57,485 nucleotides of DNA from NCBI GenBank assembly GCA_965372715.1, contig CBDVDH010000020.1, positions 1 to 57,485 on the forward strand, given 5' to 3'. The DNA is from an uncultured bacterium (GTDB lineage: Bacteria; B130-G9). The first letter of the stretch is position 1; every line of letters begins with the position of its first letter. The notes below the pieces were generated by a model. The model was not told where the DNA came from, searched no databases, and saw nothing but the letters and a program-made list of their open reading frames with translations. Below are positions 1 through 57,485 of this stretch, piece after piece. The position numbers and the translations under genes are program-made.

Positions 1-66
1 GTGCTTGCCCCGCCCTTCTCTGATGTGACCGAATGTATCAAGGGCGGGGCAAGCACCGCCCCTACA
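1..66. repeat. GTAG-type REP doublet (left copy cut by window edge)
   Basis: GTGCTTGCCCCGCCCT ... AGGGCGGGGCAAGCACCGCCCCTAC inverted pair ending in CTAC. Confidence 0.7.
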
Positions 67-91
67 AGGGAGGACTCGTCATCTGAGGCCT

Positions 92-526
92 GTGGAAGTC
101 TTTGGAGAGTTCGAGACTAGCTCCGCCGATGAGACCCGAGAGCTCGGAGCTCGCCTCGGCGCGTCGCTCAATCCGGGCACCATCGTGCTCTTGGTCGGCG
201 CGCTCGGCGCTGGTAAGACTATATTTGCAAAAGGAATCGCCTCGGCGCTTGGCATCAACGCTGATGCTGTAACAAGCCCCAGCTTTACGTTGATGAACGT
301 CTATGACGGCGAGAAGTGCATGATTCACCTCGATCTGTACCGCGTTGAGGCGCTAGCGCAGGCGGAACAAGCCGGACTGCTTGATGTTTTTGATGGTGGT
401 GCCATTGTTGTGGTAGAATGGCCGGAGAAGATAGCTGATGTTTGTGAGACGCTGCCCCACACCAAGGTTGTAATCGATGTGCCGGGGCCAGGTTCTCGGC
501 TAATCCGGATAATTGAGAGCAACTAG
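92..526 (+). CDS. tsaE: tRNA threonylcarbamoyladenosine biosynthesis ATPase TsaE
   Basis: GALGAGKT P-loop, [14 protein letters not shown] and VVEWPE motifs; GGAGG upstream of GTG. Confidence 0.95.
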
Positions 527-540
527 AGAGGGACACGAAG

Positions 541-1086
541 TTGTCGGAACATAGGGCACGTATGAGGGGAACCACGGTGATTGCTGTCAAACGCGACGGA
601 CGAGTTGTCATGGCTGGGGATGGCCAAGTCACGCTTCAGGACACCGTGATGAAGCACAAGGCCAAGAAAATCAGGAAGCTCTATTCGGACAAGGTGCTGT
701 GCGGATTCGCCGGCGCCTCTGCCGATTCGTTCGCGCTTTTGTCTCGTTTCGATGCCAAGCTCGAGGAGTATAGGGGCAATCTGCCGCGGGCTGCTGTTGA
801 GCTCGCGAAGGAATGGCGCATGGATAAGGCCTTGCGGCGGCTCGAGGCGCTCATTGTGGCCGCGGACAAGGAGCATATTCTACTGCTTTCGGGCACCGGC
901 GACGTAATCGAGCCGGACGACGACGTTATCGGCATCGGGAGCGGCGGGCCTTATGCTCTGTCGGCAGCAAAGGCGCTGCTCGCCTATACGGAGCTGAACG
1001 CTCTCGAGATAGCCAAGGCGTCGATAGAAATAGCGGCATCTTTGTGTATATATACCAACGACAATATAACGATTGATGAGCTCTGA
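541..1086 (+). CDS. hslV: ATP-dependent protease peptidase subunit HslV (alternative ATG start at 562)
   Basis: [35 protein letters not shown]; precedes hslU. Confidence 0.97.
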
Positions 1087-1151
1087 CAGTTCCGCGCTTT
1101 GCTGAAGGGCGGATTTGAGCTGGATGAGCGTTTCGGATTTCGAGGTAGGCG

Positions 1152-2690
1152 ATGGAAGAATTAACTCCCAGGGAGATAGTTAAGGAACTTGACAAGTTCA
1201 TCATTGGGCAGGACGACGCCAAGCGAGCCGTGGCGATCAGCCTCCGCAACAGGTGGCGGCGGCAGCGCGTTGAGGACAGCCTGCGCGATGAGATAATGCC
1301 CAAGAACATAATCATGGTTGGCCCGACTGGCGTGGGCAAGACGGAAATAGCCAGGCGATTGTCCAATATAGCCATGTCGCCCTTTATTAAGGTCGAGGCG
1401 TCGAAGTTCACAGAGGTTGGATACGTTGGCCGCGACGTTGAGTCGATCATTCGCGACCTGACAGAGATTGCGGTCAACGAGGTTCGCGCCGAATGCATGG
1501 ATGAGTTGACCAAAAATGCCGAGGAAAGAGCCGAAGAGCAGATCCTGAACATACTTCTGCCTCCGCCGTTCAAGACGCAGCAGCTCCCCGAAGCTGAGAC
1601 AAAAGACGATAGCGAGCTTGACGAGGCTTCCGAGGCTGATGCGACGAAGGAGTTCGAGGAGAGAGCGCAAGAGCTCTGGGACCGCTCAGCGCCGAACTTC
1701 CCAGACCCCGACGAGATTCCAAAGATAGATGTGAAGACCGTTGCCCGCCAAGAATCAGATGTTGAGCCGCGGCAAGCCGTTGATCCCGAGGCGATCAAGA
1801 AGTGGGAGAGAACGAAAGAGAAGATGCGGGCCAAACTCAAGGCCGGCAAGTTTGATGACACCGAGATAGACTTCGAGATCAGGGAGGGGGTGAGCGCTGT
1901 GGGGCTAAATATCTTCTCATCGCCGGGCCTTGAGGAAATGGGTATCGATCTGCGGGGCTTGATCTCGGCGCTGCCGTTTCCCTCCGAGAAGCGAACCAGA
2001 AGGGAGAAGGTCAAACATGCGAAGGAGATACTGACGCAGCAGGAGCTCCAGAAAATGGTCGATGTTGACAGCGTGATTAAGGAGGCGGTCACGCGGGTTG
2101 AGGAGACAGGGATAGTATTCCTCGATGAGATTGACAAGATAGTTGGGCGCGAGAGTTACGGTGGGCCGGACGTCTCCAGAGAGGGCGTTCAGCGCGATAT
2201 TCTCCCAATAGTTGAAGGGACGACTGTGCTGACCAAGTATGGAATGGTCAAAAGCGATCATATCCTGTTCATAGCGGCCGGGGCGTTTCACAACTGCAAG
2301 GTGTCCGACCTGATTCCGGAGCTTCAGGGCAGATTCCCCGTGACAGCGGAGCTCTCCTCGCTTGGCAAAGAGGAGTTCGCTAGGATTCTGACAGAGCCGC
2401 AGAATGCACTGTTAAGGCAGTGCAAGGCTCTGCTCGCGGCCGAGGACATAAAGCTCGAGTTCACGGATGACGCGATTTTGGAGATAGCCCGAATCGCTGA
2501 GGTCGTGAACGCGCAAAACGAGGACATCGGCGCCAGACGGCTGCACACCGTCATGGATAAGCTGCTTGACGACGTCTCGTTCGACGCGCCAGACCTCGAA
2601 AAACGCGAGATAGTAGTCGATGCGCCCTACGTCAGAGAAAGGCTCGAAGAGCTTGCCGAAAAGCGAGACCTATCGCAGTTCATCCTGTAG
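1152..2690 (+). CDS. hslU: ATP-dependent protease ATPase subunit HslU
   Basis: LTPREIVKELD, GPTGVGKT, EASKFTEVGYVGRDV, FLDEIDK, GVQRDILP, IGARRL. Confidence 0.97.
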   Translation: MEELTPREIVKELDKFIIGQDDAKRAVAISLRNRWRRQRVEDSLRDEIMPKNIIMVGPTGVGKTEIARRLSNIAMSPFIKVEASKFTEVGYVGRDVESIIRDLTEIAVNEVRAECMDELTKNAEERAEEQILNILLPPPFKTQQLPEAETKDDSELDEASEADATKEFEERAQELWDRSAPNFPDPDEIPKIDVKTVARQESDVEPRQAVDPEAIKKWERTKEKMRAKLKAGKFDDTEIDFEIREGVSAVGLNIFSSPGLEEMGIDLRGLISALPFPSEKRTRREKVKHAKEILTQQELQKMVDVDSVIKEAVTRVEETGIVFLDEIDKIVGRESYGGPDVSREGVQRDILPIVEGTTVLTKYGMVKSDHILFIAAGAFHNCKVSDLIPELQGRFPVTAELSSLGKEEFARILTEPQNALLRQCKALLAAEDIKLEFTDDAILEIARIAEVVNAQNEDIGARRLHTVMDKLLDDVSFDAPDLEKREIVVDAPYVRERLEELAEKRDLSQFIL

Positions 2691-3823
2691 TGTGCGTTAT
2701 CAGACCGTGCAAATCCGTTGCGTTGATGTTCCTCGCCGTCTTGGCTCTGGGGCTTCTCTTTGGCTGCGGCAAGAGGGGCGCCCCCATGGTGCCGAGGACA
2801 AGGGACCCGCTTCCCATCATGGACCTGAAGGCCGTCCAAAGAGGCGGCCTTGTTACGCTATACTTCTCGCTTCCGGCCGAGAACATGGACGGCACGCCGT
2901 TCCGCGATCTGGCGCGCGTCGAGGTCTTCCGCAGAACGCGCCTCGGGCCGGATGAGGCTCGCGATACAAGCACACTAGATAAGCTGCTCGGCAAGAGGGC
3001 CGACAGGGCCAAACTGATTCTCTCCGTCAACGAGACCGAGCTGGTCCAAGGCAAAAACCTGCTCGGCAGAAGTGTGCGCCTCGTCGATAGCGGCGAGGGA
3101 TTTGCGGCGCCGGAGGATTGGTTCGGTAATGTCTTCGAGTATTTCGTTTTCACGCACGGGAGGAGATGGCGAAAGAGTCCACCGTCGAATCTGGCGAAGG
3201 CGATGCCGCTTCTGGGTCCTAAACCGCCGGAACAAGTCGCGACGCAGGCCGGCGATTCGGTGGTCAAGATCGCTTGGCGGCCCCAGACGTTGCTCACAAA
3301 CGGCGCTCCGCTCACGGATTCCGCCTACTACAACGTCTATCGGGTTCCGAATGTCGGCTGGCGACTCGAGGGGCCGCTCAATGAAGAGCTGATTGCTGGC
3401 TGCTCCTACCTGGACCGCGACCTGGTCAACGACACCGAGTATCGCTATGCCGTTACGACGGTGGTCGTGCACGGTGAGCTCTTCGCGGAGAGTGCGACTT
3501 CAGCCACGGTCTCGGCGACGCCGGCAGACCACGTCGCTCCATCGGCGCCGTTCGGACTGGAGACCGTCTCGGGTCAGGGAATCGTGAATCTCCTATGGAC
3601 CGCGGACGAGGCGCCAGACCATCTCGGCTATCGCGTTTACAGGAAAAAAACTGGCGATGAGTCATTCATGCTATTGACGCCGGATCTGATCATCAGAACG
3701 ACTTACGTTGACCGGGCGGTCTTCCCGAATGTGGAATACACCTATTGCGTAACAGCCGTTGACAACTCAAGCTCCGTGAACGAGAGCGGACCATCGAACC
3801 TCGTCACCGCCAGACCCCGCTGA
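2690..3823 (+). CDS. Lipoprotein with C-terminal fibronectin type III-like domains
   Basis: Lipobox LLFG-C followed by GKRGAP; YNVYR/YRVYR and Y.Y.VT.V FN3 patterns. Confidence 0.75.
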   Translation: MCVIRPCKSVALMFLAVLALGLLFGCGKRGAPMVPRTRDPLPIMDLKAVQRGGLVTLYFSLPAENMDGTPFRDLARVEVFRRTRLGPDEARDTSTLDKLLGKRADRAKLILSVNETELVQGKNLLGRSVRLVDSGEGFAAPEDWFGNVFEYFVFTHGRRWRKSPPSNLAKAMPLLGPKPPEQVATQAGDSVVKIAWRPQTLLTNGAPLTDSAYYNVYRVPNVGWRLEGPLNEELIAGCSYLDRDLVNDTEYRYAVTTVVVHGELFAESATSATVSATPADHVAPSAPFGLETVSGQGIVNLLWTADEAPDHLGYRVYRKKTGDESFMLLTPDLIIRTTYVDRAVFPNVEYTYCVTAVDNSSSVNESGPSNLVTARPR

Positions 3824-3840
3824 CTTCAAGTCCCTTGCAA

Positions 3841-3870
3841 TAACTGTGTAATCTGTGCAATCTGCGGACA
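3841..3870. repeat. Triple short-period repeat arm (ACTGTGTA-ATCTGTGCA-ATCTGCGGAC)
   Basis: Near reverse complement of 5651-5680. Confidence 0.65.
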
Positions 3871-3905
3871 GAGTACATTTCCGCAGAGTTAGGATTCATA
3901 AGCCG

Positions 3906-4697
3906 ATGCATCCAGTTCTTTTCACTATAGGCACGTTCAAGGTCGGCACGTATGGCTTGGCGCTGAGCGTCGCGTTTGGGGTCGGCATTGCTCTCGCCTA
4001 CTTCCGGGCCAAGAAGGAGGGCGAGCATCCCGAGCACGTCTTCAATCTCTGCGTCTGGGTCATTCTGGCCGGCATCTTGGGCGCCAAACTCCTTCTGATA
4101 GTCATAGACATCCGGTATTTCCTCGAGAATCCGGGCGAGCTCCGTGGCATCTGGCGCCTTGGCGGCGTATGGTGGGGCGGACCGATACTAGGGGCGCTTG
4201 TTGCCTTGCTCTACACGAGGCGCCACAAGATGCGGTTCCTGAGAACCACGGACATCGTCTCGCCCTCGATGGCCCTCGGCGTGGCAATCGGTCGGCTCGG
4301 CGGCTGCTTCATGGCGGGCTGTTGCTACGGCAAGCCCACAAATTGCGCTCTGGGTGTGACGTTCACGAGTGACTACTCACACGCCATGTTCGGCACACCG
4401 CTTCACATTCCAATACATCCGACTCAGCTCTATAACTCCGTGGCCAATCTGGTTAACTTCGTCATTCTGACGCTCGTTTACAGAAAAAAGAAGTTGGATG
4501 GACAGATATTCCTGCTTTACGTGATGATCTACTCGGTCGGTAGGTTCATAACCGAGTTCTTCAGGGGCGACCCCAGAGGCTCTATTTCGCTCTTCACTTG
4601 GATACTATCAACGTCTCAGTTCATCAGCCTAGTAGCGTTGGCCGTGGCCGGCATCAGCTACTGTCTGCTGCGGCATAGAGCCGTGAAAGTAACGTAA
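3906..4697 (+). CDS. lgt: Prolipoprotein diacylglyceryl transferase
   Basis: MHPVLF start, TYG, GRLGGCFMAGCCYG, HPTQLY, RFITEFFRGD. Confidence 0.95.
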   Translation: MHPVLFTIGTFKVGTYGLALSVAFGVGIALAYFRAKKEGEHPEHVFNLCVWVILAGILGAKLLLIVIDIRYFLENPGELRGIWRLGGVWWGGPILGALVALLYTRRHKMRFLRTTDIVSPSMALGVAIGRLGGCFMAGCCYGKPTNCALGVTFTSDYSHAMFGTPLHIPIHPTQLYNSVANLVNFVILTLVYRKKKLDGQIFLLYVMIYSVGRFITEFFRGDPRGSISLFTWILSTSQFISLVALAVAGISYCLLRHRAVKVT

Positions 4698-5648
4698 ATG
4701 CCTGCCGAACAATCTAACGACCTATTCGGACTGGACCAGACTATCGTCGCCGACGAGGAGGGCCGGCGGCTCGATACTTATCTCGCTGAGAAGCTACCTG
4801 GCACGTCCCGCACGCGGATAGGTAAGCTGATCCACGCCGGGCGTATTCTTGTCGATGGAAAGCAGTCAAAGCCCAGCTGTCAGGTCGAACTTGGGGACAA
4901 GATCGAGGTCCATCTGCCGCCACCGCCGGATGAGACCGTGGTGGCCGAGGCAATCGAGTTCGGCGTCGTCCATGAGGACGAGGCGATAGCGGTCATTTAC
5001 AAGCCGCCGGGTCTCGTCGTTCACTGCACGCCCACGATGCTCTCTGGCACGCTCGTCAACGGCCTTCTGCACCGCTTCGAGAGCCTCTCAACGGTCGGCG
5101 GCCCGATGAGGCGCGGCATCGTTCACAGGCTCGACAAGGACACTTCAGGGATCATGGTCGTCGCCAAGACGGACGAGGCGCACATTGACCTGATGAAGAA
5201 ATTCGAGAACCGGGAGGTCGAGAAGCACTACGTTGCGCTCGTTCATGGGAGCGTGCTTCAGGATCGGGATGAGATCGACTTGCCTGTTACGAGGAGCCCC
5301 CACAACCGCAAGCTCATGACAGCAAGAGCGGGTCGGGGTAGAGAATCGTTGACGGTTGTGGAGCCATTGGAGCGCTTCGGCGTGGCAACACTGGTCAGAC
5401 TCAGTCCCGAGACGGGCCGAACGCACCAGATCCGCGTGCATTTGACCGCCATCGGCCACGCCGTTGTCGCGGACAAGCAATACGGCGGAAGGTCCACGAA
5501 GAGTCGGCCCAACTTCGGGATGACCCGCCAGGCGCTCCACGCCTCGCGACTCGGCTTTGAGCACCCGCAGACTGGCGATTGGGTTGAGTTTGAGGCCCCG
5601 CTGCCGCAGGATATGCAAGCGGCGCTTGATGCGCTGCGGGGAGAATGA
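4698..5648 (+). CDS. rluD: RluA-family 23S rRNA pseudouridine synthase (RluD-like) with S4 domain
   Basis: RLDTYL S4 motif, KPPGLVVH, HRLDKDTSG, GRTHQIRVH, QALHA. Confidence 0.9.
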   Translation: MPAEQSNDLFGLDQTIVADEEGRRLDTYLAEKLPGTSRTRIGKLIHAGRILVDGKQSKPSCQVELGDKIEVHLPPPPDETVVAEAIEFGVVHEDEAIAVIYKPPGLVVHCTPTMLSGTLVNGLLHRFESLSTVGGPMRRGIVHRLDKDTSGIMVVAKTDEAHIDLMKKFENREVEKHYVALVHGSVLQDRDEIDLPVTRSPHNRKLMTARAGRGRESLTVVEPLERFGVATLVRLSPETGRTHQIRVHLTAIGHAVVADKQYGGRSTKSRPNFGMTRQALHASRLGFEHPQTGDWVEFEAPLPQDMQAALDALRGE

Positions 5649-5650
5649 GT

Positions 5651-5680
5651 GTCCGCAGATTGCGCAGATTGACGCAGATT
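5651..5680. repeat. Triple short-period repeat arm GTCCGCAGATT-GCGCAGATT-GACGCAGATT
   Basis: Three CGCAGATT cores between the convergent rluD and TOPRIM-like genes. Confidence 0.7.
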
Positions 5681-5699
5681 AAGGTAAGGCGGACGAAGG

Positions 5700-6341
5700 T
5701 TACAGATCGCTTGTCGATTGGACCCGTCTGAAGGCTCGGCGTAGGTCATCAGCGAACTTCTTGAAGCCCTTGCGATCAACACGTTCAATCGCCTTGAAGT
5801 CAATCTTCTCGGCAATTGCCGTGCCGAACTCAGGCCCAGCAGCCCAGGTTGAGATGTTGGCCGCTGCAATCCGGTCCCAGAGCAGCTGTTTGTAGAAGCC
5901 CCGTTCGCATTTGTGGCGGGGCATCTCGGGAGCAGCAGCGGAGCCTACTACCTCGTTGAAGGCTCTCTGGTCGGCCAAATACCATCTCTCGATATGTGGG
6001 TCAGGGATGGCGAACACCAGCCTGTCCTGGAGGGACGTTTTCAGAGACTTCAGCGATCTGCATTCCTTGAATACTCCCTTAATCCTGTCATTGGGGCCTT
6101 TGCAGTTGCCGTCAAGCGAGATCAGCAGTATTCGGTCCCCGCCCAGCAACTCTGCCGGATTCTGTCTGGCGAATAACTCAAGCCTGGGAAGAAGCCCGCT
6201 GCCACGATCATCAGCCCTTACGTCATGGACCAAGTTGCTCGCATTGATGCCAACATCCCCAGCGATTCTCGTCACAAGGGCTGTCAGGAACTCTTTCTGA
6301 GCTCGGTCCTCAAAGAAGGATGTAATCGTCACCCTATCCAC
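5700..6341 (-). CDS. DUF4276-like (TOPRIM-like) protein, partner of the ABC-type ATPase
   Basis: GTG at 6341 overlaps the ATPase stop; FEDR first-strand acid, LDGN, IPDPHIERWYLAD motif. Confidence 0.65.
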   Translation of the reverse strand: MDRVTITSFFEDRAQKEFLTALVTRIAGDVGINASNLVHDVRADDRGSGLLPRLELFARQNPAELLGGDRILLISLDGNCKGPNDRIKGVFKECRSLKSLKTSLQDRLVFAIPDPHIERWYLADQRAFNEVVGSAAAPEMPRHKCERGFYKQLLWDRIAAANISTWAAGPEFGTAIAEKIDFKAIERVDRKGFKKFADDLRRAFRRVQSTSDL

Positions 6342-7665
6342 CGAAGTCGCCTCTTGGAATTCGGTCCTCGAGGGCCCGTTCGATCTGGTATCTACGATAC
6401 TCGTCGCCAATCGGCTTGAACGGTTCGATCGTGGTTTGTCCGTCTTCTTTGCGGCAAACGAAGAGCTGGCTGTCCTCGAACTGCTCGGCAAACAGCGGCG
6501 AGTGTGTTGTTACAATAAGCTGTTTTGAGTAGTATTTCGCGGCGTTCTTCAGGATGTCAGCAATCAGCCTGATCCTGGTGGGATGCACACCGTTTTCAGG
6601 TTCTTCAACGCAGATAACCGTGGCCGATGATTTTGGATAGAGCGCCGCGAGGAGACCCATAAGCCTAAGCGTCCCGTCCGAGATGAGACGGGAGGAATGC
6701 GAAACCCCGTTTTCAATAAGCCGCAGTCCAACCATTCCAGCCTCTTTCCGATCGATCTCAATGCTTACCTCACCGGGCATGAGCATGTTGAGCGTGAGCC
6801 TGAAGCTATCAAACGACTTGGGATTGTCCTGCTCCAAGACGTTCAGGAAGGCCGGCAACCTCTCGCCCTTACAGCCAATGCTCCTGGTGAACTCGCCGTT
6901 GGCGGGCTGCCGCATGATACCCGGATCAAGGTAGTATGATGACCATTCACTCAACTCCTTCTGATATGCTGATAGATGCGGAAAGAACGGGAGGAGAGCA
7001 GTGGATTCGCCTGGCGAGTCGGGTTCTTTTGGAAAAACCGGAATCAGACGCGGGAATATGCCTGACCAGTCGGGCTCTACTGAAAAAACGTATGCGGCGG
7101 ACTCGCCGTCTTGGCGAAGTTCGATCGCGGGTCCCTTTGGTTTTCTCCATGTACGTCGCAGAATTGGGTTCAAGCCCCTTCTCTCAGTTCCGTCACCATG
7201 GATGGGAAGTAGCTCCTCACCCTCCGCAAGCGCAACCCGCCATGTGGGGGCCAAAGCCTCGATGGACAAGGTATGCCTAAGGAACCTGTGGATGATCCGG
7301 TTGACAACCTCCTTCTTATCGGGCGAATGGCCTGGGGCCAAGATCGGGGTCTCAGATTCGAATTGGTCCAGGACGGATTGAGACAGCTGTACATCGACCT
7401 CGAACGACATCTCGAGCTTGTCTCGCTTCAGCATCTCCTCGAAGCCAACGTCTCCGTAGTAGAAACTCTCGAGCGGGAAGCCTCGATGCCCCTCAAACGC
7501 CTCGCCGAGCGTCTTGCACGTCGCCATGCGCGAGAGGATCTGGATCGCGTCCAAAAGGTTGCTCTTGCCTGAGGCGTTCGGGCCGAAGATGACCGAAACG
7601 GGCGAGAGCTTCAGGTCGAGGCTCTTGAACGATTTGTAGCCCTCGATCTTTATTCGCTTTATCAT
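6334..7665 (-). CDS. AAA_21/AAA_15-type ABC ATPase (OLD/defence-associated)
   Basis: IKRIKIEGYKSF start, GPNASGKS, ISDGTLR, ICVEEPENGVHP, TTHSP. Confidence 0.9.
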   Translation of the reverse strand: MIKRIKIEGYKSFKSLDLKLSPVSVIFGPNASGKSNLLDAIQILSRMATCKTLGEAFEGHRGFPLESFYYGDVGFEEMLKRDKLEMSFEVDVQLSQSVLDQFESETPILAPGHSPDKKEVVNRIIHRFLRHTLSIEALAPTWRVALAEGEELLPIHGDGTERRGLNPILRRTWRKPKGPAIELRQDGESAAYVFSVEPDWSGIFPRLIPVFPKEPDSPGESTALLPFFPHLSAYQKELSEWSSYYLDPGIMRQPANGEFTRSIGCKGERLPAFLNVLEQDNPKSFDSFRLTLNMLMPGEVSIEIDRKEAGMVGLRLIENGVSHSSRLISDGTLRLMGLLAALYPKSSATVICVEEPENGVHPTRIRLIADILKNAAKYYSKQLIVTTHSPLFAEQFEDSQLFVCRKEDGQTTIEPFKPIGDEYRRYQIERALEDRIPRGDFGG

Positions 7666-7678
7666 AACTTTGCCCCCA

Positions 7679-7897
7679 TTAGGCCGTGGTCTTTTGAAAC
7701 ACTTCGCGCTTCTTCACAAAATTCGAGAGAGCCTCCAAGAAGAAGTCCCTTGCGTCCAGAATCTCCAGAAGAACCAACTCGCCATCCTCCGAAAAATGGA
7801 CTATGAATTGGCCCATGTCTTCTGCGTGATCGATGTTCTTATCGGAAAACTCGATTAGAAGCGCATCAACGTCCGGGCTATAGTCCATTTTTGTCAT
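7679..7897 (-). CDS. DUF2283 domain protein (antitoxin-like)
   Basis: MDYSPDVDALLIEFS ... GELVLLEILDA pattern; AGGAGG SD. Confidence 0.8.
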   Translation of the reverse strand: MTKMDYSPDVDALLIEFSDKNIDHAEDMGQFIVHFSEDGELVLLEILDARDFFLEALSNFVKKREVFQKTTA

Positions 7898-7960
7898 CGC
7901 ATTCCCTCCTTTCGGTGAGAATCCTAACCGATGTGCAAGATCAAGGCAAGTCCCGGCGAA

Positions 7961-9175
7961 CTACGCAATCACGAGGCTCGCGAAGGTTACCGTGCCCATC
8001 GGGTCGTAGGCTTGCGAGTAGTCGATCAGATCGAAGCTGCCGCCAGTAATCGCCGCCGTAAGCAGGATCGGCATGTAGCCGCATATATTCCGCGCGTTGC
8101 CGTCTGCTTGGACGCCATTTGCGAATGCCGCGACGTTGGGCTTCGCAAGCAACTCCAGTAGTCCAAGGTCCTTTTGCTTCGTCTCGTCGGCGGCGCCAGG
8201 CGTGATCTCGACCGTCGGCTCGTCGCCGAAACGCGGGCCGATGTGCGCCAAATCCGCGCTCGCGACTACGAACGTCTCGTCCGGCGCCTGGGCTATAAGC
8301 TCCCTCATGGCCTCGACGAAATCCGACGCCAGCGGGCTTATGAAGCCGTCCTCGCCCCAGGCCAGTTCCTCCCGCGCTATCGAAAGAACGGGCACAATCT
8401 CGACGTCGTTGCCGAAGAGGAACTGGATGAATAGAAGCTGGAGCTCAATAGAATGCTCGGTGCGGTGGGCGAGCTCGCCCTCAAACGCCTTCGGCCCGAG
8501 CCGCTCAACTAAGTGGTTCACGAACGCCTTGTCCGTTCTGACCAGCCCCAGCGGCGTCTCGAAGTCCTTTCTGGTCAACGCAAGCGGCGCATTCAGCTCG
8601 AAATGCCCCGTCCCAATCACGACGAACCGCCTCGCCCGACAGCCCCTCGCCGCCGCAGACCAGCCCCTCGCATAGCATGACCCGCCCCGCTCGAGGTCGA
8701 TGTGCGGTAGGACGGCGCCCTTGAGGCGTTCGCCGGTCCCGATCTTGGGCATCTCCCCCGGGCCATCCTTGGCCTGGAATACGCTCGACAAGAGGCATTC
8801 AACCCCCTCGGCATCGGACGGATGGCTCCTGCCCGCCAGAAAGCTCATCCTCACGTCCGACCCCCTGAACTCATCCTCGACGGCCCTCCTGTATCTCTCG
8901 AATGCCGCCCCCTCCAGCATGTGCGCCTCGTCCAGTTTCTCGATGAGCTCCTTGATCTTGTCGCTGTAAAGGAGACTCCCTGTCCGACGCATGTAGGCCG
9001 CCTGGATGTCAACGACCGAGTTTGAGCCGTCAAACGTCCGCACGATATTGAAGGCCTCGGGCGAAAGCAGCGCAACGTCAGGCGCCATGTTCGACGGGTC
9101 CCGTAGGCACATCAGCCGCCGCCCGCCCTGCACCACTGGAAACGCCTCAACCGCCCTCAACCTCGGGTACTCCAA
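7961..9175 (-). CDS. amrB: AmmeMemoRadiSam system protein B (MEMO1 family) with N-terminal extension; probable TTG start 9175
   Basis: PHID, GTGH, FETPLG, EHSIELQ, SADLAHIG, NICG; GGAG upstream of TTG. Confidence 0.85.
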   Translation of the reverse strand: MEYPRLRAVEAFPVVQGGRRLMCLRDPSNMAPDVALLSPEAFNIVRTFDGSNSVVDIQAAYMRRTGSLLYSDKIKELIEKLDEAHMLEGAAFERYRRAVEDEFRGSDVRMSFLAGRSHPSDAEGVECLLSSVFQAKDGPGEMPKIGTGERLKGAVLPHIDLERGGSCYARGWSAAARGCRARRFVVIGTGHFELNAPLALTRKDFETPLGLVRTDKAFVNHLVERLGPKAFEGELAHRTEHSIELQLLFIQFLFGNDVEIVPVLSIAREELAWGEDGFISPLASDFVEAMRELIAQAPDETFVVASADLAHIGPRFGDEPTVEITPGAADETKQKDLGLLELLAKPNVAAFANGVQADGNARNICGYMPILLTAAITGGSFDLIDYSQAYDPMGTVTFASLVIA

Positions 9176-9451
9176 AATCCTATCTCCGTCGGACCCAACG
9201 AATACTGAAACCGCAACACCTGGATAAGATAATAACACATTCGTCCGTCTGGCGTCTCCAAAACTCCCAAAAGGCCTGCTTGACACGTAGTTCCGCCCCG
9301 GTTGATTATGTATGCAGTACAGAATGCGGTGGAGTAACCAGACCACTGAGCAAAATGACATCAGCGGATGCGTCGGGTCAGACTAGCTTGGCGAGTTTGG
9401 AAGGCGATCGAGGCAGCCAGACTTGGCTGAGGAGTTGCACCCGATGGGTGC

Positions 9452-9592
9452 TTTGGAGTGCGGTGGCCTGACACCGCTTTGGCTCGCCGCGGCCTGACGC
9501 GGCGCCCGCCCCAATCAATCATTCCCGGTTCCTGAAATCGTCACATGGATCACAGTCATGGAAAAAACAGATCGCAACCCTGAAGGGGTTGC
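9452..9592. repeat. Short palindromic intergenic repeats
   Basis: TTTGGAGTGCGGTGGCCTGACACCGCTTTGG hairpin and GCAACCCTGAAGGGGTTGC hairpin. Confidence 0.5.
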
Positions 9593-9657
9593 ACAAAAGA
9601 TGATCGCCCCAGCCCGCTGTGGCAGGCTTGCTCCACGTCAACCGCAGAGCAGAAACG

Positions 9658-11847
9658 CTACCGTAGCTCCCATTGCTCCAGCGTGATGTTGTCGAAGACG
9701 TGCCCTGTCTCAGATTCTACGAGCGCGCCCGCAAAGGAATAGGCCCCTTTCGGGGCATCTTGGGGAATTGTGAGGTAAAAAATGGGGAAGAATAGGCACC
9801 GAGCGTGACAGGAAATGAGGTGACCGGAGACCCAAGGTGATTGCGTTGTGGTGAAGTCGGGCAGGAAAAAGACCGAATCGTCGGCCGTGATGAGGGCGAC
9901 GTAAACATCGACCGTGGCGTTCATGCCTCGGTTCCCGAAATCACCGTAGAGCACAAGCTCCTCACCCCTCTGATAGGAGGGCCTGTCCGTCCTCAGGCAG
10001 ATGAAAGGCAAACCGTCGGTGGGGTCATCTGCCAGCCTGGTCAGCCCCCTCTTGGTTGCTATCCATTTATCGCCCTGACTATCGAGCGCTATGTCATAAA
10101 CTGTGCCGTCGCAAAGCCCGTCCAGCGCAAAGTAAGAGACAAAGTCCTGGCCATCGAATCTACTGACACCTAGCGCTGTGCCCAGCCAAAAAATACCGCC
10201 TTGTGTGCGCGCAATCGCGCTAACGAAAAAGAATGCGAGGCCATCGGGCGGGCGGTACCACCTGAACTCCCCACCGTCATAGACGGTCAGCCCACCACCC
10301 GAGCCAAAGAGCCAAGGCCCGTCCGGAGCGGTCTCTATCTCGAAGATAAGGTCGTCCATAAGACCGTCGTCGCTGTCGAACGTGGCAAAGCTGCCGTCCG
10401 CGAACCTAGTTGCGCCGATTGCTGTTCCGAACCATAGGCCACCCCATGCGTCAAACTCTATGTCAAAGACGCAGTCATTGCTCAGGCCGTCGGCGGTCGT
10501 GAAGCTGGTCCAGCGATCGCCGTCGAGCCTGCTCGCGCCGAAGCGCGTCCCCGCCCAGAGCTCCCCGCCGGGACTTTCCGCTAGGCAGAAGACCAGGTCG
10601 TCCGCCAGACCATCCTCGGTCGTGAACCAATCAAAGCTCCCGTCCCGCAGATGGCCAACGCCGCCGGCCGTGCCGACCCAAACCGACGTATCCTGTGCGA
10701 GAATCAACGCGTTGACCAGGGTGTTCCTGACGCCATCATCGACGCCGAACCACAGCCTCGAACCGTCGCTGCTGAGCCGGCAGAGCCCATTCTCGGTCCC
10801 GAGCCACTTATTGTCCTCGCTGTCTATGGCGATTGCCTTCACAACCTGTTGCTCCAGCACGTTGTCTATCGTCAGATGAGTGAAGTCGGCTCCGTCCCAG
10901 ACGCACAGTCCGCCGTCCGTGGTCCCGATCCAGGTCATCCCGTCGTCGTCAACCGCGACCGAGGACACGTCGGCACCCGGAAGGCCGTCGTCCAACGTGA
11001 ATGTCCGCCAGGCGCTGCCCTCGTTGAGCGATACACCGCGCCTCGTCCCGAACCAGTTGCGGCCGAGGCGATCGCATCTGATCATCTTGACCTTAGGGTC
11101 CGGCACGTAGTATTTGGCACGGTATGTGGTGAAGCCCCACTGGTCCATCAAGGTCAGGCCATAGAGCGTCCCGAACCATTTGGTCCCATCGGCCGCAGCG
11201 CCGACTGCGAAGACGCAGTTGTCCCCGAGGCCGTCAAAAAGCCGTGTCTTCGACCACTCCTGACCATCGAAGCGGCCTACGCCGCCCTGATACGTCCCAA
11301 ACCAGACTGCGCCCTCGTCGTCAACAGCAATCGACGTGACCCAATTGCCGGCCAGGCCGTGATCAGTCGTGTAGGTGGTCCAATTGCCGTTTTCGAGAAC
11401 CGAGGCGCCGTACGTCGTCCCGGCCCAGATGCGACCCAATTTGTCCTGCGTAACGCAATAGACCCAGTTCGACCCGAGAGCTTCCGGTCGGCCGGCTATC
11501 CAGAAGTATCGACCGTCATATTTGACCAGGCCGGCGCCGCCGGTGCCGATCCAGAGCGTGCCGTCGCCGGCAAGCCAAAGCGACTTGATGAAGTTGCACG
11601 GCAGCCCGTCAGTCGTCCTGAACACCCGGTAGCCAAAATCGCGCCTCGACCAGCGCACGAGGCCCCCCGCCGTGCCTGCCCAGACGTAGTCCCCGTCCGA
11701 GGCCAGGCAATTGACGATGTTAGGATTCGTGTAGCTCTCGATCTCGGCAGCAACAGCAACGGTCCCAATCATGCACAACTGTGCGACGAGGAGACAGCAG
11801 AGAATCCTGAGCGCGAACCCATTTGACGGGCCAACTGTGGTTCTCAA
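9658..11847 (-). CDS. Secreted beta-propeller (Reg_prop-type repeats) protein with C-terminal Ig-like domain; probable TTG start 11847 (ORF open to 12009)
   Basis: Signal-peptide-like segment; many DGL..N.V..I..D..G..WFGT repeats; distinct ~118-aa C-terminal domain. Confidence 0.85.
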   Translation of the reverse strand: MRTTVGPSNGFALRILCCLLVAQLCMIGTVAVAAEIESYTNPNIVNCLASDGDYVWAGTAGGLVRWSRRDFGYRVFRTTDGLPCNFIKSLWLAGDGTLWIGTGGAGLVKYDGRYFWIAGRPEALGSNWVYCVTQDKLGRIWAGTTYGASVLENGNWTTYTTDHGLAGNWVTSIAVDDEGAVWFGTYQGGVGRFDGQEWSKTRLFDGLGDNCVFAVGAAADGTKWFGTLYGLTLMDQWGFTTYRAKYYVPDPKVKMIRCDRLGRNWFGTRRGVSLNEGSAWRTFTLDDGLPGADVSSVAVDDDGMTWIGTTDGGLCVWDGADFTHLTIDNVLEQQVVKAIAIDSEDNKWLGTENGLCRLSSDGSRLWFGVDDGVRNTLVNALILAQDTSVWVGTAGGVGHLRDGSFDWFTTEDGLADDLVFCLAESPGGELWAGTRFGASRLDGDRWTSFTTADGLSNDCVFDIEFDAWGGLWFGTAIGATRFADGSFATFDSDDGLMDDLIFEIETAPDGPWLFGSGGGLTVYDGGEFRWYRPPDGLAFFFVSAIARTQGGIFWLGTALGVSRFDGQDFVSYFALDGLCDGTVYDIALDSQGDKWIATKRGLTRLADDPTDGLPFICLRTDRPSYQRGEELVLYGDFGNRGMNATVDVYVALITADDSVFFLPDFTTTQSPWVSGHLISCHARCLFFPIFYLTIPQDAPKGAYSFAGALVESETGHVFDNITLEQWELR

Positions 11848-12024
11848 GACCTGATCCTTTTTTTGAGAAAGACGATCACAACCATGCGAGCCGCCAGCAC
11901 TGCTGTCGTATGAGACTGGGTACATGAACCTTCCGCGGCTCCGGCCATCGAATTGTGTCTCCTGTCCCTTAGGGGCCTCCGGTCCAAAGATACAGTAGCC
12001 CGGAGCCACACGTCAAGCCCAAGC

Positions 12025-12348
12025 GGGTGTGACCCTGGATTGTAAGTAACATGACTGGGCAATTGCCCATCCCGCCAAGGTGCGGCCAGGTCGCCCGGCT
12101 TCAGCCGAGGCGACAGCTTGGCTGTCATTGTGTTAACTCCCGATTTCAATCGGGAGACCCCAGAACTCGGCACCCTTCTCTCCATCCTCCTCAGATAAGC
12201 ACTTTGGGCGAGGAGGAGGGAGGCACATGGGCTTACAGATCACCCGACTCGAAGTCGGGTGCTAGTACAATTAGAGCCATCCATCGCGCCGTGTTGAAAC
12301 ACGGCGACATGGCTATGTAAACTCTACCTACAATCTGCAGTCACACCC
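12025..12348. mobile_element. MITE-like element, 324 bp
   Basis: 24-bp imperfect terminal inverted repeats (GGGTGTGAC...GTCACACCC, 19/24), 9-bp flanking direct repeat AGCCCAAGC/AGCCCAAAC, internal hairpins. Confidence 0.65.
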
Positions 12349-12408
12349 AGCCCAAACTGGCAGACTACGGGACAGAGCCACCCTATCTATCGAGAAGCGG
12401 ACAGATTC

Positions 12409-14985
12409 TCACAAAGGACCAAGCCCCAAGAGCTCGAAGACCGCCTCGGACTCGGAGATAGTCTCACCAGTTGCAGCATCAAGAACCGCCGTGAAGAACG
12501 TGTATCTCCCCGGGACGAGCGCCTCGCTGATTTGCAGCTCGCAGAAGAGGAAGGGGCCGAACTTGAAGCCCGTATGCAGCGACAGCTCAAATGTCGTACT
12601 AGTGGTGCTGTAATCGGGATAGAAGAGCCTTGTTCCGTCCGGTAGCTGCACCCCCATGAACGCCTCGACCTGTTTGGCATCGCCCCTGTTCTCTACATAG
12701 ACCGTCGCAGACAAGGTCTGTCCGGGATGATATTCCTCCCTATTGGTCGAGACCGCGACGAAAGGCGCGTATTCGTCCGTCACAGCTATCGTCAAGGGCG
12801 TCGACCATCTCGACACTGCCTTCTTCGAGTCCTTGGCGGATGATCGCAGCTGGTATGTGCCGGCGGTAGCGAACGACATCTCCTGCGCATAAGCTGACCA
12901 CTCCGAGGTCGCGCCGTCGGGCCACATGAATCTGAACTCGAGTGCATCGCCGTCCGGGTCATCTGCCGTCGCCGAGAAAGTCAGCGGCTCGCCGGGCAAA
13001 GCAGTTTGCCAATCGGCGCGGACCTGTGGGTCTTGTGGATAATGGTTGGCCAATGGGCCAGCCATGAGAACCGACAGGCCCTCCCAAGTTGCTATCCAGC
13101 GGTTGCCCAAGAAGTCCAACGCGATCGAGTTTACCCAGTTTGAAGAGATTCGGGAGCTATCTAGGTCGAGCGTTATCCAGCCCTCGCCGTCATAGACCGA
13201 GACGCCCTCTCTACTAGTCCCAAACCAATACCTGCCGGTCATGTCCCTTGCAATGCAGTTGACGCCGTTGGATGCCAGTCCACAGTTGTCTGTCGTCAGC
13301 GTCTCAAGCGTCTGGCCATCGAAGTGCAGGACTGAGCCCGAGACGTCGAAGCCCCCTGAAATCCACATCTCCCAGTTGTCCTCGATCCTTATCGCGTTGA
13401 TTCTCTTCCAGGGCAGTGGACTGTTTTCAGGTGTGTAGATGGCGTAGTCTGTTCCGTCAAAATAGAGCAGCCCGAAGCCGTAGCCAAACCATTTCCCACC
13501 GTCCGGGTCCTCCGCAAAGCATTTGGGCCACGGAGTTCCACCATACACACCAAAGTCGTGGGACTGCCAAACCGTCCCATCGAAACTCGTGATCAGTATG
13601 TGATCCGCGCCCCCCGGGTCCTCAGCGTCACCGTGGCAGAACCATTTGACGTTTTGGCTGTCCACAGCGGCAAACCAGATGTCGTTCCACCATTTAGACG
13701 GGAGCGTGTCGGGGTCCTGAGTGTAGTCGGACCACACGGTTCCGTCGAAAGAATATACGCCCAGCGAGGTCCCGAGCCAGACAACTCCGTCTCGATCGAC
13801 GGTGGCCGTACGAATTGTTGTCGCCTCAATAGGGCTGTTCTGCGTAGTATAGGTCTGCCAGGTGTTGAAGGCAAAGTTGTAGTTGGTGACGCCCGGGCGA
13901 CCGTTGTAATACGTCATCCAGACTGACGGGTTCGCCAGCCCTCCGGGCGGCGGCATCGAGAGCTGCGTGATGTTAAGCGCCGCTGGGCCCGAAAAGGTTA
14001 TGTCAGTTACCGTCCAGTTTTCGCCGTCGAACGTGAACAAATCCTGCTGATCCGTTCCGACCCACAGGTCGCCGTCGGAGTCGAAGCAGATCGACGTAAT
14101 CTTGTCGCCGGGCAGCGGTGAGTTTTGGGAGCTATACTCAGACCAGTCTGTGCCGTCAAAAAACTGGAGCTTCCTGCGCGATGCAAACCAGACATTGCCG
14201 TCGGGAGCGGCGCTTATCTGAAGCACCGCGCCCTCCACCGCATCGTGTGTGGTCCAAACTCCGTCAAGAAGCCTCGATGCCCCCGCACCAGGAAACCCCG
14301 CGGCAAACCACACACCGCCGTCCGCGTCCACGCCTATCGCGCCAACGTTACTGGTATGCAGGCCGCTGTTCTCTGCGGTAAAGTTCTGCCAGTTCTCGCC
14401 GTCGAAACTGTAAACGCCCTTCGTGGGGTAATCCGGTGGGAAGTCTTTGGTTGAAAACCACTTGGTGTTGTCGCGATCGACAGCAACAGCAGATACATAC
14501 TGTGTCTCAAGCGGCGAGTTGGTCGGGTCGAACGTCGTCCAGTCGCCGCCGTCGAAACGCAGCACGCCGCCTTGCGTGGCAAGCCACTTGACGCCCTGAT
14601 GGTCGATGGCGAAGCCCGTGGCGAGCGGATGGCTCTGTAGGCCATGAATAGGCGGCGGCACGGACATCCACCGCGTGCCGATAAACTGGGCAAGATCCGA
14701 GAACTGGCCTACTGCCCATAAAGAGCCGTCAACGCCAATCCCTAGCTGAGCCGCGTACAACGCGACAAGGCCGTCCGCGCGGGTATAGTGCATCATCTGG
14801 GACGTTGCCTTATTGAGCGCAACCACGCCTCCCTGCGTGCCTATCCATATCGTCGTGCTACTGGCACAGAGCGAGGTTATGTTCCCAGTGTAAACGAAGT
14901 TCTGCCATTCCTCTGCGGAGACGGACGCGCACAGACCCGCAAGAAATGTCAGAGCAAAAAAACAAACACAAGTCCGAGTGTGCAT
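12409..14985 (-). CDS. Secreted beta-propeller protein with PKD-like and C-terminal Ig-like domains
   Basis: AGGAGG before ATG 14985; signal peptide ending SVSA; FDG..W....NS.L repeats; ADDPDGDAL PKD-like motif. Confidence 0.85.
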   Translation of the reverse strand: MHTRTCVCFFALTFLAGLCASVSAEEWQNFVYTGNITSLCASSTTIWIGTQGGVVALNKATSQMMHYTRADGLVALYAAQLGIGVDGSLWAVGQFSDLAQFIGTRWMSVPPPIHGLQSHPLATGFAIDHQGVKWLATQGGVLRFDGGDWTTFDPTNSPLETQYVSAVAVDRDNTKWFSTKDFPPDYPTKGVYSFDGENWQNFTAENSGLHTSNVGAIGVDADGGVWFAAGFPGAGASRLLDGVWTTHDAVEGAVLQISAAPDGNVWFASRRKLQFFDGTDWSEYSSQNSPLPGDKITSICFDSDGDLWVGTDQQDLFTFDGENWTVTDITFSGPAALNITQLSMPPPGGLANPSVWMTYYNGRPGVTNYNFAFNTWQTYTTQNSPIEATTIRTATVDRDGVVWLGTSLGVYSFDGTVWSDYTQDPDTLPSKWWNDIWFAAVDSQNVKWFCHGDAEDPGGADHILITSFDGTVWQSHDFGVYGGTPWPKCFAEDPDGGKWFGYGFGLLYFDGTDYAIYTPENSPLPWKRINAIRIEDNWEMWISGGFDVSGSVLHFDGQTLETLTTDNCGLASNGVNCIARDMTGRYWFGTSREGVSVYDGEGWITLDLDSSRISSNWVNSIALDFLGNRWIATWEGLSVLMAGPLANHYPQDPQVRADWQTALPGEPLTFSATADDPDGDALEFRFMWPDGATSEWSAYAQEMSFATAGTYQLRSSAKDSKKAVSRWSTPLTIAVTDEYAPFVAVSTNREEYHPGQTLSATVYVENRGDAKQVEAFMGVQLPDGTRLFYPDYSTTSTTFELSLHTGFKFGPFLFCELQISEALVPGRYTFFTAVLDAATGETISESEAVFELLGLGPL

Positions 14986-15327
14986 CCTAATACCTCCTAC
15001 GTTCTTCGCTGACGCTCTTCGGAAAGATGTCAGCATCAGTTATCAACTTTGCCCTTGGGTCTCCGCCTCAAATGGGCCCGGCGGGCTCGGGTCCGGCGTC
15101 AATTGACGCCGATCGTATTATCAGCGCTGGTTATCTCGCCAGAGTCGAGATATAGACTGATTCCGGGTCTTCCGGCGAAGACCTATGCCGCAATGAAGCG
15201 GCTCGCCGCAGATTCCAAACTTCATCTTTGCGCGCCGCATCACCTCCTCACGCATCAGCTAGTTTGCGTCAGAAAAGCAGTAGTCCTGTTATTCATGCGC
15301 CCCTTGTCTCTGACAAGTCAAGCTCGT

Positions 15328-15445
15328 CATGCTGAGGCGTTAAGCACTAAACGGCCGGGGGAGCCCAAGTTATCTCAGATGGGACTTGACCTCTTACGGA
15401 CGAAGCGATCGCGCTCACAGATTCGCCAGATAGCCCTGAGGCGTG
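15328..15445 (+). ncRNA. Possible degenerate c-di-AMP (ydaO/yuaA)-like riboswitch
   Basis: GCTGA..hairpin..GGGGGAGCCCA..TGGG..GATTCGCCAGATAGCCCTGAGGCGT resembles the ydaO layout; P1 CATGCT/GGCGTG; upstream of cation antiporters. Confidence 0.3.
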
Positions 15446-15457
15446 GTCCTATTCCTC

Positions 15458-15489
15458 GGATGGCTTGCCCCGCGGATGGCTTGCCCCGC
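15458..15489. repeat. 16-bp perfect tandem duplication GGATGGCTTGCCCCGC x2
   Basis: Directly visible. Confidence 0.9.
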
Positions 15490-15682
15490 GTGCGAGGCCC
15501 CACTCAGGCGGTGGGTCCGGCACGCGCGCCGCTGAGACGGCTGCGACGCACACCCCAGACCCGTGCGTCTAAGCTATTCAATCGGTTTTCGGGGCGCAGA
15601 GTGGTTGCAAAACACTGACCGATGAGTAGTATGCCGCCTCGAAGACGGCTTGCCGTGAACTGTCAGAGAGGGGCCTTAACTC

Positions 15683-16978
15683 ATGATGCTTCTGGAAGAG
15701 GTTGAGCTCATTTTCGCTTTGAGCATCCTTCTTCTCGTCGGTTACACGTTGGGCGTTCTGGCCAAGAGAGTCCACCTACCTGAAGTTACGGGCTATATAG
15801 CGGCTGGCATCCTGCTGAAGCAGGGCATCTTCGGACTTGGGCTAATGTCGGAGGCCGAGTTCACGAGGCTCTTCTCGCTTGATCTAGTGCCGATCAACCA
15901 TCTTGCTCTTGCTATGATAGCGTTCGCGATCTGCGGGGGCCTTCGAGTCGAGCAGATGAAACGGCTGGGAAAGGGCATCCTTTGCATAGCATTCGTTCAG
16001 GCGATCGTCACGTTCATCGCTGTCGCGGGCGCAGTGGCTCTTGTCAGCCCCTACGCAAGCATTGCAGGCGTTCGTGCGGGCAGCTTGTTGAGCGTGCTGC
16101 CACTCGCGCTGGTGCTTGGCGGAATCGCCACAGCCACAGCGCCGGCGGCGACGGTTGCGGTGATCAGGGAGCTCAGGGCCAAGGGGCCTTTCACCACAAC
16201 GCTGCTTGCAACTGTGGCTATTGACGATGCAATTGCTCTTCTGATATTCGCATTTGGCCTTACGATAGCGGAGAGTCTGCTTGCGGCTGGCATGGCGGGA
16301 GCGGGACCCGGCACTGCTATGATTTGGTTTCGGCCTTTGTTGGAGGTCCTTGGCTCCCTGGGTATCGGCGCGGTCGTCGGCATAGTTCACCACTTCGTCG
16401 CAGCAAGGGTCAAGGGAGAGATAGAAATGATGACAGTCTCGCTCGGGATCATTACGTTTACCAGCGGGCTGTCGATGCTCGTTGGCCTCTCGCCGCTTCT
16501 CACCGTCATGATCGCCGGATTCGTCCTTGTGAACCTGTCGCGTCGGAACCAGCGTGTCTTCACATCCGTCGAACGAATTCAAGGGCCTATCTTCGTCGTG
16601 TTTTTCACGCTTGCAGGCACGCAGCTGCACCTTGAAAACCTAATAAGCTGCGGAATCATTGGTTCGGTTTTTCTCGTGTTCCGGTTCTTCGGCAAAGTGG
16701 GCGGGACCTATTTGGGCGCCGTCATGGCTCATGTGAAGGGAACGGCGAGGCGCCACCTGGGGCTGGCTTTGCTTCCGCAGGCGGGCGTGGCGATTGGCCT
16801 GATGCTTGTGGCGCAGGAAAGCCCACATTTTTCCATCTATAAGTCTATCCTTGTGGACGTCGTGCTTGCGTCGGTCGCGCTGAATGAGCTCTTTGGCCCG
16901 CCGCTGGCCGCCTATGCGTTGAGGCGTTCAGGTGACGTGCCCGCCCCGAAGACGACACGGACCTCGGAAATACGATAG
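15683..16978 (+). CDS. Cation:proton antiporter (Kef/CPA2-like), paralog 1
   Basis: Multi-TM; LPEVTGYI, ATAPAATVAVIREL, AIDDA, LLPQAGVAIGL. Confidence 0.9.
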   Translation: MMLLEEVELIFALSILLLVGYTLGVLAKRVHLPEVTGYIAAGILLKQGIFGLGLMSEAEFTRLFSLDLVPINHLALAMIAFAICGGLRVEQMKRLGKGILCIAFVQAIVTFIAVAGAVALVSPYASIAGVRAGSLLSVLPLALVLGGIATATAPAATVAVIRELRAKGPFTTTLLATVAIDDAIALLIFAFGLTIAESLLAAGMAGAGPGTAMIWFRPLLEVLGSLGIGAVVGIVHHFVAARVKGEIEMMTVSLGIITFTSGLSMLVGLSPLLTVMIAGFVLVNLSRRNQRVFTSVERIQGPIFVVFFTLAGTQLHLENLISCGIIGSVFLVFRFFGKVGGTYLGAVMAHVKGTARRHLGLALLPQAGVAIGLMLVAQESPHFSIYKSILVDVVLASVALNELFGPPLAAYALRRSGDVPAPKTTRTSEIR

Positions 16979-16991
16979 TCGGAGGAGGAAG

Positions 16992-18275
16992 GTGATCCAA
17001 GAGGGAGCGGACCTGATATTCCTTGTGGGCGGGATTCTCACCATCGCTTACATTGGCGGCCGACTCTCAAACCGGTTCCGACTGCCTGAGGTCACCGGCT
17101 ATATACTCACCGGTATCCTTCTCAAGTTACTCCTATCCTGGACCGGCGTCATCGCGCCCGACAGACTCGACGTGCTGCTTACAGAACGCCTAGGACAGGT
17201 TCCGCAGATGACGCTTGCGCTGATAGCATTCGTGATCGGTGGGAGCCTGCCCATTGGACAGCTCAAACGGCTGGGGCGCGGCATCGCCTGGATTGGCCTG
17301 ATGGAGGGCTTTGGCGCCTTCATTTGCGTCGGCCTGTTGATCTTCCTGATTACGCCCTTTGTTTGGACCATGCCGTCCATTGATGGAGTCTCCCCCATCA
17401 AATCCGTGCTCGCGTTTGCGCTGCTTCTAGGGGCGCTCTCCGCGGCAACAGCGCCCGCCGCAACGGTGGCCGTGATAAGGGAGCTTCGTGCGCGAGGCGA
17501 CGTAACTACCACGCTGCTTGGCGTCGTTGGGCTTGACGACGCTGTCGCCCTGTTCATCTTCACTTTTGCCGGCGCAACCGCCGCCAGTCTTCTCGTCAGC
17601 GCCTCGCAAGCAGCCCTGGGCTTTGTTGAGATGGTGGTTTCACCGCTTATCGAGATATTCGGCGCCGCAATTCTCGGAATCGCGATGGGATTCATTGCCC
17701 ATTACGGTTCCAGGTTCTTCAGAAGCAAGCGCGAGACCATTGTGGGCGGCCTGGGATTTGTGCTCCTTTCCGGAGGAACCGCAGTGGCATTGGGCCTGTC
17801 ACCGCTTTTCACAAACATGCTGGCTGGGTTCACTCTGATCAATCTCTCGCCGAGAAACATCCGATTCTTCCGCTCCCTCGATGATGTCGAGGCGCCGATC
17901 TACGCGATGTTCTTTGCGCTGGCTGGCACGCATCTGGCCTTTGAGAACCTGGGCATGCTGGGCATACTGGGGGCGATCTATGTCGTCGGGAGGTTGACAG
18001 GGAAAGTGGTCGGCGTAAAGATAGGCGCCAAGTTCGGTCGCGCGTCGCCCACGGTCGGCAAATATCTCGGGCTGGGACTATTGCCGCAGGCTGGCGTGGC
18101 AATCGGACTCGTGCTCATTGCCAAGAGCAATCCGGCCTTCGCCTCGTTTGCGCCGATGATGACCAATATCATACTTGGGACTGTTGCCGTCAATGAGATT
18201 ATCGGTCCTCCGTTCACAGCCTATGCCCTGAAAAAGGCGGGCGAGGTCGGACAGACAAAGCGTCGAGGCAAATAG
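16992..18275 (+). CDS. Cation:proton antiporter (Kef/CPA2-like), paralog 2
   Basis: GGAGGAGG before GTG 16992; same motifs as paralog 1. Confidence 0.9.
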   Translation: MIQEGADLIFLVGGILTIAYIGGRLSNRFRLPEVTGYILTGILLKLLLSWTGVIAPDRLDVLLTERLGQVPQMTLALIAFVIGGSLPIGQLKRLGRGIAWIGLMEGFGAFICVGLLIFLITPFVWTMPSIDGVSPIKSVLAFALLLGALSAATAPAATVAVIRELRARGDVTTTLLGVVGLDDAVALFIFTFAGATAASLLVSASQAALGFVEMVVSPLIEIFGAAILGIAMGFIAHYGSRFFRSKRETIVGGLGFVLLSGGTAVALGLSPLFTNMLAGFTLINLSPRNIRFFRSLDDVEAPIYAMFFALAGTHLAFENLGMLGILGAIYVVGRLTGKVVGVKIGAKFGRASPTVGKYLGLGLLPQAGVAIGLVLIAKSNPAFASFAPMMTNIILGTVAVNEIIGPPFTAYALKKAGEVGQTKRRGK

Positions 18276-18411
18276 GTCTTGAAATGGAACGCAATGCGGC
18301 GTGTAATACAGTGCATGGGACGATTCACAGAACTGTGCCGAGGCTTTCGATTGATAAGGCGGCCGCTGCGACGCCCACAATCCAGAGCAGTATTCGATTA
18401 AGAGGTAATTC

Positions 18412-18882
18412 ATGGTTGAACTGAAGTCGTTTATGAAGGAAAAGCTGATCTGCCTTGAACTGAAGTCAGCCACGAAGGCGAAAGTATTTGAGGAGATGTC
18501 AGACCTCATCTCGCAGTCGGAGTTTATTCCGGACCGCGACACTTTTCTGGCCGCGCTGAAGGAGCGGGAGGCGGTCATGACCACGAGTCTCGGCGACGGG
18601 GTTGGCATTCCACACGCAAGGTCCGATTCCATTAAGAGCCTCGTGATCGCCGTTGGCATCTCTAAGGATGGCATAGACTTCGGGGCGAAGGACGATCCTC
18701 TCGTCCAGATAGTGTTCATGTTTGGGATTCCCACCGAGGAAACTAAGCTATATATTCAGGTGCTGGCCAAGATCTCCAGGTTTGCGCGTAAGAAAAGCAA
18801 CCGAGAGAGACTGCTGTCCGCCCAGACCGCGGATGAGATATTCGCCGCATTTGAGGAATTCGACGAGATGTCTGGGGCGTAA
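18412..18882 (+). CDS. PTS EIIA domain protein (PtsN/fructose-type)
   Basis: KEREAVMTTSLGDGVGIPHARS phospho-His motif, GIDFGAKD. Confidence 0.9.
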   Translation: MVELKSFMKEKLICLELKSATKAKVFEEMSDLISQSEFIPDRDTFLAALKEREAVMTTSLGDGVGIPHARSDSIKSLVIAVGISKDGIDFGAKDDPLVQIVFMFGIPTEETKLYIQVLAKISRFARKKSNRERLLSAQTADEIFAAFEEFDEMSGA

Positions 18883-18917
18883 GTGTGCGTAGTCCTTTTG
18901 TATTCTGAGGGATTGAG

Positions 18918-19250
18918 ATGTATCTGGTCATAGTAGTCCTGTATAAAGAAGAGCAGCTGGACGATATTCTTTCTGTATTTGCCGAGCTAGGACTTGAAAA
19001 TGCGATCGTTGTCGAGGGAACAAGAATGCAGGAGGTGCTTGCGTTCGACGTGCCGATATTCGCCGGACTGGCAGCAGGCTCTCTTGGGGGCAAGAGGTAT
19101 GTAAAGATCGTGATGGCCACGTGCCAGGAAGATGGCATTGGTGAAAAAATCAGTAATGTAGCTAAAGACATGGACATCGATTTTTCGAATAGGGATATAG
19201 GGACGATTCTGACTCTGTCGGTCAAGGAGGTCGTGACGTCAGAGGATTAG
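18918..19250 (+). CDS. PII-like (GlnB-fold) small regulatory protein
   Basis: 110 aa; N-terminal strand-helix LVIVVL..EEQLDDIL, PIFAGL loop, C-terminal GTILTLSV. Confidence 0.6.
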   Translation: MYLVIVVLYKEEQLDDILSVFAELGLENAIVVEGTRMQEVLAFDVPIFAGLAAGSLGGKRYVKIVMATCQEDGIGEKISNVAKDMDIDFSNRDIGTILTLSVKEVVTSED

Positions 19251-19289
19251 GTTGGGAGGATGGATGAGAGGAAGCGATGATGGTGTAGA

Positions 19290-22200
19290 ATGACAGCTGC
19301 CGTATTAGGGTTTCTAGTCTCATTCGTAACCTGGGTATTCCCTTTACTCGCCGTTGCCCTTTTTTCGTACGCACTGGCCTTACATTCAAAGGAAAGCACC
19401 GGCGCAGTTCACCTCTTCTTCGCGGCATTCGTCGCGTTCTGTCGTAATCTCCTTATACTGATAGACTTCGGGACCAGGTCGCCGCTCGCGGGGCACCATT
19501 ACCGGCTGTTTCTGGATGTGGTTCTCTTGCTCGCCATGTCCCTCGCCATCATGGGATCATCGGCGTTTCTCTCCGTACAGGGAATATCCACAAGCCCGAA
19601 ACGCAGGCGAACGATGATCGCCGTAGCGCTGGCTTTCTGGTTGATGCCAGCCCTATCCGGCATATTCGGCGCGTTTTCTGCAATTGAGGTCCTGCATTAC
19701 GCCGTTTACAACTCAGCCGTGGTTTGTCTGGCCTGGGTTTACCTAGTTCTGGGAGCGGCCGCAGGTCATCACTTCGGAAAAATCGGCTCCAGTGCCCAGA
19801 GCCTATCGAAAGTAGCCTGCCTGCTAATCCTTGCGCACCCCGTGCTGAGGATGTATTTCTTCGTGGCCTCGACAATTCCCAAGAGCCGCCTGTGGTGGGG
19901 CGTTGACACACTTCTACTCGGATGCAGCACCATACTGTGTGGCGTGATCGTGATGCTCGTCGCCAGAGGCGCCCGGCGCGTTGAGCTGAGGTCTTTGTTG
20001 AGGACAGAACTCAGGGCTCAGAAGGTCGTGTCAAAACGCACCATCGTGCTCATCGGACTGGGTATGATTGTGGCAGTGCTGTTGTCGCTCCTTCTGATCC
20101 AGCGGTGTGGCGAAGAGTTAACGTCAGCGGTCACGAGAGAACTTCAGAACAGGCAGATATCTCAGCTCTTGAGCGTAAGCTCGAGGCTGCACGACGCGTC
20201 AGAGACGCTCCGGTCGTGTCTTGCAGGGCTGGCGATGGCCTGCGTCCAGGACGCTGGAGAGCCCAAATGCACAGGCGAGGTCTTCGACGTATTCCTAAGA
20301 ATGGCCAACGATCAGATTCCCTGCAACATACTGATCACCGATCCCCAGGGACAGATAATTAGGACCGATGCGTCAGCCGACAGGGCGAGCGCTCTGATGA
20401 GCCGGATCGAGGCGGGGCTTATGAAAGCTGATGCGGCCCCCGAAGGCACACCAGTGCTCGGGCCGAGATTCATAGCATCAACCGGGGCTCGGGATGGCCT
20501 TATTGTGTTCTACGCGCCCGTGTTCTCCTCGGACGCCGACCACGACCAACTGTTACTAAAAACATATCTCTTCGCCTCTGCCGAGACAGTTGCCAGCAGG
20601 TTTCTAAGAGGAGCAGGTTCAACCCCAGGTTTTGTCAGCCTCATCGACGCCAGCGGCACGGTCGTCCTTTGCAGTTCCCCGGATTTCGGAGCCGGCAACA
20701 TCGCTCGGTATCTGGGCATAGCCTCCCGGGAGCGGAAGGAAGACCTGTTGTCGAAAATAGCCTCCAGCAACCCGGGCGCGATGGTGTGTAGAACGAGGGA
20801 TTCCTCGCAACTCGTCTCATACTGTGCGGCCCATCTGCCTGAAAGAAACTACTATCTTGTGGCCATTGCTCCCTGGGACCTTGTACTGCTCTCAATTGAT
20901 TCGGCATACCTAAAGCAGTATCAGCTCCTGGGCTTCATTATGTCCCTGGTTCTTTTTGGAAGCATCACTGCTATTTACGTTTCGACGAAATGGGGCAGGG
21001 AACTAGAACGCATAATGCTCGTGAAGACCAAGCAGTTGCGACAGGAAAAGACCAACCTGGAACAGGCTATGCGCAGCATCGGGAATCCTCTCATCATTGT
21101 CGGTGAGGAGCTCGACATCACGTATGCTAATCCGGAGTTTATTTCGGCGTTCAGCGCGCCCGACGGCAAGAAGTGCTACCAGGTAGTGTATGACCGCGAC
21201 AAGCCTTGCGATGATTGCCTCGCCAAAAGGGCCATCGATACCGACCAGGTCTGCCATGCGGTAAGGCCAAACGAGGATGGTCGCGGCGCACGGTGCTTCG
21301 ACATAACCGCTAGCCCCAAAAAAGACCTGGAAGGCAACGTGATCGGGTCGATCATTCTGCTAAATGACGTCACGGAAAGAAACACATTTGAGCGCAAAAT
21401 AAGGGAATCAGAAGAAAAGTACAAGAGGCTCGTCGAGGCCTCGCCCGACTCGGTGTGCATCATTCAGTCCGGTCGGTTGATCTACGCTAACAAAGTACTA
21501 ACAGAAAAACTAGGTTTCTCGCCCCGCGAGCTGTTCTCGAGTGATTTCGAGCTTGTCGCAGATGTCGTGCATCCTGACTGGCGCCAAGAGGCTTCAAGGT
21601 GTCTTGAGAGCGTCAAGGGCAAAAAGTCCGCACAAGAAACGGAGCTCTGCTTGACGAGCAAGTCTGGGCAGGAGCTTCAGGTTCTTTTCAAGGCTGTTCC
21701 GATCACCTACGGCGGGCTTGAAGCTGTCGAGGTGATTCTCGTTGACATTACCAAGCTCAAGGAACTTCACAAGCAGCTGCTTCAGGCAGAACGTCTCGCC
21801 TCGCTCGGCGAGCTCACCGCCTCAATAGCGCACGAGCTCAACAACAAGCTCGCCCCAATACTCGCCTACGCTCAAATGCTTCAGGACAGAACCTCTGATG
21901 AGGCGGTCTCCGAGAGGCTAACCTTCATCGAGAAATGCGCGACGAGCGCGAAATCTGTTGTCGAGACGCTCCTGGCGTTCCCAAGAACGAGCTCGTCTGT
22001 GAGAAAACAAGTCAACTTGAACAAGATACTACAAGACACGGTGCAGCTGGTCAAGTATCGGCTCGACGCTTCCAACATAGACCTCATGATGGAGCTCGAC
22101 GAGGGACTGCCTCGAACGATGGCTGATCCTAAGCAGATCGAACAGGTCTTTCTTAACATCATAAACAACGCTTATCAAGCGATGGGAGAGAGAGGCGGCA

Positions 22201-22898
22201 CGCTTTACATCGTTTCGTTTGCTGAGGGCGATAACATCGCGTTTCAGATAACGGACACTGGGCCTGGCATTTCGGAAGCGGATTTGCCGCGCATATTCGA
22301 GCCGTTCTTTACGACCAAACCTGCCGGCAAGGGCACTGGACTGGGCCTGCCTTGCTCCTATAGCATCATTAAGGCTCACGATGGTGATCTTCGATGCACG
22401 AGCAAGCTCTCGAGGGGAACCACCTTCACGATGAAACTGCCGATTATCGAGGGCGAGGCCGAGGAGGAGCCGGAACCCAGAGACGTTGAGATGACTGTCT
22501 CTCCAAATGAGTTGGCCAGTGCCAGAATACTTGTCGTGGATGACGAGGAGATGCTCAGGGGAATGGTCAATGAGGTCCTTTCACCGGACCACACAGTATT
22601 CCTGGCTGGCGGCGGGCGCGAAGCGATAGACCTCCTGCAGCGCGAGGCAATAGAGATGATCATCACGGACCTTCGCATGCCGGGCCTCGATGGCTTTGCG
22701 CTCTACAACTGGGTCAAGGAGAACAAACCCGGGCTCGAAAAGCGGATGCTATTCACCACCGGCGATATCTACGAACCCAGAACCCGCGAGTTCATGAGGC
22801 AGATTGATATCAGGTGTATCTCAAAGCCCTTCTCGGTCAGCGCGTTCCTCCTGCAAGTCAACTCGGTCCTGGCAGATCTGCCACCGACTCCGGCGTAG
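19290..22898 (+). CDS. Membrane hybrid sensor histidine kinase/response regulator with PAS domains
   Basis: N-terminal TM helices; AHELNNKL H-box, FEPFFTTK, GTGLGL, receiver ILVVDDEE and ITDLRMPG. Confidence 0.95.
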   Translation: MTAAVLGFLVSFVTWVFPLLAVALFSYALALHSKESTGAVHLFFAAFVAFCRNLLILIDFGTRSPLAGHHYRLFLDVVLLLAMSLAIMGSSAFLSVQGISTSPKRRRTMIAVALAFWLMPALSGIFGAFSAIEVLHYAVYNSAVVCLAWVYLVLGAAAGHHFGKIGSSAQSLSKVACLLILAHPVLRMYFFVASTIPKSRLWWGVDTLLLGCSTILCGVIVMLVARGARRVELRSLLRTELRAQKVVSKRTIVLIGLGMIVAVLLSLLLIQRCGEELTSAVTRELQNRQISQLLSVSSRLHDASETLRSCLAGLAMACVQDAGEPKCTGEVFDVFLRMANDQIPCNILITDPQGQIIRTDASADRASALMSRIEAGLMKADAAPEGTPVLGPRFIASTGARDGLIVFYAPVFSSDADHDQLLLKTYLFASAETVASRFLRGAGSTPGFVSLIDASGTVVLCSSPDFGAGNIARYLGIASRERKEDLLSKIASSNPGAMVCRTRDSSQLVSYCAAHLPERNYYLVAIAPWDLVLLSIDSAYLKQYQLLGFIMSLVLFGSITAIYVSTKWGRELERIMLVKTKQLRQEKTNLEQAMRSIGNPLIIVGEELDITYANPEFISAFSAPDGKKCYQVVYDRDKPCDDCLAKRAIDTDQVCHAVRPNEDGRGARCFDITASPKKDLEGNVIGSIILLNDVTERNTFERKIRESEEKYKRLVEASPDSVCIIQSGRLIYANKVLTEKLGFSPRELFSSDFELVADVVHPDWRQEASRCLESVKGKKSAQETELCLTSKSGQELQVLFKAVPITYGGLEAVEVILVDITKLKELHKQLLQAERLASLGELTASIAHELNNKLAPILAYAQMLQDRTSDEAVSERLTFIEKCATSAKSVVETLLAFPRTSSSVRKQVNLNKILQDTVQLVKYRLDASNIDLMMELDEGLPRTMADPKQIEQVFLNIINNAYQAMGERGGTLYIVSFAEGDNIAFQITDTGPGISEADLPRIFEPFFTTKPAGKGTGLGLPCSYSIIKAHDGDLRCTSKLSRGTTFTMKLPIIEGEAEEEPEPRDVEMTVSPNELASARILVVDDEEMLRGMVNEVLSPDHTVFLAGGGREAIDLLQREAIEMIITDLRMPGLDGFALYNWVKENKPGLEKRMLFTTGDIYEPRTREFMRQIDIRCISKPFSVSAFLLQVNSVLADLPPTPA

Positions 22899-22932
22899 GC
22901 CGCGGAATGCAAGCCCCCGCAGGCAGACGCGC

Positions 22933-23520
22933 CTACAGGTCCTCCGCAATGTTGGCGGTATGGTCTTTATAGAGCTGCGAGACAGAATTGTAGGCCATTA
23001 AGTAGCGGTTCAGCTCGCTCCCGCACAAGAGCTCGTCGCCGTCCATGCAACCAACGAACTCGCTGCGCTCCCGGCTCTTAAGCTCCTCATACTTGCGCTC
23101 GGCGAGCTTCATGTGCATCAGAAGATAGGCCACCGAATCCCGAGCCCGCTGCACATACGACTCACGATAGCGAGCGATCTCCTCCATACTCTCCTCATAG
23201 AAGCTCGTGATGAAGCTCTGCTCCTGCTCAATCAGCCGACCGTGTTTATGAGCAAAATAGCCCGCCCGAGACTCGTCCAGCAATATGTCGAGGTGCTCGA
23301 GAAAGTCCAGCTCGTCCTGAGACGGTTTAAGAAAGAACATCATCGACCGCTCGCAGTTCGCAAAGGCGCGTTTGAAGTAATATATGATGTTCACCGGATT
23401 CTTCTCCATGCGCGCGAAAATCGCGTCCAGGTCCCCTGTCTCAAGAAGGGCTCGCGCCCTGTCATAATATGCGTCACGCCGCCCAAAAAGAGGCGCCTTG
23501 TTATTATCCAGCTCTACCAT
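22933..23520 (-). CDS. Hypothetical helical protein
   Basis: 195-aa ORF with plausible composition; ATG overlaps the upstream gene end. Confidence 0.7.
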   Translation of the reverse strand: MVELDNNKAPLFGRRDAYYDRARALLETGDLDAIFARMEKNPVNIIYYFKRAFANCERSMMFFLKPSQDELDFLEHLDILLDESRAGYFAHKHGRLIEQEQSFITSFYEESMEEIARYRESYVQRARDSVAYLLMHMKLAERKYEELKSRERSEFVGCMDGDELLCGSELNRYLMAYNSVSQLYKDHTANIAEDL

Positions 23521-23738
23521 GGATAGCCCTCATTTGGACCGCCACACTCGCGTTCTATTAGCTCTGACATCACCGCCAAGTCGTCAGCAGGAATGGCCCC
23601 CTCAAATCGCAAGAGACACTTGCCCTGGACCCTCTTGCGAATCAGATTCCTGGCAAAATCAAGCACACGAATCTGAAGTTCGTGAGGAAGCCGGTCGAAT
23701 TGGACGATAACATCATCTCTTATGGATACTCCGGTCAT
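23514..23738 (-). CDS. Small antitoxin-like protein (type usually found upstream of PIN toxins)
   Basis: QFDRLPHELQIRVLDFAR ... GKCLLRFEGAIPADDL..M..LIE..C pattern; GGAG SD. Confidence 0.55.
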   Translation of the reverse strand: MTGVSIRDDVIVQFDRLPHELQIRVLDFARNLIRKRVQGKCLLRFEGAIPADDLAVMSELIERECGGPNEGYPW

Positions 23739-24512
23739 GGGTTTGCTCCCCGTCAATTACTTGGCTCTGCTATGCCACAGAGTGCTCAATGTCATCTGAC
23801 TGATTTGAGCCCTGATTTGAGCCGCAATGTTGCGGTCTGCTCGAAGGGCCCTGGTTACCGTTCCCTGCGTCATGGTTCGTTGAACCGTGGCTCCATCTGC
23901 GGTCTCTAGGCTCATTCGTGAGCTCTCACGCCGTTAGGTCGAGCTGGCGCCCCGTCGAGAGCGGCCGGGAGAACTGCCCCGAACAATCGTATAGCTGACA
24001 GGCCATCCTTGCCAGCGCACCACTGTCCACCACGTGAGAGTCGCTCCGATATGGCGGCGCGCCGGCCAAGAGCTTCAGCGCGTCTGCTCTCCGGGGCGGG
24101 TTACACGCGCTTTGTGATGAGCCGGAAATGCTGCAATCGGCCTTCTTTTGCAGCGCAAGATATACTGCCGCGTTATGCCCGCCGAATCGCGCCACGAGAC
24201 CCATTCCCATCGTAGGGAACTTCTGCTCGTCGCGCAAATAACCTATCGCCCCCCTAACCTGATAGGTAAGGGCAGTAGTTGCCACTGTGGAAACCATCGT
24301 CAGATACCCGCGTTAGGCCTTCGCCTCCACAAGTTGGGTTACATTACCATTACGCAAAAACAGACCGTCGAGGTCATCGCTTGAAACGAAACTAACACCG
24401 GAGCAGCGGTCAGTCAAGCATTGCGAGCCATCCTCTGTCGAAAGCTCGCAGCACCCACGTCCTTCGCAACTTCAGGCTTCAGCGGACACTCAGCCGCCCC
24501 GATGTGCTCTGG

Positions 24513-25088
24513 TTACTTCTTCTCATCGCCGGCCGGCGAATTGAGATCGCCTCGTAGGAACTCCTTTTTCTTCCTGATGTCGGTTTCACCCATCCGTGCC
24601 GTCGCCTGCGGTGAGCCGCCCTGCTGCATGTCGATCTTGCCGATCACGCGGCCGCCCTCGTCAATCTTGACGCTCTTTGCGACTATCTCGCCCTCAATCG
24701 TGCCCGTATTCTTAAGCTCAAAAAGCCGCCTCGCCTCGGTCCGGCCCCTTATTCGACCGCTGACCGATACGTTCTCAGCGCTCACATCCGCCTCAACCAG
24801 GCCAGACTCGGCGACGATGAGGTCGCTTTGAATATCCACTTTGCCCTTGATAGTCCCGTGGACGACGATGGCCTTATCGCTTTGGATTTCACCGGTCATC
24901 ACGGTCCCTTCAGCTATAATCGACTCGCCGATGGCGCTCGGCGCTTGAGGCTGCTTCTTTGCGTTCACTCTGCTGTTTCCTTTGATCACGGGTCTCGGTT
25001 CGGGTTTGACCGCCACAGAGGCTGTTTTTTCCTGTTTTGATGTTTCTTGAGGAGCCTGTTTTCTGTCCTCTTTGCCAAAGAATCCCAT
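24513..25088 (-). CDS. Bactofilin (polymer-forming cytoskeletal protein)
   Basis: SIIAEGTVMTGEI ... VHGTIKGKV ... VSGRIRG ... IEGEIVAKSVKIDEGG beta-helix. Confidence 0.9.
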   Translation of the reverse strand: MGFFGKEDRKQAPQETSKQEKTASVAVKPEPRPVIKGNSRVNAKKQPQAPSAIGESIIAEGTVMTGEIQSDKAIVVHGTIKGKVDIQSDLIVAESGLVEADVSAENVSVSGRIRGRTEARRLFELKNTGTIEGEIVAKSVKIDEGGRVIGKIDMQQGGSPQATARMGETDIRKKKEFLRGDLNSPAGDEKK

Positions 25089-25125
25089 CTAATGCTCCTA
25101 CAACTCCCGTAGTTGAAATCAGCTC

Positions 25126-25201
25126 TGGAGCGGGCAACGGGGCTCGAACCCGCGACATCAAGCTTGGGAAGCTTGCACTCTACCAGCTGAGTTATGCCCG
25201 C
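25126..25201 (-). tRNA. tRNA-Gly (CCC)
   Basis: GCGGGCATAACTCAGCTGGTAGAGTGCAAGCTTCCCAAGCTTGATGTCGCGGGTTCGAGCCCCGTTGCCCGCTCCA, full cloverleaf with CCA. Confidence 0.98.
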
Positions 25202-25215
25202 TCTCTTACAACTAT

Positions 25216-25245
25216 ACTATAATGCCAATTGCCTATTCATCGCAA
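25216..25245 (-). promoter_or_regulatory. Sigma70-type promoter for tRNA-Gly(CCC)
   Basis: TTGCGA-18 bp-TATAGT. Confidence 0.55.
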
Positions 25246-25457
25246 GTCGGAAGTAGGCCCAAGATGTTTGGGGGCGCATGAGATCTGATTTCTCTTATCT
25301 TAGCTCATAACGGCCGGGATCCTTCCCTCGCAAGGAGCAAAACTGGACGACCGCCAAAGAAAAAACTGTTTCGAAACGACGTTGACTCAAATGCTCTCAT
25401 CATAGTAGAGTTCCTATCTCAACAATCGATGGCACCTCCGCCTTCAGCGATGACAGG

Positions 25458-28400
25458 ATGTGCCCAAATCAGCATGTTGAGGATTTAGCCAAAAGGAGAA
25501 CAGGCTATGGTCGGAAGATTAGGAAGGCGACACTGATGGTTTCACTGCAACTTGCGCCATTTGGCATGGTGATTGGTAGATTCTCCGTGCCCTCTGGGGA
25601 AGTCCAGAATCTATGCGCAGATATAGAGAAAGAAATATCGGGCTATCTCAAGAAGAGAATAGAGACCGCGCAGAATTATAATGATGCAAAGGGAATCGAA
25701 AGCGACCCAGAAGACTACTACAAGAGCTTCTACAATCCCGCCACGTACGCGGTGACCGGCCGGTTGGACATGCTGTCCATGATGTTAGTCGATTCATTTG
25801 ACATAGCGCAGACGCTGGACGTCGGCAATAGTTACCACCGGATGGAGTGCTGCGCAGTTGTGCAACGCTACGGCGAATGCGATCTCAGCCCTATGATCTC
25901 AAAACTGAAGGGCTTTTTTGAGGCCCCCCACGACTCGTCGCTTATTGGCCGGATTTCTCTCTGCAGATTCAAGATGAGTTATCTTGCAACGGGATACTAC
26001 GGACTGAGCATAATCTCTGCAATAATCGGCAAGGCGGTGGAGATCCTTGAAGAGGAAATGAGGGGGGAGGCTAATCCGCCTCACATCTTTGTCCCCATGC
26101 TCTCTCTTGACTGGGGGGAGTTTGTCGCTTGCATTATTGGTGGTGATCTCCGCCTGACAAAACACCTTGTCCTGAAGCTCCGCGAGATCTCTTTTCGGGA
26201 TCTATACAAGGAAAATGCGCCGGATAAGTTCCCCGGAAACCATGTGTTCTCGACATCCATAACAAACATAGGATTTGATCACATCTGCATGAGCGAGCTC
26301 TCAGATGTGATCAGAGATCGATACTATCGCGGCTTTCGAGAAAAGGTTGACGAGGAGATGGAGCCTCATGCGAACATTGAGGCACAACAGATTGCTGATA
26401 TAAACGAAACGATCGAGATGGAGATTCGCGAAGACCTGAAACGAGTTCAGATCGTGCAGGACATTGTCAACAGGATCGTTCCGCACTGTGAAACGAAGGA
26501 AGGAGCCGAGAAAACAGTCGTTCCATATGGGACTCTGACCTGCAAGCCTGGACACATGCAGTTCGTTCGTGCTTTGTGTGATGCGAATGCTCCGTCGAGC
26601 GCTTCTGGGGCTAATGCGGATCTGCCCGGCATCAGTATCGGCGCCCGCGATTTCGTCTTCATTGAGCCCGGTATTCCAGAGAACTTGTCCGAGTTTATCG
26701 CACTGTTTGTCTGGCGAAGAGGAATCCTCAGCGGATTATTCGAGAACTGGTTCCGCGGAGAGAAAGAACCAGAACATGTTACTACCCAGGTCATGGGACT
26801 GCTTGGCGGTTCACATGTAAGGGCGACTTCGTGCCGCATGAGACTATATGACACTTTGAGGGAGCTGCACAGTTCGGATCATAATTTCCATCATCTAGCT
26901 ATTGATCAGAAGGCCAAGGAACTAGCGAAGAAAACGGAGGGATTGAGACTCAACAGCTACGATCTCGGGCTGCCAGCGATATTGAGAACAACACTGATTC
27001 ATGCTTGCCGCGAGCTTGCGACTGCGATTTCGGACCCGGTGCTCGCAGAGTACTTCTGCGACTTGAGAACTTACGTAGAGAATATATGTTATTTATTGGC
27101 GCTACTCAAACCGGCTGGGAAATACGAATACCGTACGCCCCCTGCACCAGCCGGAGAAAACGAAGACCGTCCGCCCCCCGAATCACATGGCCACCCCAAA
27201 TCACGTGTTTTTGAGCAGCTGAGACAGGGAATCGAAGGCTTCACGCTGGCGTTTTTATCGCGTTTTCGGGGCAGTTATGAAATGACTGATGTACCGGATG
27301 TCAGCATGCACTTAAAGGGGGGACTGATTCAAGCACTCAGCACGGTGCACTGGTTCATCCAAAGCGTTCTGCGTCCCTTTGTAGTGGGAAAAGACCCGAC
27401 GACGGGAGAAGCCGTGGAACCAAGCGTTTTTGCTTGCATCTCCAATCTGGATGAGATTGGCGTTCGGCCTGTATTCGCAGGATCAGCAGTGGAACTCAAT
27501 CTCTATCATCTTCTCCAAGTTGAAAAAATAAGTACCCTGTTTCACGAAGCAGGACATGCTCTATTCGCCACAGCGGGCTTCAAGGGATTCCGTCAGGATT
27601 ATGGTGGCCTGAATCAGGCACTGGATAATGAGCCCCCAGTGGAAGCCGGAGCCGCAATAACCATATCGGATATCACTAAACAAATCAGGAGGGATCGTCC
27701 CCTTGGATTCACTTCGATATTGAAGATGTTTCAAGTTTCGTCAAACCAAGATGGTGCTCAACGCGTTGCACAAGATCCTGGTTTCTCTGCTAAACAGGTC
27801 CTGAATCATCTGGAATGTGATTTTGAAGAGACGCTCTGCGATCTATATGCATATTACGCGGGTTTTCTAGCGGATGATGAGATGTTCTTTAAAACGATAT
27901 GGGCCGAAAGAGCGCCGAAACTTGATTTAGAAATGAGCTGTCAGACGGAAGTTTACAACTTCATTAGAGATATGACGAGGAGCGTTCTTCTTCTGAGACT
28001 AACTGGCGACAAGGCATGGCAACTTCCGCGCGATACGCCATCGCCAACATACACTAATCCGCCCGGTAGGGAAGCGAATGAGAAAGCGATTGCCGGCAGG
28101 CTAAGCTACCTTCTTGGGGAGTATTCGCGATTCTCTGAGCAGATGATGGAACTGGCGAGCAGAGATGGAAGAAGAGAGGTTGATGCGGCAGAGGTTTCTA
28201 AGTACATTATCAAGAGAGTCACGCTAATGGAACAATATGGGAGAGGCCTCTTCATTACATTCAGTGCTAAGCTCTTCGATCTAATGCTGGAGATTCATGG
28301 GAAAGGACGACATAAGGCATTTCTGTTTCGTCAGTTATGCGATAAGATCGCAGGTAGAGAGAGAGGTAAGGCCGATCCTCTCGCTCACATGAAAGAGTCC

Positions 28401-28844
28401 TTGCTTACAGGAAACATTGTCGCGGACAACTTGCCTGTAGGCTGCGCTCTGGATAAGAACCTAGTATTTCTCCATTTGCGTAAGATTATGCTTTCCCACC
28501 TGGGGCTGATATATCATGAGCATAACCTCGGAGATCGTGTTCTATTGACACAGGAGAATCGCGAGGACGGTCGGCCCGGCGGCGACTATGAATTCACGAG
28601 TGACATGGGTACAACACTCGTGTCTCACAAGGGATTCGCATTCATAGCCTCCAACAAACCGCGCAAAGTCGGCGTCTCCGACGGGAATCTCTTCGAGAAG
28701 TTCAACGAGAAAGATGAAGCAGAACGAGAGATCCTAAATACCCAAGATGTTTTCCGATTGCGGGCAGCAACACTGTTTAGCATGCTCAACATCGCCATGA
28801 GGTGTCGGTCAGAATGGTTGATAAAAGACGTTCTGAAAAGCTGA
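25458..28844 (+). CDS. Large hypothetical protein with HExxH motif (likely start ATG 25536)
   Basis: 1128-codon ORF, AT-richer than flanks; LFHEAGHALF and downstream EETLCDLYA. Confidence 0.85.
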   Translation: MCPNQHVEDLAKRRTGYGRKIRKATLMVSLQLAPFGMVIGRFSVPSGEVQNLCADIEKEISGYLKKRIETAQNYNDAKGIESDPEDYYKSFYNPATYAVTGRLDMLSMMLVDSFDIAQTLDVGNSYHRMECCAVVQRYGECDLSPMISKLKGFFEAPHDSSLIGRISLCRFKMSYLATGYYGLSIISAIIGKAVEILEEEMRGEANPPHIFVPMLSLDWGEFVACIIGGDLRLTKHLVLKLREISFRDLYKENAPDKFPGNHVFSTSITNIGFDHICMSELSDVIRDRYYRGFREKVDEEMEPHANIEAQQIADINETIEMEIREDLKRVQIVQDIVNRIVPHCETKEGAEKTVVPYGTLTCKPGHMQFVRALCDANAPSSASGANADLPGISIGARDFVFIEPGIPENLSEFIALFVWRRGILSGLFENWFRGEKEPEHVTTQVMGLLGGSHVRATSCRMRLYDTLRELHSSDHNFHHLAIDQKAKELAKKTEGLRLNSYDLGLPAILRTTLIHACRELATAISDPVLAEYFCDLRTYVENICYLLALLKPAGKYEYRTPPAPAGENEDRPPPESHGHPKSRVFEQLRQGIEGFTLAFLSRFRGSYEMTDVPDVSMHLKGGLIQALSTVHWFIQSVLRPFVVGKDPTTGEAVEPSVFACISNLDEIGVRPVFAGSAVELNLYHLLQVEKISTLFHEAGHALFATAGFKGFRQDYGGLNQALDNEPPVEAGAAITISDITKQIRRDRPLGFTSILKMFQVSSNQDGAQRVAQDPGFSAKQVLNHLECDFEETLCDLYAYYAGFLADDEMFFKTIWAERAPKLDLEMSCQTEVYNFIRDMTRSVLLLRLTGDKAWQLPRDTPSPTYTNPPGREANEKAIAGRLSYLLGEYSRFSEQMMELASRDGRREVDAAEVSKYIIKRVTLMEQYGRGLFITFSAKLFDLMLEIHGKGRHKAFLFRQLCDKIAGRERGKADPLAHMKESLLTGNIVADNLPVGCALDKNLVFLHLRKIMLSHLGLIYHEHNLGDRVLLTQENREDGRPGGDYEFTSDMGTTLVSHKGFAFIASNKPRKVGVSDGNLFEKFNEKDEAEREILNTQDVFRLRAATLFSMLNIAMRCRSEWLIKDVLKS

Positions 28845-29082
28845 CTCAGGCGAGCCCTTCAGGTCTTGATACTCAGCTGCTTGCAGCACACATCGCTCCG
28901 TCGCGCACGCGGGGCCTCGATTAGGTACAGAGCCTGCGCGCCAATTACATCTTAACACAATCAGCTGCCGCGTGTATAGTGGCACCATTCTCTGCCCAGT
29001 GGAGCCGACATTCAACCCATACGCCAGCCAACCGCACATGGTTGTCAATGCGTCCCGCACAGATCGAGCGGGAAGGGAGTCT

Positions 29083-29277
29083 CTAGCTTTCTGGAGCTGA
29101 GGAGCTGGGCTCGTCTGAGGCGGATTGATCTGCAGCACCGCCATCCTCCAAATCCAAATCTCCTTCCCAGCTGCTCCAAAGCGTGTATCTTCTCGATGGA
29201 GCATCCAAGGTAGCAAGGAGGTCAAGCTCTCTCTTGGTCAATGCAACCTTGCCTTCCGGCTCTTGTGTCTTCGGCAT
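29083..29277 (-). CDS. Small acidic hypothetical peptide (64 aa)
   Basis: Purine-rich SD-like leader before ATG; MPKTQEPEGK...DLLATLDAPSRRYTLWSSWEG... Confidence 0.45.
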   Translation of the reverse strand: MPKTQEPEGKVALTKRELDLLATLDAPSRRYTLWSSWEGDLDLEDGGAADQSASDEPSSSAPES

Positions 29278-29519
29278 CCTCTTACCTTCTCTCTTCTTCG
29301 GGCCTGTACTACCGGTAGGTCTTATCGGATGAACGAGGCGATACTTTAGCGCCGCGTTCCTTAATTGGTGCCATGCTGCAATGACAGAGAACACGTATCC
29401 GGCGCTTGACCGTTCGTGCTCAGACAAGATGCATGCACTAAGTGCGGAGCGCGCCACCAACGATCTACCAACACAGGCAAAACCATTAACTTATCCTATC
29501 CAAAACAAAAACACTTTAC

Positions 29520-29551
29520 GGTGATGCTCTAGCCAACTGAGCTATTCCCGC
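29520..29551 (-). pseudogene. 5' half of a tRNA-Gly (GCC-type), ending at the anticodon stem/loop boundary
   Basis: GCGGGAATAGCTCAGTTGGCTAGAGCATCACC followed by unrelated AT-rich sequence; no T-arm. Confidence 0.85.
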
Positions 29552-29605
29552 CCTACAGGGCTTTCTAAAGCCCAGATGAACATTCTCCCTCAAGCTTCTA
29601 AAAGA

Positions 29606-29634
29606 AATATAGTGCCCAGAAGACATTATGTCAA
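29606..29634 (-). promoter_or_regulatory. Sigma70 promoter upstream of the tRNA half
   Basis: TTGACA-17 bp-TATATT. Confidence 0.75.
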
Positions 29635-29748
29635 GTCGAAATTTGAGAATCCGCGGTTCCATTTATAGCTATACCGGCGGTCCACAAAACTCCTACAGAA
29701 TGGGCCATCTTGGGCTAGCGACTCCCGCTCTTAGCTGTTTCCATTGCA

Positions 29749-31104
29749 TCAGGGTCCCGTGAGGGGCGACCAAGTCGGGATTTCTAACGGAGTGGCGCAG
29801 CGCTTCCGGAAGATGAGGACGTTCTCCTTCTGCATGACGTTGTAGAGGCCGAAGATGATCTTGTTGACGTTGGCCGCAAGCTCGAACCCGATGTTCTTGG
29901 CACAATCGATCACAAGCGCGACGGTCCCGACCTCTTGCCCCAAGTATTTGGCGTCGCCGATGACGATTGCGGCGCATTTGCCGGGCCTGAGAACCCTGAA
30001 CATCTCGTCGAGGCAAGCCCGCATGTCCTCGTTATATAGGCCGATCCGCGCGTCGCCCTTGCCCCTGAGGCCGACGAATCGGTCCCTTATCTCCGACACA
30101 TCATGGCCGAGCTCCGTGAGCGCGTGGGCGTCGTTCTCAACGTAATCGAGCGCAATCGAATACGGCGGGGACGTTATTATGCCGTCCATAGAGCTATCGG
30201 CCAGCTCCAGCGCCCGTGCGTCTCCTTCCACGATGTTGACCTCGCCCAGCTCGAGGCGTAGGGCCTCGGTGATGGTGTGCTGATCTTCCACAGAGGCAAG
30301 CATCATATCGAGATTCTTCAAAAACGAATTAGAAAAATCTCTTCTTCGCCTAGCCTGGTCGCTGATTGCCACCAGCATAGCCATCTTGTAGAAGTTGCGC
30401 GCCGGGCCAGCCGGGAGCGAATCAATGGGTGCCCTCACCGCGTCGGCGCCCCGGTCAAATAGACTACGCTGTATCGCTTCTATGATGTCTTGGCTGACCT
30501 CTCGAATCTGCTCAATGGCCAAAACGGATTCGGTTTTGACCTTGCTCTGAAGGACGCACAGCGAAGATGTGTCCACGCCCACGCAATTGACGCCTAGAAG
30601 CTGCGCCTCGACCGCAGTAGTGCCGCTCCCCATGAACGGGTCCAGAACAGTCTCGCCCCGCTTGAGGCCGATGATGTTCAGGAGAGCACGTATCATCTGC
30701 GGATGAAACTTGCCCTTATAGGGATATATCCAGTGGGTGAGATACTGATTGACAGACCTAGTTCTGTTCTTCTTTATGATGTGGAAGTAATCTGTTTCTG
30801 AACCGTTGACGGATTTGAAATAGGCCAGCCTTCGACGCAGCAGCTGCTCGTCCCCGGCCTCGTGCAGCTTGAAATCCCGGAACCCATCGACGATCTCGAA
30901 CCGCACGCCAAAGGACAGAAGCTCAAGCCGCGCAAGCGCCAGCTCATAGATGAACTGCACATTATCGAGCAGCACCAGCCCCTCGCCGGCAGGCGCACTC
31001 TCGCCAAAGGCGGATTTGCTGGGTGAAAACGGCTCGCCAACGTGAACGCCGCCGGAGAATCCTTCACCAGATGGCGGATTGGTCCGAGCGCCTTTGAGTG
31101 TCAT
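29749..31104 (-). CDS. Site-specific DNA amino-methyltransferase (probably m4C)
   Basis: YPYKGKFHPQ, LDPFMGSGTT (motif I) followed by ITSPPY (motif IV). Confidence 0.9.
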   Translation of the reverse strand: MTLKGARTNPPSGEGFSGGVHVGEPFSPSKSAFGESAPAGEGLVLLDNVQFIYELALARLELLSFGVRFEIVDGFRDFKLHEAGDEQLLRRRLAYFKSVNGSETDYFHIIKKNRTRSVNQYLTHWIYPYKGKFHPQMIRALLNIIGLKRGETVLDPFMGSGTTAVEAQLLGVNCVGVDTSSLCVLQSKVKTESVLAIEQIREVSQDIIEAIQRSLFDRGADAVRAPIDSLPAGPARNFYKMAMLVAISDQARRRRDFSNSFLKNLDMMLASVEDQHTITEALRLELGEVNIVEGDARALELADSSMDGIITSPPYSIALDYVENDAHALTELGHDVSEIRDRFVGLRGKGDARIGLYNEDMRACLDEMFRVLRPGKCAAIVIGDAKYLGQEVGTVALVIDCAKNIGFELAANVNKIIFGLYNVMQKENVLIFRKRCATPLEIPTWSPLTGP

Positions 31105-31214
31105 TGCCTCTCCTGATAAACTGATATACTAACGGCTGTCAATCATATCCGTATCGCAACAGCTTTCAAACGTGGGACGGAATTATGCACTTAGCGCACC
31201 CATAAGATACACCG

Positions 31215-31364
31215 CTATTGCGGGGATCGCGTTACGCTTTTCGTCTGTTTCTGTTTTGGCTTGACCTTCAGAATCGCCCGCAACACTTCATCTAGATTGA
31301 GAGGATAGAGGGAGAGGGGCTTGGGGTCTTTGGCTGGCTTCTTCTCGGATCTGGTTCCCGACAT
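31215..31364 (-). CDS. Small basic hypothetical protein (49 aa), not in the ORF track
   Basis: MSGTRSEKKPAKDPKPLSLYPLNLDEVLRAILKVKPKQKQTKSVTRSPQ; starts 8 nt after the RM stop. Confidence 0.55.
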   Translation of the reverse strand: MSGTRSEKKPAKDPKPLSLYPLNLDEVLRAILKVKPKQKQTKSVTRSPQ

Positions 31365-31372
31365 TTTAGAAG

Positions 31373-34027
31373 CTATAGCAGCTCTGACACAGATTTACAG
31401 AGCGCATCCGCCTCTTCTCGCAAGCTAGTTGCCCGTTTCAATTGATCAAGCGCTTGGTCTGCTACTCGGCGCTGTTCTTTTTCATCAGGGGGCAACAGGA
31501 CCTCAATCTCTCGGATCGCGCCATAATCGAGAGCGGGCCTGGATGATCCAGTCACTGCTCGTTCAAATTGCGGTCTACATAACTTGGAGTTTAGAAAGAC
31601 GCATAGATACTCTGGAAGAACTGCATCTCCGACATCGATCCTCACGCAATGCTGGTTTATATTTGCCTCTCCGAAATCGGGCGGGACGACCGCTGCTATA
31701 CCGTACGTACCGGTAATGGTGAGCACCACATTCCCGGCTTTCAATTGCGATCTTTTTAGCCGAGTTGTATGCGTTCGCGAGTCAATGCAGGGATCTCTGT
31801 CGGAGTTCCAGACCAATGAATTGGGCTGAACATTCTGCACTCGTATAAACTTCGGGCCTTCGTCAGGGTACGCGGCACCGCGTGGAGTCTCTCCGCCGGT
31901 AAGGTCGGTTTTGTCACGAAATAAACTACGAAGTGGGACAATTCCCCATTTCCTAGATTCGGCTACTTCACGTAAACGTTGCATCGTTTTGAAGTATCGC
32001 GGATCAAACCAGTGGGCATCAAGCCGGATGGTCGGATTATCAGAAGTTACATCTGAAACGGTGAAGTCCTTAGTGCCACTTAGTTGCACAGATAATCTAC
32101 CATGCTCTTCAAAGAAGTTGAACTCGCCCAAAAGACGAGGAAGCTCATTCAAATGTGGACGTTCTTTTCCGGAATCGCTGTGCCCGACATTGTGGCAAAT
32201 CGCCATGAATATGTCTGGCTGTGGCTCAGTCAGATCGGACTTCTTGCGAAGATAAAGAACGGATGTTTTCACCGATCCCTGGGCTTTGACAAATGTATTC
32301 CTTGGAAGCGAAATAACTGCCTTAAGAATGAAGTGTTGTAGGATGTACTCTCTAAATGGTTGACGTGTAAGAGTATTCAGCACGCTCTCATCCATTACAG
32401 TAATAAGCCGGCCGCGAGAATCTAACAGGTCCCAATAACGCTCTAAGAACATCACGGAAGATCGAAGAGACGTTCTGGTTTTGCCTTTCCCATCTATTGC
32501 TAGTTTATAATCGCTAAGCACTGCGCGCTCATTCGGTTTCTTCTTTCCATACGTCATTGAAAACGGAGGGTTCGTAAGAACAGCAGACATACGCGTATGA
32601 CCTGTTACAAGGGCAGCACGGAGTTCCTCGATGTCCAGCCTGGTTTGGACCGGAAGCCCCGCCTCCACACGGAGTTGCTTATCCAGGGCGTCTGCATAAT
32701 AGATCCGGCTGCCACCATCTTTATGCAGAAGCATGTTCAATCTCGCGATCCGTGCCATCATGGGGTCTTTCCCCGCATCAATACCCCACAGTCTCTCTGT
32801 GCGTAGCTCTTTATGAAAGGCGTCCTTCTCCATTCGTGTAAGAGCACGGTTAGCTTTGATCCCTGCACTCATCTCTGCCATCGCTTCGATCAGGAAGCCA
32901 CCTGTTCCACAGCATCCATCCAATACGGTGTCCTTTTTGCGCAGGGAAAAGGTCAGTTTTGCCAACTTAACCATGAATTTCACGACAGACCGCGGAGTAA
33001 AAAACTGTCCGAGGTCCTTTCCACGCATCGTGGCGGTGAGAAAAGTTTCAAATAGCCGTCCATTCAGGTCCTCATCAACAGCATATAGATCGAAGTGTTC
33101 AAGAAATGCGACGGCCTCTTTGATTGTCGAGGGAGCTAGATTTATTCCTTCCCCCGGCTCAAAAATGCGCTTCTTCTGGCCTTTGGCAACTTGGGTCTCC
33201 AGATTCTCTGCTAATTGCGCAAACAGGATTGTGTTGATGGGATTGTCAGTGTTTTGCTCCATTTGCTCCATCCAAGCCACGGAGAATCGCACTACATCTG
33301 AGGGTATGCTCCCCGAGGCAATATCTATCTTGTGTTGCACAAGCAACTCGCGTAGACGCCTATCCTCATCAATTTTCACGAACATCAGCTTGGCGAACTC
33401 AAAGAATGCTGAAGCAGGACCGCGCTTTTCTGCCTTCCAAATGGTCCTATGGCACGCCTCGAAAATCGCTGGGAGTTCAACCGGAGAAACCGCCCTGTAT
33501 TCGAAATCGTTAATTGGTTTCTTCGCAATGGTCTTAGCCGCCAGTCTTTCGCGGCCCAAATGTTGACGCAATGCCTCAAAAGCTGGGTTTCCGTCAATAA
33601 AATCCAGGAAGGATAATTCATGAATCGGTATATCGCTATCATAATGCTTAACCATGAGACAATGGCCGTTGACCCCAACGCAGTATTGATCAGGCTTTGG
33701 TGCTAGCATATGACGCCGAATAATCGAAGCGTACAACTGGGCATCATCAACGCCATCCTCTACAGATTCATTCGGATGCTTTGCATCAATGACGAGTACA
33801 GGCTTGTCTTTGTCGCGGGTGAGATAGGCAAGATAGTCTGGGACATAGGATTTCCGTCTCTTCCCTTTGCCTATAACCGTCTTCTTGATGGTTGCTTTCG
33901 TCTGCACGTAGTCAGAGCCATATCCCAAATCGGATAGAAGATGCACCACAAGGAACTGCTCGACATCGCTTTCGTTCTGCAGCGAAGATAGGGCACAATA
34001 CTTGTTATGCATTCGGCTGTCTATCAT
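31373..34027 (-). CDS. Fused restriction-modification protein (type IIG-like: nuclease + N6-MTase + TRD)
   Basis: PDY...VIDAK nuclease motif, GQFFTPR, DGCCGTGGF, TNPPF, C-terminal HsdS-like TRD. Confidence 0.9.
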   Translation of the reverse strand: MIDSRMHNKYCALSSLQNESDVEQFLVVHLLSDLGYGSDYVQTKATIKKTVIGKGKRRKSYVPDYLAYLTRDKDKPVLVIDAKHPNESVEDGVDDAQLYASIIRRHMLAPKPDQYCVGVNGHCLMVKHYDSDIPIHELSFLDFIDGNPAFEALRQHLGRERLAAKTIAKKPINDFEYRAVSPVELPAIFEACHRTIWKAEKRGPASAFFEFAKLMFVKIDEDRRLRELLVQHKIDIASGSIPSDVVRFSVAWMEQMEQNTDNPINTILFAQLAENLETQVAKGQKKRIFEPGEGINLAPSTIKEAVAFLEHFDLYAVDEDLNGRLFETFLTATMRGKDLGQFFTPRSVVKFMVKLAKLTFSLRKKDTVLDGCCGTGGFLIEAMAEMSAGIKANRALTRMEKDAFHKELRTERLWGIDAGKDPMMARIARLNMLLHKDGGSRIYYADALDKQLRVEAGLPVQTRLDIEELRAALVTGHTRMSAVLTNPPFSMTYGKKKPNERAVLSDYKLAIDGKGKTRTSLRSSVMFLERYWDLLDSRGRLITVMDESVLNTLTRQPFREYILQHFILKAVISLPRNTFVKAQGSVKTSVLYLRKKSDLTEPQPDIFMAICHNVGHSDSGKERPHLNELPRLLGEFNFFEEHGRLSVQLSGTKDFTVSDVTSDNPTIRLDAHWFDPRYFKTMQRLREVAESRKWGIVPLRSLFRDKTDLTGGETPRGAAYPDEGPKFIRVQNVQPNSLVWNSDRDPCIDSRTHTTRLKRSQLKAGNVVLTITGTYGIAAVVPPDFGEANINQHCVRIDVGDAVLPEYLCVFLNSKLCRPQFERAVTGSSRPALDYGAIREIEVLLPPDEKEQRRVADQALDQLKRATSLREEADALCKSVSELL

Positions 34028-34350
34028 GAAGCCCTACAATAGAAGACTTAGATCCCAGATCCCTATACATCATCCGCTTACTAGCAACAGACTGTATCAC
34101 CGCCTCCGTCCTTCGATCATCGTCAATCTTGCGATGATTCGAACGGAAGCTGAACTCGTGACAGTATCGAGCCAAGTGGCTCTTCGACACGTGGTGGAAT
34201 ATGCCGTGAACGCCTCGCTTCGTCAAGGCGAAGTATGACTCGGCATTGTTCACGTGAATACCACCCAAAGAGAACTGTCCGAGAGCGTGGTTGATCTGAA
34301 AGTGACCACCGTCGAACTTACAGCCTATGCCTTGATAGCCAGACCATATG
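34005..34350 (-). pseudogene. IS1595-family (ISXO2-like DDE) transposase C-terminal fragment
   Basis: WSGYQGIG...H..INH...IHVNNAESYFALTKRGVHGIFHHVSKSHLARYCHEFSFRSN; N-terminal part absent. Confidence 0.9.
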
Positions 34351-34447
34351 ACTTGCTGAGGTGCGCTCGGTTCTCAATAGGCTCCCTTGTGGTTGGGCAA
34401 GTGTTCCTATGCGCTATCTGCTCGCTTCGGTCGGATTGAGTCTAATC

Positions 34448-37000
34448 TCATCGTCTCTCAATGTCTGACAGGACGGCCCTAACCTTATTTGCTCGAGAAC
34501 CGCTGGGTTCAAGCTGAAGGAACCTTGCCCACGTCTTCTTACACATCCTGAAGTTGCGCTGATTCAGGTAGATCGAGCCGAGATCGAAATAGGCACTAGC
34601 GTAGTTCGGATCAATGCGGATGACGGCCTGATAGTGCGGGACCGCGAGCTCGTATTTGGCCATCTGGGCGTAGGTGGAACCCAGGTTGACACGAGCCGCA
34701 ATGAACTCGGAGTCAATTGCTGCGGCCCTCTCAAAGTGCTCAATGGCGAGAGGAACCTGACCGCTGCGCTTGTAGGCAGTGCCAAGATTGTTGTGAACCT
34801 CCTTTGAATTGGGTTCAATCTCTAGGGCGGCCAGATACTCCGCGATTGCTTGATCGTATTGCTCCATGTTCGCATACGTAACGCCCAGATTCAGCCTGGG
34901 CGCGACGTATGCAGGGTCGAGGCGCATCGACTCTCTGAAGTGCTTGACCGCTTGATCGAGGCTGCCCTTCCGACGATACGCCTGGCCCAGGTTATTGTAA
35001 ATCTCGGCCGGATTGGCTGCGCCTTTCAGAGCCTGCTCGTAAGACGAAATCGCCTCGTCAATTCGTCCGGCGCCGCTGAGCGCGTTCCCTAGGTTGTAGG
35101 CATAGACGCTCTCGTCAGGCTTGATCTCATGCGCCAACCGAAGGGCCTCGACCGCCTCGACGTTTCTGCCCAGCCTCCTGTAAAGGACGCCTAGCTGATT
35201 GCTGTAATCCGCCTGATAAGGGTTGAGCTCCCGCGCCGCCTTGAACTCCTGTATCGCGTCATCGATCATCCCTGCCTCAGCGTATTCATCCCCGACTTTC
35301 GCCCGCATGAAATCGACCTGGCGGCCGGCGCGCGCCGCCAAGGCTAGTTCTCTCTTCCAACCGCTTCTATCTCCGCGCGTCAGGTGGTGTCTTGCCAGAT
35401 GGAAGTGGTAACCAGAGGCGATTTCCTGCGCGAGAATCCGTTTGAATATCCCCCGATCGTCAATGCCCTGAAGTTCATAAAGGCCCCAGACAGGACCTAC
35501 CGGTCTTGCAGTGTCGCCGAGGCCGAACAGAACGCCGACTGGTTCCGCATCCTTCGCCCATGAGCCGAGCTGCTCATCGGGCGTAAAGCCGAAAAAGCAG
35601 GCGTCGTGGGATCCGCAGACTTGCTCGATCTTCGGCTGCTGATCGCCACGCCTGAAACCCGCGAATGACCTCAGCGCTATCCCGATATCCCCATAAGCAT
35701 CGTAAAGCGAAACATCAGGGCGGCATCGCTCCACTGACTGAAGAAAGAGGAGGGAAAATATCTGGTTGTCGCCCTTGGCGAAGAGCGCTGCTCCGCGGGG
35801 AAGTGGCGTGAGCAGGTTTCGGGCATAGTTATATGCAAGGTAATCCTCAGAACGATCGTTTGGGTAGTAGTTGGCGAGTATCCCGACCACCGCGACACAC
35901 ACTGTGGTGGCCAACGCGACGCGAGGGGCCTTTCGGACGATGCGCGTGAGACCGTGCGCGAAGAGTAAGACAAGCACCAAATACGACGGATACCCGAAGC
36001 CGGTCGCCTGAAGCGGCACAGTGTTGATAAACTGAATGTAAAGGACGTTCAAGACGACTGCCAATACCGCCGCGATGACCAATCGCCGACGCCGCCTCAG
36101 CGACCACAGCCCCCAAAACGCGATGACAAGAAAAACTGGTGTGGCGGGCCCGTATTGCCCAGCGAAGAGCTTGACGATAGACGCGAATCGCTGCCCAGGG
36201 CTTTCATATCCAGTCGTCAGTATCGCCTTGCCTCGATGTTCAGCAGCGCCAACGTGGTAGATGACGCCTTCGAGCGTGTCTGGGTCGCTCCAGTTGATAG
36301 CGGGGTCGGCAGCGGCGCGGATCGGCAGATACACATAGCAAGAAAGGCCGCCAACAAGAAACATCAAACACACGAGAATCGCTCTGGGGCTCTTGATGCG
36401 CCTGTGCCCCCACAACACGCACATGATCGCCGGAATCATCGTGACCAGCGAGATGTGGTTGCCGAGCGAGAGACCGAATATGAAAGAGGCGCAGTAGAGC
36501 CATCGGAGGTCGTGGCTTGTGAGAAACCGGGCCAGGGCGTAGGCCAAGACTGAGAGCGAGAGAAGGTAAAGCGTATAGACCTCGGCGTCCGACGCCTGCC
36601 ACCAGACCGTGGCCGAGATGGACAGCAGCAGGGCGGCCATCGCGGCCGGGAATACTCGTGCCGAGAGTGTGTGAACCGTCAGGAAAACGAATATCGACGC
36701 TAAAACGGCGCAGACCGCGGACAGGAGGTTGACCCGAAACGCCGGGTTGCCCAGACCCAGGAATCCAAATGTTCGTCCGAACAAGGAATAGACCGGGTAG
36801 CCCGGATTGTGGGCGATGCCCAGCGACCACGCCGAAGTAATGAGCTCGCCGCTGTCCCCCGTGTGAACCGACGGCGATAGCGTCGAGAGAAGAATCAGAA
36901 ACGTCAGGCAGGAGACCGCAAGCAGGGCAAATGGCGCCAAACGGTTCTTTTCCAGCACCACATTCGTACCAAGTGCGTGCCTACCAGGGGCTTTATTCAA
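34448..37000 (-). CDS. DUF2723 (TMEM260-like) membrane glycosyltransferase with TPR repeats
   Basis: GDSGELITSAWSLGIAHNPGYP, GDN motif, many TMs, tandem NNLG TPRs. Confidence 0.9.
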   Translation of the reverse strand: MNKAPGRHALGTNVVLEKNRLAPFALLAVSCLTFLILLSTLSPSVHTGDSGELITSAWSLGIAHNPGYPVYSLFGRTFGFLGLGNPAFRVNLLSAVCAVLASIFVFLTVHTLSARVFPAAMAALLLSISATVWWQASDAEVYTLYLLSLSVLAYALARFLTSHDLRWLYCASFIFGLSLGNHISLVTMIPAIMCVLWGHRRIKSPRAILVCLMFLVGGLSCYVYLPIRAAADPAINWSDPDTLEGVIYHVGAAEHRGKAILTTGYESPGQRFASIVKLFAGQYGPATPVFLVIAFWGLWSLRRRRRLVIAAVLAVVLNVLYIQFINTVPLQATGFGYPSYLVLVLLFAHGLTRIVRKAPRVALATTVCVAVVGILANYYPNDRSEDYLAYNYARNLLTPLPRGAALFAKGDNQIFSLLFLQSVERCRPDVSLYDAYGDIGIALRSFAGFRRGDQQPKIEQVCGSHDACFFGFTPDEQLGSWAKDAEPVGVLFGLGDTARPVGPVWGLYELQGIDDRGIFKRILAQEIASGYHFHLARHHLTRGDRSGWKRELALAARAGRQVDFMRAKVGDEYAEAGMIDDAIQEFKAARELNPYQADYSNQLGVLYRRLGRNVEAVEALRLAHEIKPDESVYAYNLGNALSGAGRIDEAISSYEQALKGAANPAEIYNNLGQAYRRKGSLDQAVKHFRESMRLDPAYVAPRLNLGVTYANMEQYDQAIAEYLAALEIEPNSKEVHNNLGTAYKRSGQVPLAIEHFERAAAIDSEFIAARVNLGSTYAQMAKYELAVPHYQAVIRIDPNYASAYFDLGSIYLNQRNFRMCKKTWARFLQLEPSGSRANKVRAVLSDIERR

Positions 37001-37427
37001 CCCTATACATCACCGCCGCAGCACTCGCGATCAGGGCGCCGTCATCCCTCCGCGCCTCGGCCTTCACCTCGATCAGCCGGCCGCGCTGCCGTAGGAGTTT
37101 CGCCCGGAACTCTAGCTGTTCCCCCACCAGCGCCGGCTTGATGTATCGAACGTCAAGTCTCCCAGTCACCGCGCGGATGCCCAAGTGATGAACGAGCTTT
37201 GCCGCGACCTCGTCCAAGACGACAGCTGTTATCCCGCCGTGAACGATGCCCGCCCAACCCTCGTGATTATTGCCCGGCGTGAAATGCGTCCACGCCGCCT
37301 CGCCGTCGTCCGAATACTCAAACGACAGATGAAGCCCCTGCGGGTTCTTCTCACCGCAGGCAAAACAGTTGTTATCGTCCGTAACCTTGACCAATTGACG
37401 CCTTCGAGGCTGGGTCTGCGTCAACAA
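36993..37427 (-). CDS. PaaI-family thioesterase
   Basis: CFACGEKNPQGL, HEGWAGIVHGG...LDE. Confidence 0.92.
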   Translation of the reverse strand: MLTQTQPRRRQLVKVTDDNNCFACGEKNPQGLHLSFEYSDDGEAAWTHFTPGNNHEGWAGIVHGGITAVVLDEVAAKLVHHLGIRAVTGRLDVRYIKPALVGEQLEFRAKLLRQRGRLIEVKAEARRDDGALIASAAAVMYRVE

Positions 37428-37978
37428 GCTGGCTTATGCTGATTCAACCAGTTAGTAAGCTTCTTTGCCAACGGCGGGATCAGCCCAAATTGCAGGATCA
37501 TTCCTGGAATACCGGCTAAGAGAACAAAACCCATATAGGCGAGCAGCGGCTTTGGCAACAACAAAGCAGCCCCAACGAACAGCACGACGCGGCCGGTTAT
37601 CATGGCCGCGATCAGGGAGGCCCAAAGATTCCTAGCCCGCCCTTGCACAAGACCTGCGATCAGGCCGTACGTGGCGATCTCGATGACGAGAATCGGTAAC
37701 GAGGCGCCCGAGGGCAATCCCGAAAGCAGACAGCTCACGATTGGACTTGCGGCGCCCACCACGAGGCCGGCACGCCATCCCAGCACCACCCCGGCCGTGA
37801 GCGCAAAGAAATGCATCGGCAGCAGAGCGCGGCCAAGCTGGACGCCGAAATAGTGCGTCGCAAACGGAATCGCTACGCTGGCAACGGTGAACGCGGAGAT
37901 GAAAAGAGCCAATCTCAAAGGCTCAACATGAGCCTGTGTTATATCATTACCTGAGTAGATTCTCGCAAGTGCCGACAT
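37421..37978 (-). CDS. ECF transporter S component
   Basis: LLPMH, P..SCLLSGLP, EIATYG, AMITGR, GIPGMILQ; about 6 TMs. Confidence 0.85.
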   Translation of the reverse strand: MSALARIYSGNDITQAHVEPLRLALFISAFTVASVAIPFATHYFGVQLGRALLPMHFFALTAGVVLGWRAGLVVGAASPIVSCLLSGLPSGASLPILVIEIATYGLIAGLVQGRARNLWASLIAAMITGRVVLFVGAALLLPKPLLAYMGFVLLAGIPGMILQFGLIPPLAKKLTNWLNQHKPAC

Positions 37979-38069
37979 TGCCGTGTATTCCTTTCACTTT
38001 GTGAATTAGAGAATCGTCTGCATTCAATCGTAGCATAAGCTGACGCCCAAGCGGATGTAAAGCCTCACG

Positions 38070-38188
38070 CCCGAAGAATCAGGTTGACCCAACGGGGACA
38101 GCGGCACTGGACGCGCAGGCAATCGCCTTGGGAGACGCCAAATGGCCTCGAACCCCGAGGCCGGTCAAGCCCAATCTGATTCTTCGGG
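38070..38188. repeat. 119-bp structured palindromic element
   Basis: 13-bp perfect inverted ends CCCGAAGAATCAG/CTGATTCTTCGGG plus inner stems. Confidence 0.7.
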
Positions 38189-38198
38189 TTGGGAATCG

Positions 38199-38226
38199 TT
38201 GACAAGCTGAATGAGGTCGTTATAAT
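38199..38226 (+). promoter_or_regulatory. Consensus sigma70 promoter
   Basis: TTGACA-16 bp-TATAAT. Confidence 0.8.
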
Positions 38227-38315
38227 TACATTGACTAGGAATTAACTCCTAGCGTGATTGGTGGGAAATGCGAAGGGGCACCTGCGACCAAAGTTCTCTG
38301 GGAGGGAATAGAAAT

Positions 38316-38636
38316 ATGAAAAAGGCGCTTCTTCCGATGGCCGCTTTGATGGTGGCCACAATGCTTCTAGCAGGTTGTGCGGGCGTTATGACTCCCGCTA
38401 TTGGCTTTTTGTATTCCGAAGTCAAGGGTCCCCATGCGGTAACTGGCAATGCAGGCTACTCAAAGGTCGGAACGTCCGAGTGTACCTCGATTCTGGGGTG
38501 GGTTGCGACTGGCGATGCCAGCATCAAGGCTGCCATGGAGAACGGTGGAATCTCGATAATCCACCACGTAGATTACAAGTGCGAGAACATTCTTGGGATC
38601 TACGCCAAGCTGACGGTTATTGTTTACGGCGAGTAG
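38316..38636 (+). CDS. TRL-like family lipoprotein
   Basis: LAG-C lipobox; GTSECTSILGWVATGDASI.AA...GI..IHHVDY...ILG. Confidence 0.88.
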   Translation: MKKALLPMAALMVATMLLAGCAGVMTPAIGFLYSEVKGPHAVTGNAGYSKVGTSECTSILGWVATGDASIKAAMENGGISIIHHVDYKCENILGIYAKLTVIVYGE

Positions 38637-38744
38637 TCAATTAGTATAGGTTGCAGGTGCTGTCGCTCCCCCTCCTGACCTTCTGAGACGTTTGGCCCCT
38701 GGCGCCGCATGCGGTAAGCACAGAAGCGTCAGGGGTTCTGACTT

Positions 38745-39209
38745 TTATCGGACGGACATCGGGCGATTCCCCGCGTTTGGCCGGACCATTTCGATCTCGA
38801 ACGTCTTTGACCTCTCCAGGCGCCGGGCGAGAGACCGAACAGTGAAAAAACTGACCAAAAGGCCCAGCCCCACGCCAATGAGTAGGCCAGTCGAAAGCGA
38901 AAGCAAACCGGTTTCCTTGGCAAGAAAGTGCCCTGCTACTGCCAGTGCAATGACGAAGCAAAGAGGCAGAAGATACAGCAGCAATGAGGCGCCGATCAGT
39001 GAGGATGATCTCATAACGAGCTGAACTTCCTGGCCTGCTTCCGCCCCTATTGTGTTCTTCACGAGTATCTCATTGGTCTCCTCATCGAACGGGTGGCAGA
39101 TGCCTCGCGCCGAGCACATCGCGCACGCCTCTGACCTTGTTGTTCTCACCCTCGCCATGGGCCCTTCAACACATACGACGCATCCTTTCTCGACGATCTC
39201 TCCGGTCAT
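38745..39209 (-). CDS. RseC/MucC (SoxR reducing system) family protein
   Basis: EKGCVV, ACAMCSARGIC, NTIGAEAGQEV, LYLLPL plus two TMs. Confidence 0.9.
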   Translation of the reverse strand: MTGEIVEKGCVVCVEGPMARVRTTRSEACAMCSARGICHPFDEETNEILVKNTIGAEAGQEVQLVMRSSSLIGASLLLYLLPLCFVIALAVAGHFLAKETGLLSLSTGLLIGVGLGLLVSFFTVRSLARRLERSKTFEIEMVRPNAGNRPMSVR

Positions 39210-39249
39210 TCTTATCCCGTATTATTCATAAACTGCGGATCCGATGAGA

Positions 39250-39359
39250 TGTGGGGCGGGCTTTCCAGCCTGCCTTTTGTAGTAATTGCTGCATCTCTCA
39301 CATGGAACACTCTTTCGCGCGAAACCCTGACTTTGGCAGGCTGGAAAGCCTGCCTACAC
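39250..39359. repeat. REP-like inverted doublet
   Basis: GTGGGGCGGGCTTTCCAGCCTGCC ... GGCAGGCTGGAAAGCCTGCCTACAC. Confidence 0.75.
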
Positions 39360-39453
39360 CCGCCGGAGTCATGACCTCGAATTATTCGCGTTATAGCATT
39401 CTCCGGTCAACACCCATCTGAAAAAGCAAAGGAGATGAAGACGCGAATGCTGC

Positions 39454-39954
39454 TCAACCCTCGCTCTTGGGATTGGCGGAGGTCTCATCGCTGGCGGGGC
39501 TCGCATTCGCCGCGCCGCCCGCCTCACCTCCGGGAACCTTGAGCAGGAGGAATCTGAGGACATCGTCCCTTCCTTCAGGGATTCTCAAGAAAACCCCACG
39601 AAAGTTCTCGAGCCGGTTCGGCGAATCAAACGGCGAGAGGAATGCGCCGCTTCTGTCCCGGTAGACCTTCTTAAAATCGGCCCAGTTCTTCTTCTGAGTG
39701 GTCAGGAACCGTTTGATGACGATGCGGTCGTCAAAGAGCTCATAGTAGGTTGGAACGAAATACGCGGAAAGGGAGAAAAAGAGCATTATCCCCGCGATAA
39801 CGACCCAGTAGGGGCTGTGGAACCAGTAATAGACACCCGTTAGGATGAGGCCGAGCAGCGCGATGACCCCCACAGAGGTCAGTGGCCTTTCGACAAATGG
39901 AAGGGTTGACCAAGCTATCCTGGGCTTCTCATCTTGCGCCTCGCCGCGCGCCAT
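39454..39954 (-). CDS. Hypothetical two-TM membrane protein with PH-like C-terminal domain
   Basis: Two TMs, YFVPTYYEL, LSPF..P.RLENFRG; GAGG SD. Confidence 0.75.
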   Translation of the reverse strand: MARGEAQDEKPRIAWSTLPFVERPLTSVGVIALLGLILTGVYYWFHSPYWVVIAGIMLFFSLSAYFVPTYYELFDDRIVIKRFLTTQKKNWADFKKVYRDRSGAFLSPFDSPNRLENFRGVFLRIPEGRDDVLRFLLLKVPGGEAGGAANASPASDETSANPKSEG

Positions 39955-40046
39955 GGACCATCCTCGCCTTTTACGAGACCATCAAATGTGCTGAGAGAGC
40001 CTCAGACACCGGCGGATCGCCGGATAAGGCGGAACTCGCAGCCGAT

Positions 40047-40292
40047 TCAGTGGTAAACCCGGCCAGCGTATTTGAGAATGACGAAGATCACTATCAGAGC
40101 CACGCTTACGATCACGCAGCCGGCGATAATCCCCAGAGGGATGTTCTTCTCCTCGGTTATCTGCCTGTCAAAATCGTACGGCGTGATAAATTCAAATACC
40201 TTGTAACCAATCCCGAGAAGTCCGAACCCAACGAAACAGTAAAGAACAGTCGAGACAATGTTGACTATTCCCCAGCCTACGTAACTCCACAT
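40047..40292 (-). CDS. DUF350 domain membrane protein
   Basis: FEFITPYDFDRQITEEKNIPLGII pattern. Confidence 0.85.
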   Translation of the reverse strand: MWSYVGWGIVNIVSTVLYCFVGFGLLGIGYKVFEFITPYDFDRQITEEKNIPLGIIAGCVIVSVALIVIFVILKYAGRVYH

Positions 40293-40421
40293 TCAGCTAT
40301 CCTCCGCTCTGAGTAATGGATTCAATCACAGATTCACAAGAGCATTCCACGCGAAGATTGCAGAGATACCCTCCCATTGTCAAGCCCGGCGGGGACAGTT
40401 CCCGCGAAGCGGAAACGGGCG

Positions 40422-40454
40422 AATCCTCCTTCGCCGAAAGCTACTGCGGACGAG
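40422..40454. repeat. Short palindromic repeat also found inside the GT2 gene at 47886-47918
   Basis: AATCCTCCTTCGCCGAAAGCTACTGCGGACGAG; 27/33 identical to the reverse complement of 47886-47918. Confidence 0.7.
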
Positions 40455-40719
40455 AAAGGGGAAGATTACGTAGTGCGCCGAGGAGCGTTGAGGATGGCCA
40501 GGGCAAGAGCCAAGTACCGGATCGGCAACCATGACGGCGTGATTCGTTGAGGTATTTGTGCCCGCGCCCTATTCTGGGGACTGATTATGAAAGAAAAGGC
40601 TGAGCGTCGGTGGTTCTGGTTTGCCTGCTGCCTGTTTCTGGTGTGCACGTTCGTGTTCCTGTATCCCTATTCATTTGACCCGTGTATCCCCAGATTGCTC
40701 TGCGGAGGAGACGCAGTGA

Positions 40720-43113
40720 ATGCTTGATCGGTTCAGAAATGCGATAACAAGCGAATGGGTTACAGGGCTGGCCCTCACTCTTTCCAATGTTGTCATGTTG
40801 GCCTTGGTGCTCAGCCTGATCGCAACGATTCTGCTCTACGGCTCAGGGAGCGAGAACTCCCTGATTGCCTATCTCACCCCGCGGTATTACAGGCTCGTGT
40901 GGGGCCTGTTCGCATCGATCGTCGCGGCGGCTCTCTTGGCAACGAGGCTCGATGTACTGAGGGAGGTTGAGAAACCCCTTCACAAGACGGCAGCCGAATG
41001 GACGTGCAACTTCTGGACATGGCTGGCTTTGCGGTCCCCATTCTATCTCAGACTACCGATTATTGCTTGCCTGATGGCTGCGTTTGCTTTCTTCATTCCG
41101 CCTCAGGAAAACGCAAGAATCACGTTCGCCTCGCCGGATGTGCCGGCGCCAATCGCTGGCTCGCCGCAATTGATAGCCGAGTCTCGAGGCGCGGGCGCCA
41201 GCGGTTATTCGCGCTGGCGACTCGGTGATCAAGTCTTTTACGTCCGAAGCAGCGGATTCGGTCTGGGAATCATTTCGCCTCAAACCGGACGAATCATCTG
41301 GCAGGGCTCGCTCACGCACGAGACCGCTGACGACGATCTGATGTTCTCAGAGGTCCTTGCCGGCATTCCCGACGACATCGTGACGGTCGTGGTCGCCCAC
41401 GGCTTCTCATCAGCACATCATTCCGAGGAGTTTCATACTCTGCTGACCGAAATGGGATGCAGCATCGAGGAGAGGCCTGTCTGGAACGGGGCATACATTC
41501 TTATTTCGGCGCGAAGAGACGGTCGCTTCTCCCCGGTCGCGGAGCTTTGGGGGAAGCACGCCATTCTTGCACTTGACCCCAACCCGGCCATGACGGTCTA
41601 TTTCGTCTTCAGGAGACTTCTACCCGAGATCATCATAGTCACTCTGGTCGCCATTCTTGTGCTCCTGGTCACCGCATTCGCTAGGGGCAATCATGGCATT
41701 GAGTGGCCCAAGGCCTTCAGGATTGGCCTGATCGGTGGCCCTATCCTAGGCATCGCGGTTCTCTGGCTTGTGCATTCAAGAGCCTTTCTGATTGTCTCGG
41801 CCTCAGTCGCGATCCTCGCGGGAACTTATCTGTGGTATCGCAGCGCCTTCCTCAATCGAAAGAAGCTAGCCTACAAGATAATTGTGGCCGCCATTGCCCT
41901 CGTCGCCTTCTCCTATCCAGAATTCCTTGCCAGGAACTACGCGTTTGTCCGGCTCCTGACTTTGTCGCTCGCGCTCTACTTGGCGTGGAAGGCCTATTCG
42001 CTACTCTTCGGTGGAAGCCGGCTCATTAGCTATTCGCTATTTGCCTTTTTCGCTACCAGAATCCCCCTCGCGCTAATCGCATACGTTAGCAGGCTCTATA
42101 TGCATGGCCCACCGAAGTCAACACGCGAGATGTGGGTGCACTGGGATGCTGCATTCTATCATGATATCCCGCTATGGGGATATGATCTGGCTCGCCAGGG
42201 GGCGTCACCCAATTTCTTCCCGCTGTATCCCTTTCTGATCAGAACCTCCAACGCGCTTGTTGGCAGTACAACAGCGTCGGGACACATCGTCTCTAACGTC
42301 GCGTTCGCCGTTTGTTTGTGTCTGTTGTATCACCTCGCGAACAGACAATGGGGAAAGCAAGTAGCTGAAAGGTCTGTTCTTCTGCTGGCTTTGGGCCCTG
42401 CCTCCTTCTTTTTCTCGGCAATGTATACCGAATCAGTGTTCCTCCTCTGCTGTCTCGGATTTTTCATCTTGGCGCTCAAGGGCCGCTGGTTGCTTGGGTG
42501 CATTTGCGGGATGCTAGCCGCTCTGACAAGATCGATAGGCCTCATGCTGGTTCTGGTTGCCGTCTGGGAATACCTCAAGCAGGTTCACTTCAGACCCAGG
42601 AGGATACGTCCCAACGTTGCGTGGCTGCTACTGATCCCACTGGGTTGTGCCATATTCACCTTTATACTGTACTCCCAGACAGGAGACATGTTTGCCAATT
42701 TCACGGCGTCCAAGGCCTGGGGAAGGCACCCAGCAAATCCATTTACACTGCTGGCACAGGCATTCGGACGCCTCCACTTAAACTTGTCTTGCCAGGACCT
42801 GTTTGCCCTGCAGTATAATTTCATGAATGCCATTTGGCTGCTTGTTGGCACGCTCGTGCTTCTGTCTTTGGTTCCTATAGCGCGCCATCTTGGGATCTCA
42901 TACGCGATCTTCACGATGACGGGCATTCTTCTGCCAATCTGCGCCGGGCTAGTCGAAGGCACACTCCGGTTTGCTCAGGTGCTATTCCCGATCACTATAC
43001 TTCTTGCCATTTATTGCAGGAAAGAAAGCCTGTACGCAGCGATTATGGCTTGTTTCGCGATACTAATGACCTTTTTCGCGATCCTCTACATCAATGATCT
43101 CTGGATGGTCTGA
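40720..43113 (+). CDS. Membrane mannosyltransferase (PIG-V-like GT-C) with ILEI-like extracytoplasmic domain
   Basis: HWDAAFY..I...GY, FFPLYP, FFSAMYTES, TRSIG. Confidence 0.85.
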   Translation: MLDRFRNAITSEWVTGLALTLSNVVMLALVLSLIATILLYGSGSENSLIAYLTPRYYRLVWGLFASIVAAALLATRLDVLREVEKPLHKTAAEWTCNFWTWLALRSPFYLRLPIIACLMAAFAFFIPPQENARITFASPDVPAPIAGSPQLIAESRGAGASGYSRWRLGDQVFYVRSSGFGLGIISPQTGRIIWQGSLTHETADDDLMFSEVLAGIPDDIVTVVVAHGFSSAHHSEEFHTLLTEMGCSIEERPVWNGAYILISARRDGRFSPVAELWGKHAILALDPNPAMTVYFVFRRLLPEIIIVTLVAILVLLVTAFARGNHGIEWPKAFRIGLIGGPILGIAVLWLVHSRAFLIVSASVAILAGTYLWYRSAFLNRKKLAYKIIVAAIALVAFSYPEFLARNYAFVRLLTLSLALYLAWKAYSLLFGGSRLISYSLFAFFATRIPLALIAYVSRLYMHGPPKSTREMWVHWDAAFYHDIPLWGYDLARQGASPNFFPLYPFLIRTSNALVGSTTASGHIVSNVAFAVCLCLLYHLANRQWGKQVAERSVLLLALGPASFFFSAMYTESVFLLCCLGFFILALKGRWLLGCICGMLAALTRSIGLMLVLVAVWEYLKQVHFRPRRIRPNVAWLLLIPLGCAIFTFILYSQTGDMFANFTASKAWGRHPANPFTLLAQAFGRLHLNLSCQDLFALQYNFMNAIWLLVGTLVLLSLVPIARHLGISYAIFTMTGILLPICAGLVEGTLRFAQVLFPITILLAIYCRKESLYAAIMACFAILMTFFAILYINDLWMV

Positions 43114-43178
43114 CACGCCTCTCAGCCTCGTGCGAGCCAAACCCGGAGCTTGAACGGGCTTCGCTCGGCGCTTGAAGT

Positions 43179-45032
43179 TTAATCTGCCTTCGGCACGTGC
43201 TTCTCAAGCGATGGTCCAAGCGGCGTCTCGATGACTGCTACCTCCTTATCCCTGTAAAGCAGATGAAAGCCGAGGTGGTTGAAGAGATGGGTTAGCTGTC
43301 CACAGGCGTGTGGACCCAGCATCGTGTGGTGGGCGATAATCACTTTCAGATTGAAGTGCTCCAGCTGCTCTTTGAGCACGTCTGGCGTCAACGCCTCAAG
43401 TATCGCCTCTGTCATTCTTCCGCTTTGTGCTGCTTGGATCGCACTGATAAGTGGGCTTTCCTCGAACTTCCTCAAGATATGCGGATTTATCCTAGCAATG
43501 AGCGTCCCCAGAATTGGTCTTCGATGAACCACCTGTGCGGCGGTCCAATGCTGTGTGTCAGGAACGTTTGCCCCAAAGTAGCGAATCGGGTCCCCGGCGC
43601 CAAACGGGACATGCATGATCGAGAAGTTCCCGGGGATGTCTCGGAGTATTTCGTAATGGCGACCATACTTAATCTCCGAAGTGTGATAGGGCGCAACAGA
43701 GAGGTCGAGAAGAAGCGAAAGGAAAAGCACACCAATCGCGACTCTTTGACTGCGCATTGAAACACGCTTCAGAAAATGGGCGAGTCCCAGAGCTGCCAGG
43801 CAAACAAGAGCCAGCTGGACCAGAATGGCGAAGCGGGAGGAGGCTCTGATGAAACCGAGGATCGGGACCTGGTCGGCAATGGCCATCGGCAGAGGCAGGG
43901 AAACCCATGTTCGATGCAGCATCATTCTGTCGTAACCGTAGATGTGAAGCTTCTCACCGAGTGTGGCAATCCCGAAGAGAACCGCAAGCGCTGTCCAGAG
44001 CCACTTGGCCCGCCATCGGGCGCAGCAAATCGCAGCTCCAGCAAAGACCAGGCAGCAGATACCGGGAAACGCTAGACCTTCTATTACCCCTCCGTGCAAG
44101 TGCTTATACGCTGGCTCGGCTAGATGCCCGAAAACCGTGCTTATATGAGAGGGAACAAAGAAACTTAGAAGGTCTGCGCCCAGCCGACCTGCCTTGCCTG
44201 CTGGCGGCGCGAAAAACATACCTGCCTTTTGAACAGACCGTAGCATAAGAAATGGAATGGGCGCTGCAGCAACTACAGCTCCGGCCGTGGTGGCCAGCAC
44301 ACAGATAAGAAGTTTGCGCGTGCTGCGAGCCTTTTCAAACAGCAATTGGTTCAACATCAAGAGAAAGAACACGATGGCAGCAAACAGCGCGTAATACATC
44401 GATATCCACAGCTGCAATCCGGCGAAGAGCCCCGCGAATGCGGCCCAACGGAATCTGCCTGTCTTGAAAGCCCTCATCGCGAACATCACCACTAAGGGTA
44501 AGGGCCACGCACCGACGAGGTTGATGTGCCCTGTTGCTCGCATCAGAAGGTAAGGACAAAACCCAAACATGATGCCCGCAGCCACGCTGGCGACGCGATC
44601 AGTTGTCAGATCGAAGGCCAGTCTGTAGGCTGTGTATGCGGCTGCGATGAGAGAAAACAAAATGACGAGATTATACGCAAATGCGATGCCGAAGAGCTTC
44701 TGAAAAGGTAACGCCAGAAGGCAGTTGAAGGGGCACAACGTATGGAAGGCGAGGTCTGCCCCGTATGGATAAAGCTGGAGCGGGCAGAAGAATGGGTCCT
44801 GCTTCAGCTCGAACAGCGCGTGATTGAACCACCAGTAATTCCAGTAGAAAAGATGCGAATCGCCCATGCCGCCGACGATCTCGGTCGTCATCTTTGTGAC
44901 AACCGGCCACGTAACTGCTATTGCGAAAGCTGTGAGGAAGAGAATTATCAGCAGCTCGCGGCGCAGCCGGAGCCAGCGAGGGCCAGGTGAGGTGGCGGGA
45001 TGAGGCGCAGTCGAGGTTGTGTCAGTTGACAA
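43179..45032 (-). CDS. GT-C-type polytopic membrane protein (YfhO-like)
   Basis: TWP...GDSHLFYWNYWW, YPYG..L.FH, ADLLSFFVP, RASSRF. Confidence 0.75.
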   Translation of the reverse strand: MSTDTTSTAPHPATSPGPRWLRLRRELLIILFLTAFAIAVTWPVVTKMTTEIVGGMGDSHLFYWNYWWFNHALFELKQDPFFCPLQLYPYGADLAFHTLCPFNCLLALPFQKLFGIAFAYNLVILFSLIAAAYTAYRLAFDLTTDRVASVAAGIMFGFCPYLLMRATGHINLVGAWPLPLVVMFAMRAFKTGRFRWAAFAGLFAGLQLWISMYYALFAAIVFFLLMLNQLLFEKARSTRKLLICVLATTAGAVVAAAPIPFLMLRSVQKAGMFFAPPAGKAGRLGADLLSFFVPSHISTVFGHLAEPAYKHLHGGVIEGLAFPGICCLVFAGAAICCARWRAKWLWTALAVLFGIATLGEKLHIYGYDRMMLHRTWVSLPLPMAIADQVPILGFIRASSRFAILVQLALVCLAALGLAHFLKRVSMRSQRVAIGVLFLSLLLDLSVAPYHTSEIKYGRHYEILRDIPGNFSIMHVPFGAGDPIRYFGANVPDTQHWTAAQVVHRRPILGTLIARINPHILRKFEESPLISAIQAAQSGRMTEAILEALTPDVLKEQLEHFNLKVIIAHHTMLGPHACGQLTHLFNHLGFHLLYRDKEVAVIETPLGPSLEKHVPKAD

Positions 45033-45200
45033 GGGCTATTGTCTCCAGTGTTTCGTTCTCACGGAGTCAATCTATGCCAGATACCGCCTCGCGGTCAAGA
45101 AACGAAACGTCGCTGCCCGATGTTGATCTTACGATGACCGCGACGCAGAATAAGAATCTATCATATCCGTTCAGCAGATTCCTCGTGAGGTGACGACAGA

Positions 45201-46025
45201 ATGGCGACTTGGAAGGGCAAAGCGATAGGAGCAGGTATCGGCCTGTTCGTTTTTGGGCCGCTGGGGGCGATCATCGGCGCCATCATTGGGCACGGATACG
45301 ATGAGAAGGCCAATAGGAGGGCGGCGTTAGAAGGCCAGGGACGTCCGGGCTCTGACCCGTGGGCCGGACAGGCACACGCCTACCAACAGGCGCAGCGCAG
45401 AAGGCCGCGCCGGACTTACGACCGCGTCCGCGACCTATCAAACGACGACAGGCAGCTCATCTTCGTTACCAACCTCGCCACGCTGCTCGTCTCCGTCGCA
45501 ATGGCCGATGGCGTGTTCCGACCCGAGGAGGAGCGCTCGATCCTATCGTTCTTCAAGCGGAACGGTTTCGCTGGGGGCGACCTCAACCTGATCAGACGGA
45601 TTATGAAGGAGGTTGCGCATCAGAAGCCCGACCTCGCCGGCGTCTGCAGCGAATTCAGCCGAATAGCAAAGCGTCACGACCGACTGCTGCTGCTCAGGGC
45701 GCTCTATGTGGTCGCGATGTCGGACCGCGAGTTCCATCCCGAGGAGCAGCGCGTGATCAACACGATAGCAGAGCACCTCGGAATCTCAGACAGCGAGAAG
45801 AGGTCAATAGCGTCAGAGTTTGTCTCGGACGAGGACCGCTACTATCAGGTGCTCGGCGCGGCCAAACACGCGTCGGATGACGAGATCAAGAAGGCGTATC
45901 GCGAGCAGGCGGGCAAGTATCACCCCGACCGCGTCTCGCACCTGGGCAAGGAGTTCATCGAGCTCGCCAACCAGCGATTTCAGGCAATCAACGAGGCGTA
46001 TCAACATCTCTCTAAGCGACGGTGA
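45201..46025 (+). CDS. djlA: DjlA-like co-chaperone (TM + TerB-like + J domain)
   Basis: [17 protein letters not shown]...GH..D; VAMADG; IKKAYR...YHPD. Confidence 0.85.
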
Positions 46026-46033
46026 GGATTCCG

Positions 46034-46179
46034 AGTTGCCAGTTGCCAGTTGGCGGTTCGCAGTCAGCGACGGAGTTTTGTGTAGGGGCGTGGTCTCAGA
46101 CCCGTTCCGGAAAGACAAACGGGTGCGGCAAGCAGCACCCCTACAAGGTCGCGGGCGGGTCAGAGACCGCGCCACTACA
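46034..46179. repeat. Heptamer tandem (AGTTGCC/AGTTGGC) plus GTAG-type REP cluster
   Basis: Five degenerate heptamers, then TGTAGGGGCG...CCCCTACA...CCACTACA. Confidence 0.75.
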
Positions 46180-47083
46180 GACCAACAACGAATCGTGACC
46201 TAGCCTGCTGACGTTCGCGCGATGCAATCATTTTCGCCTTATGGCAGGCGGCGAATACCGGGACAAGCGCGGCAAGATCGATGAGCGAGAACTTGAGACC
46301 TTGGCCCTTTGTCAGGATCTGCGAAAGCCGGCCGAAGAAGAAGCCGACCCGTTTCCAGAACGTCGTGTAGTGGCTCTCGATCGGCACACGGTTTCGGATT
46401 TTCGGCAGCTGCGTGAAAAGCTCGTATCGATAGAGCATCCGCATGAGCGACTTGAACGTGTCGGTCTTGTGATGATCGACGATGGCCGCCGGCTCATACA
46501 CCAGCCTGTAGCCCACCTGCCGCAGCCTGATGCTGACGTCGTGGTCCTCGCCGTTCGACCTGAAGAACGGATCGAAGCCCGACACTTTCTCAAGCGCAGT
46601 TCTGCGATACGAACAGCAGAGCCCAAAGAGGACCTCAGAATCCTCAATCAACTCGTCGCCCAATGTCTGCACCGCCGTGTGCTTCCGCCATAGGTCGTAG
46701 ATGCTTTCAATGCGCGCCTCGACCGCCCGCCCGCCGACGCCTGCGACATCATCCGAGTCGTAATGCTGCAAAAGCCGCTCTATAAGGTCCTCGTGCGCGA
46801 CCGTGTCCGCGTCCAAAAAGACGATTATATCGGCGTCCGTGTGACGCCACAAAAGGTTCCTTGCGGCAGAAAGGCCGACGTTCTCGCCGGGTGAGATGAC
46901 TTCGGCGCCCGCATACGCCGCGAGAATGGCGCTGCCGTCCGTCGAGCCATCATCGGCGACGATTACCTCATCAGGTCTTCTGGTCTGCGAATTGAGTGAG
47001 CTGACACAATTGCCAATCGTGCTGGCCGCGTTGTAGCACGGGATGGCCGCGGCAACTTTCAGGTGTTCAGTTTCAGCGCTCAC
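46175..47083 (-). CDS. Glycosyltransferase family 2
   Basis: IPCYN, ADDGSTD, AARN, FLDAD, GEDHD. Confidence 0.93.
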   Translation of the reverse strand: MSAETEHLKVAAAIPCYNAASTIGNCVSSLNSQTRRPDEVIVADDGSTDGSAILAAYAGAEVISPGENVGLSAARNLLWRHTDADIIVFLDADTVAHEDLIERLLQHYDSDDVAGVGGRAVEARIESIYDLWRKHTAVQTLGDELIEDSEVLFGLCCSYRRTALEKVSGFDPFFRSNGEDHDVSIRLRQVGYRLVYEPAAIVDHHKTDTFKSLMRMLYRYELFTQLPKIRNRVPIESHYTTFWKRVGFFFGRLSQILTKGQGLKFSLIDLAALVPVFAACHKAKMIASRERQQARSRFVVGL

Positions 47084-47122
47084 CTGATTACAAAGGCCTT
47101 TGTATAGGTTGGGATTGGGTGT

Positions 47123-47197
47123 TGTAGGGGCGGTTCACGAGCCGCCCTAGTCTGATCAAGTACGGATGTTAAGGGCGATTCGTGAATCGCCCCTACA
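47123..47197. repeat. GTAG-type REP doublet
   Basis: GTAGGGGCGGTTCACGAGCCGCCCT ... AGGGCGATTCGTGAATCGCCCCTAC. Confidence 0.85.
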
Positions 47198-47252
47198 CGT
47201 CGGCGATGCCGATCCAGAGCTGCAGCTCGGCCGTCAAACCAGAGCCAAACCT

Positions 47253-48269
47253 TCATAGCACCAGTGTCCTTCTCTTGAAGCTCCCGTAGAGCTTGCCAAG
47301 CGTCAGCGCCGAGAACGCTACCGTGTCAAAGATCGGCAGCAGGGCCTCGAACTTCGGCCTCCGCACGATGGGAGCAACGAGGCTTTTCAAAATGCTCTCG
47401 ACGAGGAACACGTGCTCCTTCCAATCGAACCTGAACCTGCTCCCGAAAAGACGATGATGTCTTGCGAAGAGCGAGGCGCGGCCGAAGCCGTATTCGAACG
47501 ATTGCGAATAAAGCCCGAGCAGGTTCGACCTGTGCTGGTGGACGACGACCGCGTCGGGACAATACGTGAGCCTCAAACCCGCCTGTTGAGCACGCCAACA
47601 AAGGTCTGCGTCGCCCGCTATCCTAAAGAAAGTGTCGAATACGCCAATCCTATCGAATACCTCACGCCTCACGAGGCAATTGGCGGTAACGAAGAACGGC
47701 AGCGAAAACTCCCCGCCCTCCACCATCTTTTCCTGGTCCAGAATCCTACGATAATCTATGTAACGCTCGACAAGATTCGACGCCGGATACGCCTCAACCT
47801 TCCCACCCACGATGGCTGCGCCATCCGTTGGCAGTTGGCAGTTGGCAGTTGGCAGCGGAACGTTCGCCGAACGGCGAATTGGCGGCTTGTCCGCAATAGC
47901 TTGTGGCGACGGCGGATTGAGGGTTGATGAATCAGGGATGTTCAGGGAATCGACGAGGCGCAAGAGCCAGCGTGGTTTCGGTATGCAATCGGCGTCGGTG
48001 AATGCGATGAGGTCGTGCTCGGCCAACTCAATGCCCGTATTTCGGGCCTGATACGCGCCCTGCTTTGGCTCAAAGACGACGTCTATGCTATCGAATTGTT
48101 GAAGGATGTCGGACGTGTTGTCGGTCGAGTTGTTGTCAACGACGATGATCTGGACGAGGCGCTTTGGATAATCGAGAGCGAGCAGAGCGTGGACGCACTC
48201 CGCTATCGTCCCCTCACCGTTATAGACGGGCACGATAATCGATACGGGCGGCAGGTTCTTCTTCGGCAT
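47253..48269 (-). CDS. Glycosyltransferase family 2 with repeat-derived internal insertion
   Basis: VSIIVPVYN, VDNNSTD, ARN, FTDADC, GDAD. Confidence 0.92.
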   Translation of the reverse strand: MPKKNLPPVSIIVPVYNGEGTIAECVHALLALDYPKRLVQIIVVDNNSTDNTSDILQQFDSIDVVFEPKQGAYQARNTGIELAEHDLIAFTDADCIPKPRWLLRLVDSLNIPDSSTLNPPSPQAIADKPPIRRSANVPLPTANCQLPTDGAAIVGGKVEAYPASNLVERYIDYRRILDQEKMVEGGEFSLPFFVTANCLVRREVFDRIGVFDTFFRIAGDADLCWRAQQAGLRLTYCPDAVVVHQHRSNLLGLYSQSFEYGFGRASLFARHHRLFGSRFRFDWKEHVFLVESILKSLVAPIVRRPKFEALLPIFDTVAFSALTLGKLYGSFKRRTLVL

Positions 48270-48309
48270 CAAATGCACTTCACCACAGAGACACAGAGAC
48301 ACAGAGAGG

Positions 48310-48702
48310 TCAAAGGACTAATCTCCTTATCCCGTCCTTTAGGACAGCAGTGTTGAAGTTGATCAAAAGACCTGTTTTCAGACCGGTTAGTCTCAGATAT
48401 GTCAGTAGCTGCGCCTCGTGAATCGACAACAGCTTCTCCACAGTCTTCAGTTCAAGGATAAGCCTGTTCTCTACGATTACATCGACCCTATAGCCGACGT
48501 CAAGCTTCACACCCTTATAGACTACAGGCAGCGCTACCTGCCGTTGAACACTAAGGCCGGCCTGCTTGAGCTCCCAGCAGATGCATTCTTCGTAGGCAGA
48601 TTCCAGGAGTCCGGGACCGAGATGTCGATGCACTTCAATCGCCAGCCCGATAACCTTCCCAGTCAATGGGTCCCTCTGTGTCTCTGTGTCTCTGTGGTTC
48701 AC
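48310..48702 (-). CDS. GxxExxY protein (PD-(D/E)XK nuclease superfamily)
   Basis: EVHRHLGPGLLESAYE, YRVDVIVE, LELK, AQLLTYL, GLLINF. Confidence 0.97.
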   Translation of the reverse strand: MNHRDTETQRDPLTGKVIGLAIEVHRHLGPGLLESAYEECICWELKQAGLSVQRQVALPVVYKGVKLDVGYRVDVIVENRLILELKTVEKLLSIHEAQLLTYLRLTGLKTGLLINFNTAVLKDGIRRLVL

Positions 48703-48891
48703 GTTTTCACCTCACAGCACTTCTTTACCACAGAGACACAGAGAAAAAGCTTGTGCCAAATGGTGCGCTTCCTCTCCGCAGCCGTTTCTTCTGGATTGCC
48801 CGCATCCTCCCGCCTTAGTGCCCTCTGTGTCTCTGCGTCTCTGTGGTTCACACCCTCACCTCATAAGTCTTCCCACCACAGAGACACAGAG

Positions 48892-49329
48892 TTACGCAGG
48901 GGAATAATCATCAAGGAAATTCTTAATCGGATCGATGCCCAGCTCCTCGAATCTGGAAAGGACGAATCGTTCCGCCTGTTCCGCCAATTCGACTGCCCCT
49001 AGCGCTTCACCCAGAGGCGGGAAATAGAAATCATCGACATACCTCACTTCCACCGCGTATGGCGTGAGAATCTCCACTCCCTGAAGCTGGGAAAATGCCG
49101 GGTCGGTCCGCTCGCAGAGTTCCACGATCTCGGCCAAGTTATGGGTTCTTGGGACAGTGATCTCGTGCCAATGCAGCCACGCCTTGAGCATCTTCTCCGC
49201 GGCCTGCTGGCAATGAAAGCAAACCACATCCGTCGCTGGGCTGGCGGTCTGCATCAAATCCTGCGCGGACCTGAGGTCATTTCGGGCCTTGAAGACCAGC
49301 CGTTGGATGTGCTCAAGCTTTTCGATCAT
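48892..49329 (-). CDS. HEPN domain protein
   Basis: VCFHCQQAAEKMLKA, PRTHNL, YAVEVRY. Confidence 0.92.
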   Translation of the reverse strand: MIEKLEHIQRLVFKARNDLRSAQDLMQTASPATDVVCFHCQQAAEKMLKAWLHWHEITVPRTHNLAEIVELCERTDPAFSQLQGVEILTPYAVEVRYVDDFYFPPLGEALGAVELAEQAERFVLSRFEELGIDPIKNFLDDYSPA

Positions 49330-49687
49330 AAAGCGTCACGCCCTCTCGCAAGACGGTCTGTACAAAAGAAAACGGAAGGTTCGCGTATTCATCCGCCTCC
49401 TCTTGCGTCCGAACGATAATGTCCACGGATAGCAAATAATTCCGAAGTAACCGATACATGGGGACGCTCCGCTTCGGTCTGGGCAGGTCAGTTGGCATGA
49501 TGACCAGGAAGTCTATGTCAGAATGCTCTGTCGCCTCTCCCCGTGCGTAACTTCCAAACAAGATGATCTTGTCAGGATTGAAAGCTCTGGATAGCTTGCT
49601 GGCCATCTCCAGGATGACTCCGAACTCCACCTTCTCCGGCTTACAGGTCCGAAGTTCTTCCAGCGTCATTTGGTCCAGCGTCTTCAC
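49313..49687 (-). CDS. Minimal nucleotidyltransferase (MNT)
   Basis: IILFGSYARGEATEHSDIDFLVI; overlaps the HEPN start. Confidence 0.93.
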   Translation of the reverse strand: MKTLDQMTLEELRTCKPEKVEFGVILEMASKLSRAFNPDKIILFGSYARGEATEHSDIDFLVIMPTDLPRPKRSVPMYRLLRNYLLSVDIIVRTQEEADEYANLPFSFVQTVLREGVTLYDRKA

Positions 49688-49891
49688 ATCCTCACCTCAT
49701 AGTCTCTTCCACCACAGAGACACAGAGACACAGAGAAAAAGTACAAGTGGCGAGTATCAAGTTTTTTGACCATGACCTGTTTCTTCCGGATTGCCCGCAT
49801 CCTCCGACCTCAGTGTTCTCTGTGTCTCTGTGGTGAATCATCACTAATCCACACGCTCAGTCAAGCGTTTCGTCGTGGCAAGAACAAGCTC

Positions 49892-49920
49892 TTGACATCA
49901 GTGAATCACACTGTTAGTTT
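49892..49920 (+). promoter_or_regulatory. Putative sigma70 promoter for hflKC
   Basis: TTGACA-17 bp-TAGTTT. Confidence 0.5.
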
Positions 49921-49965
49921 CTAGATACAGATTAATTTGACAATCGCACTTAAGGGCGCTGGCTA

Positions 49966-50991
49966 ATGCCGCCACAGGATTTTGACCTCAGGAAGATGAA
50001 GGTGAAGGGTCGCAAAGGCCAGGACTTCGAGATAAACCTGAGTAACATCAAGCTGCCCAAGATTCCGCTGCGCTGGATTGTTCTCGCCGCAGTCGCAATC
50101 TGGCTCTTGACTGGGTTTTACGTGGTGAGTCCTGGCGAACAGGGCGTCGTGAGGCGATTTGGCGCCTACGTTCACAGCACAGAGGAGGGCCTTCGCTACC
50201 ACCTTCCCTACCCGGTAGAGACCGTTGACAAGGTTAGCCTCACGGGAATAAGGCGCCTCGAGGTAGGGTTCAGGACTGTCCAGGGCGTTGCGCGAAACGT
50301 GCATCGAGAGTCGCACATGCTCTCTGGCGACGAAAACATCGTCAACGTGACGATGATCGTCCAGTATCGCGTCAACGACGCCAGAGCTTACCTCTTCAAC
50401 GTCAAGGGCCAAGTGGGGACGATACGGGACGCGACCGAATCAGCGCTTAGGCAGGTTATCGGCATCCACTCCATTGACGACGTTCTGACGGCTGGCAAGC
50501 AGCAAATTCAGGACGAGACTCGTGAGAAGCTCGACGAGCTGCTCCAGTCCTACTCGCTTGGCGTTCACGTAACGGCCGTTCAGTTGCAGGACGTTCATCC
50601 GCCCCAGCAGGTCATTCACGCCTTCAAGGACGTTGCGAGCGCCAAAGAGGACAAAAGCAAGACGATCAACAACGCGCACGGCTATCGCAACGAAGTGCTT
50701 CCTAAGGCGAGGGGCGAGGCGGCCCAGATGGTCCGCAAGGCCGAGGGTGCCAAGGTCGATAGGATCAAGCGTGCCGAGGGCGACGTGCAGAAGTTCCTCA
50801 AGACGCTCGAGAAGTATAGGATGGCCAAGGATGTTACGAGACGGCGACTCTACATCGAGACGATGGAGGAGGTTCTACCGGCGGCAAAGAAGATAGTTCT
50901 CACCGAGTCGGGCCAGGTGAATCTGTTGAATCTTTTGTCGAGCGATTTTCAAACGCTTGCACCGAGCAAGAAGAAGGCGGGCGGCAGATGA
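49966..50991 (+). CDS. hflK: FtsH protease activity modulator HflK
   Basis: GVVRRFG, MLSGDEN, ESALRQVIG, QLQDVHPP, RRLYIETME. Confidence 0.96.
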   Translation: MPPQDFDLRKMKVKGRKGQDFEINLSNIKLPKIPLRWIVLAAVAIWLLTGFYVVSPGEQGVVRRFGAYVHSTEEGLRYHLPYPVETVDKVSLTGIRRLEVGFRTVQGVARNVHRESHMLSGDENIVNVTMIVQYRVNDARAYLFNVKGQVGTIRDATESALRQVIGIHSIDDVLTAGKQQIQDETREKLDELLQSYSLGVHVTAVQLQDVHPPQQVIHAFKDVASAKEDKSKTINNAHGYRNEVLPKARGEAAQMVRKAEGAKVDRIKRAEGDVQKFLKTLEKYRMAKDVTRRRLYIETMEEVLPAAKKIVLTESGQVNLLNLLSSDFQTLAPSKKKAGGR

Positions 50992-51869
50992 CAAAGAACG
51001 CTACTCCGATACCGAAGGGCCTGTATTTGCTTGGCGGGTTCATACTCCTGGCCATCGTCGTGAACATGATCTTCTTCACGGTCGATGAGACGGAACAGGC
51101 GGTGGTCCTCCAGTTCGGCAAGTTCGTGAGAGCGATTCGCGAGCCTGGGCTTCACGCGAAGGTTCCCTATCCGATACAGACGGTGCGCATTCTCGACAAG
51201 CGGATACTGGAGTATGACGCGGAGCCCCGCGAGATCGTAACGGGCGACAAGAAGACGCTTGTGATTGACAACTACGCCAGATGGCGGATAGCGGATCCGC
51301 TGCTGTTCATGAAAAAGGTCGTGAACGAGGCGGGCGCCCAGACGAGGCTGGACGATATCGTCTATTCTGTGCTGCGCGTCGATCTTGGCAAGCACAACCT
51401 CGACGAGATCGTATCGAAGCGCGCCCCAATAATGGACACCGTTTCCGAGGAATGCACGGTAAAGATGACGGAATTCGGGATTGAGATCGTGAACGTACGC
51501 ATCAAGCGAGCAGACCTTCCCGAGGAGAACGAGCGCGCTGTCTTTGAGCGAATGGAGGCCGAGCGGTCGCGAAAGGCGAAGAAATATCGCGCAGAGGGTC
51601 GGCAGACGGCGACAGAGATCAGGGCCGAGACCGACAAGGAACGGACGGTCATTCTGGCCGAGGCCTACAAGCAAGCCAAGACGACCGAGGGCGAGGGCGA
51701 CGCCGAAGCAACAGAGATATATGCTAAGGCATTCTCTCAGGACCCGCAGTTCTACGAGTTCTGGCGGACACTTCAAGCGTACAAGCACACAATCGACGAC
51801 AAAACTACGCTCGTGATCGACGCCAATTCGCCGTTCTACAAATACCTGCAAGGTACCACGCAGAAGTAA
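50988..51869 (+). CDS. hflC: Protease modulator HflC
   Basis: VDETEQAVVLQFG, DKKTLVIDNY, RIKRADLP, FYEFWRTL. Confidence 0.96.
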   Translation: MTKNATPIPKGLYLLGGFILLAIVVNMIFFTVDETEQAVVLQFGKFVRAIREPGLHAKVPYPIQTVRILDKRILEYDAEPREIVTGDKKTLVIDNYARWRIADPLLFMKKVVNEAGAQTRLDDIVYSVLRVDLGKHNLDEIVSKRAPIMDTVSEECTVKMTEFGIEIVNVRIKRADLPEENERAVFERMEAERSRKAKKYRAEGRQTATEIRAETDKERTVILAEAYKQAKTTEGEGDAEATEIYAKAFSQDPQFYEFWRTLQAYKHTIDDKTTLVIDANSPFYKYLQGTTQK

Positions 51870-51876
51870 TCAACTC

Positions 51877-53217
51877 ATGCGGCTTCTGCTCGTCAACCCC
51901 CCCTCACTGAGCAAGAATCTCGCGCCCCTGCCGCCAGCAGGTCCCGCATACATCGCATCCTTCGTCCGCCAACACGGCTGCAACGTCGCTATCCTCGACG
52001 CAACCAATCTCGGGCTTGGCCACGCCGAGTCGCTGGCTCGGATACTGAGCGCAAAACCCGATGTCGTCGGCATCTCGGTCGTCTCCGGAACGCACAATTC
52101 CGCGGCCACGCTCGGTAAGCTCGTTCGTGAGGCGCTTCCTGATGCCATCATCGTCCTGGGCGGACCGCACGTCCACTTCATGTATCAACAGATGATGCAA
52201 GACCACGAATGGATAGACTTCTGCGTTCGCGGCGAGGGCGAGGAGACGATGCTCGAACTGCTGTCCGCGCTCGAACGAGGCGCAGGCGCATCAGCCATCA
52301 AGGGGCTTGTTTTCCGTAGAAACGGCGAGGTTGTCATTAACCCAGATCGCCCGTTCATCAAGGACCTGGACAGATTGCCGTTTCCGGCGAGGGACCTGCT
52401 CCCAATGCACGTATATCACTGGCGGATATATGGCTTCACCCGGCCCGACGATCGCGTCGTAACGATCACCGCGACCCGCGGCTGCCCATTCCACTGCCAT
52501 TTCTGCGCCTCAAGTTACCTCTGGAACGTGCAGCGGCGAAGGTCGGTCGAGAACGTGCTCGACGAGATCGATGAATGCGCAAAAAAATACAACATCGGGA
52601 TGCTCCTGTTCCCCGATGACTTGCTGCTGCTCAATGAGAAATGGGCGATAGAGCTTTGCCAGGGGATGATCGAGCGGGGCTACGACCGGTTCAAATGGGC
52701 CTGCACCGGAAGGCCGGGCGGCGTATCTGAGAGCGTCCTCGATTGGCTCCAAAAGTCCCGATGCCGCCTCATAATGTTCGGCATCGAGTTCGGCAATCAA
52801 CGGCTGCTCGACTTCTGTGGCAAGAAAACGACGCTGTCCGAGATAGAGGCCACTATTGCCGGGACGCGTGCGCGGGGCATTCTGACGATGGGCTTTTTCA
52901 TGCTCGGCTACCCTACCGAGACAAATGAAACGATCAAGGAAACGATTGAATTCGCGAGGAGATTGAAGCTCGATTTCGCTGAGTTCAACCTGCCCAAGGC
53001 GCTTCCGGGCTCGCCGCTCTACGACTACTGCGTGGAGAGAGACCTGCTGATCGACACGAGCGACGAGAACTTCAACACCGTCTCCAGGCAGATGATAAAG
53101 CTGGACAAGGTGCGCCCCCAAGAGCTCCAAACGCTCTATCGCAAGGCCCTCAAGAAGACTAGATACTCGCTGATGGGCCGGCTCAAAAAGCTTCAGCGGC
53201 GCATCTTACTCGGCTGA
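51877..53217 (+). CDS. B12-binding domain radical SAM protein
   Basis: VLGGPH, RGEGE, TRGCPFHCHFC (CxxxCxxC), FMLGYP. Confidence 0.93.
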   Translation: MRLLLVNPPSLSKNLAPLPPAGPAYIASFVRQHGCNVAILDATNLGLGHAESLARILSAKPDVVGISVVSGTHNSAATLGKLVREALPDAIIVLGGPHVHFMYQQMMQDHEWIDFCVRGEGEETMLELLSALERGAGASAIKGLVFRRNGEVVINPDRPFIKDLDRLPFPARDLLPMHVYHWRIYGFTRPDDRVVTITATRGCPFHCHFCASSYLWNVQRRRSVENVLDEIDECAKKYNIGMLLFPDDLLLLNEKWAIELCQGMIERGYDRFKWACTGRPGGVSESVLDWLQKSRCRLIMFGIEFGNQRLLDFCGKKTTLSEIEATIAGTRARGILTMGFFMLGYPTETNETIKETIEFARRLKLDFAEFNLPKALPGSPLYDYCVERDLLIDTSDENFNTVSRQMIKLDKVRPQELQTLYRKALKKTRYSLMGRLKKLQRRILLG

Positions 53218-53231
53218 CTGGAGAAAGTGGG

Positions 53232-53540
53232 AACCACGAATGAACACGAAGCGGAGAGCCTCCGCCCCCGGAGCTGTCCTGGCCGGCGGATGCGCCAGTC
53301 AGCTCGCACGTGCCGAGCTCGCGTCCAACCAGTGATACAAACCTGAATAGGCGCGAATGAGGGCGAACGAGGTCGCCGCCTTCGTGCTCCTTAGTGTCCT
53401 TCGTGGACCCGGGTTCTATTAGATGTTTCATCCACCAAGACCACGAAGCCGCACGAAGATTCAGCTGATCTCTCCTTAATTCGTGTTAATTCGTGTTAAT
53501 TCGTGGTTTCCTCTCCTCTTCCTGGTGGCCTTCGTGGCTC
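53232..53540. repeat. Cluster of CACGAA-core short-period repeat arms in both orientations
   Basis: AACCACGAATGAACACGAA; TTCGTGCTCCTTAGTGTCCTTCGTGG; CCACCAAGACCACGAAGCCGCACGAAG; (TTAATTCGTG)x3+GTT. Confidence 0.75.
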
Positions 53541-53596
53541 GCTGATTTTCCACGAGGGGTTGCAGGGCATGAGAACGCATATACAATGGTGGGACG

Positions 53597-55264
53597 ATGA
53601 GGAAGGACGTTTTGAGATCAGTATTTGAGGAAGCGGTTGAGGCGGCTGCCCACGAGCTCGGCTGGGAGCTTCCTGGCGGGCTTGAGATAACGTTCGGCGT
53701 GCCCAAGTCCGAGGAACTCGGCGACTATAGCTGCAACGTCGCGATGGTTCTCGCAAAGAGAGTCCGGGCGAATCCGAGGCCCGTGGCGCAGGCCATCATC
53801 TCGAAGGTCAAGGCCGAATCCGGTAGCATCGAGCGGCTTGAGGTCGCCGGGCCAGGGTTCATAAACATCTTCCTCAAAGACGAGTGGTGGCAGGGCGCCG
53901 TCCGTGAGATACTGACCGACGGCTCGGAATATGGCCGATTCCAATGCGACTCGCCTCAGAAAATCCAGATCGAGTTCGTCTCCGCCAACCCAGTCGGCCC
54001 GTTGAACGTCGTCAGCGCGAGGGCCGCCGCACTGGGCGATTCGATGGCGAATCTCCTTCAGGCCGTGGGCCACACCGTTGAGCGCGAGTACTACGTCAAC
54101 GACGCTGGTAATCAGGCCGTCATCTTCGGCAAGTCCGTCGCGTCCAGATACGTGGCTCTCATCGGCCGTGAGTATCCCTTCCCCGAAAACGGCTACGTGG
54201 GCGATTACATCGAGGACGTTGCTCAGAGCATATACCAGGAACACGGCAGCGATTTCGAGGACATGAATGAGGACCCGGTCTTCAATCGCTTCAACACAGT
54301 TGCACTCAGTAGGATGATCGAATGCCAGCGGCGGACGCTGCTCGACTATGGCGTTGAGTTCGACGTCTGGTTCAGCGACCAGAAGCTGCGTGAGAAAGGC
54401 GCCTTGAGGCAGGTGATGGCCATTCTGGACGATAGCGCGAAGGCGTTCGAGTCCGAAGGCGCCCAGTGGTTTAGAGCGACGGACTATGGCGACAAGCGCG
54501 ACCGCGTCCTTGTCAAGAAGGACGGCGAGGCAACGTATTTGCTCGGCGATCTGGCCTATCACAGGGACAAGTTCGAGCGCGGCTTCGATGAGTTGATAGT
54601 CATCTGGGGTCCCGACCATCAGGGGCAGGTCAAAGGGCTTCTGGGCGGCGTCGAGGCGATGGGTTACGATCCCAAAAAACTGAAGATGATCATCTCGGGC
54701 CACATCAGGCTGCTTCGGGGCGGCGAGGCGCTCGCCATGTCGAAGCGGGCGGGCGACTTCATCTCGATGGACGAGCTATTGGCCGACGTGGGCAAGGACG
54801 CGGCACGGTTCTTCTTCCTTTTACGAGGCGCCTCATCCCACCTGGACTTCGACATGGACCTCGCCAAGAAGGAGACGCCCGAAAATCCCGTCTATTACGT
54901 GCAATATGCCCACGCTCGCGTGTGCAGCATCTTCAAGAAGGCCGCCGAGAAGGGCGTGGAATACAACGAGGACCTCCCCTCCGCCGACCTGTCTCTACTC
55001 GACGCGGACGAGGTCCGTATCGCCAAGCGCCTATGCCGCTTCCCTGAGACAATCGAGCGCTCGGCCGAGAAACTCGAGCCGCACAACGTCTGCTACTTTC
55101 TGATCGACCTCGCGTCCGATTTCCACAGCTGCTACAACAAGACGAAGGTCCTGACCGACGACCCAGACCTCACAACTGCACGCCTCGCCCTATCCGCCGC
55201 CGTCCGCCAGGTCATCGCCAACGGCCTCGCCCTCATCGGCGTCTCCGCCCCGGATGCGATGTGA
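53597..55264 (+). CDS. argS: Arginine--tRNA ligase
   Basis: GDYSCN, AGPGFIN, EFVSANPVGPL, MSKRAG, NPVYYVQYAHAR. Confidence 0.98.
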   Translation: MRKDVLRSVFEEAVEAAAHELGWELPGGLEITFGVPKSEELGDYSCNVAMVLAKRVRANPRPVAQAIISKVKAESGSIERLEVAGPGFINIFLKDEWWQGAVREILTDGSEYGRFQCDSPQKIQIEFVSANPVGPLNVVSARAAALGDSMANLLQAVGHTVEREYYVNDAGNQAVIFGKSVASRYVALIGREYPFPENGYVGDYIEDVAQSIYQEHGSDFEDMNEDPVFNRFNTVALSRMIECQRRTLLDYGVEFDVWFSDQKLREKGALRQVMAILDDSAKAFESEGAQWFRATDYGDKRDRVLVKKDGEATYLLGDLAYHRDKFERGFDELIVIWGPDHQGQVKGLLGGVEAMGYDPKKLKMIISGHIRLLRGGEALAMSKRAGDFISMDELLADVGKDAARFFFLLRGASSHLDFDMDLAKKETPENPVYYVQYAHARVCSIFKKAAEKGVEYNEDLPSADLSLLDADEVRIAKRLCRFPETIERSAEKLEPHNVCYFLIDLASDFHSCYNKTKVLTDDPDLTTARLALSAAVRQVIANGLALIGVSAPDAM

Positions 55265-55352
55265 TTAGGTGGCAGTATCATTGTCGAAACTGGTGACACT
55301 GTGATATATTTAGAGTGACTATCAGTTTATTGAAACAGAAGGAGGCAAAGAG

Positions 55353-57485
55353 ATGAAAGCAGCACCCCTGTGCATCATTCTTGCGGTCGTTGCGTTGCTG
55401 TCGGTCGCGGCGATCGCGGGGCCATCAATCACAATCTACACGGACGCCGAGACGTATCAATCTGGCGATGCGGTCGAGGTGAGCCTATCGGCGCAGAATG
55501 TGGGCGACGGGATGTCGGTTGACGTTTATATCGGTCTTATCACGCCCGACTGGGACATCTACGCCTACGGGCCGGGCGGATGGACCGACAGCCTCGAACC
55601 GTGGATACCCGATATCTATGTCCCATCCGGCTTTAGCATGGACCGGACGCCGCTTTGGTGGTTCGATGTGCCTTGCTCCGTGCCGCCAATCAGCCAGCAA
55701 GGACAGTATTACTTCGCCTCGGTCCTCACCTATCCTGGAACGTTGGAGTGGGTAAGCCAGCCGAGTCTGGCACTGTTTACAGTTGGCGCCTCTGCGGTAT
55801 CGAATTACTACGTTGACGGTGAAACGGGCGAGGATTTCAATGAGGGGTCTGAAAGCTACCCGTGGAGAACGATAACCCACGCCCTCGCTTCCGCGCTCAG
55901 CACCCCTGCCACCATCCACGTCGCGGCCGGCACCTATTCCCGCACGACTAACGGCGAGAGCTTCCCACTGCACATGAAGAGCTGGGTATCGCTTCAGGGC
56001 GAAGCCTCAGGGAGCACGATCCTCGATGCCGAACGGGCTGCGTATCACGTCATCTACTGCGACGGGGTCGATAACCTGGCAATACAGGGCTTCACCATAA
56101 CGGGTGGCCTCGCAAATAGGTGGGACATGTGGTATGCCATCGACTGCCGCGGCGGGGGGATATACTGCTATGACAGTTCGCCGACGATCTCAAGCAACAC
56201 GATCACGAACAACACTGCCAACTACTACGGCGGCGGGATATGCTGCGATGACAGTTCGCCGACGATTGAGAACAACACGATCTCGCACAACTCGGCATCC
56301 TGGTACGGCGGCGGGATATTCTGCTACGAAAATTCGCCAACGATTGAGAACAACACGATCTCGGACAACACCGCATACCCGGACGGCGGCGGGATATACT
56401 GCTGGCGCGGTTCGCCGACGATCTCAAGCAACGCGATCTCGGACAACACAGCCTTCGGCGACGGCGGCGGGATATACTGCGTCAGGAGTTCGCCGAGCAT
56501 CTCAAGCAACACGTTCTCAGACAACACTGCCATCGACCACGGCGGCGGGATATATTGCTACGAAAGCTCGCCAGCGATCGAGAACAACACGATAACCGGC
56601 AACACAGCCTTCGACGACGGCGGCGGGATATATTGCCAGTCTTGCAGTTCGGCGACGATCTCAAACAACACGATCTCGGACAACACTGCCGTCGGCTATG
56701 GCGGCGGGATATATTGTGCGGACAGCAACAGTTCGCCGACGATCAGAAGCAACAGGATCACGGGTAACTGGGCATACTCGGGCGGCGGCGGGATAGGCTG
56801 CGCCTACGCCTACAGTTCGCCCATCATCTCAAACAACGCGATCTCGGACGACTCGGCTTACGACGACGGCGGCGGGATATATTGGTCGGATAACAGCAGT
56901 TCGCCGACCATTGAGAACAACACGATCTGGGACAACTCGTCCACATACGGCGGCGGGATAGGCTGCTATGAAACTTCGCCGACCATTGAGAACAACACGA
57001 TCACCGACAACTGGGCATACTCGGACGGCGGCGGGATATACTGCCACTCTTGCAGTTCAGCGACGATCTCAAACAACACGATCACGGGCAACACTGCCGT
57101 CAGCGACGGCGGCGGGATATGCTGCTATGAGAGTTCCCCGACGATCAGAAGCAACACGATCACGGACAACTGGGCATACTACGGCGGCGGCGGGGTATGC
57201 TGCGCCTACAGCTCGCCGACCATCCTGAACAACACAATCTCGGACAACAGTGCCCGCTGGCACGGCGGTGGGATAGGCTGCTGGGACAGTTCGCCGACGA
57301 TTGAGAACAACACGATCTCGGACAACGCGGCATACCGCGGCGGCGGGATATACTGCTATGACAGTTCGCCGACGATTGAGAACAACACGATCTCGGACAA
57401 CGCCGGCGGCGGGATATACTGTCACTCTTGCAGTTCGCCGACGATTGAGAACAACACGATCTCGGACAACGCCGGCGGCGGGATA
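55353..57485 (+). CDS. Secreted right-handed parallel beta-helix repeat protein (runs off window end; absent from the ORF track)
   Basis: AGGAGG + ATG; signal peptide; Ig-like domain; YYVD...PWRTITHAL...IHVAAGTY cap; at least 17 GGGIxCxxSSPTIxNNTIxxN repeats; no stop codon in hand translation. Confidence 0.93.
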   Translation, partial: MKAAPLCIILAVVALLSVAAIAGPSITIYTDAETYQSGDAVEVSLSAQNVGDGMSVDVYIGLITPDWDIYAYGPGGWTDSLEPWIPDIYVPSGFSMDRTPLWWFDVPCSVPPISQQGQYYFASVLTYPGTLEWVSQPSLALFTVGASAVSNYYVDGETGEDFNEGSESYPWRTITHALASALSTPATIHVAAGTYSRTTNGESFPLHMKSWVSLQGEASGSTILDAERAAYHVIYCDGVDNLAIQGFTITGGLANRWDMWYAIDCRGGGIYCYDSSPTISSNTITNNTANYYGGGICCDDSSPTIENNTISHNSASWYGGGIFCYENSPTIENNTISDNTAYPDGGGIYCWRGSPTISSNAISDNTAFGDGGGIYCVRSSPSISSNTFSDNTAIDHGGGIYCYESSPAIENNTITGNTAFDDGGGIYCQSCSSATISNNTISDNTAVGYGGGIYCADSNSSPTIRSNRITGNWAYSGGGGIGCAYAYSSPIISNNAISDDSAYDDGGGIYWSDNSSSPTIENNTIWDNSSTYGGGIGCYETSPTIENNTITDNWAYSDGGGIYCHSCSSATISNNTITGNTAVSDGGGICCYESSPTIRSNTITDNWAYYGGGGVCCAYSSPTILNNTISDNSARWHGGGIGCWDSSPTIENNTISDNAAYRGGGIYCYDSSPTIENNTISDNAGGGIYCHSCSSPTIENNTISDNAGGGI

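Follow-up and report, generated by a model that had tools for sequence, protein, structure and literature searches.

A GxxExxY nuclease gene enclosed by inverted tandem-repeat arms looks like a compact genetic element residing in operon junctions

Why a small nuclease-like gene should lie between perfect inverted repeats (arms), together with gene-less copies of these repeats and a toxin-antitoxin-like gene pair, is the question raised by one locus of the window, i.e., the whole stretch of 57,485 nucleotides from an uncultured bacterium analyzed here. The sequence-only reading of this locus had proposed that the protein, a member of the GxxExxY family, may recognise or cut the arms, giving rise to an autonomous unit, non-autonomous derivatives and captured cargo in an integron-like manner. 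All the sequence features on which this reading was based were found to be present, at the positions given below.

On the minus strand, the array consists of empty unit 2, a nucleotidyltransferase (MNT) gene and a HEPN gene, a solo arm, empty unit 1 and the GxxExxY unit, in that order. Empty unit 2 (49710..49835) has a 5' arm at 49835-49817 and a 3' arm at 49735-49711 in the minus-strand reading, which are inverted over 19 nt at 100%; its interior of ~80 nt holds no conserved ORF, and its 50-aa ORF, which reads the core shared by the two empty units in another frame than empty unit 1 does, matched no family among the TIGRFAM-type and Pfam profiles. The spacer that follows (TGAGGTGA-GGAT-GTG, 49685..49710) provides the GTG start codon of the antitoxin-like, MNT-type gene (49313..49687; PF01909, E=5.4e-13), which overlaps the gene encoding its toxin-like HEPN-domain partner (48892..49329; PF05168, E=2.8e-19). 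The HEPN stop codon (48894-48892) is directly adjoined by the solo 3' arm (48875..48891), beyond which the spacer is repeated (TGAGGTGA-GGGT-GTG, 48848..48874), forming with the preceding arm a 45-nt direct repeat of 49683-49727 (84% identity). Empty unit 1 (48727..48847; arms 48847-48823 and 48749-48727) has a 27-nt interior core in common with empty unit 2, and a 52-nt stretch is shared by the two units at 88% identity, the starts being 995 nt apart. The third spacer (TGAGGTGA-AAAC-GTG, 48699..48726) carries the GxxExxY start codon (GTG, 48702-48700). This unit (48282..48702) comprises an ORF (48702-48310) enclosed by a perfect 25-nt inverted pair: the 5' arm (48698-48674) encodes residues 2-10 of the protein (NHRDTETQR), and the 3' arm (48306-48282) lies 3 nt from the stop codon (48312-48310) and is separated by 11 nt (48281-48271) from the ATG (48270-48268) of the next gene, which encodes a GT2 glycosyltransferase.

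Each of the window arms is built from two to three copies of an 8-nt unit (Tandem Repeats Finder). The arm 16-mer CCACAGAGACACAGAG occurs 11 times when up to two mismatches are allowed, always within 48283-49833, while 100 shuffles yielded a mean of 0.05 and a maximum of 1, which excludes chance as the source of these repeats. The TGAGGTGA-N4-GTG spacer is present in the window and in locus L001 of a close relative, to which two loci this statement applies. A second cluster of arms, composed of CACGAA units (53226..53514; arms 53226-53250, 53380-53407, 53431-53458 and 53480-53514), is located 4.7 kb from the first array between a radical-SAM gene and argS; it has no GxxExxY gene alongside, and it also differs from L001 by indels. 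As regards the MNT-HEPN pair, the overlap between the two genes (49313-49329) recalls the type VII HEPN-MNT systems, but the match with the MntA profile NF047752 (E=3.5e-9, 36.5 bits) is under the curated cut-off of 60, and the pair is embedded here in an arm array. The MNT gene corresponds to the PADLOC candidate PDC-S09. Neither GxxExxY nor HEPN had any match in PADLOC and PHROGs, which places GxxExxY outside the catalogued defence and phage families.

The window ORF clearly belongs to the GxxExxY / PDDEXK_3 family (TIGR04256: E=1.3e-45, 154.5 bits, cut-off 35; PF13366: E=1.6e-43, 148.2 bits, cut-off 22). PF13366 is the sole Pfam match of the arm-enclosed protein, and no HUH/Y1 transposase domain was found in it. 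Six residues (G31, E34, Y37, D74, E84, and K86) do not vary among the 38 homologues aligned. In the confident AF2 model (pLDDT 90.8), in which residues 1-9 are disordered, the protein appears to have its PD-(D/E)XK nuclease core intact. The fold matches are weak: the top Foldseek ranks are all occupied by PD-(D/E)XK enzymes, none of them at E<=0.001 and with TM scores of at most 0.51. The compact matches include the Holliday-junction resolvase Hjc, lambda exonuclease and Cas4, and Hjc is the best of these (2wiw/2wj0/1gef, TM 0.43-0.49, none at E<=0.001; 2wiw alone, TM 0.46-0.49, rmsd 4.2 over 103 columns), the E...D...ExK set being present. No relative was detected among the PDB sequences with the family profile, the lone match (L9, E=0.29) being noise. 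Two-domain fusions exist in which ExK has been lost from the second domain, which suggests that the nuclease may be a dimer. The family is very large: at 50% identity, 32,230 clusters match it at E<=0.001, and 14,110 do so when the threshold is tightened to E<=1e-10. One member is found in Bacteroides finegoldii, and the family occurs in an archaeon (a methanogen) too, in eight of 72,556 plasmid records, all of them non-mobilizable, and in none of 50,697 phage records.

The arms are not a peculiarity of the window. In a sample of 80 GxxExxY loci (L001-L080) from 15 phyla, both canonical inverted arms were found around the gene in 50 loci and one arm in 15, and nine loci had no arms by regex; none of the 396 shifted control windows had both arms. 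An arm consists of two to four tandem copies of the 7-mer C[AG]C[AG][AG]AG, 1-3 nt apart, with the caps (T)TCACC...GGTGA(A), and the whole ORF is enclosed: the 5' arm lies at the start codon or shortly ahead of it, and 0-30 nt separate the stop from the 3' arm. The arm regex matched 224 times in 578,547 nt, as compared with three times after shuffling. The spacing of adjacent arm pairs falls into two groups, 49 pairs being 367-536 nt apart and 27 pairs, which are gene-less, 23-161 nt apart; these short doublets were counted within the 4-kb flanks of the loci surveyed. The proposed unity of gene and arms was thus borne out, and gene-less units whose arms match are often found next to the gene. 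The gene with its two arms looks like a compact, self-contained genetic element of ~420-450 bp, and the empty units (gene-less arm pairs of 60-160 nt) both adjoin gene units and occur elsewhere. The possibility that the empty units might be internal-deletion derivatives of the gene was rejected, since they show no likeness to it beyond the arms. No consistent direct repeat indicative of a target-site duplication was seen by eye outside the arms at 79 pairs.

The arms are kept almost constant at evolutionary distances at which synonymous sites are saturated. In 16 same-clade pairs, only 193 of 665 four-fold synonymous sites were identical (0.29), as against 273 of 299 positions in the 5' arm (0.91) and 323 of 368 in the non-coding 3' arm (0.88); between clades, the 3' arm identity of 0.68 equals the floor imposed by the way the motif is defined. 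In the gene units, G-T/T-G mismatches were not in excess of A-C/C-A mismatches (37 vs. 40 over 1406 paired columns), and the empty units showed 22 G-U and 37 A-C mismatches, which indicates that there is no RNA wobble bias on the sense strand. These counts make selection for RNA pairing less likely, without proving that the arms act at the DNA level.

Most of the units are single inserts within housekeeping operons, not arrays. They occupy the short gaps between operon genes and share the direction of these genes. Of 264 candidate ORFs in the flanks, the 130 from loci L001-L038 were Pfam-scanned, and among those that Pfam validated, the strand of the unit is shared by 27 of 31 upstream and 26 of 28 downstream neighbours. 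The junctions occupied include trpE/trpG, trpD/trpC, carA/carB, leuC/leuD, hsdS/hsdR, nadA/nadB, and SpoU/MgsA. In six betaproteobacterial trp-operon loci, the start codon of the unit lies no more than ~5 nt from the upstream stop or overlaps it, and at the four readable junctions of these loci, the downstream start occurs 8-15 nt past the GGTGA of the 3' arm. The trpE/trpG junction is filled in L003, L005, L008, L023, and L039 and empty in L021, while other trp junctions of L003 and L039 hold empty units. The occupancy of the junctions differs among related genomes (between genera). No act of movement of the units was observed.

The protein tree was compared with the host phylum (27 changes, shuffle mean 48.9) and with the arm type (21 changes, shuffle mean 30.9, minimum 26), in a tree which is poorly resolved, four of its 78 inner branches being starred. 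Since the tree tracks the host phylum at least as well as the arm type, and since relatives have insertion sites in common, most of the inheritance is probably vertical. The arm types do cluster on the tree, and this clustering is real, but the co-variation of arm and protein is inseparable from common descent. As a proof of co-adaptation it was rejected, common ancestry and a common insertion site being confounders.

The explanation we tentatively prefer, while giving it a little less than an even chance, is that of a REPIN/RAYT-like element composed of a nuclease and its arms and resident in operon junctions. It has to be weighed against the idea that the arms act as RNA, a stem of 20-30 bp in the operon transcript looping the insert out. 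Such a stem could mask the GxxExxY start codon or juxtapose the upstream stop with the downstream start, and it could also serve as a site for RNase III or a block to exonucleases, in which case RNA would be the substrate of the nuclease, or its role in the cell would be an unrelated one. REP, ERIC, and Correia hairpins and the rRNA intervening sequences are precedents for this. The units are co-transcribed and co-oriented with their operons, many loci have a start codon 3-6 nt from the base of the stem, and in the MFE fold of the window unit (-181.2 kcal/mol, z -4.8), the arms pair into a 27-bp stem. The outer ends UCACC/GGUGA look like a pair of anti-SD (16S rRNA 3' end) and SD sequences, and tRNA-splicing endonucleases occur among the weak fold matches (probability 0.15-0.33). 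On the other side stand the lack of wobble bias, the perfect arm duplexes, which have none of the bulges that splicing endonucleases need, and the fact that DNA enzymes supply the best of the compact fold matches. The search for RNA families in the window at the Rfam gathering score gave one tRNA only, and no Rfam family corresponded to the units; nor does the GxxExxY ORF lie inside a 23S rRNA gene, as the ORFs of rRNA intervening sequences do. We regard the RNA explanation as unlikely, although it deserves to be kept in mind. That the arms are generic, REP-like host repeats accumulating in gaps, where GxxExxY is an independent gene that happened to land without any functional link, seems very unlikely. 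Arm clusters occur with no local GxxExxY gene, as at 53226-53514 and in the trp junctions holding empty units, and more than one arm type can be present at a locus (L003, L039, and the window), as this idea would have it. However, the geometry is far too regular in the loci surveyed as compared with the controls, the arm-encoded peptide NHR[DG]TE opens 52 of the best 120 protein matches, and the motif family accompanies the gene through 15 phyla and an archaeon.

The array itself might be thought to consist of integron-like cassettes free of any integrase, promoterless and ending in an arm, followed by an SD and a start codon and shuffled at the GTGAA/CCAC boundary. In integrons, the cassettes lack promoters, point the same way, end in an imperfect-palindrome site and sometimes form arrays, and toxin-antitoxin genes are part of their cargo; the co-orientation of the window array, its three SD-N4-GTG spacers and the multi-unit arrays in L026, L056, L059, and L079 are in keeping with this idea. 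A toxin-antitoxin pair in or beside the arms is not confined to the window either, as a DUF433/DUF5615 pair lies inside arms in L045. The diversity of the cargo is very low: GxxExxY is present inside 60 of the 73 ORF-holding arm pairs spaced 162-1500 nt apart, and most of the others are ordinary host genes lying between two elements. Most units are lone inserts, and the arrays in L059 and L010 are tandem duplications of near-identical units. As had been anticipated, no integrase or transposase family, including tyrosine and other recombinases, was found among the Pfam-scanned window ORFs (40 at E<=1e-8 and 8 regional ones at E<=0.01), several large ORFs giving no match whatever. There is no IntI here, nor any attI/Pc. 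The cores of attC sites read RYYYAAC / GTTRRRY, a consensus to which the unit ends, (T)TCACC / TGAACC...GGTGAA / GGTTCA, did not correspond by eye, and the integron-like logic attributed to the locus was not upheld.

The comparison with the close relative carrying L001 bears on the same idea. L001, which is 94% identical, lacks exactly one module of 995 bp, made up of the toxin-antitoxin pair and one empty unit, which starts just past one GTGAA and finishes at another, as would be expected of a cassette. This length is that of a single repeat period, and the module begins as well as ends inside repeated sequence, so that the breakpoints are not placeable and unequal recombination between the empty units fits as well as cassette insertion. 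At its left end, the single empty unit of L001 is identical to empty unit 2 (46/46), and its right interior departs from both window copies (21/28 and 14/17); a clean chimera of empty units 2 and 1, which would prove recombinational deletion, is one possible reading of these alignments. In view of all these data, the cassette idea appears to be the least probable of the alternatives, and we regard it as very unlikely.

How far does the preferred reading, a REPIN/RAYT-like nuclease-plus-arms element, agree with what is known about other systems? REPIN-RAYT systems are characterized by cognate inverted repeats flanking the gene, intergenic doublets, vertical inheritance and lineage-specific repeat types (PMC3337134, PMC3116915, 10.1101/2021.07.10.451892, 10.1101/2022.05.22.493013), and RAYTs are described as typically single-copy (10.1101/119735). 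The present loci resemble them in that the gene lies between its own cognate inverted repeats, that short, hairpin-forming, gene-less doublets occur in intergenic DNA (the 27 doublets of the flanks and the second cluster of the window), and that inheritance appears to be long-term and mostly vertical, with lineage-specific repeat types. They differ in that the protein is a ~120-aa PD-(D/E)XK nuclease, whereas RAYT is an HUH/Y1 (IS200-like) transposase, that arrays of tandem 7-mers take the place of the REP palindromes, and that the gene fills the loop of one inverted pair, the units being sense-oriented and located within operons. Bacterial MITEs and intergenic palindromes (Correia/NEMIS, ERIC, RUP, and RPE) are ~100-150-bp sequences with terminal inverted repeats located in transcribed intergenic DNA; to our knowledge, several of them have no known transposase. 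Terminal inverted repeats are present here as well, but there exists a protein-coding "full-length" version, which outnumbers the other forms near the gene; target-site duplications were not found, and the arms are internally tandem-repeated and kept across phyla. In the "intronless homing" of T-even phages, free-standing homing endonuclease genes lie between conserved genes. The present units are likewise small nuclease genes wedged between conserved co-directional genes, with an occupancy that varies among relatives; homing genes, on the other hand, are not known to have inverted arms or gene-less derivatives. In the literature on GxxExxY/PDDEXK_3, on the arm sequences, on PDDEXK inverted repeats and on 23S intervening-sequence proteins, nothing was found about the arms, and no paper describing them was found under PF13366/TIGR04256; this kind of element therefore looks as if it had apparently not been described.

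Under the REPIN/RAYT-like reading, the unit would have no promoter of its own and would rely on coupled translation of the mRNA of the host operon, and the downstream gene would receive from it the Shine-Dalgarno-like GGTGA, from which we infer that the unit may be nearly harmless to the operon. The nuclease, which is probably dimeric, would recognise its own arms, either as a sequence or as a hairpin/cruciform, and nick or cut there; that the GxxExxY protein binds or cuts the arms is put forward here by pure inference. A PD-(D/E)XK nuclease cannot by itself rejoin DNA, which counts against this reading, as do the lack of any observed movement and of target-site duplications, the near absence of the family from plasmids and phages, the weakness of the fold matches, the largely vertical inheritance, the dissimilarity between the gene and the interiors of the empty units, and the nine loci free of arms by the regex. 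Repair, replication or recombination by the host might then copy or excise the gene units, and the empty units in trans. The window array may have grown or shrunk through recombination between such repeats, the toxin-antitoxin pair being possibly a passenger. Movement would be rare, and the elements would be mostly inherited vertically.

A bolder proposal, which we consider possible but doubtful, is that these units may constitute a new class of prokaryotic selfish elements, spanning no fewer than 15 phyla, with a methanogen among the carriers, and 14,000 or more protein clusters, which would cut their own arms and spread without any transposase or integrase. A minimal, Hjc-like PD-(D/E)XK dimer would attack the hairpin or cruciform into which its own tandem-heptamer arms fold, and host repair would complete the process; arm pairs without a gene would be moved in trans, and now and then toxin-antitoxin genes would become caught between arms. 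Survival in essential operons would depend on borrowed translation and on the ribosome-binding site passed on to the next gene.

The PF13366/TIGR04256 family has no assigned function and is mentioned in only a handful of the papers found. The present data provide a concrete, testable hypothesis for this family, namely that the nuclease has its cognate site in the arms, and the wrapping of the gene in arms explains the odd, repeat-encoded N-termini met with in annotation. Besides REPIN-RAYT, this would be a second, mechanistically different case of a lifestyle in which a gene is accompanied by its own population of intergenic repeats. If the arms act as RNA, they would provide a widespread and unnoticed route by which genes can be inserted without breaking operons; if the nuclease truly mobilises hairpin-bounded DNA, this would be a transposition-like mechanism of a new type, and the family could supply compact nucleases with sequence or structure specificity.

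The inverted arms in the window are made of two or three copies of an 8-nt unit, CACAGAGA, and the arm 16-mer (up to 2 mismatches allowed) has 11 matches in the 57 kb, all within 48283-49833, as against 0.05 expected. Read 5' to 3' on the minus strand, the array begins with empty unit 2 (49835-49710), a gene-less arm pair, followed by a spacer carrying TGAGGTGA-GGAT-GTG and by an MNT-type nucleotidyltransferase gene (49687-49313). This gene overlaps the next one, a HEPN gene (49329-48892), the stop of which abuts a solo arm (48891-48875). After a second spacer (TGAGGTGA-GGGT-GTG) come empty unit 1 (48847-48727), a third spacer (TGAGGTGA-AAAC-GTG) and the GxxExxY gene (48702-48310), whose two arms (48698-48674 and 48306-48282) match perfectly over 25 nt. 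A GT2 glycosyltransferase gene follows, its ATG (48270, minus strand) being located 11 nt past the 3' arm. All the features listed for this region in the sequence-only reading (the arms, the empty units, the solo arm at the HEPN stop and the three spacers) are therefore present and, as it had also stated, no integrase or transposase families were detected among the window ORFs scanned. The two empty units have in common a 52-nt stretch (88% identity). Since their short ORFs translate this core in different reading frames and match no family, the conserved core is not protein-coding. The array lies between the divergent hflK gene and the glycosyltransferase operon, in the same orientation as the latter, in an ordinary chromosomal neighbourhood (tsaE, hslVU-like genes, lgt, hflK/C, and argS).

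Other features were recorded in the window. A second arm-like inverted-repeat cluster with a different unit, CACGAA[TG], and no adjoining GxxExxY gene occupies 53226-53514 between a B12/radical-SAM gene and argS; it is also present, with indels of about 30 and 107 nt, in the syntenic relative L001. Within the GT2 ORF, a perfect 7-nt tandem repeat (GTTGGCA, 4.1 copies, 47827-47855) encodes a repeated ANCQLPT-like insert separating the two GT2 domain halves, and a kindred heptamer (AGTTGCC, 2.7 copies) is found at 46034-46052; the L001 GT2 gene contains a masked run of N, which prevents the comparison. Two large DNA methyltransferase-domain ORFs (N6_N4_Mtase/UPF0020 and N6_Mtase, 29749-34027) and an AAA_21/AbiEii-like ATPase (6334-7665) are possibly restriction or defence genes, unconnected with the arms.

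The arms belong to the whole GxxExxY family rather than to the window locus alone. Their translation, NHR[DG]TE, forms the start of 52 of the 120 best protein matches (70-100% identity, many phyla). When one genome per species was scanned with a profile as guide, 80 loci were obtained; they represent 15 named phyla, and a Methanothrix is among the hosts. An arm was defined generically as two or more tandem C[AG]C[AG][AG]AG units separated by 1-3 nt; this pattern gave 224 matches in 578,547 nt versus 3 after shuffling. Arms flank GxxExxY genes across genomes: in 50 of the 80 loci a forward arm lies at the start or shortly ahead of it and a reverse arm follows closely on the stop, whereas both arms occurred in none of 396 shifted control windows from these loci. 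The other loci show one arm (15), the reversed arrangement (2), an arm only on the non-canonical side (4), or none (9). An independent, shuffle-controlled search for ungapped flank complementarity agrees with this result. It also shows that the arm unit differs among lineages (CACAGAG, CACGGAG, CACGAAG, CACAAAG, CGCAAAG, and CGCAGAG), and that the arms of each locus remain complementary. A Bacteroides finegoldii RefSeq record shows the same gene-in-arms architecture between radA and a flavoprotein gene, the annotated CDS excluding the 5' arm.

Adjacent forward/reverse arm pairs fall into two size classes, 49 gene units with 367-536 nt between the arms and 27 empty units with 23-161 nt, so that the gene-less units with matching arms first noticed in the window occur in other loci of the family. 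Some arrays are more elaborate. In a Planctomycetaceae locus (L059, 2950-5389), tandem arrays of near-identical empty units with a period of about 225 bp (a 138-nt unit plus an 87-nt spacer) flank the GxxExxY gene on either side; in a Propionicimonas contig (L079, 225-1654), eight arms in one orientation, placed before and after the gene at intervals of about 120-145 nt, form a direct-repeat array and not inverted pairs; and L026 (3988-5067) carries two near-identical GxxExxY units in tandem (654-bp period), each within CACGAAG-type arms.

Other cargo, the capture of which the sequence-only reading had envisaged, is rare. GxxExxY is present in 60 of the 73 adjacent arm pairs that are spaced 162-1500 nt apart and enclose an ORF of at least 60 codons, and the remaining intervals mostly contain array spacers or host genes with an element on each side. 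Toxin-antitoxin pairs alone recur as passengers: HEPN/MNT in the window, a pair with DUF2283 that is located between arm clusters in L053, and a DUF433/DUF5615 (PIN-like) pair in L045 (1845-3027). The latter pair is enclosed by forward and reverse arms, with the short sequence CCACTGGCAGGTATCTCCCT repeated close to both inner ends, and the GxxExxY gene immediately downstream of it lacks its own 3' arm.

In 16 locus pairs from the same protein clades, saturation has been reached at four-fold degenerate sites (193/665 identical, 0.29), while identity amounts to 0.91 in the 5' arm (273/299) and 0.88 in the non-coding 3' arm (323/368). Since the arm blocks were located by means of the motif itself, these values have to be read against a floor of about 0.68, the between-clade figure; the fact that they exceed it, and that the motif is present at all, indicates that the arms are under selection. 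The encoded peptide is not what matters, as the nine arm-encoded N-terminal residues are disordered in the structure model and a stop codon separates arm and ORF in several loci (L015, L031, and L075). That the arms act at the RNA level is a serious rival explanation, given that transcription of the units as part of operons is certain and that the arm stem is strong; however, pairing in the mRNA would favour G-U, and no such bias was observed in the sense-strand mismatches, either in gene units (G-T/T-G 37 versus A-C/C-A 40, 1406 paired columns) or in empty units (22 versus 37, 787 columns). The wobble test thus lends no support to an RNA role, and the arms are selected as nucleic acid, with a signal that is not RNA-specific.

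The units reside in operons. A Pfam scan of flank ORFs in L001-L038 (130 of 264 candidates) validated 31 upstream neighbours, of which 27 share the strand of the unit, and 28 downstream neighbours, of which 26 do. These neighbours are mostly functionally linked pairs (trpE|trpG, trpD|trpC, carA|carB, leuC|leuD, hsdS|hsdR, nadA|nadB, moxR|DUF58, kinase|regulator and, three times, SpoU|MgsA). Six loci in betaproteobacterial trp operons have a GxxExxY start codon that overlaps the upstream stop or trails it by at most 5 nt, and in the four with a readable downstream junction the downstream start codon lies 8-15 nt past the GGTGA end of the 3' arm. These spacings fit a promoterless insert that would be translated by coupling, the Shine-Dalgarno-like end of the 3' arm probably being supplied to the next gene. 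In L040 and L043, to judge from N-terminal sequences, the units apparently have a large membrane-protein gene on either side, both similar to NADH dehydrogenase subunits; such neighbours may account for the erroneous older annotation of GxxExxY genes as "NADH:ubiquinone oxidoreductase subunit".

Relatives differ in the units that they carry. L001, the flanking genes of which are about 94% identical to those of the window, has the order hflK, one empty unit, spacer, GxxExxY in arms, GT2, and lacks 995 bp corresponding to the MNT-HEPN pair and one empty unit. In the window, the two empty units start exactly 995 nt apart. Both indel ends lie in repeated sequence, and the L001 empty unit matches empty unit 2 in its left part (46/46 positions) and has a right interior that differs from either copy in the window. 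Deletion by unequal recombination is therefore indistinguishable from an insertion at the GTGAA junction: the relative differs by exactly one module, the breakpoints of which cannot be placed. Occupancy also varies over longer distances. The trpE|trpG junction is empty in L021 and filled in L003, L005, L008, L023, and L039. At trpD|trpC there is a gene unit in L021 and an empty unit in both L003 and L039, and L023 has neither; an empty unit with another arm type lies at trpG|trpD in L039. No target-site duplication was apparent at the arm pairs. The family occurs in 8 of 72,556 plasmid records, all non-mobilizable, and in none of 50,697 phage records. On a poorly resolved protein tree (116-residue core), phylum requires 27 changes (shuffle mean 48.9, minimum 42) and arm type 21 (mean 30.9, minimum 26). 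Arm type clusters on the tree, but this clustering is confounded by common descent, and relatives often share the insertion site. The picture is one of long residence and mostly vertical descent with occasional change, rather than frequent hopping.

E34 (within the GxxExxY motif), D74, and E84-x-K86 are invariant in 38 homologues. The AlphaFold2 model is confident (pLDDT 90.8, pTM 0.83), with helices at 12-28, 34-47, 93-106, and 121-124, five strands within 52-86, and further strands at 110-115 and 125-129. No solved structure is sequence-related to GxxExxY and Foldseek gave no PDB match at E<=0.001; the top-ranked matches, all above this value, are PD-(D/E)XK enzymes, the compact ones being Hjc, the Holliday-junction resolvase of archaea (TM 0.43-0.49), then lambda exonuclease and Cas4, with tRNA-splicing endonucleases as weak matches. 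Among 1.84 billion cluster representatives searched with the profile, 32,230 members were retrieved at E<=0.001 (14,110 at E<=1e-10), and the top matches include natural GxxExxY-GxxExxY fusions (P0121-P0128, 268-295 aa), in which the second domain keeps the GPGLL motif and has lost the D...ExK residues. These fusions look like pseudo-dimers, which hints that the working unit may be dimeric.

The integron-like logic suggested by the sequence-only reading is not supported: no recombinase was found among the window ORFs scanned, the site type differs as judged by eye, and cargo diversity is very low. The closest system in logic is REPIN-RAYT, the enzyme gene of which is described, in PMC3337134, as "typically flanked by multiple REPINs", i.e., inverted REP doublets; the GxxExxY units fall outside that family because their enzyme is PD-(D/E)XK and not HUH/Y1. 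In a paper on RT classification, GxxExxY is an incidental annotation, and the table of a 2012 PD-(D/E)XK survey gives the function of PF13366 as "Unknown", with multiple transfers. None of six arm sequences occurs in any paper of the full-text literature searched, and an earlier description may exist elsewhere. The best-supported interpretation is that of a compact element resident in operon junctions and consisting of a nuclease gene, its cognate arms, and gene-less derivatives; we infer that the nuclease may act on the arms and that units may move. We rate this element as a new version of the known repeat-plus-enzyme type of intergenic element, and there is a fair chance that its mechanism would prove categorically new.
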